Assembly (NCBI RefSeq): GCF_036365525.1
Contig: NC_090375.1
Span: 138,482,982-138,546,981, forward strand
Direction of reading: 5' to 3'
Length of the DNA stretch: 64,000 bases
Source: Heterodontus francisci
Lineage: Eukaryota
The notes under the pieces were generated by a model. The model saw nothing but the letters and a program-made list of their open reading frames with translations. It was not told where the DNA came from and searched no databases. Both the position numbers and the translations under genes were made by a program. Below, piece after piece: positions 1 to 64,000 of the stretch. The first letter of the stretch is position 1, and each line of letters opens with the position of its first letter.

Positions 1-59
1 GGATCTTGATTAACAACAGACTGACTGAGTCCTGTGAACATTCAGGGGAGCACCTTTTC

Positions 60-752
60 CTTTATGTAATGGAGGAATTTTAAGTGGTGGTGTCGGGGCG
101 AGGTGTTGCGAGAGAGGGTAAGAAACCTGGAAGTCGGATTCCCCGAATGCTTTGGCATTTTAACTCCACAGTGTGAATGTGACATCACTGATGGATTCCC
201 CACCTAGAAGCTGGGCTGATTGATAGGCTTGGCTTCTAGTTGGGCAGACAGCAGTCTGGAGGAGGCCACAGGATCAGGTAGGTCCACGTCACAGGGGTCG
301 ACCTTGTGGGAGGGCACCAGTAATGGGGGAGGGATCCAATCCAGGGAGGAGGCTGGTGGAGATGGGAGGCATTGATGGGGGGAAGTTGGAAGAATTCGAG
401 GCCTTTTCAAGGAGGATGTTGTAGCCCTCGGGGTGTGAGGCTGGGAATCAATGGCCTCAGTGGGGGGAGGTGGTTGGGGGTGGGGGGGCAGTATCCGAGA
501 CCTCAATGGGGAAACCCGGCTGTCCAGCGTTAAAATTCAAATGGTGAATACAAATGAGGCATGCAACCTCATTATACTATTTAATGTACCAACCTGCCTC
601 CTTGGTGTAGGTTGTCTGCCCGCTTACTGTCCAACCTCCATTAAAACAAGAAGTGGTGTGTTGGAGGTGGATTGGTGTTGTGATTCAGATGTTTAACAGT
701 TTAACCCCCATCTGAACAAAACCCACCTGCTTTTTGGAGTTAAAATCCCCCA
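60..752. mobile_element. GC-rich non-autonomous DNA element (Harbinger-type MITE family)
   Basis: Ends resemble 'gg.attttaa...ttaaaatcccc'. The interior is an inverted paralog of 3437-4327. Confidence 0.55.
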
Positions 753-1749
753 ATGAGGGGCTAAAGATCTCATTGCCATCGCCCTCTGTTTCTGCTTTGA
801 TTTCATGTAAGTATTCTTGGCTATGTGTTATCTGGTGCCATTGTCTTGTGAACATGCAGGAGTTGCAGTGTTCCTGAAGCCATTCATTGCTTATCTCTAT
901 CTTCCCTTAAGAACTTGGATGCATCTCTTATCCTTCCAAAGACTGGAAGAATTATCCACTTGTCATTGTAATATAAGCTATTATAGAAACATAATATAGA
1001 ATATCCATTGTGCCTCGTCAGGAATTTCCCCGGGACTTCTCCTGACCAGTGGCAGGTTGGCAGGAACCATGGGCATAGTTTTGCCCTTGCACATTCAAGT
1101 TTTTAATTTTTTGTGTTGCAGCTTTGTTGAAAGTGTGAGCTGATAATGTCCTGTGAGAGAAACAACATAGCTTGGACCTGAATGTACAGGCCAAGCAACT
1201 GTGCATCTCCTTAATCAGGTTGAAGGATTGTGAACTGAACACAAGGCCTGAGGAGGAAATACCTGGTTTGAACCGGATTTCTGTTGATCTTTTACTGCAG
1301 TAATGGCAGCTGATCAGGAGAATATGCACAGTGCTTTTCTTTTTTGCTATTATGATTTTCATATCTACAAGGTGATACCTTTACTTGTTAATGTTTTCAC
1401 TAAAATAAAGATCAGAATAAAATCTGCTCATTCCCTTTCATATCTCTTGCAACGTCTTTGTTTTTCATGGTTTGCTTTTCATCTTAGATGATTGCGATAA
1501 TTGGTCTGATTTAATTTTTTGCATTTTCCTATTCCCTTCCTTTCTAGTTTTCTTAAAAGTTTTAAAATGTTTTGATTTGGCTTTGCCATTTACTATGTCC
1601 TTTTATTTAATCATATTGGTCTTGGTTTTGAAAAATATAACTTCCTTATATGTTATATGTTATTTTGTATTATCTCTGACATTCTTAAAATTGTTCTATT
1701 CTGACTTGGTATTTTTTTCCCAGTTATGCTGCTCTATTTTAAGTATGAA

Positions 1750-1852
1750 AGAGAAACAGAAAATGCTACAGCCTTACAGCAGCCAGTGAGCATCTGCAGA
1801 GAGGAAAAGATAGTTCAATGTTTTGGACAGCATCCTTCTTCAGAACTGAACA
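1750..1852 (-). mobile_element. Degenerate Penelope-like 3' fragment
   Basis: 'aaacagaaaatgct...cagcatctgcagagag...cttcttcagaactg' resembles the terminus of the PLE at 62553-62655. Confidence 0.55.
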
Positions 1853-3436
1853 CTGTAGAACAAAAAGCCTTTTGAAATAACTTTTAAGCTTGACATTCAA
1901 CTATCATACTGTGGGAAGCTACAAACAGTGCTGATGGAACAACATCCTTCTCTGTCAGAGTTTTAAAATTAAAATTGCTGAAATTGCTAATCCGAGAGAT
2001 GAAATCAATTGCTATCAAGAGAAACAACAGAGATAATACAGGCCAGCGAGAGACACTAGTGCTTTCATTTATGAAGACTAGGCCTAGGAACTTGATAAGG
2101 TGAAGCACAACGTTCCAACATCAAACACATATTTTTCTGGAACATTGACTGTAAGGGGCTTCGCATAATGGAAGATTACTGGAGAAAATGAAAGAAAGAC
2201 GGACAGCTTTCTGGGTGGATTCAAATCATGGTTTAAATAAAGAGTGCAGAATATAATTGGGTATTCTGCTTTTAAAAAGAAGTTTCGTAGGATGGTGTGG
2301 CCTGTCAATATAGTAAACTAACCTCATCCCCTGAAAAGGGTTGTGAAAGGTTGAACACATCAGAGATCTTTACTGCAGGGGCGAGAGACCAGCACTGCAG
2401 CTGAGATGTAAAGGAGAACAAACCCGGCTGATCACCGGGAAGATAGCTTCCAATCAATGAGAGTGGCCACCTCGGGCATGATTGAGCATTCTATTGCTAG
2501 ATATTGTTGAAGCATTAATTTGCTGGGGGTAAAGTAACAAAGCAGCTTTTTAAAATTATTTTCTTTTCCTTTCTCAACCGTTTAAATCAAAAATCATTTT
2601 CTGTAACCATTTTAATTTTCCTGTAATCATTTCAAATCTGTACATGTTTTAAATCTGTAATCATGGATACAAATAAATGAGCAGCATTAAGCATAACACT
2701 CTTTTGAGACGGTCATCAATTTGTTCTTGTCATTCCAGAGTCAAAATGAACTATGAGTGAGTGGTTTATAAAAGATAGCAAGTCCTACAGACTAAAAGAT
2801 GAACAAGCATTTAAACAGAACCAAAGAAAAGGGGGACACACTAGAGCCCCAGTTACTGAGTATGTTAACCATATTTTATTGTGAGTTTAATTGTTGTTTT
2901 TATATACTGCAATGTTAAGGGTGGAATTAAAACTAACATGCTGGGAAATGCAGTAGCGTGAACAGGTGCTAATGAATAGGGAGCCCATTTTACATCAATC
3001 AAAAAGAAAATGAGGCACTGTGGGCTATGGAATTATTATCGCTTATTTCTCATGACCACTAAAGATCAATTTGATCCCCTTCTTTCTTAAAAAGAAAGAC
3101 TTGCATTTATATAGCATCTTTCACAACCTCAAAACATCCCAAAGCAATTTACAGCTAATGAAGTGCATTCATATATTAAGAACAATGTATTGATTTTGAA
3201 TATAAAATCAATTATGGAGACGAGATAATACAGTGAATTAGTTCTCTATCTTGGGATCCTCGGTCTGAATCTAGTTAAGGCTAATGGGTTGAAAGTCTTT
3301 GTTCTGCTGCCCATAAGTATTCTATCTGGAATTTGTGCTGTCGATTATGCTCATTTGCAACTGGGCTGTGACTGCACAAATTTTGTAAAATTGACAACAC
3401 AAGGCTGGAGACACACAACGATGATTAAACTGATAG

Positions 3437-4327
3437 GGGGGATTTTAACCACCAAAAATGGGCAGGTTTGGGTTGAGTGCAGGGATAAAATATTAAAAGT
3501 TTCAATCCTGGTCCCAAACCACTTCCAACACACCCACTTGTCCTTTTAACGAAGGTGGGCTGTAGAGTAGGTGACCAAACTGCTGCAGGGAGGTGAGTTG
3601 GCACTTTAAATATTATAATGAGGCTGTGAGCCGCATTTGTATTCGTCATTTTGAATTTAACTGTGGACAATCAGGTTTCCCAAGGCAGCTAAACCCAGGC
3701 GAGGACTGTTGGATTCAGGAGATAAGTGCTTTTCCATCTACCTGATGAATCCAGCATGCCTGCTTGGACAACCCCTGTGACTGGATTTGTCCACTTCCAA
3801 CTCTTCCGATTTCCCTCTGACCTTCCTCAAAAGACCTCCAACCTTCTCCATGAGGCTTTTGATCCAGCCCCCAACCCCCCATTGTTCTGACCCCCACCAA
3901 GATTTCTGATCCAGCCCCACCCACCCAAGAATGATATCCCTCCTCCCCTCCCTCCCAACCCCTCCAGGTTCTGACCTGCTCCTGAAGCTTCTGGCTCCCC
4001 TCCGGGCCTCCAAACATTCCCCTTACTCAAGGCCTCTGAGGCCTCCAAAACCCACTGCCCCCGGGCCTCCAACCACCCTCCCACACCCAAGGCCTATGAT
4101 CCACCCCTCTTGGACACCCGAATTGTCCTTGTGGGATTGACCACTCCCAGTACCCCAGGTCCAACCCCCGCCCCCCACCACCAGCTTTGTAGCAGAGGAT
4201 CTGTCAGTAACATCAACATAGGCTGTGGAATTATAACACCACAGCATAAAGGAGAACTCCATCTGGGTCCCCCTTGTTTAACAACACCGGTCCCCCAACC
4301 CCCGTGGGTCAGGTAAAATCCAGCCCA
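3437..4327. mobile_element. GC-rich MITE-like DNA element
   Basis: Starts 'gggggattttaa', ends 'gtaaaatccagccc', with a C-rich interior. Confidence 0.6.
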
Positions 4328-4934
4328 TAATTTCATTCAGAGAACCCACAAGGGTGGCTGGCATGGGAAGTGCAAATAGTACAAACTGAATACATCCTGA
4401 GCCACAGATTGTGGATAAATCTCTTCAGGTCAGTTGCAGCCCTAAAACTATTTGAGCCAAGCATTTGGAAGACCTCATCACACTGGATGCTTTATCTGCA
4501 ATTGTGTGGAAATATTCCAGAGACACTCTAGAGTACAAATGCCACAAACAACATATCTGCTGAATCTATTAGTTGCGTCCATCTAACCCATATTCCTTCC
4601 CCAAAGTTTGGTAACGCAACACATGGTTACCAAAAAACAAAAGTGATACACAAGACCAGGCGGCATGAAGAGAATAGAAGTTGAGCTGTAAATAGTGATA
4701 CAGGCCCCAAAATTTCACCCTGTTTTTGGCATTTTCTTCTGTGCAAAGTCAGAGCAATTTTTTCAGGCATCAAAATGAGATTAACTCATTTCTAACAATT
4801 TTCTGCTCCAAAATTGAGCACCCTCACTTCCCAAATCCAATTTGGACCTTCCCATGAGAAGTTTACAATGCATTCTATAAAGTCCTGAGATAATGCCCAC
4901 TTAACTGGAATGCATTGGGGAAGGGCTCTGAAAT

Positions 4935-6000
4935 CAGTCAGGACTAGAAACCAACAAATCCTCTCGACCTAATGACCTACATTGTAGGATTTTTAAAAAT
5001 GAGGCTACAGAGACAGTGGGTGCATTTTGATCTTCCAGAAAATCCTAGATTCTGGAAAACTCAACATGGATTGGAAGGTAGCAAACATATCCTCATTATT
5101 CAAGAAAGGAGGGCGAGAGAAATCAGGAAACTATATGGTGGTTAGCCTGACATCAGTAGTAAGGAAAATGCTAGAATCCATTATGAGGGATGTAACAGGG
5201 CATTTAGGAAATCATAATATAATTGGGCAGAGTCATCACAGATTTATGAAGGGTAAACTATGTTTGATAAAACTGTTAGAGTTTTTTGTGGTTGTAACTG
5301 ACAGGATATATATGGGGGAATCAGTGGATGTAGTGTATTTGGATTTTCAGAAAGCCTTCTATAGGATGCCACACAAGAGGTTATTGCACAAAATTAGGGC
5401 TTACAGGATTTGGGGTAATATATTAACATGGATTGAGGATTGGTTAACGGACCGAAAATAGCAAGTAGGAATAAGCAGGTCATTTTTGAGTCGGCAAGTG
5501 ATAACTTGTGGGATACCATCGGGATCAGTGCTTGGATCTCAGCTGGTTACAATTTATATTAATGACTTAGATGAGAGGACTGTGTGTAATATATCCATGT
5601 TTGCTGTCGATATAAAGCTACATGGGAAAGTTTGTTATGAGGAGGACACAAAGAGGCTGCAAAGGAATATAAATAGGTTAAGTAGGTGGGAAAGAAGGCG
5701 GCAGATGGGAGATAATGTGTAAAATTATGATAGTAACCACTTTGGCAGGAAAAATAGAAAAGCAGAATATTTTTAATGGTGATAAACTGGAAAATATTGG
5801 TAGTCAGAGGAACCTGGGTGTCCTTGTACATGAACTACAGAAATGTAATGTGCAGGTACAGTAAGCAACTAGGAAAGCAAAAGGTATGTTCACCTTTATT
5901 ACAAAGGGATTGGAGTTTAAGAGTAAGGAAGTCTTACTGTAATTATGTAGGATTTTGGTGCAGCCACACCTAGAGTACTGTGTACGGTTTTGGTCTCTAT
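4935..6000 (+). mobile_element. CR1 LINE ORF2 (RT) fragment, decayed
   Basis: DWKVAN..LFKKG, VDVVYLDFQKAF, GIPSGSVLG and FAVD motifs, with stops and frameshifts. Confidence 0.9.
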
Positions 6001-6004
6001 AACT

Positions 6005-6190
6005 GAGATCTCAGAGGGTTGTCTGGCTGCAGAAGGTTACAGAGATAAGAATGGACAATTAATGGAGGTATTTAAAAGCATGTATGAGAATTTTAAAATC
6101 AAGGTGTTGCCCAAACAGGAGCCAATGTATCTCAGTGAACACATGGGTAAGGGGTGAACAAGACATAGTGCATATTAGGATATGGGTAGC
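6005..6190 (-). mobile_element. L2 LINE fragment
   Basis: Similar to the L2 segments at 19800-19950 and 34880-35060. Confidence 0.55.
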
Positions 6191-6692
6191 GTATTGTAAT
6201 TATTAAATTCTTCTGGCAGAACTTAGCTGGGTGATTTCTCACATAATGATGCACTCAGGCGTACATTATAAAGTAAGAAATGTAGCTGGCAGAGTGAATC
6301 TCAAGCATGTGGAATATACTTTCAGAACTTCTGATAGTCAGTCAGTGCCAGTGAACCAATCTTTGGCCTTTCATCTCAACCTACATTCAGAACTGGCCAG
6401 ATTTGTAGCAAGTGAATCTAAAGTTTATATGATACCCTATCAGTTTGCATCTTACATATCAGTCCAGAGTAATTTAATGTTTATGCCCCAAGTCAATTAA
6501 TAGCACTACAGTACAACCTATGCACTGTTAGTATATCCTTGTTGGAGTTATCAAAGATAGTCATTCAGAGATTTTATAGCTATAGTAAATATAATATAAA
6601 TCTATGTTAATACACTAACATGTTCACTCAAAAAGCAGCAATCTTACAATAGCATTTGATTTGGTTTTCCATTACATTCAGCAACACATTGC

Positions 6693-7636
6693 TGTTACAG
6701 TCAAGTGAGGAGAAATCGAAGGGCTTCCCTCTTTTCTCTCCCCTTGTTTGACCACAACAGGTTTAATTCTTTCTTAAAGTAGATGTACTGACCAATACAG
6801 TAGGTGTTTGATTACTTACTTGCTATGATCATAACCAGAACCAATCGGACAGGTTTTCTTGAGTTATCAAAGAAAGAGGTTAACTTTATTGTACCTAAGC
6901 TGAATGAAATAAAAATGATAAACAACGTGCCAATTTTCACTGACTTACACACACACAAATAGGTTACAGAGAGGGGAAAGTTAGAGTGATTGAGTTAGAG
7001 TCCATAGAAAAAAAAGTATACAGTCTGTAGCGTTTGGTGATTTGGCTGGCTTCTAGCTGAATTCAGTGGTCCTGAGGCATTTAGTTTGAAGAGGTAGATG
7101 ACTGGTTCGGTAGTTCTCTGGAGACAACGATGCAGATGATCTCCTCTAAAAAGGTTTCTGGTTGTAGCTGGAGTATGCAAAGATGGTCAGTCAACAGGCA
7201 GGATTTGAAAGCTTTCAAGCTGGCATGGAGAGAGAGACCCCCACTCGGGTCTGCATGTTTCAGAATCCAGTTGCCTGTCCCTTATCTGCTGTCGAAAAAC
7301 ACAAGCTTAAAACCACAGATGAGGAGGGGGTTGTCACTCAATCATTCAAGCATAGCAGTTAGCAGTATTTCTTGCTTTCTAAAAAGAAAAAGAACAAGCA
7401 GTTCCCTTAAACTTCCTGGGTCTTGGTTCTTGTTGGGATATGTGCAGACATTTTGTCTCCCTCCTCACAGCATTGCATTGTAGAATACAGTGTTGCAAAT
7501 TAGGTGACCATCCTAAGCTGCCAGCAAAGTAATCCTTGTAGCTTTTCTTTTTAAATGTTTTAAAAATATACAAATTCAGATCTCTAGTCAGTGGATTAAA
7601 GAAAATTATCATTCAGCAAAGCACATTGGTGTAACA
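6693..7636 (-). mobile_element. Solo LTR (944 bp) with 5-bp TSD
   Basis: TGTTAC...GTAACA inverted termini, flanked by ATTGC at 6688-6692 and 7637-7641. Paralog at ~25941-26835. Confidence 0.88.
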
Positions 7637-7788
7637 ATTGCACATTCATTTTATGATGGCTTAAAGTATTAGGAATTTAAGTGAAGGTTATAAAACTGGT
7701 ATAGTGTTAATTATTTATAACCAGCATACTTTAATGTCTGATTGTGTTTTGACCTTAGCTGAGAACAGTTCAGCCTAAAGTAGCTACA

Positions 7789-8187
7789 TGACTCAGTTTA
7801 TTTATTACCTGGTCCTTCTGTGAGTCAACTTCATGGCTATTGGATTTTCTCCTGGATGTTTGTTCTCCCTTGGGAATAACAACGCTGAGTCACAGTCTGT
7901 ATTGTCATCTTTTTGTCACCTTGACCTTGCTAACTGGCAAGTACTTTCCTGAAAACTGCTGTGCTGCATGCCATGCCCAGAGGCATGATAATATTGTGGT
8001 GATGCAGAAAATATGTTTTAATTCTGTAGTTTTAAATCAGAATCTCTATTAATCTTATATCTTCAGCCCTTAACTTCCTTATGTTTGTCTTTCTGGCTTG
8101 CATTCACTTTGCCCACCTTAACATCCTGGGCTGGGATAGGCATCAACATGTTGTGCCACAGACAGTTGACAAAATTATTGACTCAGC
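7789..8187. promoter_or_regulatory. AP-1/ARE (bZIP) motif cluster, candidate enhancer
   Basis: TGA(C/G)TCA at 7789, 7821, 7886 and 8179. Two extend to TGACTCAGC (ARE core). Nuclear-receptor half sites 'tcaccttgaccttg' at ~7916. Confidence 0.5.
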
Positions 8188-8376
8188 CACAGACATGGTG
8201 CATATAAAGTGTGCAGCCAACTAATGCCATCAAACAACAGTCTGATTCTAAATAACATTTCTCCCTATTTAGTGAGATAGCTGGCATTGTTTTTGCTTGC
8301 ACAAATAGTCAATGTCTGCTGCACACTTGATGAGCGATGCAGAGAATTCAGATAGATGTCCATCTGTCAGGAGTGA

Positions 8377-8738
8377 TCTCCCTCTCTCTCCTCTCTCCCC
8401 TCTGTGTCCCCCTCTCTTTAAACTCTGTGTCCCCGTGTCCCTCCCCCTCTCTCTCTGCCCCGTCCCTCTGACCCTCTGTCTCCCCCTCTTTACCCCCCTC
8501 TCCACCTCTCAATTCCCTACCCATCCCTCCAATCCCTTGCACCCTTCCATCTCCCCTCTTCCCCCACTTTTCCCCTCCCCCTCCCCCCTGTCCCCCTCCG
8601 TCTTCTGCCTGAAACCCTCCCTCTCCCCCTTCCCCCTCCCTCTACCCCCTCCCCCTCGACCCCCTCTCTCTCCCTCCTGTTGACCCCCACTCTATCCCTC
8701 TCCCCCCCCCATACTCTCCCTCTCTCCCCCACCCCCCA
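8377..8738. repeat. Polypyrimidine/C-rich low-complexity tract
   Basis: About 360 bp that is almost only C/T, with many C4-C9 runs. Confidence 0.9.
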
Positions 8739-9571
8739 CAATACACCAGGAGCTGAAACGCATTGCCGCTCGGCACCAGCCCCAGACTATAAGAGAAACC
8801 AGGTCCTTTGGAGAGCTGAGAACTGTCTGCCTATAAAATAAACAGCTTGCTCTGGCTCAAAGAATTCTTGCCTTTCTAGTTCAATCATTGCTTTCCTGTG
8901 CGCTATCCTATCTGTTCTACTCACACCAACACTCCTCCAGAGCTGATTCTGCAGGTCGGAGACTGGCAGGGAGAACTTGATTGATGGCTCAAGACTTCCC
9001 AGCAAGTCCTGCCTCACACATGCTCCAAATTGACAGAGGTCCGCGCATAGGCAAACCATTCGCAGGTCAGATACAAAATTTTGGCGGGCTGTAGGAACTA
9101 GCCCGATGCCCTGATCCCTTGTAATTACTTTCGCTCCTGAAAATTATAAACGTCTTACTCTTAAAATACAAGTTTAAAGGCTTGGAGCAAGACATTTAAA
9201 ATTATCACTGACCTCAATTTTTACCACGGACACTGGTGTCAGTGTACGGACATGTTGCCGACCCCTGATCCTGGGAGTGAGTTGGTTGCCTGTCCCATGT
9301 CCTGCCTCCGTTAAAATTGAAAGTGGGCAGGTTGGAGTTGGGTTGGGATTGGAATTCAGATTTCTAACATTTTAACCTCCCACCCGACCAAAACCTTCCC
9401 ATTTCGAGGGTTTAAAATTCCTCCCAATGTTTCAGGTCAATGACTTTTCATTATTATTGTTGTTTTGTAATTAACTTGGTAGAAGCATGGGCCTCATTGT
9501 GTCTACCTTAAACTTCTGACTGCTAATTGTACAAGTGTGTCATCAGAAGGTTCTGCAGAGAATAATATTTG

Positions 9572-10530
9572 TCTTTTATTAGTCTTTCATCATGCCTGCT
9601 GGGTCTTCCAAATATCTGAAGCACAAAGAACTGCCTTAAAATAAAAGAATCATGATTCCTGTCTGGGAAGTGGGCACTGGGCTACGTGATCCTAGATTCC
9701 TGGTCATTTACCATTTGCACATTGAGAGTACAATTCCGAGCAGTTCATGAATGATAGGCACTGAGTGTGATGGCTCAATTCCCTGAAGGATGGAGAATCT
9801 TTCAAAACTTTCAGAGCCCTTGCCTTCTTGTACTGATTTTCCACAACAAAATTGATAAAAAATATATTTTCCTGTGAAAATTGATAAGTGATCCACTTGA
9901 TATATTTTTGCATGCAGTTAACTGATGTGGTAGAAGTCTTTGTGGTAGCAGGATCTATCGATGTAGAATGGCCTGGATTTTGTGCTAAGAATAGAGGCTA
10001 TCAGTGCTCATCGGTGTAAAAGTGTAAATTGGACAGCGACTTCTGTACATGTGTAGTTCAACACCGACATCGGGAAGTTGCTGACCATGTTGTCCTGCTG
10101 CACCAGAAGCTTTGCTCCACTGGTATCTTGCTGAGAGATTCAGCATTCTCATAAATGCAACAATGTGAAGATGGAGTATTTACCCACAAAATACACACCG
10201 GGCTGAATTTTATCAGCCCATCATGGGTTCCGGTGCTGGCACTGGATGATGGTGGCATCGCTGCATGTCACGTGAGCGGTTAGCCAACTGCGATCACACG
10301 ATGGCCAACATATTTGCTTGCTGGAGGCGTGGGGCCCATCTCTTGGAGGACGGGAGTGAGCGACGTGACACTGATGGTGCCATCAGCTGAGAGGAACGCA
10401 GGTTCTGGCAGCGTATTTAAAGCACTGCTAGCCCTGCTTGAACTGCTGCTTCACTTGGTGAGTTTGATGCTGGTTGGCCTTTGTGCTGCTGATTGTAGGC
10501 CCTGTGCTTCTGACCAAGGCCTCATAAGGC
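9572..10530 (+). repeat. Left arm of a ~960-bp inverted duplication
   Basis: Reverse complement of 13588-14547, with roughly ten substitutions and one indel by eye. Confidence 0.97.
9712..9871 (-). other. Candidate 160-bp internal exon, product unrecognised
   Basis: Acceptor ttttcacag|G and donor TG|gtaaat. Two of three frames are open (KYIFYQFCCG...SMCKW; ENIFFINFVVENQYKKARAL...). Confidence 0.25.
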
Positions 10531-10790
10531 TGAGCAGGAGCCAAGATGGACCACTGCAGGTGGAAGACACCGAGTGGCCACATGGTCTTGCAATGCCTGC
10601 CTGTGATTTTCCTCCAGGCTGTAAGGGAAAGGCAGGAGCTCCTTGTCCAACGGGAGGGCAGGAAGGTCCCCTCCTGCTTGACCAAACAAGCCTGGATGGA
10701 GATCACAGAGGAGGTCAGCAGCCATTGGGTCACCCTCAGAAACTTGGTCCAGTACCGCAAAGGGTCAATGACCTCCTTTACTCCATCAAT
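10200..10790 (+). mobile_element. PIF/Harbinger element end with Myb/SANT-like ORF exon 1
   Basis: TIR-like gggctgaatttta. LQAVRERQELL...TKQAWMEITEEVSS motif. Appears to continue at 13262-13587 and 14910-15230. Confidence 0.75.
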
Positions 10791-13262
10791 ATAGACTGGA
10801 CTCCATCATATAGACTGGAAAAATCAGATGGGCAGAGGTAGCATAGATGAGGAGTACCTAGAATGATTGTGGGATAATTTCTTGGAACAGTAAGTTCTGG
10901 AGCCAACCAGAGATCAGGCTATACTAGACCTGGTATTGTGCAATGAGATAGGATTAATTAATGACCTCATAGTTAAGGCGCCCCTAGGTAGCAGTGGTCA
11001 TAATATGATTGAATTTTACATTCAGTTTGAGAAAGAAGAGTGGGTCCAAGACTATTATTTTAAACTTAAATAAGGGCAATTATGAGGGCATGAAAGCAGA
11101 GCTAGCTAACGTGAACGGGAAATTAGGTTAAGGGATAGGTCAATAGAGATACAGTGGCAGACATTTAAGGGGATATTTCAGAATACACAAAATAGATGCA
11201 TTTCAACGTGAAAGCAAAATTCCAAGGGTGGGACCCGCCATCCGTGGTTAACTAAAACAGTTAAAGATAGTATCAAACTTAAAGAAAAATCATATCGTTG
11301 TGCAAAGACAGGAGGCAGGTCAGAAGATTGTACAGAATATAAAAAAAAGCAAAGAATGATTAAAACCTTGATAAGGAAAGTGAAATTAGACTACGAGAGA
11401 AAGCAAGCAGGAAATATAAAGACAGATATTAAGAGTTTCTATAGATATTTTAAAAAGAACAGAGTTAACAAAGTGAGCATTGGTCCTATAGAAAATGAGT
11501 CTGGGGAATTAATAATGGATAATAAGAAAATGGCAGCTTAATTGAACTGGTATTTAGCATCAGTCTTCACTATAGAGGATACAAGTAACATCCCAGAATT
11601 AGCTGTAAGTCAGGAAATAGAAGACAGAGAGGAACTCAGGAAAATTCAGGAACTCAGGGAAGTGGTACTAAACAAATTGTTGGAGCTGCAGGCTGACAAG
11701 TCCCTGGGTCCTGATGGACTTCATCCTTGGGTGTTAAAAGAAGTGATTAGTGAGCTAGTTGATGCGTTAGTTTAAATTTTCCAAAATTCCCTAGATTTGG
11801 GGATGGTTCCATTAGATTGGAAAATAGTGAATGTAACTCCTTTATTCAAAAAGGGAGAGAGACAGAAAGCAGGAAACTACAGGCCAGTTAGCTTAACATC
11901 TGTCTTAGGAAAAATGTTCAAAGCTATTATGAAAGACAGGGCACTTAGAAAAGTTCAAGGTAATCAGGCAGAGTTAACATGGTTTTGTGAAAGGGAAATC
12001 ATGTTTAATCAGTTTATTTGGAGTTCTTTGAGGGAGTTACATGTGCTGTGGATGAAGGGGAACTGGTGGATGCATTGTTCTTAGATTTCCAGAAGACATT
12101 TAATAAGGTGCCACATCAAAGGTTATTGCAGAAAATAAAAGCTCATGTGTAGGGCGTAACATATTGGCATGGATAGAAGATTGGCTAGCTAACAGGAAAC
12201 AGAGAGTAGGCATAAATGGATAATTTTCTGGTTGGCAAGATGTAACAAGTGGTGTGCCACAGGGATCTGTGCTGGGGCCTCAACATTTTACAATTTATAT
12301 AAATGACTTCGATGAAACGACCGAAGGTATGGTTGCTAAATTTGCTGATGACACAAAGATGGGTAGGAAAGTAAGCTGTGAAAAGGACATAAGGAGGCTA
12401 CAAACGGATATAGATAGGGTTTACGTGAGTGGCAAAGACCTGGCAAATGGAGTATAATTTGAGAAAATGTGAAATTGCCCATTTGGCAGGAAGAATAAAA
12501 AAGAAGCATATTAACTAAATGGTGAGAGATTGCAGAGCTCTGAGATGCAAATGAATCTGGGTATCCTAGTGCATGAATCGCAAAAGGTTAGTATGCAGGT
12601 ACAGCACGTAATTAGGAAAGCTAATAGAATATTGTTTATCAGAGGGGAATTGAATACAAAAGTAGGGAGGTTATGCTTCAGCTATACAGGGCATTGGTGA
12701 GATCACATCTGGAGTACTATGTACAATATTGGTCTCCTTATTTAAGGAAGGATGTAAATGCATTGGAGGCGGTTCAGAGAAAGTTTCCTGGACTAATACC
12801 TGGAATGGGCAGGCTATCTTATGAGAAAAGATTGGATAGGCTAGGCTTGTATCCGCTGGAATTTAGAAAAATAAGAGGTGACTTGATTGAAACATATAAG
12901 ATCTTGAGGGGTCTTGACAGGATGGATGTGGAACGGATGTTCCCCCTTGTGGGAGAATCTAGAACTAGGGGCCACTGTTTAAGAGTAAGGATTCGCCCCA
13001 TTTAAGACAGAGATGAGGAGAATTTTTTTTTCTGAGGGTTGTGAGTCTTTGGAATTCTCTTCCTCAAAAGGTCGTGGAAGCAGAGTCTTTGAATATTTTT
13101 AAGGCAGTGGTAGATAGATTCTTGATAAGCTAGGAGGTGAAAGGTTATCCGGGGATAGGTGGAAATGTGGAATAATCAGTTCAGCCATGAAATAATTGAA
13201 TGGCAGAGCAGGCTCGAGGGGACAAGTGACCTACTCCTGCTTCTAATTCGTATATTCATATG
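10790..13262 (+). mobile_element. CR1 LINE, 5'-truncated (endonuclease end, RT, 3' tail)
   Basis: [35 protein letters not shown] and LRGLDR motifs. CR1 3' end 'ctactcctgcttctaattcgtat'. Confidence 0.95.
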
Positions 13263-13587
13263 TCAACGTGAGTCCTCCATAACCATCTCATCTTTGGGGC
13301 TTGCACGAGGCCGCACAGGAGGGAGTTCAACATGGTCAGGGAGTGGCTGTAAAGGGGGTGGCAAGGGGCTGATGCAACAGCAGATCATGTCAGATACATG
13401 TCTGCATTTCCAAGACAGCCGGCCTTCTGTCTCAGCTTGCCCCCTGCACGCTCCTTGAGAGCGGACCTGAGGAGAAGGCATTCGGGAGCCCCCATCAGGG
13501 GCCAAAGGGCTGCCACCAGAACAAGTGTCCTGCTGGTCTCCATGAGAAGATTAACAGTGTCCGTTTTTCTGTTCGCAGGAGGAAACG
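13262..13587 (+). mobile_element. Continuation of the Harbinger Myb-ORF intron to the exon-2 acceptor
   Basis: Donor 'gtgagt' at ~13268. Acceptor 'ttttctgttcgcag|gagg', like the minus-strand copy near 57975. Confidence 0.5.
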
Positions 13588-14547
13588 GCCTTATGAGGCC
13601 TTGGTCAGAAGCACAGGGCCTACAATCAGCAGCACAAAGGCCAACCAGCATCAAACTCACCAAGTGAAGCAACAGTTCAAGCAGGGCTAGCAGTGCTTTA
13701 AATATGCCGCCAGAACCTGCGTTCCTCTCAGCTGATGGCACCATCAGTGTCACGTCGCTCACTCCCGTCCTCCAAGAGATGGGCCCCACGCCTCCAGCAA
13801 GCAAATATGTTGGCCATCGTGTGATCGCAGTTGGCTAACCGCTCACGTGACGTGCAGCGATGCCACCATCATCCAGTGCCGGCACCGGAACCCACGATGG
13901 GCTGATAAAATTCAGCCCGGTGTGTATTTTGTGGGTAAATACTCCATCTTCACATTGTTGCATTTATGAGAATGCTGAATCTCTCAGCAAGATACCAGTG
14001 GAGCAAAGCTTCTGGTGCAGCAGGACAACATGGTCAGCAACTTCCCGATGTCGGTGTTGAACTACACATGTACAGGAGTCGCTGTCCGATTTACACTTTT
14101 ACACCGATGAGCTCTGATAGCCTCTATTCTTAGCACAAAATCCAGGCCATTCTACATCGATAGATCCTGCTACCACAAAGACTTCTACCACATCAGTTAA
14201 CTGCATGCAAAAATATATCAAGTGGATCACTTATCAATTTTCACAGGAAAATATATTTTTTTATCAATTTTGTTGTGGAAAATCAGTACAAGAAGGCAAG
14301 GGCTCTGAAAGTTTTGAAAGATTCTCCATCCTTCAGGGAATTGAGCCATCACACTCAGTGCCTATCATTCATGAACTGCTCGGAATTGTACTCTCAATGT
14401 GCAAATGGTAAATGACCAGGAATCTAGGATCACGTAGCCCAGTGCCCACTTCCCAGACAGGAATCATGATTCTTTTATTTTAAGGCAGTTCTTTGTGCTT
14501 CAGATATTTGGAAGACCTAGCAGGCATGATGAAAGACTAATAAAAGA
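13588..14547 (-). repeat. Right arm of the inverted duplication
   Basis: Reverse complement of 9572-10530, with one extra T in the T-run at ~14256-14262. Confidence 0.97.
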
Positions 14548-14556
14548 ACCCAGGAT

Positions 14557-14910
14557 GGGCGGCACAATGGCACAGTGGTTAGCACCGCAGCCTCACAGCT
14601 CCAGTGACCCGGGTTCAATTCTGGGTACTGCCTGTGTGGAGTTTGCAAGTTCTCCCTGTGTTTGCGTGGGTTTCCTCCGGGTGCTCCGGTTTCCTCCCAC
14701 ATGCCAAAGACTTGCAGGTTGATAGGTAAATTGGCCATTAGCAATTGCCCCTAGTGTAGGTAGGTGGTAGGGAAATATAGGGACAGGTGGGGATGTGGTA
14801 GGAATATGGGATTAGTATAACATTAGTATAAATGGGTGGTTGATGGTCGGCACAGACTCGGTGGGCCGAAGGGCCTGTTTCAGTGCTGTATCTCTAAAAC
14901 TAAACTAAAC
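14557..14910 (+). mobile_element. HE1-like (V-SINE) tRNA-derived SINE
   Basis: A box tggcacagtgg, B box ggttcaattct, CR1-type tail 'gggccgaagggcctgtttc' and (taaac)n end. Confidence 0.9.
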
Positions 14911-15995
14911 AAAACATAGGCAAAGCCAATCAGTATCCACACCATCACAGCCTGCTAAGCTGCCAAGCACCAGCTTAGGTCATGTCAAGTGGAAGAGTTA
15001 GATGGAGAAGCACTGATGACCACAATGGGTGCACCACATGTCACAGGTGAGCACACGTAAGAGAGTAAGGGAAGTGGTGGATGAGGAAGAGGAGGGCCCT
15101 CATCACATGATGCAGACCCCACCCCCACCAGCTTCTGCCAGGGAAAGGAACCCTGACTACTTGAGAGATTGCGGCAATTTTTGGGAGATGTTTGGACATA
15201 TGGATGCTACTGTGAAGGGATTCTACCTAAAATTGGACTCTAACAGGGTGCTAAAGCAAGGAAAACCTACCATAAACTTTCTGTCGATATCTCTGACCTC
15301 TTTGCACAGCTTATGAATCATGAAGTGAAATGCATTTGGGAAACATTATCTAGGTTCCAGAGAACTCAAAAGTACCACAGAAAGCTAGAAATGTGAATAT
15401 CCTTCAGACGCATTCAACATGGAAAATGAAAGCAACACTATTACTGTTGGAAAGTGCCTTTCTGATTCTGCAGATGAAATGTGCGTTACGGCCAATATCT
15501 ATGAAATTGCATTTGACCCAAGTTACATATGGTTTCAAAATGCCTCTGCTGTTATTGGGTGCAAAGTGATAAGAAAAAATGATTTCATTTCCCACCACCA
15601 TCATTCCTCTCCTTAGTAAGCAGAAATACAATGAAAATAACCACATTTCACTTGGATAATTTTGTCGGACATTTTCATTTTCAGCATTCATTGTATATTT
15701 GACAGAACTGTAAAATGTCAAAGTCATGGTGAGGGGAAGTTACATTTTCAACTGCTGGATTCAAGTCCCAAAGGACTGAAAATAAAACCAAGGATTTACC
15801 CATGAATTGTTTGTTAGACAGTCTGGGTATTCAGTCCCATGCCTCTGATGGGTATAACCTTCCAAAGTGGAAAACTGAGGTTGTTCATTTACAGTTAACA
15901 TGAACAATTAAAGGCTCTCTCTCATATAAATAGCATAGCATTAGTGGCAACAGGAGTGAAACTTCATTAACACTGACTTACTGCATGCATTAACA

Positions 15996-17028
15996 TGTCA
16001 GCATTTTCTGAACCATTTATTTGCAAATTATTTCCCAGAATAAAGCACACCAACTAGGTTTATTTCATCAACAACAAAATTATCCGTTTATTATAAAACC
16101 AAGTCTTAACCAATAATGAGGTAAATATATACAGGAATTGAAATATTAAAGCCCAGTATTTTTACCTTAGCCCTCACACACATGCACATACATCCAAAAA
16201 CCAATCAACTGGGAAAAAGGGATTTTTGTTTCCAGCTGTTGCAATGAAATAGAAGGAATAAAAAAAAACTTTTACTAAAAAGATATAGAAGGCAGTCCTT
16301 TAGTTTGGTGAGATGACCCAAAGTCGAATTATTGGCTGCCACTAGGAATTTTCCAGGTGAGATTAATGAACAGTCTGTTTGGGTAGGTGTTCAAAGAAAT
16401 TCAACTGCAGCAAAGGTCACATAGGTCTTCTATCAGGCGTGCAGCAACAGAAGTGTCAGTACTTGCACATTTGATGCAAAAGTCCTTTTCTAAAGATGCA
16501 AGGTTTCTGCAAGCATTCAGGATGTCTTCAAAATTACAGGAGACAACGGTACCACTTCATGCAAGCTTTTGCTTTTCCAGAGCAGCGATTTTTCAGAGAC
16601 AGGAGGAAACGGGAATCTGCCACATTTGAAATATAGGGTTTCTTCTCAGGAGATGCAGGATTCCTTTTTGAAGAGAAAGATGGGCAGTTTTTCTTCTCTC
16701 CAGGCAGAAACGATAACTGACCATTTCAACAGTTCAAATTGAAACTAAACTTCCAAGCAGGTCTCATGGCAATCATAAATTCCCTCTTGTCTCACCAAAA
16801 GGTATCTATTAGGTCAAACCCCCCTGTGATTTCCTTGAAATCACCTGATTTCCAGTATTTGTTTAATGGTCAAAACCAGGAACCTCTTGTTGACCTTGCT
16901 TTTTTTTTAAAAAGCATCCATAAAGTTCAGCTATCTCCACTTGTTTCAATGTTCATGGAATCTTTTTCTTTCAGTTTAAAAAAATATAGATTCCTAAGTT
17001 TTAACAAAAAATATTGACTCTCGTAACA
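15996..17028. mobile_element. Probable solo LTR (~1 kb)
   Basis: TGTCA...TAACA termini and a layout like 6693-7636. No matching TSD. Confidence 0.55.
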
Positions 17029-17029
17029 A

Positions 17030-17834
17030 CACTCAGAGCACTCTGAGGGGAGCCCCTATTTGTGGAGGGCAACCTCTCCTCCACCCTCTCAGATCTGCGT
17101 GCATCTGTGGGACCTGGTGGTCCATGAGGGTCGCCAACCTCTCGAAGAAGGAAGCCATGCGCTCACACGCCTGAGACATGGCGGCATGAATGGACTTTTT
17201 CATTGCATGTGCATGACTGTGCACTGCCTCTGGCAGCTCCACCAGATGTTCCTTTACCTCTCTGCAATTCCAGCATGTTCTGTGCTGCCGACATCAGAGG
17301 CCCATCATCTTCCACGGGCTCAGCATAGGCCAGGCCTCCCACAGTCTTCCCACTGTCAATGGCCTCGCCAGTCACAGCCTCTGTCAGCTGCTCGGACACA
17401 TGTGTGGAGCTCTCACCCACATATGATCCTGCAACTAAGCCCAAGGTGAGAGGATCTGCACTGGTGGAAGATGCAGAGGAATGGTGTGATGGTGCACACT
17501 CTGAGGATTCTTCTTCCTCGCCCTCAGAGGACGATGGGATTCCAGTGGCGCCAGTAGATGATTTTCCCTCTGAGGTGCCATGAACTACATGAGAAACCAC
17601 AAACATTCTAGGCATTCTGCAGCATGGATCTGTCCATGCCAACCATGTGTGATGTGGTTCTCTAGAAGGGCGGTGACCAAAATGCCTCCTCACTCTCTTG
17701 GGTGGACACTCCAGTCTCTCTGTCTGCTACGGAATGGCCATCCTGGGAGCCTGCTAGCTCCAGGGCCTCCTCCTCTGCTGGGGTCAGTTCTCGGATATCC
17801 AGGAGCCAGCCTCCAGTCTTTGCCCTTTCCCTAG
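17030..17834 (-). mobile_element. Harbinger Myb/SANT-like ORF fragment
   Basis: Acidic/Ser-rich region and 'SQACERMASFFERLATLM', typical of this ORF's C-terminus. Confidence 0.6.
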
Positions 17835-17836
17835 TG

Positions 17837-18188
17837 TTTAGTTTAGTTTAGAGATACAGCACTGAAACAGGCCCTTCGGCCCACCGAGTCTGTGCCGACC
17901 ATCAACCACCCATTTATACTAATCCTACACTAATTCCATGTTCCTACCACATCCCCACCTGTCCCTATATTTCCCTACCACCTACCTATACTAAGGGCAA
18001 TTTATAATGGCCAATTTACCTATCAACCTGCAAGTCTTTGGCATGCGGGAGGAAACCGGAGCACCCGGAGGAAACCCACGCAAACACAGGGAGAACTTGC
18101 AAACACCACACAGGCAGTACCCGGAATTGAACCCGGGTCCCTGGAGCTGTGAGGCTGCAGTGCTAACCACTGCGCCACTGTGCCGCCC
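17837..18188 (-). mobile_element. HE1-like SINE
   Basis: Near-identical reverse complement of 14557-14910. Confidence 0.9.
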
Positions 18189-18644
18189 TATCATGATTGT
18201 CCTCATTGTGGATGTGCCGGAGGGGCATGTCCAGAGGCACTGCCACCAATGCAACGCCATTGTGAATAATCACAAGATTGAAGGCTTCAGGTTCTTTATC
18301 ATGTGAATGGTACTGGGGATCATTCAGTTAAACTCCGAGTGTTAAAAACACTCTCTGCAGTGGGCACACCTCCAGCCTCACCAGCCCTAGCTTCCTCCTC
18401 TGGATATTGACCCTGAATGGATATAGCCCTCTTCTCAAATGAAGAAACATCTTGAATTATAACTGAGAATCTACCAGTAGCTGATCACTGATTTCTACTG
18501 TGAATTACCTGATCCTGCAAACTTTAAGAGCTGATTTTTACTTTAGGAAGTGCCAGGAATGAGCTGCTGCAGATTGACCACCTGTAAATAAATAAAAGGA
18601 CAGTTTTTCTTTCCATTGACCAATGCTTCAGGTTGGCTGTTTTT

Positions 18645-19392
18645 GGCCAGGATTTCTCCCTTGGCGGACGGGAGCCGTCCACTGACTGAAAAGTCGATGG
18701 CAAACCCGCCTCCACCTGGCCTGGGGATCCGATCCACATTTTGCGGTTCCCCGGCCTTTAATTGGTCTGAGGGCGGACTTGCATCCGCTTGAGGCAGGAC
18801 GACCCGTCTAATGGAGCTGCCAGCCAATCAGTGGACTGGCAGCTCTCCATCCCAGCAGCACCACCAAGAGCAGTGGCCATTGCTGGGACTGCAACCCGCC
18901 ATCAGGAAGAAGATGTTGGGGAGCCCGGAGAACGAAGGTGATGCCTCGCTGAGGTTGATTGATCGGGCCCCGATGAGGCAAGGGCGCGCTATTGGGGGGA
19001 AGGGGAGCTTGTTGGCTACTGGGGGTGATTGGGCAGCAGGGGTGGCCCTACGTCGGGCACAGGGTACCCGATCATGAGGGCCCCTCCTCCAGGCCATCGA
19101 GCCACCTGCTTTTGTCAGGTGGCTTCTCTCGGGCCTGGGCTGCCCAACCAGCCACGGGTAAAATCCCCGTGGAGGTGGGCGGAGGACCTTAAGTGGCCAA
19201 TAACTGGCCACTTAAGGGCATTGATTGGCTTGGGGCGGGCGGGCCATTTTTTGCCACTGCTGCCATCTTGCGTAAAGTAGTGGTGGAGGCGGGAGCGGGT
19301 CGGGAAAGGCCCTCCCGAGCCTCCGGCTCCATTTAACGCCCCCACCCACCACCTTCCCGCTCTTTGGAGGGTGGGCGTAAAAATCCGGCCTT
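18645..19392. mobile_element. GC-rich MITE (Harbinger-type non-autonomous)
   Basis: ggccaggattt...aaaatccggcc termini. Internal palindrome cttaagtggcca-ataac-tggccacttaag. Confidence 0.75.
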
Positions 19393-19799
19393 TATTGAAG
19401 ATGTCCAGCAGCCACAGTGTTTTGTTTTTGTTCTGCCTGTTTGATTGTAAGCAAATCCCTACCATTCACTTCTGCCAATGATAAAAATTAATAGCATCCT
19501 TTTAGAGTCTTTGGGAGAAAAGTGAATGATTCACCTTATGATTCTGATAGTTCAGTGAAGCACGATGGCTCGCGTGTTTTGGGCATTCTGTGGCATGGTT
19601 GCAGGCTTCTCCCAATGAAACTCATTCGGAGAGTTGAGAGGGTAACTTTCAAATGACATTTCTGCTTTTATTAGCATGCTTGATTCACTAGTAGCCAGGG
19701 GCTTGCATTAAATAATGGCATTGAACAGAGACCCACTTCTATCTTGCCATGTCTTTGGTACAGTTGTTCCTACATTGATAATCTTGGCCATGACCTCCT

Positions 19800-21900
19800 G
19801 GGGAGGAGAGAGGCCATATAAGGATTTTAAAACATGGATGAGAATTTTAAAATCAAGGTGTTGCTGGACTGGGAGTCAGTGAAGGTCAGAGAGCTCAAGG
19901 GTGAAGGGCGAATGGGATTTGATGCGAGTTAAGATATGGGCAGCAGCATTTTGTCTGCACTCAAGTTTATGGAGGATGCAATGTGGGAGGCCAGTCAGGA
20001 GAACTTTGGAATAGTCAAGTCCAGAAATAACATAGGCATGCTTGTGGGTTTCAGTGGCAAATGCGCTGAGAAAGGGAAAGACGTGGACAATATTATGGAG
20101 GTGGAATTAGGCAGCTTTAGTGATGGAGTGGATATGTGGTCAGAAGCTCATCTCCGGCTCAGATAGGATTCCAAGATTGCGAATAGTCTGGTTCAGCCTC
20201 AGACAATGGCCGAGGAAAGAAGTGGAATCTGAGGTTACAGAACAGAGTTCGTTTTGGTCTTCCCAAAATATTGTTGAAGGAAATTTTTGGTCATCCAGTA
20301 CTGGAGGTCAGACAAGCAGAGTGATGAACCAAAGGCAGTGGAGGGGTCGAGAGAGGTGGTGGTGAGGCAAAGCTGGGTGTCGTTAGTGAACATTCGGAAC
20401 CTGTTATTGTGTTTTTGGATGATGTCATCGAGGGGCAGCATGTAGATGAGAAATAGAATGGGGCCAAGGATAAATCCTTGGGCACTCCAGAGGTAATGGT
20501 GCGGAAGTAGGAAGAGAAATCATAGCAAGTGATTCTGTGGCTACAACTGCCTAGATAGGATTGGAACCAGGTGAGGGCAGTCCCAACCAGCTGGACAACC
20601 AAAGTGAGGCACTGGAGGAGGTTGGTATAATTAACCATGTCAGAGGCTGCAGACAGGTCAAGAGGAATGAGGAAGGATATTCACCGTCATATAGGATGTC
20701 ATTTACGACATTAATAAGGGCCATTTCAGTGTTATGGCAGGGGGAAAACCTGATTGGAGGGATTCAAAAATGGATTTGGGGGGCAAGATGGCTATGGATT
20801 TGAGAACCGACAACAGAGAAGCTGGGATAAAAACAGAAAATGCTGCAAATACTCAGCAGGTCAGGCAGCATCTGTGGAGAGAGATGCAGAGTTAACTTTT
20901 CAGGTCTGTAACCTTTCATCAGAGCTGGGAGTTATGTTTGCATTCTTGGATGATCCTGGCATAATAAGCAGTTTTGGAACAGGAGATCAGGACCCAATAG
21001 TTCTTTATGTGGTCCAGCCAGATCTGGCAATGAATGACTCATTCAGTTTCCACCATATATGTTCAAGTCTCGTGAGAATAAGGGAGTGAAATGAGGGTCA
21101 TCATAAAGAATGACCAGGGTGATGGAGAGTAATGGTTTTAATGGGGACAAAGGCTTCAAAGAGGGAGGGTGTGATTGAGCAGATGGGATTTGGAAATGCC
21201 TTTGCAAGTGACCTGGTGAGAGTTTTTTCCAGGGGCAGACATAGAAGGAATTGGGGTTGGGGGCGGGAAGAAGGATGTGAGTAGAAAGGGATAAGAGGAA
21301 GTGAACAGAGGTGGCCTTATCTGTGATTAACATGTTGGGAAAAGAGAGGTTATGTAAGATGGCAAAGTCAAGAGGGTGGCCATGAATCTGGGTAGGCAAG
21401 TTTATACCAAGGGAGAGATTAAGGGATGATAGGAGGGAAGTAAATACTGAGGAGAGAGGGCATGATGAGTTGAGATGGAGGTTGAAATCACCAAAGATGA
21501 GAAGCTACTCAGTGCAGTGAAGATATCTTAGTGAGAGAGCTGTTATGGTACTTGGGTGAGTAGTCAACAATGAGGATTTTAAAGGAGAGTCGAAAGTGAT
21601 GACAAATGTGAGATGTTAAAAAAAATGAGAAAATGCATGAGGAGTAAGAGTCAGGTCAAAATGTGATTTTGTGGTAAGAGCCATACCGTCACGCTGGCTG
21701 TCTGGGTGAGACAAATGGTGGACACGTTAGCCTGGGGGGAGGATTTATTAAGGGGGAAGGTGTCATTAACTGTGAATCAAGTTTTGGTCATGGCAATCAT
21801 CCACAGTAAGCTCATAGATGGCAACTGAACAGACATTCTGGAAGAATATGCAGAGATAGGTGGTGATAGCTGATCCACTGGCAGAGTCAGTCCCCAGGGT
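19800..21900 (-). mobile_element. L2 LINE ORF2 fragments (endonuclease and RT)
   Basis: GTALTWFQSYL, TSGVP, 'FRMFTNDTQL' and 'HGHPLDFAI' motifs. Interrupted by a PLE fragment at 20829-20925. Confidence 0.8.
20829..20925 (-). mobile_element. Penelope-like 3' fragment with hammerhead-like core
   Basis: Minus strand reads CTGATGA-A-AGGTT-aca-GACCT-GAAA-agtt-aac. Confidence 0.7.
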
Positions 21901-22274
21901 CAGAGGGATGTTATAGGCTTATCTAAGAGGGTGTCAAGCCTGGGATGGCTGCAGGAAAGTTGTAACGTTGAGGAGTGGTGAAGGTTTGGGAGAGCGATAT
22001 GGGAGACAGAGTACCCGAGAAGGAGAAATGAAATGAGGCATCAGAATAGGAGACATGAGGATAGGAGGTGAGCCTAGGAGAAATATAGAGAAAAGAAGCA
22101 AAAAAAGTGGGAAATAGAAGTGATGAACTTGAGTCCGGAACGACAGCCAAAATACGCTTGCAGGAAAACTCCAACTTGCATGATTATGGTTACAAAGCAG
22201 GATTAGGATAGATATATCCTCGCAATAATCTAAGAATACAGAGGAGACAATAGGAGGGAGTCCAAAATTAAAGT

Positions 22275-23167
22275 CAGAGGTCCCATGGTTCGGTGCCACC
22301 CCACCGCCACCCCTCTTGGTTCTTCCTTTGGTGTTGTGGGCAGGCTTCTCCTACAAGTGCAGTAATGATCACTGTTAGTTGCGCACCAAAGAGACACGAT
22401 GCTAGTGGTAGTCTGACTGTCTCTGATGGTGCCACAGGAATGCTTGCTGTATGTGGCCAATCAGTAACGTCAGTGCAGGAGTGATCTCTGACTGAGTGGA
22501 GCCCTTCACGGAGATGCTGACATGCCTCTGACAGCCAATGCTGCTGCCTGGTCATTGCCAGTGGCTGGGTAGGCATGCCTTTCTTACCAATCTCACATTC
22601 ACACCTAGTCACTTGTAAGGCTGTAGGGCAAGAAATGTGTGGTGCACTCACCTTGACAAAATGTATGAGGTCATTAACTCTCTTGTGGCAACTGTAGCCA
22701 GGTTCGAGGGATAACCCCATGGCTACTGACATCCTCTGCAATCTCCATCCAAGCTTGATTCGTGTGGTGGGCCAGTTTCCTCCTTACATCCCTGGGGAAG
22801 AGGACCTCCCTCCTTGCCCGAGCAGCCTGGAGGAGAACCTCCAGGGAGGCAAAACTGAACCGTGAGACTAGCCTGGATCTTCCTTCTGCCATTCCTTGTG
22901 CTGCCTTCTTCTCCAGGGCTTCATTGTGCTGCCTTTGTGGGTGGATGGAATTGTCAGAGTGCTGGCAGTCCTTTAAATATAGTGCCAACACATCAACAGT
23001 GTGATGTCATGCCTCCCGCATCACCTCAGTTGTCGATCCTCCGCCTTCCAGCAGTTAATTGGCCGCCTGCCACTAAATCACGTTTCGCGTGCTCCCACCC
23101 GAGCAGCAGCTGCTCTCACTTCCGGTCCCGGTGGCAGGACCTCGGGGATTTCCGTAAAATTCGGCTT
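22275..23167 (-). mobile_element. Harbinger element end with Myb/SANT-like exon 1
   Basis: RFSFASLEVLLQAARARREVLFP...QAWMEIAEDVSS...KRVNDL, followed by a gtgagt donor. TIR-like 'gccgaattttacgg'. Confidence 0.8.
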
Positions 23168-23550
23168 GCTATTTCAGGCAGATTTACAACCTAACCTATT
23201 GTAATAAAGTTGCAAATACAACCACTAATCAAGTGAAATATACTGCATTAATATTGACTCAAGCTTCACACAGCACATCGATTAATGTAATATTTACAAA
23301 CTTAACAGTAAAAGGTATTAGGGTAAATTTTTGGCTTTAGCACATGAATGGTAAAGTGGCAGAGCAGATCCCTTGTCCATTTTAGAACCAGTTCAATTCT
23401 TATTCCATTGATTCTTTGCATGAGTTCTAAAACTGGTGGGTGAGTGTGTTTCATCAGATTACCAGCAAAGCAGTAAAGAAAAAAAATTAGCCCATTGTCT
23501 CTGATGTATTACCCTGAATATTGTTGTTGTTACTTTATTAAATGTCAAAT

Positions 23551-23775
23551 GTGCCATCTTTTGGATGAGACATTAAACTAAAAAAACCTAAGGCTCAATC
23601 TGCCCTCTCGGGTGGATATAAAAGATCCCATCTCGCTATTCGAGCTGAGGCATTCTCCCTGGTGTCCTGATCAGCATTTATCCCTCAACCAATATCACTA
23701 AATTATCTGGTCATTTATTTCATTGCTATTCGTGAAGTCTTGCTGAGGACAAAATGACTGCTGTGTTTATCGATG
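23551..23775 (+). mobile_element. Deu-domain SINE (SacSINE1-like)
   Basis: 'aaagatccca...ttctccctggtgtcctg...atttatccctcaacc...atctggtcatt' Deu-domain pattern. Confidence 0.7.
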
Positions 23776-23794
23776 TGAAACAAATTAAACATTA

Positions 23795-25035
23795 TAGTTC
23801 CTTTCATGGCCACCAGATGTCTCAAAGCTTTTTACAGCCAATGAAGTACTTGTTGTAATGTAGGAATTTTGGCAGCTAATTTGCACACAGCAAGCTCCTA
23901 CAAACAACAATGTGGTAATGACCAGGTAATTTATTTTCCTGATGTTGATTGAGGGATAAATATTGGCCAGGACACCAAGGATAATTACCCTTGCTCTTCT
24001 TCAAAATAGTGGCAGAGGATCATTTACTTCCACCTGAGAGAGCAGATGGGACTTAGGTTTAACGTCTCATCCAACGACAGCATATCAGACAGTGTGGCAC
24101 TGCCTCAGAACTACACTGGAGTGTCAGCCTTAATTTTTGTACTCAAGACCCGGGGCTGCACTTTATGTACGGTGGCGAGCTTGAAAGAAGGCGTGGTGTA
24201 CTCGCGACTTTGTGCGCCACTGAACCCACCCCACAAAATTTTGCACGGGGGCTCATTTAAATAGAGAGGGCAGAATGGCCACCCCCGATGATGTAGAGGG
24301 AGCGGTTGCTCCGTCCCCGGCAATGGCGTCCGGCTCCACCATGCAGGGGCTGGCGTCATTTGTTAAGGGCTTCAAGCCCTTATCAGCAGTTTAAATTTTT
24401 AAAGGGAACGAATATTTTAAAATAAAGTAACACATTTAATAACATCTCACTCCCCTCACCCACAGCCCCAAGGAATAATCGACTCACTAATAGCCCATTC
24501 CCCGCTCAAAAACTTTTATTTGCATCCCGAACTTCCCTCCCCCCCCCCCAACCTTCAATAACTTTAACCCTAAACGCCTTCTCACCATCCCCCCCACCAA
24601 TCAAAAGAGTTTTCCCCACTCCCCCACCTCCCGACCTGAAAATTTCACTCCTCCCCCTCTAAATTTCACTCCTCCCCTCTCCAAACGGAGATCCGAAGGC
24701 GCAAAAATTCCAGCAACCGGCCGGAATATCGGCGTGGGGCGGCTGTCGCTACCAGGTAGGTGATTATTCATTTATTTTAATGGCATTAGCATATTGAAAT
24801 TAAGGCTCCGCCATCGAGTGGCAGGAGGACCGCCCTTAGGCCTCGCCGCCGCCGGTAAAATATGGCGGAGCCTTCCCAGTGTCGGGGGCCATGGCGGCCT
24901 TCTCCCGGAAGGATTTTCCAGGCCCCCCACCATGACCTCCAACATCAGAGGGTTGGTAAAAGCCAGCCGCTGGAGTGGGACTTGACAAAATCTTCTGACT
25001 CAGAGGCAAGAGTGCTACCAACTAAGCTACAGCTG
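23795..25035 (-). mobile_element. Deu-domain SINE interrupted by a MITE (24151-24969)
   Basis: Reverse Deu domain at 23850-24150. The head resumes at 24970 'ctggagtgggacttga...ctgactcagagg'. Confidence 0.7.
24151..24969. mobile_element. GC-rich MITE-like DNA element
   Basis: cggggctgcacttta...taaaagccagccg termini, and it splits the SINE. Confidence 0.65.
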
Positions 25036-25581
25036 CCAAACCTATTGCACATTACTTCATTGTTTTGAAGCACTTTGGGATGTCTTGAGGACATTAAAGG
25101 TGCTATATAAATGCAAGTTGTTTCTTCTTTCTAATTATTATCTTTTATATTCTGATTGACAGAAATCCTTCCCCGGAAACTAAAGTTCCAGGTCCTAATC
25201 AAAACTTCCACAGAACGAGTCAAGCACGCACCAAAAAGCTAATAGGACAGGCTACCTATTATTTTCTTTTCAATACTCATTGTAAGTCAAAACAAAAATC
25301 TGTCATCTCAGGTTAACTCAATTTGGTTCTATGATGTTGTTAGATTGACTTAAGAACGGACAGATCTAAAATAGCCAATTCTGCCAGATTCGTTATCCAA
25401 TACAACTTGCACAATAACTGGTGATGCAGCTCTCCAAATGCCAGAAATAAGAAATTGAACACAATAACTGAGGTTTTAGGTACATTTTCAGAAGCGTATT
25501 ATTTCTTATGGTAAACACAATAGCTAATTTATAATGATTTAATATCTTAGTTGTCGTGAGTATGGTATAAAATATATTCCA

Positions 25582-25843
25582 CTGGCGGGCAGCCATAAAG
25601 ACAGGGCTAAATTGTGGCGAGTCGAAGAGACTTAGTAGTTGGCAGGAAAAAAGACAGAGGCGCAAGGGGAGAGCCAACTGTGCAACAGCCCCAACAAACA
25701 AATTTCTCTGCAGCACCTGTGGAAGAGCCTGTCACTCCAGAATTGGCCTTTATAGCCACTCCAGGCGCTGCTTCACAAACCACTGACCACCTCCAGGCGC
25801 GTATCCATTGTCTCTCGAGATAAGGAGGCCCAAAAGAAAGAAG
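25582..25843 (+). mobile_element. RTE-clade LINE 3' fragment
   Basis: WRAAIKTG...CSTCGRACHSRIGLYSHSRRC C-terminus with an (aaag)n tail. Near-identical to 47531-47760. Confidence 0.8.
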
Positions 25844-25940
25844 ACAGGAAATTATAATAAACAGTTGCAGGTCAAGCTTGATAAGTGCCTGCCTCCTTAC
25901 TACAGCAAGAATGTTATTGTGTTAAGTATTTATTTCTATT

Positions 25941-26191
25941 TCAGCCAAGTGAGGAGGGGTCGAAGGGCTTCCTTCTTTTCCCTCTCCTTGGTTGACCACA
26001 ACAGGCTTAATCTTTTCTTAAAGTGGATGTACTGGCCAATTCGGTAGGTATTTGATTACTTGCTTGCTATGATCATAACAAGAACCAATTGGACAGGTTT
26101 TCTTGAGTTAACAAAGAAAGAGGTTAACTTTATTGTACCTAAGTGGAATTCATAAAAAATATTAAACAACATGCCAAGTTTCACTCACACA

Positions 26192-26225
<34 letters not shown>

Positions 26226-26835
26226 AGGTTTACACACACTCAAATAAGTTGCAGAATGGGAAGAGCTAGATTGGTTGAGTTAGAGTCCATAAAAAAGGTA
26301 TATAGTCTGTGGAGTTTGGTGATTCGGCTGGCTTCTAGCTGAATTCGGTGGTCCTGAGGATTTTAGTTTGAACAGGTAGATGACTGATTCGATAAATCTC
26401 TTGGAGATAGCGATGCAGATGATTTCCTCCAATGGGGATTCTGATTGTAGTTGGAGTATGCAAAGGTGGTCAGTCAACAGGCAGGATTTAAAAGCTTTCA
26501 AGCTGGAATGGAGAGAGAGAGCGGGAACCCCCACTTGGGTTGTCACATGTTAGAGTACAAAAGCTTCACCTCTGCTTCAGAGAGAAACACCAGCTTAAAA
26601 ACCACAGGTGGGGAGGGGCTTGTTACATGACAGTCACTCAGTCATTCAAACATAGCAGTCAGCAGTATTTCTCTGCTTGCTGAAAAGAACTTCTGGGTCT
26701 TGGTTCTTGCTGGGGCATGAGTAGACACTTTGTCTCCATCCTCACAGTTCTTTTCAATGTATGATACAGTATAGGAAACTAGATGATCATCTTAAGCTGC
26801 CTGCAGTCATCCTGTTTTAAATGTTCTTTTTAAAT
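25941..26835 (-). mobile_element. LTR, same family as 6693-7636, ends eroded
   Basis: Collinear similarity over ~900 bp, with a (CA)n expansion at 26186-26222. Confidence 0.8.
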
Positions 26836-26939
26836 TTCTGATTTTGAACTGACCCTCTCTGGAGAAGCAGTCTCTATCTAACACAAAGCTTTAGCTTCAT
26901 ACCACATTCTATTTCCAATCTAGCCCGCTGCCAGATAAG

Positions 26940-27575
26940 TTTTTCTTTATTATTTCATGGGATGTGGGCATCACTGGCTATGCCAGCATTTATTACCCAT
27001 CCCTAATTGCCCTTGAGAAGGTGGTGGCGAGCTGCCTTCTTGAACCACCGCAGTCCATTTGATGTAGGTACACCCACAGTGCTGTTGGGAGGGATTTCCA
27101 GGATTTTGACCCAGCGACAGTGAAGGAGCAGCGATATATTTCCAAGTCAGGATGGTGTGTGACTTGGAGGAGAACTTGCAGGTGGTGGTGTTCCCATGTG
27201 TCTGCTGCTCTTCTCCTTCTAGGTAGTAGAGGCCATGGGTTTGCAAGGTTCTGTCGAAGGAGCTGCAGTGCATCTTGTAGATCATACAGACTGCAGCCAC
27301 TGTGTGCCAGTGGTGGAGGGAATGACTATTTAAGGTGGTGAAAGGGGTGCCAGTCAAATGGGCTGCTTTGTCCTTGATAGAGTCGAGTCCTTGATTGTTA
27401 TTGGAGCTCACTCATTCAGGTAAGTGGAGAGTATTCCATCACACTCCTGACATGTGCCCTGTAGATGGTGGACAGGCTTTGGGAAGTCAGGAGGTGAGTT
27501 ACTCACTGCAGAATTCCCAGCCTCTGACCTGCTCTTGTAGCCGCAGCATTTATATGGCTCATCCAGTTAAGTTTT
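26940..27575 (-). mobile_element. CR1-group LINE 3' end (partner of the tRNA-head SINE)
   Basis: 'HSLHHWHTVAAVCMIYKMHC' C-terminus. The tail 'gggcaattagggatggg.aataaatgctggc' is shared with the SINEs at 28143, 37430 and 59238. Confidence 0.7.
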
Positions 27576-27579
27576 ACAC

Positions 27580-27975
27580 AGAATCACAGAATCGTTACAG
27601 TGTAGAAGGAGACAATTTGGACCATCATGTCCGCACTGGCTCACTGAAAGAGCAATTCCCTCAGTTCCATTCCCCCGCCTTCTCCCCATAACCCTGCACA
27701 TTCTTCCTTTTCATAGAACTGCCTAATTCCCTTTTGAATGCTTCAATTGAACCTGCCTTCACCACGTACTCAGTCAGCGCATTCCAGACCTTAACCACTT
27801 GCTGCGTGAAAAAGTTTTTCCTCCTGTGTCTTTTGTTTCTCTTACCAAGTACTTTAAATCTGTGCACTCTCGTTCTCAATCCTTTCACAAATGGGAACTG
27901 TTTCTCTCTATTTACTCTGTTCAGACCCCTCATGATTTTGAATACCTCTATCAAATCACCTCTCAGCCTTCTCAT
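27580..27975 (-). mobile_element. CR1 LINE 3' fragment
   Basis: RRLRGDLIEVFKIMRG...KNFFTQQVVKVWNAL. Confidence 0.9.
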
Positions 27976-30043
27976 AGGTAGGAAGAGGGATGAGGTCCTG
28001 AAAGCAGATTTTAGGGAGTTACGAAGGAAATTAAAAAGCAGGATCTCCAAAGCAGTAATCTCAGGATTACTCCCAGTGCCACATGCTAGTGAGCATAGGG
28101 AAAGGAGGATTGATGGATTGAATACGTGGCTGGAAAAAAGGGGGAGGTGGTGGTGTCATGGTAATCTCATTGGACTAGTAAGCCAGAGTCCAGGCTAATG
28201 CTCTGGAGACATGGGCTCGAATTCCACCATGGCAGATCGTAAAATTTGAGTTCAAATAATAAATCTGGAATTTGAAAAAAGCTATTCTGATGATAACCAT
28301 TGTTGATTGTTGTAAAAACCCATCAGGTTCGCAAATGAACTTTAGGGAAAACAATCTGCTGTCCTTACCTGGTCTGGCCTACATGTGATCCCAGACCCAC
28401 AGCAATGTGGTTGACTCTTAAAATGCCCTCTAAAATGGCCTAGCAAAACACACAGTTCAAGTGCGATTCGGGATGGGCAATAAATGCTGGCCTCACCAGC
28501 AATGCCCACATCCCACAAAAAAAAAATGGGATGGGAGGAAGGGCATCAGATTTCTGAGGCATTGGAACTAGTTTTGGGGCAGGTGCGACCTGGACAAGAT
28601 GGAAGGATGCCACCTTAACAGGACCGGAACTAACATCCTCGCAGGGAGATTTGCTAGTGCTGTTGGGGAGGGTTTAAACAAGCTTGTCAGGGGAATAGGA
28701 ACCTGAGGGGTAGCTCAAATTGGAAGGAAATAAAGTTGGTAACACAGGTAGAAAAGTAACAAGTGACATTAGAAGCAGGTGAAACAAAGGCGAGCATAAC
28801 AAAGGCAAGCATCAAATAAGCTTAGAATGCAGAATGTTAAGAAGACAAGGTTAAGGGCACTCTACTTGGAATTTCAAAAGGCCTTTGATAATGTCCCCCA
28901 GAGGAGGTTGGTTAGCAAAATTAAAGCACCTGGGATAGGAGGTAATATACTGGCATGGATTAAGGATTGGTGAACAGGCAGAAAATAGAGAGTAGAAATA
29001 AACAGGTCATTCTTGCATTGACAGACTATGACTAGTGAGGTACCACAGGGATCAGTGCTTGGGCCCCAGCTGTTCACTATATTTATCAATGATTTGGATG
29101 TAGGGACCAAAGGTAGTGTTTCCAAGTTTGCAGATGAACAAAACTAGGTGGAAATGTGTGTTGTGAGAAAGATGCAAAGCGGCTTCAAGGGGATTTGGAA
29201 AGACTCAGTGAGTGGGCAAGAACGTGGCAGATGGAATATAATGTGGAAAAATGTGAGGTTATCCACTTTGGTAGGAGGAATAGATGTGCAGAGCATTTCT
29301 TAAATAGTGAGAGATTAGAAAGTGTAGATGTACAATGGGCGTCCTTGTCACTAAGTCACTGAAAGCTAACATGCAAGTGCATCAAGCAATTAAGAAGGCT
29401 AATGGTATGTTAGCCTTTATCGCAAGAGGATTTGAGTACACGAGTAGTGAAGTCTTGCTTCAATTGTATAGAACCTTGTTTAGACTGCATCTGGAGTACT
29501 GTGTGCAGTTTTGGTCCCCTTATCTCAGGAAGGATATTAGTGCCATTGAGGGAGTGCAACCAAGATTCACCAGACTTGTTTCTGACTGTCCTATGAAGAG
29601 AAATTGGGGAAACTGAGCCTGTATTCTCTAGAGTATCGAAGAATGAGAGGTGATCTCATTGAAAACTACAAAATAGTTAAAGGGATAGACAGGGTAGATG
29701 CAGGTAAGATGTTTCCCCTGGTTGGGGAGTCTAGAACCAGGGTACACAATTTCAAAATAAGGGAGAAGCCACTTAGGACAGAGATGAGGAGAAATTTCTT
29801 TACTCAGAGGGTTGCGAATCTTTGAAATTCTCTACCCCAGCGGGAGGTGGAAGCTCAGTCATTGAGTATGTTTAAAGCAGAGATTGACAGATTTCTAAAT
29901 ACAAATGACATAAAGGGATATGAGGATAGTGTGGGAAAAAGGGATTGAAGTGGATGATCAGCCATGATCGTATTGAATGGTGGAGCAGGCTCGTTGGACT
30001 GAATGGCCTACTCCTGCTCCTGTGTTCCTATGTTTCTATGTTC
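27976..30043 (+). mobile_element. CR1 LINE with ORF1 remnant, internal deletion and RT/3' end
   Basis: ORF1 'LKSRISKAVISGLLPVP' (SGNH-like). RT 'FQKAFD', 'VPQGSVLGP'. (ctatgttt)n tail. SINE inserted at 28143-28526. Confidence 0.85.
28143..28526 (+). mobile_element. tRNA-head SINE (second family)
   Basis: A/B-box-like head, conserved body 'ccttacctggtctggcctacatgtga' and poly-A tail. Confidence 0.8.
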
Positions 30044-30815
30044 TTCTCCAATCTTTCTTCAGAACTGAAATTCCTCATCCCTGGAATCATTCTCGTGAAT
30101 CTTTTCTGTACTCTCTCCAATGCCCTCACATCTTTCCTGAAGTGTGGCACCCATAACGTCCTTGCTCTTATACTCTATGCCCCTATTAATAAAGCCCAAG
30201 ATAATGTATGCTTTAGTAACCGCTCTCTTAACCTGTTCTGCCACCTTCAATGACTTATGCACATATACACCTAGGTCCCTCTGCTCCTGCATCCCCTTTA
30301 GAATTGTAACCTTTATTTTATATTGTCTCTCCATATTCTTCCTACCAAAATGAATCACTTCACATTTCTCTGCATTGTACTTCATCTGCCACCTGTCTAC
30401 CCATTCCATCAACTTGTCTATACCCTTTTGAAGTTCTACACAATCCTCTTTACAGTTCACAATGCTTCCAAGTTTCATATTATCTGCAAACTTTGAAATT
30501 GTACCCTGTACTTCGAGGTGTAGGTCATTCATATATATCAGGAAAAGCAAGGGTCCCAACACTGATCCCTGTGGAACCCCACTACAAACCTTCCTCCAGC
30601 CCGAAAAACATCCATTAACCACGATTCTTTGTTTCCTGTCAGTCAGTCAATTTCGTATCCCTGCTATTCCATGAGCTACATGTTTACTCACAAGTCTGTT
30701 GTATGGAACTGTATTAAACACCTTTTGAAAGTCCATGTACATCACATCAACAACATTGCCTTCATCAACCCTCTCTGTTACCTCCTCAAAAAACTCCCGC
30801 AAGTCGGATAAACAT
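30044..30815 (-). mobile_element. CR1 LINE RT fragment
   Basis: [26 protein letters not shown] and KCEVIHFG. Confidence 0.92.
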
Positions 30816-31455
30816 GGTCAATGGGATTCAGCAATGGTAATGCTATTGAATGTCAAGCGGAGATACTTAGATTCTCTCTTGTTCAAATCCATTGCCTGAC
30901 ACTTGTGTGGTGCAAATGTTACTTGTCACTATCAGCACAACTTAATGTTGTCCAGATCTTGTTGCATGTGGACATGGACTGCTTCATCATCTGAGGAGTT
31001 GTGGATGATATTGAACACTGTGCAATTGCCAGCGAAAGTCCCCACATCTGACCATATATTAGAGGAAGGTCATTGATAAAGCAGCTGAAAAAGCCTCGGA
31101 CACTACCTTGAGGAACTCCCGTAGTGATGACCTGGGGCTGAGATGATTCGCCTCCAACAACTACAACCATCTTTCTTTGTGCTAAGTATTACTCCAACCA
31201 GTGGAGAGTTTACCCCCGATTCCCACTGACTTCAATTTTTCTAGGGCTCCTTGGTGACATACTTGGTCAAATGTTGCCTTGATGTTAAGGGCTGTCACTC
31301 TCACTTCACCTCTGAAATTCAGCTCTTTCATCCATACTTAGACCAAGGCTGCACTGTGGTCAGGAGCAGAGTGACCCTGGTGGAACTCAAACTGAGCATT
31401 GGTGAGCAGGTCATTGTGTAAGTGCCGCTTGATAGGATTGTCGACAACATCTTCC
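30816..31455 (-). mobile_element. CR1-group LINE RT fragment
   Basis: 'LLTNAQFEFHQGHSAPD' and 'GVPQGSV..FSCFINDLP'. Confidence 0.75.
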
Positions 31456-32330
31456 ATCACTTTGTCAATGATTGAGAATAGACTGATGGCAGCGATCCCA
31501 GTAGTACTGCTGAGACTGCTGAGCTGCTGGCCCTCGGATTGGTTGGCATCTCTTGGGGATAGGATCCTCATCCTTAAAGGGACGGGGACCATGGCGCTGG
31601 ACCGTTAACTGCCTGAGTGTTATAAAATACAGCTGGGGGTCCCCCAAACGGCAGAGGCAGGATTTCACTCACCTTTCTGCATAAAATTCAGCCCACAGGT
31701 TTAGTAAGATGACAGATCTCACAATTACCTGAAAATTCAATAGGCTAGTAAGTTTGCTGATTCAAGAAGGTGTGCAAGATTTAGGTGAATATCATGCTGG
31801 ACTATGATGCAGCTTTTCAGTGACTTATGAGACTGAGCGCTTTTGTGTGCTGGTATAACAGTTAAGTGAACTACTGATCAACCAGAGACAATAGATGTTG
31901 TTTTGGAAAGTGAAGAATTCACAATAGCTCCTGCTTTGGCGCAGTGCAAATAGCAAAACTTGAGACTCTGAAATTCTATATCTGTTACCCTGATCACCTG
32001 CTCTACCTGTGGCAGGAGGCTGTTGGATCATGTGGCATCATTATGATGCCAATGCCATGTTCTGAGCTTGCCACTTGACTGCTCCTGCTCCTACCTACCA
32101 ACCTTGCAACAATTCCTGAGGCAGCCAATTCAAATGCTGTTAAAAGGGATCCTCAGTTATTCTCAGTTAAGCTGTATGGAGTTTTCTGATGCTTTGCTTG
32201 AAGTAGTTTTTTTTAAATCTTAGAGAGTATGCAAGAACTTGTAGGCACAATTGTAGATTCTGAATTGTTAAATCGTATCTGCCATTACAGGTGCTTTGTG
32301 ATGGGGGTCCTTTTAGGAATCCTGGGGTTT

Positions 32331-32629
32331 TGTTAGATTTATGCCAGGTTGCTGGATATATTATGTATATCTGATTTATCTCAACGCAATGCAGATGTAT
32401 TAAATCACCAACTGGTTTATTTACAACACTTTAAATATATCTCAGCTCTAAAGATCTCAGTGCAGTGTCTTCTTTAGAAAAGTCTGTGTTTTTCTGTAGA
32501 AAATTCTAGTCTTGCTCTTTTGGTTTGAGTTTCAAATTCTTCAGCTCCACCCATAGGCTTAAGCAATCAAGCACAGTGAACACAGTTAAATGGACAGACT
32601 AATACAATCAAACCCAGATCAATCAAACA
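32331..32629 (-). mobile_element. Short solo-LTR-like insert
   Basis: TGTTAGATT...AATCAAACA imperfect inverted ends, and AATAAA on the minus strand at ~32416. Confidence 0.45.
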
Positions 32630-32637
32630 TGACTGTG

Positions 32638-33195
32638 ATGGGGGTCCTTCTAGGAATCCAGAAGAAAGGAACAAGAACAGATGCATTTGATGGGGAGAAC
32701 AAGCAGAAGGAGAGATTCCTGGAAGAATCCTTAGCCTCCCAACAGAGTTCACAGGTGCCAAACAACAAACCTGCTGTTCTCTGCAGAACACTGCATAAGG
32801 ACATTATGATTCTCCATTGTTGTGTAACATCCAGCCAGAAGACTGAAGTTCTGATAAATGTTCATTGAGCTGAAGTATTAACTCTGTTTCTCTCTCCGCA
32901 GATGTTGCCAGACCTGCTGATTATTTCCAGCATTTTCTGGGGTTTTTTCAGATTTCCAGCATCTGCAGTGTTTTGCTTTTGAAGAAGACCAAGCTATCAA
33001 CTTCTACTGCTAACACAGTATTGGCCGTTGCGATCAAGGTCACTGCAGCTCTGAACTTCTTTGCCTCTGGCTCCTTCCAGGTTGCCATGAGCAATATCAG
33101 CAACATAATCTGTCATTCTACAGTCTATGCTTGTATTAAATGGGTGACTGATGCTTTCTTTGCTATAGCAAACACATTCATCACTTTCCCAGTAG
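32638..33195 (+). mobile_element. Harbinger (HARBI1-like) transposase N-terminal fragment
   Basis: AIKVTAALNFFASGSFQ...CIKWVTDAFF...FITFP. PLE fragment inserted at ~32870-32980. Confidence 0.8.
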
Positions 33196-33516
33196 TTTCT
33201 GGGCTGGCACTTGGCAGAGTTAGAGGTGCATTGTCATCAAGATTTTCATCGGCAATCTGTCTGTAACTAGTGACCAAACTTTCTGATTGAAAAAGGGGAA
33301 AGGGGCAAGGGTTAAAAAATAGTTCTGAGAGCAACAAACAGCAGATTAGTGACAGTACAACCAAACACTAAGTTGTCATATTCAGGAAGTTTGCAAGTGA
33401 ACTGAAAGAGTTAAGTTGAAAGAAAAAAAGAATGGAAGATGCAACAAACCCTGGTGTGCTAGGCCTCCAGCATCCACATCAACAAAATCAAAAACTTGTA
33501 TTTATATACAACCTTT

Positions 33517-34612
33517 GGGTTGTATGGGATTGAAGGTGATTTAGTGCTTTAGTGCTTTGGATCAGAAATTAGCTAGCTGAAAGAAGACAGAGGGTGATGG
33601 TTGATGGCAAATGTTCATCCTGGAGTTTAGTTACGAGTGGTGTACCGCAAGGATCTGTTTTCGGGCCACTGCTGTTTGTCATTTTTATAAATGACCTGGA
33701 TGAGGGTGTAGAAGGGTGGGTTAGTAAATTTGCGGATGACACGGAGGTCGGTGGAGTTGTGGATAGTGCCGAAGGATGTTGTAGGTTACAAAGGGACATA
33801 GATAGGCTGCAGATCTGGGCTGAGAGATGGCAAATGGAGTTTAATGCGGAAAAGTGTGAGGTGATTCACTTTGGAAGGAGTAACAGGAATGCAGAATACT
33901 GGGCTAATGGGAAGATTCTTGGTAGTGTAGATGAGCAGAGAGATGTTGGTGTCCAGGTACATAAATCCCTGAAAGTTGCCACCCAGGTTATTAGGGCTGT
34001 TAAGAAGGCATATGGTGTGTTAGCTTTTATTAGTAGGGGGATTGAGTTTCTGAGCCACGAGGTCATGCTGCAGCTGTACAAAACTCTGGTGCGGCCGCAC
34101 CTGGAGTATTGCGTGCAGTTCTGGTCACTGCATTATAGGAAGGATGTGGAAGCTTTGGAAAGGGTGCAGAGGAGATTTACTAGGATGTTGCCTGGTATGG
34201 AGGGAAGGTCTTACGAGGAAAGGCTGAGGGACTTGAGGTTGTTTTCGTTAGAGAGAAGGAGGAGGAGAGGTGACTTAATAGAGACATATAAGATAATCAG
34301 AGGGTTAGATAGGGTGGATAGTGAGAGTATTTTTCCTCGGATGGTGATGGCAAACACGAGGGGACATAGCTTTAAGTTGAAGGGTGATAGATATAGGACA
34401 GATGTCAGAGGTAGTTTCTTTACGCAGAGAGTAGTAGGGGCGTGGAACGCCCTGCCTGCAACAGTAGTAGACTCGCCAACTTTAAGGGCATTTAAGTGGT
34501 CATTGGATAGACATATGGATGAAAATGGAATAGTGTAGGTCAGATGGTTTCACAGGTCGGCGCAACATCGAGGGCCGAAGGGCCTGCACTGCGCTGCAAT
34601 GTTCTATGTTCT
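33517..34612 (+). mobile_element. Young CR1 (HER1-like) LINE 3' part with an open 314-aa RT C-terminal ORF
   Basis: ORF 33594-34538 is uninterrupted. The tail 'gggccgaagggcctg' is shared with the HE1 SINEs. Confidence 0.95.
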
Positions 34613-35250
34613 AAAACATCCCAAAGCACTCTTCTCAGAAGTATTAGCAAACAAAATATGACATAAGCCACATAAGGAGATATTAGGGCAGATGACCTAA
34701 AGCTAGTTCAAAGAGGAAGTATTTTCAAGGAGGGAAATGAGAAGGAAAGCAAGATGGAGAGGCAGAGAGATTTAGGGAGGAAATTCCAGAGCTTTGGGCC
34801 AAGGCAGCAGAAGGCATAGCCACCAATGGTGGACCGATTAAAATCAAGGATGCTCAAGAGGCTGGAATTAGAGGAGGGCGGATATGTCATAGCATCGTCG
34901 GGCTGGAAGGGATTACAGAGATAGGGAGGGGCAAGACCTTGGAGGAATTTGAAAACAAGGATGAGCATTTTTAAAATCCAGGGATTGTTTAACCAGGAGC
35001 CAGTATAGGTCAGCGAGGACAGGGGTGATGGGTGAAATGGACTTGGTGCGAATTCGGACATGGGAAACAGAGTTTTGGATGACCTCAAGTTTACAGAGGG
35101 GAGAATGTGGGAGGCTGGCCAGAACTGCATTAGAAAAATCAAGTCTGGAGGTAACAAAGCCATAGATGAGGGTTTCAACAGCAGATGAACTGAGGCAGGG
35201 GCGGTGACGAGTGATGTTACGGAGGTGGAAAGATGCAGTATCCAAAGCTT
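34613..35250 (-). mobile_element. L2 LINE 3' part
   Basis: 'FHLRNITR..LSSSAVETLIYGFVTSRLDFSNA' and 'SPITPVLADLYWL'. Confidence 0.85.
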
Positions 35251-35337
35251 TACCATTTAAAATGTCTGCACAGGGCACCCTATGACTCGCTGCAGCTGTT
35301 CCCTGCTTGAATAAGGGGTTTGTGCAACTATTTGGTT

Positions 35338-35675
35338 GGCACAGTGGTGCAGTGGTTAGCACTGCAGCCTCACAGCTCCAGCGACCTGGGTTTGATTCTG
35401 AGTACTGCCTGTGTGGAGTTTGTAAGTTCTCCCTATGACCGCGTGGGTTTTCGCTGGGTGCTCTGGTTTCCTGCCAAAGACTTGCAGGTTGATAGGTAAA
35501 TTGGCCATTATAAATTGCCCCTAGTATAGGTAGGTGGTAGGGGAATTGAGGGAAGGTGGGGATGTGGTAGGAATATGGAATTAATGTAGGATTAGTATAA
35601 ATGGGTGGTTGATGGTCAGCACAGACTCAGTGGGCCAAAGGGCCTGTTTCAGTGCTGTATCTCCAAATAAAAAAA
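35338..35675 (+). mobile_element. HE1-like SINE
   Basis: Same family as 14557-14910. Confidence 0.88.
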
Positions 35676-37114
35676 TAAATAATATATCATCAGTTGTGAT
35701 TGCAGCATAGAGCCTAATTCACTGAGGAGCTATTCATCCATTGTTTCTTTTTTATTAAAGGGCTGTTGCATGCTTGCAAACATGATAAGACCAATATTCT
35801 TTTACCCTCATCACACACCATGCACTGGATAAACACAATATCCGTGAGGTGTTCTAAACGTGAAGGATGCATCACCCAGATTTTCTACCCTGGGAGAATA
35901 CTCACCTGTGCAGGCCCACCCCTGAAAGGGCCTAGTGCTGGGAACAGGTCAGAAATATGACCATAGCAATTGGTCTCAGTCCCTTCTAGATGCTTATGAA
36001 GATCCTACTGGATCAAAAAGAATAACTTACTTGTTGTCCCCTTTCCTTTTGGGGTTGTGCCCAAACGATCATCAGAATTTTGTGCCACTCCTGCATTTGG
36101 CACCACATGGATGGATTTACGGGAAAGGAGAGAATTGCAGGAAGGTTCTCGCCCGCATTCATTAGCATCAGCATCCTGGACCATTATCAATTGGAAGTAC
36201 GGGATCAGTTATACCTACATAGATAAGGGCTGTACAGCCCATGCATTGTTGTGTGGGTGGAGAGCTGACATGATGTGCCCTAACCCCCCTTTCACCATAT
36301 GGAAATTGAATGTGCTTCTCCTGGGAAGGGTAGATTGAGATAAGAGCCTAAATCTTCCTTGGCCTATCAGAAACCAACAGCATTCCACTTATTCATGTAC
36401 CACTGAAGTGTCCATTTTATATTTGTCTTTTTGAAGAGAGTTAAGTAGTGTGGGACAAAACTACAATACGTCCAGTCAATGATTTCCTGTAAGTGGATTT
36501 GGAGTGGAACAATCTTCAGTGCAGTTCATTAGGGCTTTCTACTGGAAGTGTATCACAGTATATGGACATGTATCTTTTTTTCTAAAATGGTGCAAGTGCC
36601 AGGATTGAAGCCTGAACAATTTCAGGACTTACATGTTACTTCAAAATATATAAAAAAAGGAAAGGATAGAAATACACAACAAGCCATTCAATGTTGTTAA
36701 AGTTTGTCAGAAAGATATACACTCGAAATGTCATAATCAGTCTATTTTTCTTTACAATTCTGACTGATCTGCTGTGCACATGGAGCTATATCTATGTTTT
36801 ATTTGCAACATTTGCAGTTCTTTTTACTTTATTTTACTTACTCTTCAGATATGGGGGTGAATTCTAGCTTGGTAGGGGCACAGAATGGATGGTATTAAAT
36901 AGGTCACCCTTTTTAGTTTAACTTCACTTGTTAGTGCCTATTTTTCACCATTGCTGAAGTTGAACTTCACCCCACTAAGCTCATAATCCAATTAATAATG
37001 CTATTTAAATTGGAAAAGAAAATGGTTTAGGGAAATTGCTAACAATTCAGTCTTCTTCGAAATATGTCTGACTGAAAGGAGCACAGTAAAGTTAATGGTT
37101 AATTTCTGAACAAT

Positions 37115-37985
37115 TTTTAAAACTCATTCACAGGATATCAGTATCACTGGCATTTATCGCCCATCCCTAATTTCCCTTGAAAAGGTCGTGGTGAGTCATC
37201 TTCTTGAACCATTGCAGTCTGTGTGGTGTAGGTACACCTAGAGGGTTGTTAAGGAGGGATTTCCAGGATTTTGACCCAGTTGCAATGAAGAAATAGCAAT
37301 GTATTTCCAAGTCAGGCTGGTGTGTGACTTGGAAGGAAATTTACAGATTGTTCTCACGTGCCTGTTGTCCTTGTTCTTATAGGTGGTTAGGTTGTGAGAT
37401 GCTGTTGAGAAAGCCCTGGTGAGTTACTGTAGGCGATAGTGGTGTAGTGGTAATGTCACTAGGCTAGCAATTCAGAGTATCTGAGCACGTATCCTGGGGA
37501 CATAGGTTCACATCTTACCATGGCAGCTGGTGGAGTTTGAATTCAACTAACTCATAAAAATTCAATTAGTTAATAGAAATCTGGCATTGAAAGTTAGTCT
37601 CAGTAATGATAACATGAAACTATCATCAACTGTAATTAAAAACCCATCTGACTCACTAATGTCCTTTCGGGAAGGAAACCTCCTGCCTACTTGTGACTCC
37701 AGACCCACAGCAATGTAGTTGACCTTTAAGTGCCCTCTGAAATGGCCCAGCAAGGCATTCAGTTCAAGGGTAAGTAGGGATGGGCAAAAAATGCTGGCCT
37801 TGCCAGTGATGCCCATGTCTCATGAAAGAATTTTAGAAAAACTTGTAGATGGTACCTTAAGGGTCACAGACCTGAAACATTAACTCTGTTTCTCACTTCA
37901 CTGATGCTGCCAAACCTGCTGAGTATTTCTGGCACTTTCTGTTCTCATTTCAGAGATCTAACATCTGCAGTATTTTGCTTTTATG
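37115..37985. mobile_element. Cluster: LINE 3' end (-), tRNA-head SINE (+, 37430-37840), PLE fragment (37860-37985)
   Basis: Similar to 26940-27260, 59238-59630 and 62553-62655 respectively. Confidence 0.7.
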
Positions 37986-39359
37986 TTGGTGGTATGCTTG
38001 ATATTATTCCCCAAAATTTGTGCTGTTGTTCAATATTTTGCTCAGGGGTAACTTTTGTTGCACAAGAATAATATCATGAGAGAAACTTTTACTGATGTTT
38101 TTAACAGTATTGCTGCAAGTCATTCTCTGAGAACTTTTTCCTGCTATTTAACACGCAACTAAACACAACTAAACCACCACTATCTTCCTCAATTGTTAAT
38201 TTTGAATATGAAGATATATTGGAGCCAAAAAAAATGTGGCTTGAAGGTCTGAAGCAAAATAACTTGTAATACCCAACAGATTGCATCCACTAAATTAAGG
38301 TCCAATGCTTTGGGAAATAGTTGCTTGAAGACAAATTTATGTACACTTATGCACCTAACATGCCAAAGGTAACCTAATTTTTTGATCTGTATCTCAACTC
38401 AATAAGCCATCTACACACAAGACTGGCAACACTGTCTTAGGATATAATTTGGCCCAAGTGACATATTGAACACTTTGTCAAAAGACATAACTGGAGGATG
38501 CCATCTGTCTTGCATATCTGTCCCTCATTTGGAATGAATTAGAGGCTGGTGCAGGAGAAATTACAATGAAGAATCGGGAAATGGCAGAGACATTAAACAT
38601 ATATTTTTGGGGAAACTTTAACCAGGAAAGGTGGGTGGATCTGCAAACAATGGCTGCTTAAAATAGCTGAAATTGCCAGCGTGTGGGGAAGCCAGCAGAA
38701 ACCTGTCGACTTCTGCTTTAAGCTCAGTGGGATCTGCAGCATACAGAAAACAGCTATGTTGGTAATTTAAATATGTTAAATACTTATTATCTCCTTCTTT
38801 AGCCCTGAATTCTGACTTTAATGGTGTGTGCATGTGTTTCCCGGGCTTCCTGGAACTTGCCAGGAAAATGATGGCAGGAAGATGGTAGGATTTGAGGGGT
38901 CTGAACAAGTGATAGGCAAGAATTGCATTAAATGCTGATGTTTTGTCCTTATGTTGTTTTCTGGTTCCCAGATTTTGGAAAGAACCACACTTTAAACTTG
39001 GAAAAGGCTGGAGTCAGTCTTGTTTATTTCAGTACTGTGCTTTGTACTGTGGAACCTGATTCCACAGGTTCTTGTGTTACATACCACATGACTCCCCAGT
39101 GCAGCCGTGAATGTGGCCCTCTACTGGAACACTTACACATAACAACTAGTTCCTAGTTAATTAGTTCCTAACACTTTACAGATAGTATAACAATATATAC
39201 ATTTATAACATCCCTTTTTCTATAAAACATAATGCCCCTATATCAATACAACTGTCAATATAAATAAAAAAAGATAATCATCTGACTTGTGGAAATAATC
39301 TGAACCCTCTTTTTAGAGTCTTTTATAGCGAGTATTTTTAAAAAATATTATTCACGGTA

Positions 39360-42300
39360 TCACTTGGGTGGTAAGATGCTGTGCCTCCATCTTGTAGATT
39401 TGGCATTTGTTGCTCTCAGTGGTGAGTTGGCACACTGTACAGGCGATGTTGTGTCACTTGCTGGTGATGTTGTTAATGTTGTCTCGTTGGATAGTAATGT
39501 TTCCGGTGTTGTTGATGGTCTTTTCTGTTGTTCCAGCTTAGGTGTAGGTCAAATATGGATTCTGTTCCTTCTCATTTAGTTACCGGTTTCAATCTCAAAG
39601 ATATATGATCTTGGAGTCTTAGCTTCACTAACAACTTTTGCTGGGCTCCAGGTTTTCATGATTGGATACTATACATGTACAGTTTGTCTTTTCAACAGCT
39701 CGGGTAGGGATCTAGCATATTTGTTGAAGTGTTGCTCTCCTCTTACCTGTGCTTCAGTGAGTTGTTGTCTCACTTCCGCCTGGTCACTTGAAGAATGTAT
39801 TTTGCTTGGCAGAGTTGTCTTATATTTTTTTCCATTTAACAGCTCTGCAGATGATTTCATGTCAGTCTTGAGAGGTGTGGATTGGAGTGACAATAAGGCC
39901 AGGTTTGGGTCTTCCTTCGTCTCTCGGCATTTCACAAGTGTTCTTTTGACCGTCTGGATGTGTCTTTCTATAAATCCGTGTCCCCATGGGTAGTGTGGTG
40001 ATGAGGTGATGGTGTTGAACCCATACTGCAGCGAATTCCTTAAATTCTCTGGATGTATATTGGGTGCCATTGTCACATATAAACCTTTCAGGAATCCCTT
40101 GCTCAGTGAACAGAACTCGTACTGCTGAGATTATTGTTGTGGCTCTCAAGTCTTTCATCTTCCGGATAAAAGGGAATTTTGAGCAGTAGTCTGCGATTAT
40201 GAGATATCATTCTTGATTCTGTGTGAATAAATCGACTCCTACAGTATGCCATAGTCTGGGTGGTGCTTCAGTAGCTATCATCTCCTCCTCCTGTTGTGAG
40301 TTTCTGTACTTCTGGCATACATTGCATGTAAACACCATATTTTCGATATCTTTGTATATGCCTATCCAGTACACAGTTGATCTGGCTCTGAGCTTACACT
40401 TTTCCATTCCCATATGGCCTCATGTATCTTTTGGAGAAGTTCTTCCTGCATTGTTTTGGATATTATTATTCTGGATCCGGCCAGCAGAACACCATCTTCT
40501 AGTGAGATGTCATCTCTGATAGACCAGTACTGCTGTATTGCTGGCTGTGTGTGTTGTATCCTATCAGGCCATCCCTGGATCACTTGCTGAGATAGCATCT
40601 GTAACTCCTCATTTTTGTTGGTCTCATCTCTAATTTGACTCCATTTTGGTGGTGTTACTTGCACTAGGTGATGAATCTTTAGGCCTAGATCTTCTATCAC
40701 ATGTTTCTCCGGTGGTGACAACCGGGATAAGGTGTCTGCCAGTACCATTTCTCTTCATGGTTTATATTTCAGTGTGAAATCATAACTCAGAAGTCTCAAG
40801 AGTAACCTCTGCTGTCTTGCTGGTGCTTTACATCGATTTTTCTTGTAGATCTGCTCCAGTGGACAATGATCACTCTCCACTTTGAACTTCCTCCCATAGG
40901 GATATGTGTGGAACTTCTCACATCCATACTCGACTGCCAAAAGCTCGCTCTCTATGTTGGCATATCTTGTCTCAGCTGCTGTCAGAGCTTTGGACGCAAA
41001 TGCTATTGGCTTTCCCTCTTGGACCAGGGCTGCTCCCAGTCCTTTTGTGGAAGCATCTACTTATAGAGTGACAGGTTTCTTTCTGTCATAGTACGACAGA
41101 CTTGTCTCCTTGCACACAACCTTTTTGAGTTTGTTGAAACTCCTGTCATGTGACTCTGACCACTGGCACTCTACATCTTCCTTCATCAGCTCCCGCAGTT
41201 TGCCGTGTGTTCTGACATGTGCGGAATAAAGGAGTTCAAGTATTGTATCAAACCAAGGAAACTTCTCAAGTCTCTCTTATCTCTTGGGGCTTCCATCCCC
41301 AAGTTGGCTGAGACTCTTTCAGGGCTTGGCTTAACTCCATCAGGTGTGTACACCATTCCAAAGAACTGGCATTCTGTTACTTTCACAATGCATTTGTCTG
41401 CATTTAGCTTAATCCCAGATTTCCTGGTTCTCTCCATGGCTTCATGTAGATGGTTGTCATGATCTTTTCCATCTACACCATATATCTGGATATCATCGTC
41501 AATGCCGACTGCTCCTTTGCATCCCCTGTATGTCTCGTCTACTTTTTGGTGGAACACATCCTGGCTCACTTTGAGGCCAAAGGGTAGACACAGGAATTTG
41601 TACCGTCCAAAGCGTGTGTTGAATGTTGACAACAGTGAAGATTCTGCATCTAGTTTCACATTCCAGTAGCCATTTCTGGCATCAAGCTTGCTGAAAACTT
41701 TTTCCCCTGCCAGTGCTGGTGTGATTTCTTACAATGTTGGAATAGGGTAGTGATCCCTCTTTATTGCTTGGTTAAGATCTTTGGGATCTAGACAAATTCA
41801 TAGCCGTCCATTTGGCTTCTCTCTCACCATGATAAATTTACCCAATCTGTAGTCTCTGTGACTCTGGTGATCACCTTTTTTTCTTCCATTTCTCGGAGCT
41901 CTCTTTCAAGCTTTCCTTTTTGTTCTACTGGTACTTTCTGTGGGGGATAAATCACTGGTTTCATCACTGGGTCAATCATGATGTGATACTTAAAATCTTC
42001 GAAGCATCCAACCGAATCATCAAAACACTCTGGTTCATTTGTAGCAGATCTTCTTTGCTCCTTATTAGAGGGCGCTTTACAACGGGTGTACTATCTTCAA
42101 CCCTCAGTGTCACCTTCTTCACCTCGTGGTTTACTGAGATAATCTGCAGCTCTTCACAACTGCTCAACCCTAGGATAGCTGGACCATCTGTTTCTGTGAC
42201 GTAGAACATACAGTCAGCATCTTTTCCTTTGTGTGTCCCTCTGACGTGGGTTGTTCCTAGCTGTTGAATTTCAGTTCTCCCCTATGCTGTTAGCATGGCG

Positions 42301-42430
42301 TTGTTTGGTTTCAGAGCACTTTCCCTTGGACTCCAAATTTTCAGGAAAGATCTGCTGGTACAGTCTGAGTGGGATGATGTTACTCTGCACTCCAGTATCA
42401 ATCCTCACCTTCAGATTTATTGTTGTGGGC
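39360..42430 (-). pseudogene. Gypsy pol remnant (PR, RT, RNase H, IN), frameshifted
   Basis: PR 'IDTG'. RT 'LDARNGYW', 'LPFGL', 'GIDDDI'. RH 'DAS..GLGA', 'ESDH'. IN 'DNGTQY', 'GFIERHIQT'. Confidence 0.9.
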
Positions 42431-42727
42431 TTATTTCTCAGCTCTTCCTGATCTGAATGGTTGTGTGAATTTCTTTTCTCTGGGAACTGTCACATCCAGA
42501 CATTTCATGCAATTCTATGGTTCCTATGTCTATCATGTTCTCAAACCCATCGCCATCTTCCAGGGTATGGATGTTTTGTTTTCTTTCACTATTCCTTCGT
42601 CCTGCTACTCTGGCTCTAATGACTCATCTACCACCTTCTTGCCTTGTTCTGCACATCTTTTCCCAATGATTGGTCTTTCCACATGCTCTGCAGATTGATC
42701 CATATGCTGGACATTTCCTTCTATCTG

Positions 42728-43381
42728 TCAATTCATGTGGTCGTCCATAACTCCTGCACGTCTTTCTCTCTGGTGTACATTCTTTAGTTGTTGTTTCACT
42801 GCATTGACCCTGCTGCCTGTCTCTTGGCTTAACTGAAGGCTAGCCATTTGGGAGGTCAGAATCTTCATCTGTCTGCTCGTGACTTCATGTGCTCTGGCAG
42901 TGTTTACAGCCTGCAATACTGTGAGCTTGTCCTGTCCGATTAGAGCTTTCTGTACTTCAGGATGTGCAGAACCCCAAATGAGCTGATCTATCAGCCATTC
43001 ATCTGTGCCCTTAAATTTACATTTTCTGGCTGCATTTTTCAATCTTGCTACAAAATTGTCAATAGACTTACCTAGTTCCTGTCTGAGGCCTTGAAATTCA
43101 TATTGGTATATCAGATGATTTGATTTTGGCTGCAGATGGGTGCTGAATCTTTCAAAAATGTTGTCTGGGTTTCTGCTGTCCTCTTCATTTAGGTCCCAGC
43201 TGTTAAATAAATGTAATCCTTTATCTCCAGCCCACAGAAGGATATAGCTGACCCTCTCCTCTTCACTAGTGCCTTTTAGGAAACTGCTGAATGCTAAATT
43301 GCACATTTGTTTAAACTTCTCAAATGCCTCTATGACATCATCATCTCCCTTATTCATGATGGGCTGTAGCAATGCATTCAT
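42728..43381 (-). pseudogene. Gypsy gag remnant
   Basis: 'EERVSYILLWAG', 'QELGKSIDNFVARLK' and 'LIDQLIWG'. Confidence 0.85.
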
Positions 43382-43809
43382 TCCTGTCTTGCTTGACAGT
43401 TTGTTTTTTACTTAGAGTTTTCACACAAGTCTCTCAGTTTTTCTTTCTCTCTCTCTGGCACTAATTTGGGTCACTTTTCTCAATCTGATGCTTTTAAAAA
43501 TGTTCTAGGTTAACTCACAAATACTCGCTGCCACCATGTTTCATCTTTATGTTATTTTCTGGTTCCCAGATGTTGGAAAGAATCACTCTTTAAGCTTGGA
43601 AAAGACTGGAGTCAGTCTTGTTTAATTCAGCACCATGCTTTGTGCTATAGAACCTGATTCCACCGGTTCTTGTGTTACATATAACATGACTCCCCAGTCC
43701 AGCTGTGAATGTGGCTCCCTACTGAAACACTTACATATAACAAGTGGTTCCTAGGTAATTAGCTCCTCACACTTCACAGATAGTATAACAATATATACAT
43801 ATATAACAA

Positions 43810-44482
43810 CTGAGATCTCATATCTGCTTTACAGGTGCTGTAACCCTCTGATGAGCTGAAAATTTCCAAAATGTTCAGTCACCCTATCCTTGATTATAGA
43901 CTCTAGTAATTTCCCAACAACAGATGTTGGGCTAACTGGTCTATCAGTCTCTGATTTCCCTCTCTCACTGAGAACTTTGGAAGATTACAGTTAACATATT
44001 TGCAATGTTCTCTCCTACTTCCTTGCAAACCCTGGGATAGAAACCATCTGGTCCTGGGGATTTGACACTCTTTAGTGCCATTATTTTCTTCATTACAGTT
44101 ATTTTGCTTACATTCATGTGGGTGACTCCCTGACCCTGATTCAAAGTTAGTTTCTTTGGGATGTCTGGCATAGTGAACTCTTCCTCTACTGTAAATAATG
44201 ACACAAATTAATTATTTAGCATGCCTGCTATTTCCTTATTTTCATTGACAATATCACCATTATCAGTTTTAAGGGGTTTGATTGCTCCTGACCAGCATTT
44301 GTTTCCTCATGTAATTGTAAAACAATTTTGTGTTGATTTTGATATCCCTTGCAGGTTTCTTTCAATACTCCCTTTTTGTCGCTCTTGCTATCAGTTTTAT
44401 CATCCTTTGCTTTTCTGTCTTTCCTATTCACTAGGATCTGTGTCATGTTTTGTATTTTTGTGTGCTTTATCTTTTAGTTTTA
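43810..44482 (-). mobile_element. CR1 LINE fragment
   Basis: KSPGPDGFYPRVCKE. Probably continues at 50790-52283. Confidence 0.8.
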
Positions 44483-46291
44483 TGGGTCAGAATTTTACAA
44501 CCCCTGCAGGAGGGCTAAAGGCATGGGGGTGGGGGTGCGCAAAATTGAATGGGAGGTGGTGGGTGCAGTTTCCGTCACCTTCCCGCCCCTGTTGCAATTT
44601 TACGAGTGGCAGCAGAGGTGAAAAACTGCCTGCCTACCCCAGGCCAATTAAGGCCCTTATGTGGCCAATTAATTGCCTCCTCCTGCCACCACTGCTTATA
44701 TTACCACATATTACCAGTGGCAGGCGGATGTTTCAATAGCTCAGAAGGCTGCCCAGTAAAATCTGGTGGCCTCCTTGTGGGCTGTAGGCAGGGGGGATGG
44801 GGGCGGGGGTGGGGGGGTCCCTTCTGATCGGGCACCCTGTGCCCGATGGAGGGATCCAGCCCCCGACACAAGCCGTCCATGCTGGAGCAGCTCCCCTCCC
44901 CATCTCGAGCGACCCCCCCCCCCCCACCCCAACTGATTGTCCCTGGCGATGCCCCATACACTTACCTGCATTCCCATACCTTGCCCATTATGCTGGTCCT
45001 GGCTGGGTGCAGTCCCAGCAGTGGCCACCGCTCTTGGTGGCAATGCAGGAACTGAAGAGCTGCTGGCCTGCTGATTGGCTGGCAACTCTTTGAGGCGGGA
45101 CTTACTGCCTCAGAGGGGTGTGCAGCACCAGCTATCTGGCCATTTTTATGAATTATATTTTGAATCCAAAACCCCAATAAAGAACTGTACTGTTTGACAA
45201 GCTTGTGGGACTGGCTTAGGGAATAGGATGGACTGGCAGGAGTTTCGAACCAGGCTAACCTGACTAAGGTGCATTCATATGCAAACGGCCATTTCACACT
45301 GACAAGCTGGGGGAAAGAGAACCCAGGCCGATTGACGTCATCACCATCCCCCGAGAGTTAACTCAATAAAGCACAGTCACGACTCAGTCCCAACCAAAAC
45401 TGGCAGAAGGCAGGAGATGGCCAGGCCATTGTCTTCCAGGAGATAAGCCAGTTAAGCAAGATCGGTTTGAGATTGAAACCTGCTAATGGGGGCCGTCAAC
45501 TGAGGAAACGACAGACATCCAGTAATCGGCACTCATTGTCTCTCCACATGCCAGGCCTGCATGTGGGAAAACATAATACCATTTTCACAAAGATTTCAAA
45601 GGTTATGAGTCACTCCAGGGCACAGGAGGGGGCGGTCCAGACAGATCACCTGAGTCAATACATCGATCAGTATTGGCTGGAGAAAAGGTGATGGGTTTTG
45701 GATATATATGGAGCCGGTGCTGGCTCTTCTCTCTTCTCCTCGGCATCAATCTACAGCGAGTCTCCCGAGTGGGGCTTGGTTCAATTCAACGGAACACCAC
45801 CAGAAGCTGAGCTCTGCTCTTCATCCCTCATCAACGGACCTCGACTCAAATTGAAACTTGGATACTGTGTTGGCGATACGGAAACAGGAGTGAGATGTAC
45901 AGGCAGAAGCTGCAAGCAAGACAACGGGCAATCGGGGTGAGCATATTGCCTGCGCCTACACATCCACAAGACCACTTAACTGTGTGAGGGAGTGATTGTA
46001 AGTCCCACCAAACCTTAGAGGGCTTTAGTGCTGGGGGTTCTGTGATAGTTTATTTCACGGGAGGGTTCTTTTATTAGGCCGCAGTAATTTAGCATGGTAG
46101 GGCTTGTTGAACAAGCCAGGGTTGTACTGTTTTGTACTGTTTGTGAGTGTTATTGTTAACTTATTAAACATGATATGGTTGAGGCCGAAAAACCTGGGTC
46201 CGAGTCTGATCTGTCCATATAATCCCTATCGTCCAGAACTTGTAGTAAGAGGTGTGTTTTCGGTACGCCGGAGAAAACCACTTACAGATAT

Positions 46292-46309
46292 TGGCGACCG
46301 TGGCAGGAC
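46292..46309 (+). promoter_or_regulatory. Primer-binding site, tRNA-Arg(TCG)-type
   Basis: TGGCGACCGTGGCAGGAC is complementary to the recalled vertebrate tRNA-Arg(TCG) 3' end (GTCCTGCCRCGGTCG-CCA). Confidence 0.75.
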
Positions 46310-46329
46310 GATAGGTTTTGTGTCAGATC

Positions 46330-46630
46330 ATGGACAGTTTTAAGGGCAAGAGACCTGGAATGGAGGATAGGATTTCCTCCTATGTGTTCAATAAGATTAA
46401 CGTGTCTCAGCCATGGTTGCTGGAGATGCTGCATTCTGACAGTCCCCAGGATAGGACTGCAGAGTGGACAGGTAGCAGGGATCACAGGAAGTCAAAGGAA
46501 AAAGCGATTTGGCTCCTGTGTCTGCAGAAACAAGTTCAACTGCTCACGGAGCGGGTTGGAAAGCTAGGGAATGCACTTAAAGAGTCTGAGGATAGGTCAG
46601 ATGCAAGGGAGATAGTCGGGAGTAGACTAT
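46330..46630 (+). pseudogene. gag N-terminal remnant (coiled-coil-like)
   Basis: The ORF begins just after the PBS: MDSFKGKRPG...LQKQVQLLTERVGKLGNALKESE. Confidence 0.55.
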
Positions 46631-46669
46631 TGGAGGATAGGATTTCCTCCTATGTGTTCAATAAGATTG

Positions 46670-46873
46670 AAGGGGTGGGGCAAGAGATAACACCCCCACC
46701 TCACTTGCTTATAACCTGTGACATTTTTAATATTTGTCAGTTCCAAAGAAGGGTCACTGACCCGAAACGTTAACTCTGCTTCTCTTTCCACAGCTGCTGC
46801 CAGACCTGCTGAGTGGTTCCAGCATTTCTTGTTTGTGTTTCAGATTTCCAGCAACTGCAGTATTTTGCTTTTA
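46670..46873 (+). mobile_element. Penelope-like 3' fragment with a short inverted 5' piece
   Basis: 'ggggtggggcaagagataa' matches 62696-62714 on the same strand. The rest matches the opposite strand of 62553-62700. Confidence 0.7.
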
Positions 46874-46874
46874 T

Positions 46875-47995
46875 CCTAGTGAGGGAAGTGTTTTCCCGAT
46901 GGGGACTGCCACAGGTCACGGAGTCTGACCAAGGAGCCATTTCACAGGGCAGGTGATGCAGGTTTAAAATATTTTGGGAATACAAGGGAAGTAGCATGTG
47001 GCTCACAACCACCAGTCAACAGGGATTGTGGAGCGCATGAACCGAACACTGGAAGAAAGACTGAGGAAGGAGATAAGCCCGTTCCCACAGAGATGGGACG
47101 AGGTCTTGCCTCTAGTTTTACTGGGTGTCCGGGCCAGCCCCTCCAGAAGCACAGGGTACTCCCCACATGAGCTCATGACCGGGAGGATTATGCGTACCCC
47201 AACTCATGCGTTGGCGCTGGTCCTCACAGAAGCTTAGGTCAGGGAGGTTAGCCAGGACAGGTTTGTCCAGAATCTGTTTGACACTTTAAAACAGATTCAC
47301 TGGTAGGCAGCCAGTAACCTGGGGAGCCAGCATGGAAAAATCAGTTGCTGCTCGAGCCCTAAAGAACACGCGAGTGGAAGGTGGGAGACCAGGTAATGGT
47401 CAGGAACTATGCCCGTGTAGGGGCATTGAGTCACTGTACATGGGGCCTTATAACATCGTAGATAAGGCGAGCCCCATGGTATATGTAGTGAGACTCCCAA
47501 AATGCATGAAATGGTATCACATCAACCAGTTCTTTCTTTCTTTCTTTTGGGCCTCCTTATCTCGAGAGACAATGGATACGCGCCTGGAGGTGGTCAGTGG
47601 TTTGTGAAGCAGCGCCTGGAGTGGCTATAAAGGCCAATTCTGGAGTGACAGGCTCTTCCACAGGTGCTGCAGAGAAATTTGTTTGTTGGGGCTGTTGCAC
47701 AGTTGGCTCTCCCCTTGCGCCTCTGTCTTTTTTCCTGCCAACTACTAAGTCTCCTCGACTCAACCAGTGCAAGTTGTTTAACCCCGAGGAGGGGAAAACA
47801 AAGGCAAAGAGAAACCAAGGCACGATAATGAGCCTAGTGGATGCGGGTCTTCCTCCCATGTTGTGGGACGATGATAATGACCCGGAGGATGGGGCATTAA
47901 GGAGAAGCAGTCGGATACCACGGCCTAGGGTTCTGTGGACACCTCCTCACTTACTGACCGCGAGTTGCAAGAGGTCCCAGCTGCAGAGGTTTTAA
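46875..47995 (+). pseudogene. Integrase core and C-terminus remnant
   Basis: EVFSRWGLP..SDQG, QSTGIVERMNRTL, WDEVLPLVL, TGYSPHELMTGR, GPY and KWYHINQ|CK. Interrupted by an RTE insert. Confidence 0.9.
47531..47760 (-). mobile_element. RTE-clade LINE 3' fragment with TSD
   Basis: CSTCGRACHSRIGLYSH motif and (aaag)n tail. TSD caaccagt at 47523-47530 and 47761-47768. Confidence 0.88.
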
Positions 47996-48136
47996 CCGGG
48001 GGCACTCGATAATGCAGAACGAATTGTAAATGTATGTAAATAACAAAAGCCAGATGCGTGGAGGAAAAACCTCACACAGAGCGGTGTTGTTTTGTTTTGT
48101 CTTAATATAGAAATCAGAAGAAACTAGAGAAGTAAA

Positions 48137-49289
48137 ATGGAGACAACTCTAAGACTGAACATGCTCATAATTCTGGTCGGAACGGGACACATGGAGAGAG
48201 GAGACATGGAGGTGTCCTTCCTCTACGGCTGCACAGGAGGAAATGGACCCACCGTAAGACAGGGTAGGACAGAGGACACGGACAGGATAGCTGCTTACTT
48301 CCACGAGGGAAGGTGGCCGGGGTAGTTGGGGTTGAATTCAACTAGATACTCCAACCACACCGGTTTCACATTTGGGGAAGCATCCATACCGTGTCCCAAG
48401 CTGCCGAACACAGCCTCATGGTTTAGGGTGACCGAGGGGAAGTGCATTTGTTTAAAATGTGAGGGACACATTCCTTTGGGACAGTGGTGGTGGTTGCGAA
48501 AGTTGGACCAGGCCAAGGGTAACAGATCTGCGGACTGGGAGAGTCTAGGGGACGACACATACCAACAGATTACGGGGATGAAGGGGGGAGTGGAACAAGT
48601 GGTGGAAGGAGGAGCAGGGCAGTTATGTGTGTGTGGGGGGGTCGGAACGGATCTGCCTGACGGGTGTGTCGATTGCCTTTTCGCAGCAATGGTAGGATTC
48701 CGGGGCTGGGATCGGATGGGATCAGAGTTAGGACTCCTGCATGATCCCAGACCCTCCCAACACAGTAAATGCCACACAGCGTATTGCACAGGAGAAGAAG
48801 CCCCTGCCCACAGCCCCACAGGTACAGGCAACAAAGATTAGCTGTCCCGCCACCACACTGGGACCGAGAAACGGGTTAGTGTTGGTCCTGACTGGAAAGA
48901 CCTTGTATCATGATGTACATTATGAGGTAGCATCGGACATTTTAAATTTAACCCGAGTGCAGCTGCCCCGGTGGTGTCCGATAGAAATGGAGAGGCTTTA
49001 TGAGACCTTGTTGAAAGGCATGTTCCGCCAATTTTACGAGTTAAGTTACGAGGATGAGAGTCGGGAAAGGTTATATATAATTAATAAGTTGGGCAAGAAA
49101 TAAAAGAAATGGCTTCCCCAAACTGGTGGGACTTTGGTTTGAATGTCGAGATCCCTCCATGGATCCGAATAGTTTCACACACAATAGTAATAGTACAACT
49201 AATCATGATGTTGCATCTGTTAAAGTTATCCTGTAAAAAGAGAAGGAAAGTATTCCGAAATCGTTGGGAGACCCTAATGAAAGGGTAAC
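48137..49289 (+). pseudogene. env-like membrane glycoprotein gene, decayed and internally deleted
   Basis: Acceptor at 48110 and a signal-peptide-like start. N-glycosylation sequons NST, NHT, NRS, NAT and NLT. Cys/Trp-rich. C-terminal WWDFG...SHTIVIVQLIMMLHLL TM followed by basic KKRRK. Confidence 0.7.
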
Positions 49290-50789
49290 AAGGAGTTTTA
49301 CTGTCTGTAAATATGTTGAATTGAATTGTTTGTATGGCATAGGAAACGGGACCCCAGGTGTAATTGATAAGTAATGTACGGTTTGGTTGAGACCCACAAT
49401 GCGCCTCCCGCAGCAGAAGGCAATGACATTCGTGATATTTCTGGTTTTGGTGACAAAATACCAAAGGGGGGAATGTAGCACCAGCTTTCTGCCTTCTTAT
49501 CTTAAATCGAAAATCCCAATAAAGAACTGTACTGTTTGGCAAGCTTGTGGGAGTGGATTAGGGAATAGGATTGACTGGCAGGAGTTTTGAGCCAGGCTCA
49601 CCTGACTAAAGTGCATTCATATGCAAACGGCCATTGGTGCACAGCAAGATCCCACAAGCAGCAGTGTGATAACAGCCAGCTACACTGACAAGCTGGGGGA
49701 AAGAGAACCCAGGCCGATTGACGTTATCACCATCCCCCGAGAGTTAACTCAATAGAGCACAGTCATGACTCAGTCCCAACCGAAAATGGTGGAAGGCAGG
49801 TGATGGCCGGGCCATTGTCTTCCAGGAGATAAGCCAGTTAAGCAAGATCGGTTTGAGATTGAAACCCATTACCTGCTAATGGGGGCTGTCAACTGAGGAA
49901 ACGACAGACATCCAGTAATCGGCACTCATTGTCTCTCCACATGCCAGGCCTGCATGTGGGAAAACATAATATCATTTTTTACAAAGATTTCACAGCGGGG
50001 TGGGGCGGTCCTGATTGATCACCTGAGTCAATACATCAATCAGTATTGGCTGGAGAAAAGGTGATGGGTTTTGGATATATATGGAGCCGGTGCTGGCTCT
50101 TCTCTCTTCTCCTCGGCATCAATCTACAGCGAGTCTCCCGAGTGGGGCTTGGTTCAATTCAACGGAACACCACCAGAAGTTGAGCTCTGCTCTTCATCCC
50201 TCATCAATGGACCTCGACTCAAATTGAAACTTGGATACTGTGTTGGCGGTACGGAACCAGGAGTGAGATGTACAGGAAGAAGCTGCAAGCAAGACAACGG
50301 GCAATCGGGGTGAGGATATCGCCTGCGCCTACACATCCACAAGACCACTTAACAGTGTGAGGGAGTGATTGTAAGTCTCAACCAAACCTTAGAGGGCTTT
50401 AGTGCTGGGGGTTCTGTGATAGTTTATTTCATGGGAGGGTTCTTTTATTAGGCCGCGGTAATTTAGCACGGTAGGTCTTGTTGGACAAGTCAGGGTTGTA
50501 CTGTTTTGTACTGTTTGTGAGTGTTATTGTTAATCTTATTAAACATGATATGGTTGAACCCGAAAAACCTGGGTCCGAGTCTGATCTGTCCATATAATCC
50601 CTTTCGTCCAGAACTTGTAGTAAGAGGTGTGTTTTCGGTATGCCGGAGAAAACTACTTACAGGTGGAAGTCCTGCCTGAGGCCACGTAAAATCACGGTGT
50701 GGCTTCCAGGCCCTGTGGAGGTGGGCTCACCACCGACTTTTACTGCCGGTGGGAGGGGCTTCCGGTCTACTTAAAATTCCAGCCATAGT

Positions 50790-52283
50790 GTCTCTTCCCT
50801 CTTTAGTTGTCCGTGGCTGCCTTTTTAGCAAATAAAACGCTTGCCCTTAGGGATAGAAGCTGGTGTTACATTAAATTATTCTTTGAACACCTCCCACTGG
50901 TCTTCTGTCTTTTTACCCGTTAACAGATTTGCCCAGTTTCCTGTGGACAGTCTCTGTCTCAACCCCTTGATGTCAGCTTTACTGAAATCTTGAATCCTAG
51001 TAGCTGGTTCACATTTCTCCCTTTCAAACACTGTGTTGAACTCAATCATATTATGATTGCTGTTAGACAAATGTTCACAAACCATTAGGCTGTTAACTAA
51101 ATCTGGTTCATTACTCATTACTAAATCTCATATGGCATGCCCTCTTGCTGGCTCTAGGACATATTGTTGCAGAAAACTATCCCTGACACACTCAAGAAGT
51201 TCACTATCTTTCTGATATTTGCTAGCCTGCTTATTCCAATCTGTATGGAAGTTAAAATCCCCCAATTAAAACCACTCTTCCTTTCCTACATGATTGTTTA
51301 ATCTCAGCATTTATACAATTTACCACTTTGCAGCTGCTACCAGGTGCCTAGACACAACACTCACTACAGTCTTAAATCCTTTACTATGACCTAATTCTAT
51401 CCATAAATTCTCTACTACCTGTTTAGCTCTTGTTATATCCTCTCTTATCATTGAAGTGATTTCATCTTTAATCACTAAGATTACACCTCCCTATCTACCA
51501 TTTTCATCAATGTGAAACATTAACTGTTCTCTCTCCGCAGATGCTACCAGACCTATTGAGTATTTCCAGCATTTTTTATTTTTATTTCAGATTTCCAGTA
51601 TCTGCAGTACTTTGCTTTTGTCTTAGTAATGGCTATCATGTCATACCCTCCAAGCTAAATTTGTGCCTGCAATTCATTCAATTTGTTCCTTACTCTCCGT
51701 GCTTTTGTATACAGCATGCTAATTTGGGCCACATATTTCTTCGTTCTCGCTCCTGGTTTAATTACTTTACATCTTTTAGTTTTTTTCCTTTACATTTAGT
51801 GTCTAAAGCACAATTTCTGACTGTTACTCTACTCTCTTCCTTTTGTTTGTTTTTGAACTATTATTTCTACTTCCTTTTCCATATGAGCCCTTCCCCCCAA
51901 CTTAGCAGTTAAAGTCCTTGTTACCGCCCTATTTATCCTTTCAACTAGGAGCCTGGTCCCAGCCCATTTCAGGTGGAGCCCAGCCCAATGGTGGAGTTCC
52001 TTTCTGTCCCAGTACTGGTGCCAGTGTACCATGAAATGAAATCCCTCTTGCCCACATTGCTCCTTCAGCCACATGTTCACCTCCCTAATCTGCTTATCCC
52101 TTTGTCAATTTGCACACTGCTCAGCTAATAATCCAGAGATTATAACCCTTGAGGTCCTGTTCTTTAATTTAGCTTCTAGTTTCCTGGTATTCTCCAAACA
52201 GGACCTTTTGCCTACTCTTTCCTATATTGTTGGTCCCAACATGGATCACACCAACTGGATCCTCCCCTTCCCTCTCCAATATT
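50790..52283 (-). mobile_element. CR1 LINE 5' part (ORF1 SGNH-like and endonuclease)
   Basis: 'NMWLKEQCGQEGFHFMVHW..GLHL' and 'EHLSNSNHNMIEF'. PLE fragment at ~51512-51620. Confidence 0.8.
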
Positions 52284-53109
52284 TGTTGCATGTTGTCTTA
52301 ACCTCTGTGTTGGCTGCTACTATACACAAAGCACTGATCACTAAAGACAGGATCAGTAATGCAGTAATGTGGACTCTTTATTTAAGGATGGTTCTGCATG
52401 TACAGACAGATCTTCACTGTACAGGTACATACTTAAGACTGCCCCCAACACAGACGTCACATGGTGTGTAATATCACAGCTCTACACTGCTGGCCTGATA
52501 ACATAGCCATACCTCTTTAGGGTGTATACACACACACAAAATCATTCTTTTCCCAAACAGAAACTCAAATAGGTAAAGCATTAACTATATACAATTTAAC
52601 AATAGTAATATTAACCACCTGCATGGTACGAAACAGTAATTGAAACATGGGAGTACATTAGTCACGGTAACGTAAGGGTGGTTTAATCAACTTGCATGAT
52701 TTAGAAACAGGTTAAGAGTTCTTAGAATCCAGAGCAGATTGTGTGCACTCGACTCTAAGGAAGTGGAATGCATAGACTCTGCTTAGGGATTTGCCTTCGA
52801 TCTAGTCCGATTTGCAATAGAGTCTTCCATGGATCTGGGATCATAGACTGTTCTGATCTGACCCCTATTCCTACACAATTTAGCACCAGTAGAAGTAGTA
52901 ACCTTGTATGAATGTGATTCTGGTTGAATCCTGGAGACTAGTGCAGTACTCCATGTACCAGTTACAGGATGCTGTATCATAACCTACTGTCCTACCACTA
53001 ATTTTGAAAGTTCACTCCCAGCATGACTGTCAAGCACCTCTTTCATTTTTCCCTTTTGCTCCAAAAGAATGTCCTTAAGTTCAGGGTAGATTATTTTCAC
53101 AGGGATGTG

Positions 53110-53385
53110 CTTTGTTTCAGGTGCCTCTGCACTGAGCACAGTCTGAGCTGGAGATGTTGTAGACTGCAGCAACAGGCTCTTCCTTCTTCCTCAGTCTCTT
53201 CTTTAGGTATCTTGAAGCCACAAGATGGGCAAAAGTTGAAGACAGCTTCTATCTTCTGGCCACAATATGGGTAAAATGTAAAGATCATTCTGAGACCACG
53301 GCCTTTCTTACACTCACTTGCTTCAGGGTCTTTCCGAGTCAATGGCTGAAGCCAGGAGGGATGCGGTGCTTAGCGCTGCCCAATG
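53110..53385 (-). pseudogene. vrk3: Captured host fragment: 5' UTR and N-terminal zinc ribbon, VRK3-like
   Basis: ATG at 53288 gives MIFTFYPYCGQKIEAVFNFCPSCGFKIPKEE. The recalled human VRK3 N-terminus is MISFCPDCGKSIQAAFKFCPYCGNSLPVEE. Confidence 0.6.
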
Positions 53386-54696
53386 CCATGTATAGTTACC
53401 AGGCTCAAATCCTTTCACACCTGTAGTCCAGCTATAGCAGGTCGAGCCATTTGGACGATGTCAAAAAGTTTGGATTTCCAATCTGAATCATTGCATTTGC
53501 ATGTAATCTTGATGGATCCTAAACATGGGATCGAGGATCCATTGTATGTGGTAAGTTGGACGTTTGCGGCATCACTATAGCTCACCATTTACCCACATAC
53601 ATGCCTTTTAAGATGTGTAGAGGTAAAATATTTGTGCTGGCACCCATGTCCACCTTCGCCCAGAGCACATATGTGCCCTTCTTTTTTGGACATAGAACAC
53701 AAATAGATTCAAACGCCTTCAGTGGAGTAATTGTATCAATGCGTTTGGTGACATTGAGAGTGCGAAATGACTGTTTCTCTTGCCCAATTGAACTTGGACT
53801 TTCACCGTCATCATCACTAGTGTTGATGTCATCCGCGACCTCGTGGATGTATCGGTTGTGATGTGAAGTATGAGTGCAAAGCTTGTCAGGTCGTGAAGCC
53901 TTCTTTTGGTCTGTTAGACTGTGGTCAGGGCTCTTAACAGCAGCATCTGTCTTGGCTTTCTGACACTTATGTTTTTGGTGATCCCTGACACCACATGCTT
54001 TGTAAATGTTGTTGAATGCTGGGCAACTCTTATGCATATTTAAGAGCCCTTACCTTTTGCATGGTTTCCTGTACATGGAATCCTTATTCAGTTCACCAAT
54101 GCTGTTTGCAGCACATAGGGCTTGTAAACTCTGTTGGCCTGCATTAATAGACTTGAATTTTCAACAATCTCTGAGCAAGGGGTCCACTGTATACCCCTTG
54201 CGCATCTCTAAAAGATCCCTCTGGTATGCCTGTATTCTTGTGGATGCCAGTTCAGTCTCGGTGAAGTTACATTCGCAGTCCTTAGCTCAACATTGACTGA
54301 CAAACTGGTCAAAGGACTCAGTCGGCTTCTGTCAAAAGGACATGAATTTGAGTCGATAGACCGGAAATTTGAGTCTGACACGAAGTTGATCCTCTAATGT
54401 GGATCAGAATTTTGCGGGCTCCTTCGGCTCTTCTTTGGTAAGACCAGAAGTGTTAAGGTGATGTAAGCCTTCATTGTCAATGGCAATGCATATTTTTACT
54501 GCCTGCTTCTGTGGATCCTTGACTGTTAAGTCATCAAAACATAGCTCGACTCCTTGCTTGAAAAGCTGAAATACTGATAGCAGGTCAGATGTTTTTCAGT
54601 TGATGCTAGGGAACTGTGCTGTCATTCTTATAATGACTCCCTGCCTTTGCTCTTAAAATAAATCTCTTGCTGTTCAGGCAAACAAAAATAACTGCC

Positions 54697-54850
54697 TGCA
54701 GTTCCACTTATGAACAAGTTTGGAGGGTGTGGCACTGTCTCCTGCTATAGTAACTGGTTGCAGTTCCACTTGTGAACAAGCTTGGAAGTGTGGCACTATC
54801 TCCTGCTACACAGGCAGAGAGCTGGCTGCAGTTGAAGGATGTGGCGCTGT
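54697..54850. repeat. ~62-bp tandem repeat (2 copies plus a partial) in the Gypsy leader
   Basis: tgcagttccactt.tgaacaag.ttgga...gtggcact.tctcctgcta at 54697 and 54759. Confidence 0.8.
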
Positions 54851-55094
54851 TGCCCAATTCGTGCGCTTTTGTTAGGCCCAGCACACAAAGCTGTCAATCT
54901 GGGAAAGGACTTTGCAATGATAGCCCAGCTTTTTAAAAAAAAAACTTTTGGCTTGGTCGGAACAGGCTTTGGATGGCGCAATCCTGGAACAACCTGTAGT
55001 GAACTTGGATCAGTCATGTTCTCGATGATTGGCAGAACGGGCTCAGGGGTAAAAATGGCCTACTCCTGTTCCTATATTCCCATGTTCCCAAGCA

Positions 55095-58000
55095 ATCAGG
55101 AAGCTGAAGATGTGCTTTAGATGCCTGAACAGATCAGGGGCACCCTTCAGTGTGCACCAGTCCAGGTATCGAGAATGATAGTGGTGCACTGTGCTTTGCA
55201 CAACATAGCACAGCAGCGAGGACTGGAGCTCCAGGCAGAAGAAGTTCCTGAGTGCACGGCCTCTTCGGAGAAGAAACTTGATGTTCCAAAGTCACCTATA
55301 GCAGTGCTCATATTGTTCGGGATGCCAAGGATGGCCTAATTATGGAACAGTTCAGTTTGACTCCAGCAGTATACCCACCTGCCAGACAAATTCTGAAACC
55401 ATTTAACTTCTCCATTCCCCAGCACAAAGCAGTCCACATTCAACAAAGCATCCTTGTCACACACACCCATTGCTTGTCTTTAATTCTTGTCTTACTGGTC
55501 ATCGCAAGTGAGAAGGCCACTTGTCAGGCAGTAGACAAAAATCAGCAAGAGAGAAAATGATGACAAATGATGACAATGTAATCCTTAGATTACAGGACAA
55601 TATAGATGGGCTGGTAAGATGGGTGGAGCAGTGGCAAATGGAATTTAATCCTGAAAAGTGTGAGGTGGTGCATTTTGGGAGGACTAACAAGGCAAGGGAA
55701 TATACAATGGATGGTAGGACCCTAGGAAGTACAGAAGGTCAGAGGGACCTTGGTGTACTTGTCCATAGATCACTGAAGGCAGCAGCACAGGTAGATAAGG
55801 TGGTTAGGAAGGCAGATGGAATACTTGTCTTTATTAGCCGAGGCATAGAGTATAAAAGCAGGGAGGTTATGACGGAGCTGTATAAAATGCTAGTTAGGCC
55901 ACAGCTGGAGTATTGTGTACAGTTCTGGGCACCACACTATAGGAAGGATGTGATTGCACTGGAGAGAGTGCAGAGGAGATTCACCAGGATGTTGCCTGGG
56001 CTGGAGCATTTCAGCTATGAAGAGAGACTGAAAAGGCTAGGGTTGTTTTCCTTGGAGCAGAGAAGGCTGAGGGGGAACATGATTGAGGTGTACAAGATTA
56101 TGAGGGGCATTGATAGGTTAGATAGGAAGAAACTTTTTCCCTTAGTGGAGGGGTCAATAACCAGGGGGTATAGATTTAAGGTAAGGGTCAGAAGGTTTAG
56201 AGGGGATTTGAGGAAATATTTATTCACCCAGCGGGTGGTTGGAATCTGGAACGCACTGCCTGAAGAGGTGGTGGAGGCAGGAAGCCTCACAACATTTAAG
56301 AAGTATTTAGATGAGCACTTGAAACGCCATAGCATATAAGACTACTGGCCAAGTGCAGGAATATGGGATTAGAATGGAATGGATTAGAATATGGGATGAG
56401 TTCCGAAGAAGGGTCACTGACCCGAAACGTTAACTCTGCTTCTCTTTCCACAGATGCTGCCAGACCTGCTGAGTGAATCCAGCATTTCTTGTTTTTGTTT
56501 GGGATTAGAATAGTTGGGTGCTGGGTGGCCGGCACAGACATGATGGGCCGAAGGGCCTGTTTCTGTGCTGTATAACTCTATGACTCTATGACAATGACAA
56601 CAAATAATTTCAATCTTTCAAAAAAATTAAATAAAATTAAGAATCTTACATTGTTAAGCAAGCACATGCATAGGCTTGTGCAACCACAAATCTTTACCCT
56701 TCCTTTTTCTATTCCTTTTACTCCTATTCTACTCCTTTGCTTCCTACTTCCTTTTTCAGGGATGCAACCATAGTGGCTTCAGCAGAAGTAGAGACAGGCT
56801 GCAGATATCCCTACTCTGACTGCTGAGATGCTCATGGCTGATATCCTCTGGGTCATGGAACCCATGAGGGCCCTGCCAGATACTGTCCCACATGTACCTA
56901 TGCGGGGATTGACTCGGCCATCGGGACAGGAGGCAGCTTGTGGGGCACTGACTGAGGGGGCGCAATGGGTGATAAGTGGATGGGCTTTGAGCAGAGACCC
57001 CAATCCCATGTCCCTTTCACAGCCCACATGCACTTTACTGCTCACAATGAGCTGGAGAGCACTTTACTGTGTATCAGTGGGGTTCTAAAGGGTCAAGGCT
57101 AGGTTTTCATCAATCCTGTTTAAGGTGGCTTTCAGAGTTTTCAAGCCATTGGTAAGCACCAGCATGCATTTGTTGAGCTGCTACATTAGATGCTTGATGC
57201 AGATGGGCACTCTTTTCCTTGACTTAGACATGATCGCAAAGGCCCGAGCCATCATAATACTCATCCTTGAGACAGACTCCTCCAAACTCTCTCCATGCAT
57301 ATGCAGTGCAGCTGGAAAGGCTGTCAGCACCGCACACATTTTCTTTTGCTGTCCCATCATAGTCCTCTTCATTGAGGCTCCCAAGGCTCAGCACCTGCAT
57401 CCAGCTAAGCAGAGCTTGGAATGTCCTGTGTCCTCTGACGGAGACTCTCCACTGCTGCCCCTGTCTCCACCACCTGCTCTTGCTCACTTGTGATGTGTAC
57501 TTCACCATGTGAAAATCCAATTAACATTCTTGTTGATCCCACCGAGATGTGTGTATCTGAGCTGGTTGATGGTCTGCATGAGCCCTGTGATGGTCCATCC
57601 TCCGAGTGAGTGACCTCCTCTGAGTAACCTCATCCTCCTCCTGCACCACCTCCTATCGACTGCTTGATGGGCCTGTGGGATTTGAAAGACATAATGCAGA
57701 ACTGTCAAGGTAAGAAGATATTAAGTCATTATTGTGCACATTATCATATTTCATTGGCTGCTGACATCAAGTCAACATGAGTAACTGTTGTATGCCATAT
57801 GGCTGTGTGACATTTAATTCTGTCACCAGGTATCCTGAAGACCCTATCTCTCCATCTCTGATAACCAAGCATGCCAAGATTGGTTTGTTTCCAGCACTTC
57901 CTCCTCTGAATGGAGATGACTGGAGGGCCACCTCCAGTTCTCTGCCCTTTCCTGGTGTTTTGTGATCACTTCTCCTGCAAGGAAGGAAAGAACAGACCTA

Positions 58001-58746
58001 TGAGTGAGAGTAATGGAATGCGTTGAGTGGATGGATGGACAACATGGGTTGAGGGTCACTGTGAGGGATAGGTATGATATTCTATTAAGATGAGGGTGTC
58101 TTTGGTGCAAGGTCAGATGGGGATGTGAGGAGACGCATAGAGAGAAGGATGGGTGCACCTGCAAGATAAGTTGCTTTGAGGAGTGATGTTCAGGTGTCGG
58201 CTTAGGAAGGCAGAGTGAGGTCTTTGGGGTTAGACACACAGGATGCATTTAATGTGCTATTGCATTCATCTTTCTTGACCTGTTTAGTTAATTAAACCTC
58301 TTCTAGTACTCTAACCAGAAGCATGGCACCACACTCCTGCTGCTAAGCTCTTCTGCAATCTCCAGCCATGCCTTCTTACTCTCTGAGGCAGGCTTTTTAC
58401 TCCAGTCTGCAGGGAAGAAAATTCCATTTGGGCCCCGACAGACTGCAGCATCAGCTCTGGGAAGGCATCAGGGAAAGAGCTGCTGCCCTGTAATATTATG
58501 GATCCAATGTTGCGGTTTCTTCCTCTGGACAATCCTTCAACTTTCATCTTAGTCGGGTGCCTTTAAATACTTTAGCTGAAATAGACTCATGAGGGTCATC
58601 ATCATGTTCACTCGCACTAATTGATCTGGAAAGCTGGATGTCAGATGCTAATGCAATGACTCAGTTGAAATGCTACTGACAAATGAGCTATTGAAACTTC
58701 TGAGCTCACTCACTGCTAGCACATCAAACAGTTAAACTCCAGCCCA
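55095..58746. mobile_element. Harbinger transposon remnant: transposase C-terminus (+) converging on a spliced Myb/SANT gene (-)
   Basis: GTLQCAPVQVSRMIVVHCALHNIA at 55121-55339. Myb exons at 58550-58270, ~57975-57830 and 57700-56760. End 'aaactccagccc'. Confidence 0.75.
55575..56592 (+). mobile_element. Young CR1 LINE 3' part
   Basis: Open RT C-terminal ORF to 56339 and (ctctatga)n tail. PLE fragment at 56398-56500. Confidence 0.93.
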
Positions 58747-58747
58747 T

Positions 58748-60836
58748 AGTGTCTACAAAGGGATATAGACAGATTAAGTGAGTAGGCAAGAAGGTGGCAG
58801 ATGGTGTACAATGTGTGCAGATATGAGGTTATTCACTTTGGTAGGAAGAAACAAAAATTAATATTTTTTAAATGGTGAGAAACTATTGTATCAAAAATAA
58901 AATACTGCGGATGCTGGAAATCTGAAACAAAAACAGAAAATGCTGGAAATACACAGCAGGTCAGGCAGCATCTGCGGAATGAAAAGCAGAGTTAATGTTT
59001 CAAGTCAATGGCCTTTCTGTTCAGCTGGATTTAGGTGTCCATGTTGACGAAACACAGAAACTTAACATGCAGGTATAGCAAGCAATTAGAAAGGCAACAG
59101 GTATGTTGGCCTTTATTGAAGGGGATTGGAATGCAAAAATAAGGAATTCTTGCTGCAATTGTACAATACTTTGGTGAGACAGGACCTGGAATACTTTGTA
59201 CAGTTTTGATCTCCATACCTGAGGAAGGATATATTTTGGGGAGGCGGTGGCGAAGTGGTAATGTCACTGGACTAGTAATCCAGAGCCCAGGCTAATACTC
59301 TGGGGACATGGGTTTGAATCCCACCATGGCAGATCGTGAAATTTGAATTCAATTAATAAATCTGGAATTAAAAGCTAGTCTAATGGTGACCATGAAACCT
59401 TTGTCGATTGTTGTAAAAACACATCTGGTTCACTAATGTCCTTTAGGGAAGGAAAATTTGCCGTCCTTACCTGGTCTGGCCTACATGTGACTCCAGACCC
59501 ACAGCAATGTGGTTGACTCTTACAATGCCCTCTGAAATGGCCTAACAGGCCACTCAAGGGCAATTAGGGATGGGCAATAAATGCTGGCCTAGCCAGTGAT
59601 TCCCACATCCCATGAACGATTAAAAAAAAATACTTACCTTCAAGGTGGTGCAATGAAGGTTCGTGAGATTTATTCCTGGGATGATGGGGTTGTCCTATGA
59701 AGAAAGGTTGAGTAGAACCTGCCTATACTCTCGCAAGTTCAGAAAAATGAGCGGTGATCATATTCAAACATATAAGGCTTGAATTTTATGGGGCCTGCAA
59801 GAGCGAGCTGGGAGGTGGGGGAGGGGGATGCTAGAAGATGGCGGGGGTGGCATGCCCGTCACCTTCCTACAGCCATGGCATTTTCCAGTGGCAGGAAAGG
59901 TGGAGCTAGGCTCTCTTTCCCAGAGGCCAATTGTGCCACTTAAGTGACGAATTAAGGGCCTCTTCCCACCGCCCCGGCATTTTACCAGGAACAGGTATGC
60001 CCTCCGCTGAATGGGGAAACTGCCTGATGAACCTTCATGGCTTCCCTGCAGCCTCAGGGGGTGGGGGGGGCCCTCCTAAACGGGAAATCTGTGGCTCATG
60101 GAGGGGCCCATGTTGGCTGCCCCTGTGGCAACACACACCCCCACTCTCACCATCCACCCCACCCCTTCCTTGCCGGAGCTTGCCTAACTGGCCCTGGTGA
60201 CCCCTGAACCCACTTACCTTGTTGCGAGGCCAGCATCCATCGATGTGTCTTGTAGCCTGGTGCAGTCCCGGCGGTGGCCACTGCCGGGATGAAGGCGTTG
60301 CCAGCCCTCCGATTGGCTGGCAGCTCTTGGAGGTGGGTGCCCATCCCTTAAAGGGATAGGAGCCCAGACGGCAGCTAGATTGGCGGAATATCCGGCTGGG
60401 GCTCCCCCAAACGGCCGAGGCAGGGTTGCCGCCAGCTCTGTTGCCCATCGTTTAGGCTACTGCCGCCCTGATAAAATCCAGTTTATATGATTCTGAGAGA
60501 GCTTGACAGAATAGGTGCTGAGAGGCTGTTTCCCCTGGCTGGAGCGTCTAAAACTAGGTGACATAATCTCAGGATAAGGAGTCAGCCCTTATCAGAGAAA
60601 TTTCTTCACTCAGTGTTGTGAATCTTTGGAATTTTCTATTCCAGAGGGCTGTGGATGCTCAGTTGATCAGAATATTCATGACTGAGACAGATTTTTGGGC
60701 ACTAAAGGAATCAAGGGTTATGGGAATAGTGCAGAAAAGTGGAATTGAGGTCTATGATCAGCCATGATCTTATTGAATGGTGGAGTAGACTAGAGGGGCT
60801 AGATGGCCTACTCTTGCTCCTTTTTCTATGTTCTTA
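58748..60836 (+). mobile_element. Old CR1 3' part with nested PLE (58893-59025), SINE (59238-59630) and MITE (59776-60484)
   Basis: CR1 RT-tail sequence resumes after each insert. Confidence 0.8.
59238..59630 (+). mobile_element. tRNA-head SINE (second family)
   Basis: ggggaggcggtggcgaagtgg head, B-box-like ggtttgaatcc, LINE-derived tail and poly-A. Confidence 0.85.
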
Positions 60837-61859
60837 TATTGATTAAAAAAAACCGATCTATTGTGAGACTTAAATCAAGCTAAAACTACTATCTAATGTT
60901 AAGACATGCTACTAATTTGTTGTCCACCAGCTCTTAAACAATTCTTTCAAAAGTAAAATAGAAATATACAGAGAATCATACATGTTAAATGGTCAATATA
61001 AAAACATATTCTATAATATTTAGGGTTTCACAACATTCTTTTCTTGAGAATAATTCCCGGACCAGTTTTCTGAACATCGTTCTTCACACAATCTGGGATG
61101 AAAACTGAATAAGGAATCAATAGCTGGCTTTCATCTCAATGAAAAGCATCAATACCCCCTACGGCTGTTTTCACTATGTGTGCCTGAAAAGTTTCATGAG
61201 AAAAAACTTAACATGAAAGCAACCAGACTATGCTCGATTGTTTTCAGCGAGGTCATAATTCAGAATATTCCTGGAGGTATGAATGTTAAGGAATTTGGAA
61301 AGTGAACTAAGCGTTGAGAGTATATAAGTCTACAGCATTAGGAATATTAGGTATTAGAATGAATCACATTTTGTTGGGAATAAACCCTGCTATTATGAAG
61401 ATAAGAAAGGGAAAACCTGCTCAGAAATAAATCCATGTACTATTCAGATTGTTGGTCATTTATTTTTAATGAGAATGGATGGACCAACGAACATGTGGAC
61501 TGAATGACTAAATTGCTTCTAAAGATACAAAAATACCATGGAATCACTTAGAAACATGCTGCTTATTAGTAGATTGATCACACAATATGCATTACACATG
61601 TAACCAAGGAAGTGGTTGAAAAACTCTGAATTGAATGTAAGATTATAATTTGTCTAACATTCCTTATTCCTACCCCATAGACATGTTGAACCTGTACACA
61701 AGAATAAATATATTTTGAACACTAAATACTAACACCAAATCCAAATGCAAAAACAAATTTATCAAACAAGTCATGCCATAATTTACAAAAATAAAATTCA
61801 CCTTAGGGCCTATCTTGTGTCTTCCTTTCCTGAACTTAGTGTTGCTAAGGTGTGTTTCT

Positions 61860-62550
61860 CTAATGGCCACATCTTAGCAAGTGGGAAGATTGCTGAGCTC
61901 CATTGAGGACACTACAGATGCCTCGATGATCCAACCTTAAATTGCAGCATTGCAGCCTGGGTTGGAGCAATCTGATAATGAATGGTGCCAGCAAAGTCAC
62001 TGGTGAATTGTCCACTGGGAGCAGGCACACTGTCATTCTGACTGCCTCAAAAGGCAAGATGGCAGTTGTCTGAAGTTCCATGGGAGCAGTTGTCCTACAA
62101 TAGAAGCTGTCAGATATGTCATGAGAGGCTCTGTCATGGTGGGTTTCACCTCATTGCTAATGGAGCTAACCACTCATTCCACATTGAACAGAATGGGTTC
62201 CATGATCAGTGCAAAGCTTTGCTGCAAGTTGAAGTTTGAATCCTCTGCGCTTTACAGCAACATGTGCAAGCTCTCTGGCAGGCAGGCCACTGCACAATTT
62301 CCTGGTGTATGCCTATTAGCCATCTTCGGTAGCCTGGTAAATCCAAGTCTTCATCTGAGTCCTCTACAACAGAATAGGTATGCAATCACAGCTTCTAGCA
62401 AGCTGGTACATGCAGCATCCCATCCCCAGGCCCTAGCTCCTGCACACTTGTGAATCATCAGGTGCAGATCACTCCTCTAACCTAACTTCTAAGGTCCATG
62501 TGGTGTCAATATCTGAGCTGGTGGTTGCGAGAGTAAGATCAAGTGATGGT
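61860..62550 (-). mobile_element. Probable Harbinger Myb-ORF C-terminal fragment
   Basis: Minus frame 'LPESL...SAEDSNFNLQQSFALIMEPIL' resembles 57181-57384. Confidence 0.4.
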
Positions 62551-62552
62551 GC

Positions 62553-64000
62553 AATAAAAACAAGAAATGCTGGAAATACTCAGCAGGTTTGGCAGCATCT
62601 GTGGAGAGAGAAGCAGCGTTAACATTTCAGGTCAGTGACCCTTCTTCAGAACTAGCAAATATTATAAATGTAAAAGGTTATAAGCAAGTAAAACGGGGGT
62701 GGGGCAAGAGATAACAAAGGAGAAGGTGTAAATAGGACAAGGTCACAGAATAGCTGACCAGAAGGTCGTGGAGCAAAGGCAAACAATATGTTAATGGTGT
62801 GTTGAAAGACAAAGCATTAGTACAGATAGGGTGTTAACAGACTGAAAATTGAACAGCCGCAAATACAAACATGAAAAAAAAACAGTGGGTAAGCAAACTG
62901 AACAAACTAAGATGAAGTAAAATAAAATAAACGCAAAAAAAAAAATTTTAAAAGGAAAAAGAAAAAAAAACTGAAAATAAAAGTAAACTGGAGCCTGTCA
63001 TGCTCTGAAATTATTGAACTCAATGTTCAGTCCGGCAGGCTGTAGCGTGCCTAATCAGTAAATGAGATGCTGTTCCTCGAGCTTGCATTGATGTTCACTG
63101 GAACACTGTAGCAATCCCAGGACAGAGATGTGAGCATGAGAGCAGGGGGGAGTGTTGAAATGGCAAGCAACCGGAAGCTCCGGGTCCTGCTTGTGGACTG
63201 AGCGGAGGTGTTCCGCAAAGTGGTCACCCAGTCTGCATTTGGTCTCCCCGATGTAGAGGAGACCACATTGTGAGCAGCGAATACAGTATACTTCATTGAA
63301 AGAAGTACAAGTAAATCACTGCTTCACCTGAAAGGAGTGTTTGGGGCCAGGGATTTGAGGAGAGAGGAGGTAAATGGGCACCTTCTGTGATTGCAGGGGA
63401 AGGTGCCTTGGGAAGGGGATGAGGTGGTGGGGTAATGGAGGAGTCAACCAGGGTGTCATGGAGGGAATGATCCTTTCGGAATGCTGACAGGGGAAGGGAG
63501 GGGAAGATGCATTTGGTAGTGGCATCACACTGGACATGGCGGAAATGGCGGAGGATGATCCTTTGGATATGGAGGCTGATGGGGTGGAAAGTGAGGACAG
63601 GGGAACCCTGTCGCGCTTCCGGGAGGGAGGGGAAGGGGTGGGGGTAGAGGTGCGGGAAATGGGCCGGACATGGTTGAGGGCCCTAACAACCATAGTGGGG
63701 GGGAATCCTCAGTTGAGGAAAAAGGAAGACATATCAGAAGCGCTGTCATGGAAGGTAGCATCATCAGAGCAGATGCGTCGGAGACGGAGAAACTGGGAGA
63801 ATGGAATGGAGTCCTTACAGGAGGCAGGGTGTGAAGAAGTGTAGTTGAGGTAGCTGTGTGAGTCAGTGGGCTTATAATGATATTAGTAGAAAGCCTAGAC
63901 CCTGAAATGGAGACAGAGAAGTCGAGGAAGGGAAGGGAAGTGTCGGAGATGGACCATGAAGGGTGGAAATTAGAAGCAAAGCTGATAATGATTTCCAGTT
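62553..64000 (-). mobile_element. Penelope-like element 3' half (RT C-terminus, GIY-YIG endonuclease, 3' repeat)
   Basis: 'VYCIRCSQCGLLYIGETKCRLGDHFAEH...HFN...GLNIEFNNF' at ~63330-63000. Runs off the window. Confidence 0.92.

What the first reader, a model, noticed from the sequence alone, without database searches (positions are those of the whole stretch)
53110..53385. Host vrk3-like 5' end captured in place of Gypsy pol
The protease reading ends at 'KDLSLVTIH' (~53386). A ~275-bp foreign segment follows in the same orientation: a GC-richer ~95-nt leader, then MIFTFYPYCGQKIEAVFNFCPSCGFKIPKEE. The integrase C-terminus then resumes (~53110). RT, RNase H and the IN core are missing. The peptide matches the recalled VRK3 N-terminal zinc ribbon in start position and spacing. 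Inference: template switching onto a co-packaged host mRNA (LTR-mediated retroduplication, analogous to oncogene transduction). One frameshift near 'EEEG' would put the zinc ribbon in frame with the IN tail.
Basis: partly seen in the sequence, partly recalled or inferred. Interest (0 to 1): 0.8.

Follow-up and report, generated by a model that had tools for sequence, protein, structure and literature searches.

The report
Shark retrotransposon family carrying vrk3 fragment
A shark retrotransposon has lost its copying enzymes and carries a spliced piece of the host vrk3 message in their place, in well over a hundred copies; it was likely spread by intact relatives, and the captured zinc-binding module likely stayed under selection inside the element.

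Summary
Window 53380-53084 (minus strand) is vrk3 mRNA: the end of non-coding exon 1, all of exon 2 and 64 nt of exon 3, with both introns (16.8 kb, 1.0 kb) gone. It replaces about 2.1-2.3 kb (RT to integrase core) of a Ty3/Gypsy element. Host and intact element share 4 nt at the 5' junction and 8 nt at the 3' junction. This is the known LTR template-switch capture.

It is a family: 102 of 105 loci inspected carry a junction, and 0 of 55 loci without the insert match vrk3. It has two subfamilies, each with the backbone of a different helper subfamily, and both share one capture. The fusion is in frame (gag-protease-linker-VRK3 1-69-integrase tail). Between subfamilies the zinc-ribbon codons show dN/dS 0.12 with all four cysteines kept (simulation p 0.003-0.007), so the piece was likely constrained while riding the element. 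This rests on 19 substitutions, and what the module did is unknown. The window copy is broken and lacks a 5' LTR.

The parts
53290..53380 (-). vrk3 exon 1 (5' UTR), 3' part; includes 15 nt that the present host exon has lost; read through in frame as a linker
   Evidence: Matches C17:62699499-62699574. The 15-nt stretch is present in the read-through N-extensions of catshark and ray VRK3 models.
53148..53289 (-). vrk3 exon 2: start codon (53288-53286), C4 zinc ribbon (Cys 6, 9, 20, 23), to codon 48; two small indels in this copy
   Evidence: 85.7% to C17:62716397-62716542; Pfam PF13240; indels
53084..53147 (-). vrk3 exon 3, first 64 nt (to codon 69)
   Evidence: 91% to C17:62717577-62717643
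53377..53380 (-). 5' junction microhomology, 4 nt (GGCA) shared by host exon 1 and the protease end of A-type helper copies
   Evidence: exact in 7 of 12 helper loci aligned; the two B-type helpers differ
53084..53091 (-). 3' junction microhomology, 8 nt (ATCTACCC) shared by host exon 3 and the integrase of A-type helpers, same reading frame in both
   Evidence: exact in 5 of 12 A-type helpers, within one mismatch in 11 of 12; 0 of 3 B-type exact; null P(>=8 nt) 1.4e-4
52783..53091 (-). Integrase C-terminal tail
   Evidence: In helper L062 the same sequence follows the rve-like core in one 365-aa frame
53377..53720 (-). Aspartic protease region, broken in this copy
   Evidence: KVDMGAS motif; collinear with helpers up to 53377
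53720..54625 (-). gag, start codon at 54625-54623, degenerate zinc knuckles; broken in this copy
   Evidence: boundary with protease approximate
54626..55008 (-). 5' leader with a 62-nt-period duplication; no 5' LTR found in the window
52545..52554 (-). Polypurine tract
   Evidence: Same position as in 12 other copies printed
52284..52544 (-). 3' LTR, about 255 nt, TG...CA

Best explanation
This is a copy of a defective Ty3/Gypsy retrotransposon in which a spliced 5' piece of the shark's own vrk3 mRNA replaces RT, RNase H and the integrase core; it likely arose once, when reverse transcriptase switched onto a co-packaged vrk3 message and back at short shared sequences, and was then likely spread in trans by intact relatives. 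Shown: spliced structure, replacement, microhomology, multi-copy family with paired LTRs and target-site duplications, two subfamilies (CA, CB) whose gag and integrase tail equal those of two different helper subfamilies (PA, PB). Inferred: the capture took place in an A-type backbone; the cassette (last ~50 nt of protease plus insert) later recombined onto the B-type backbone; the element made one Gag-protease-linker-zinc ribbon-integrase-tail polyprotein, and selection on that protein, acting through packaging of its own RNA, kept the frame open and the zinc ribbon foldable (about 0.6 for constraint on the ribbon). What the ribbon did for the element is not shown. My preferred guess is a folded nucleic-acid- or protein-binding module that kept the polyprotein competent for particle assembly.
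For: Splicing: exons 1-2-3 are joined at GT-AG sites, and guessed-RNA contigs from one sample splice the host gene at the same places. Seamless joins: exon 1/2 in 37 of 38 CA and 35 of 40 CB copies, exon 2/3 in 38 of 38 and 36 of 40. No intron, exon 4 or upstream exon-1 sequence in 105 loci. Replacement: helpers have 2122-5584 nt between the same anchors (12 loci), with RVT_1 over cut-off and Integrase_H2C2 and rve just under it. Microhomology 4+8 nt, null P(sum>=12) 1.5e-5. Mobilisation: 82 of 105 loci carry both junctions, 102 at least one; 27 chimeric copies have both LTRs, 8 with an exact and 7 with a one-mismatch 5-bp target duplication. One capture: two changes seen in none of 14 shark and ray VRK3s are shared by both subfamilies (codon 8: 32 of 38 CA, 39 of 40 CB; codon 16: 36 of 38, 38 of 40). 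Helper switch: net divergence CA-PA 0.003/0.006 and CB-PB -0.002/0.000 in gag/tail, against 0.22-0.24 between A and B; only the last ~50 nt of protease break the pattern. Constraint: no stop in the fused frame across the insert in either subfamily while the off-frames have stops; dN/dS protease 0.18, linker 0.51, VRK3 codons 1-39 0.12, tail 0.11. 12 of 19 differences are at third positions, p 0.007; neutral simulation p 0.003-0.007 at kappa 2-4. CB's 1-nt and 44-nt losses sum to 45 and its 9-nt gain is in frame. Shared versus rare non-CpG variants in CB: 6:3 against 18:78 S:N, and 9:9 against 25:89, p 0.019, in 30 copies picked by the linker alone (12 overlap with the first set).
Against: The selection signal rests on 19 substitutions. 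The plain fixed-versus-all-private test was not significant (p 0.075), and the linker shows no signal (p 0.22-0.24). CB has 8 amino-acid changes in 39 codons, three at positions invariant in 14 hosts, so constraint is weaker than on the host gene. The frame-shifted codons 40-54 of CB also show a synonymous excess (4:1 against 6:31), which points to general polyprotein constraint rather than a ribbon-specific job. CA copies show no internal signal (3:5 against 20:98). CB shares residues 30 and 32 with a stingray VRK3. LTR ages of CA and CB do not differ (0.145 against 0.151, p 0.34), so CB's divergence must have been fast on the host clock; no intermediate turned up in 24 further loci. The host UTR was already stop-free in this frame. 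Target-duplication counts used sliding ends and are inflated. Template switching itself cannot be observed.
Confidence: 0.85

Rival explanations
1. Same capture and spread, but the VRK3 piece is a passenger: the element needed only an open, translatable gag frame (for packaging its own RNA or escaping nonsense-mediated decay), and the zinc ribbon had no job.
For: Fixed-versus-private test p 0.075. Synonymous excess also in the frame-shifted CB segment. Eight residue changes in CB, three at host-invariant sites. The chance that four cysteines survive 19 random changes is about 0.2. The UTR was already open in the host.
Against: The simulation conditioned on no stop codon and still gave p 0.003-0.007. 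dN/dS in the ribbon (0.12) is like protease and integrase tail and below the linker (0.51).
Confidence: 0.35
2. Two independent captures: CB took its piece from an older or foreign elasmobranch vrk3, so the synonymous excess between CA and CB is the host gene's own history.
For: CB shares residues 30 and 32 with stingray VRK3 and residue 30 with sawfish. PA and PB are sister lineages, not ancestor and descendant (51 against 38 changes, p 0.2). LTR ages are equal.
Against: Same 5' junction. Codon-8 and codon-16 changes are shared with CA and absent from 14 hosts. CB lacks the ray residues at 5, 12 and 13 and is changed at positions 4, 21 and 34, which no host varies. CB's protease end differs from PB at 13 columns and sides with A at 3. 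B-type helpers lack the exact microhomologies. The within-CB synonymous excess does not depend on CA.
Confidence: 0.07
3. A LINE-made processed vrk3 pseudogene or cDNA was copied into the element at DNA level (microhomology-mediated repair), not by template switching in the particle.
For: It would give the same spliced insert with microhomology. LINEs are abundant here.
Against: No vrk3 retrocopy with kinase exons appeared among 97 scored matches (stricter first look, a floor). No downstream vrk3 sequence, poly(A) or target duplication at the junctions. Replacement with microsimilarity is the pattern reported for LTR template switching (PMC5131818, section 5).
Confidence: 0.06
4. The direction is reversed: the VRK3 zinc ribbon came from the element.
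For: None found.
Against: The host segment is split by two canonical introns, is present in 14 sharks and rays, and is absent from intact helpers and (no insert hit) from the more distant relatives.
Confidence: 0.01

Closest known systems
LTR-mediated retrocopies in animals (Tan et al. 2016, PMC5131818; abstract, introduction, section 5 and passages read)
   Same: Partial mRNA replaces internal ORFs; microsimilarity at both switch points (median 6 bp there, 4 and 8 here); both LTRs kept; sense orientation; some act as nonautonomous elements.
   Different: The passages read describe one to a few insertion sites per retrocopy (18 sites for nine retrocopies). Here there are more than 100 inspected copies, two helper backbones, and a selection signal within the element lineage; the word 'purifying' does not occur in that paper's main text.
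Maize Bs1 (seen only through a review, PMC13317346 passages; the primary papers were not held)
   Same: LTR element carrying spliced host gene fragments in a chimeric ORF. A reference title seen speaks of 'nonrandom mutation' of the captured fragment, so selection on a captured piece has a precedent.
   Different: Plant; three donor genes; proposed host function. Here: vertebrate, one donor, fused to gag-pol remnants; no host function indicated.
FAM8A1 captured by a human endogenous retrovirus (as cited in PMC5131818)
   Same: Vertebrate host mRNA inside an LTR element, with microsimilarity.
   Different: Described there as an untranscribed pseudogene; a retrovirus rather than a Ty3/Gypsy element.
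Acutely transforming retroviruses with gag-onc fusions (recalled, no call)
   Same: Replication-defective, helper-dependent, host exons fused in frame to gag in place of pol.
   Different: No env, germline spread, only a 69-codon non-catalytic piece, no sign of transforming activity.
Autonomous-nonautonomous partnerships kept by recombination during reverse transcription (review PMC6894440, passages; the soybean LTR-swapping paper seen as a title only, not held)
   Same: Nonautonomous partners share flanks with their helpers through recombination.
   Different: Here the part that is passed between backbones is a host-derived coding cassette.
Extra ORFs in bdelloid rotifer LTR elements (PMC5408684, passages)
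   Same: Animal LTR elements carrying cellular-type domains.
   Different: Separate ORF3 in complete elements, and the passage read reports no significant departure from neutrality; here donor gene, exons and junctions are traceable.

Membership tests
LTR-mediated retrocopy (template-switch capture) | Host sequence is intron-less and joined at the host's splice sites | tested here: met
LTR-mediated retrocopy (template-switch capture) | Replaces part of the internal ORFs rather than interrupting a continuous element | tested here: met
   285 nt between anchors against 2122-5584 nt in 12 helpers; RT and integrase domains in helpers
LTR-mediated retrocopy (template-switch capture) | Microsimilarity at switch points beyond chance | tested here: met
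   4 and 8 nt; null 0.017 and 1.4e-4
LTR-mediated retrocopy (template-switch capture) | Both LTRs retained | tested here: met
   27 chimeric loci with paired LTRs; not met for the window copy itself, where only the 3' LTR was found
LTR-mediated retrocopy (template-switch capture) | No poly(A) tail or target duplication around the host piece | tested here: met
   alignments of 30 CA and a displayed subset of CB copies
Nonautonomous LTR retrotransposon | Lacks RT and integrase core yet is dispersed with its own target duplications | tested here: met
   exact 5-bp duplications in 8 of 27 (sliding ends)
Nonautonomous LTR retrotransposon | A coeval autonomous partner sharing LTR, tract and backbone | tested here: met
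   net divergence <=0.006 in gag and tail; LTR K2P 0.140 in 5 helpers against 0.145 and 0.151
Nonautonomous LTR retrotransposon | Present-day mobility | not testable with these tools
   All copies are old (LTR K2P 0.10-0.20)
Ty3/Gypsy | Order gag-protease-RT-RNase H-integrase between LTRs | tested here: met
   helper L058: protease end, RVT_1, Integrase_H2C2, rve in that order; RNase H gave no Pfam hit and is placed by position only
Ty3/Gypsy, Mag clade | Two CCHC arrays in Gag (PMC2577118 passages) and RT phylogeny | tested here: inconclusive
   Degenerate double-knuckle-like motifs in natural copies; no RT tree with named references was built
VRK3 N-terminal zinc ribbon | Four cysteines and orthology to host VRK3 residues 1-69 | tested here: met
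   (the window copy has Tyr at Cys 6)
Domesticated host retrogene | One fixed, expressed locus under selection after insertion | tested here: inconclusive
   Rare variants look neutral; 13 of 78 copies are still open across the insert; no cross-species test was possible

The most novel reading that the evidence does not exclude
A host zinc ribbon became a working, selected module of a parasite's parasite: the captured VRK3 piece gave the defective element an advantage, was preserved through a compensated frameshift and about 20 substitutions, and was carried by recombination from one helper lineage to another. This would be a retroelement domesticating a host domain, the reverse of the usual direction, with donor gene, junctions and both helpers all recoverable. 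A link to BAF, which VRK3 phosphorylates with the help of its N-terminal region and which retroviral integration complexes use, is a further, untested possibility.
Probability: 0.45. Interest if true: 0.85.

Novelty: new variant of a known kind. Interest (0 to 1): 0.66.

Why it matters
LTR capture of mRNA is known, mostly from single or few-copy cases. This one became a dispersed family about as numerous as its helpers (first-look candidates: 138 and 118 for the two inserts, 130 and 127 for the two helper cores; candidates are not copy numbers). That depth allows a test that single copies do not: whether a captured host domain is selected for the element's benefit. It gives a fossil record of the step that oncogene-transducing retroviruses take, in a non-infectious vertebrate element. 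It also offers a clean case for asking whether many TE-borne copies of a gene's 5' end affect the donor gene through small RNAs.

Tried and rejected
PDB sequence search with the peptide: nothing significant. ESM Atlas: generic zinc-ribbon clusters under 0.9, leads only. Search for the chimeric protein in other species: 4 hits of 787 candidates, all VRK3. In the profile-free search of 50% representatives only 1 of the best 150 (of 730) had its best stretch in the ribbon, and it is a stingray VRK3; I read 3 of the 150 sequences. This is no evidence of absence, since decayed elements are rarely annotated.

Sequencing runs: only one organism listed and no RNA holder listed. Laying three guessed-RNA runs on the element gave low-depth contigs (about 5-20) that bridge a junction at under 90% identity; they are not the window copy, come from one sample and may be DNA or pre-mRNA. 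Not used as evidence.

My first idea that the 15 extra nt in the linker was an element-made in-frame insertion was wrong: catshark and ray have it, so the host lost it. The idea that B descends from A was rejected. Repeated refreshing of CA from vrk3 mRNA found no support: host-like alleles do not cluster, at most 3 of 12 per copy, though one column is host-like in 12 of 38. The linker polarity counts had an offset error; one search is the correct one (CB changed 17, CA 3, host differs 11, of 76).

A BAF complex prediction was not run: the 8 BAF matches were exons or a broken copy, and VRK3 did not inhibit integration complexes in vitro (PMC3381236 section 10). A structure prediction failed on a frame slip and was not repeated. 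No tRNA gene in 50000-58000; the primer-binding tRNA was not identified. No age in years is given because no calibrated rate was obtained (listing only).

Literature searches that found no report of this element: vrk3 + zinc ribbon, vrk3 + retrotransposon; the library lacks most subscription papers and repeat databases were not searchable. Earlier scan findings: none. Supplements of PMC5131818 were not opened and may list higher-copy cases.

Full report
Observation. The minus strand of the window holds a decayed LTR element from about 55008 to 52284: leader, gag (start codon 54625), protease, a foreign segment, an integrase tail, a polypurine tract and a 3' LTR of about 255 nt. No 5' LTR was found in the window.

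The donor. A shark VRK3 query places the host gene of G000 on C17:62716402-62753009. The foreign segment matches three separate places there: the last 76 nt of a non-coding exon ending at 62699574, exon 2, and the first 64 nt of exon 3. The skipped stretches are GT-AG introns of 16.8 kb and 1,036 nt. Contigs from three guessed-RNA runs of one sample splice the host gene at the same points. The true bounds are 53380-53084. The insert keeps 15 nt that the host exon has since lost and that catshark and ray retain, and lacks four residues that mark the host protein (38, 48, 53, 57), so the capture is old and shark-type.

The acceptor. Searching with the integrase tail and core found relatives without the insert. 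They match the window up to 53377 and again from 53091, with 2.1-2.3 kb between in the least disturbed copies, including RT and integrase domains. None of 55 such loci matches vrk3 (15 were picked for lacking a ribbon hit, 40 by core similarity). Host and A-type helpers share 4 nt at the 5' junction and 8 nt at the 3' junction; random breakpoints give 12 nt or more in total with P 1.5e-5. This is the pattern reported for LTR template-switch retroposition (PMC5131818).

A family. The insert has 138 DNA candidates and 150 scored protein matches of 190 candidates, one being the host exon. Of 105 distinct loci inspected, 82 have both junctions and 102 at least one; none has intron or further exon sequence. 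Twenty-seven have paired LTRs, with K2P 0.10-0.20 like the helpers, and 8 have exact 5-bp target duplications (lenient end search). Lacking RT and integrase core, these copies must have been mobilised in trans (inference from established LTR biology).

Two subfamilies. CA (the window's type) carries the full insert. CB has the same 5' junction, 9 extra nt before the start codon, a 1-nt loss late in exon 2 and a 44-nt loss that removes the 3' junction. The helpers also split in two: PA and PB are sister lineages against an outgroup family. In gag and tail CA equals PA and CB equals PB (net divergence at most 0.006) while A and B differ by 0.22-0.24; only the last ~50 nt of protease depart, where CB is private at 10 columns and sides with A at 3. 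CA and CB share changes at codons 8 and 16 that none of 14 hosts has. Polarised on the host, CB changed at 18 and CA at 1 of 117 ribbon-region positions, and 17 against 3 of 76 in the linker. The simplest history is one capture in an A backbone, divergence of the cassette during element replication, and recombination onto the B helper. The order after capture is inferred; equal LTR ages and the lack of intermediates in 24 more loci are not fully explained. Recombination between co-packaged family members is documented (PMC6894440 passages).

Reading frame and selection. Both junctions are in frame: natural copies L032 and L031 hold 519- and 439-codon open frames across protease, linker, ribbon and tail, and 13 of 78 copies are still open across the insert. 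Counted column by column, the frame runs from the gag start with no stop in CB and one in CA, at a column where 10 of 20 copies have a stop and the rest show CpG decay. Between subfamilies dN/dS is 0.18 in protease, 0.51 in the linker, 0.12 in VRK3 codons 1-39 and 0.11 in the tail; the off-frames give 0.68-2.3. Twelve of 19 differences are at third positions (p 0.007). A neutral, stop-free simulation gives 8 or fewer residue changes with p 0.003-0.007 at the observed transition bias and at most 0.025 at any bias. Within CB, shared variants are richer in synonymous changes than rare ones, also in a set chosen without the ribbon. Against this: the plainest test gave p 0.075, the linker and CA show nothing, the shifted CB segment shows the same excess, CB has eight residue changes, and two match a stingray VRK3. 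I put constraint on the ribbon at about 0.6 and a ribbon-specific function at about 0.45.

Mechanism. Shown: spliced host piece, replacement, microhomology, dispersal, two backbones. Inferred: template switching in the particle; trans-mobilisation; a single Gag-protease-ribbon-tail polyprotein whose gag part packages its own RNA, which is how selection could act on a defective element's protein. VRK3's N-terminal region is reported to be needed for BAF phosphorylation (PMC13030254 passages) and BAF serves retroviral integration complexes, but VRK3 did not inhibit those complexes in vitro (PMC3381236), and the captured part is only residues 1-69; a BAF role is a guess.

Verdict. A real, well-resolved case of a known mechanism, unusual in copy number, in passing between two helper lineages and in showing likely selection on the captured host domain. 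New variant of a known kind; interest 0.66. No report of it was found in the searches named under Tried and rejected.

Noticed in passing
window 39669-43411 (-): A second, different Gypsy-like element with gag-, RT- and integrase-like open frames, resembling by eye the unnamed polyproteins P0011 and P0053.
   Followed up: no
window 45156-46287 and 49498-50662: Pair of ~1.1-kb direct repeats, 91-98% identical, 4.37 kb apart: a younger LTR element with short internal frames.
   Followed up: no
window 55043-55340 and 55512-56339: A Harbinger-like nuclease fragment (label recalled) and a CR1/L2-like RT C-terminus (275-aa frame, label recalled) lie where the 5' LTR of the chimeric copy should be.
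   Followed up: no
L055:190-1750: The ~60-nt leader repeat of the helper family is expanded to about 25 tandem units and forms open frames of 279-415 aa.
   Followed up: no
L039:9499-9574 (vrk3 exon 1): The vrk3 5' UTR exon is stop-free in frame with the start codon in G000, and several shark and ray models translate it as an N-terminal extension; possibly a real upstream-initiated isoform.
   Followed up: partly
guessed-RNA contigs X5 record 11, X6 record 19, X7 record 26: One chimeric copy appears in all three runs and stops matching exactly at window 53092, the edge of the 3' microhomology; the locus was not identified.
   Followed up: no
CA copies, 125 nt after the start codon: 12 of 38 copies carry the host-like base: an early split within CA or an old host polymorphism.
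   Followed up: partly
G000:C20:16259163 and C20:17001448: Two chimeric copies with identical scores 742 kb apart, probably a segmental duplication.
   Followed up: no
G000:C44:21066046-21074890, C13:23261306-23276744, C40:7482730-7482974: BAF-family genes: two in tandem on C44, one on C13, and an intron-less broken copy on C40.
   Followed up: no
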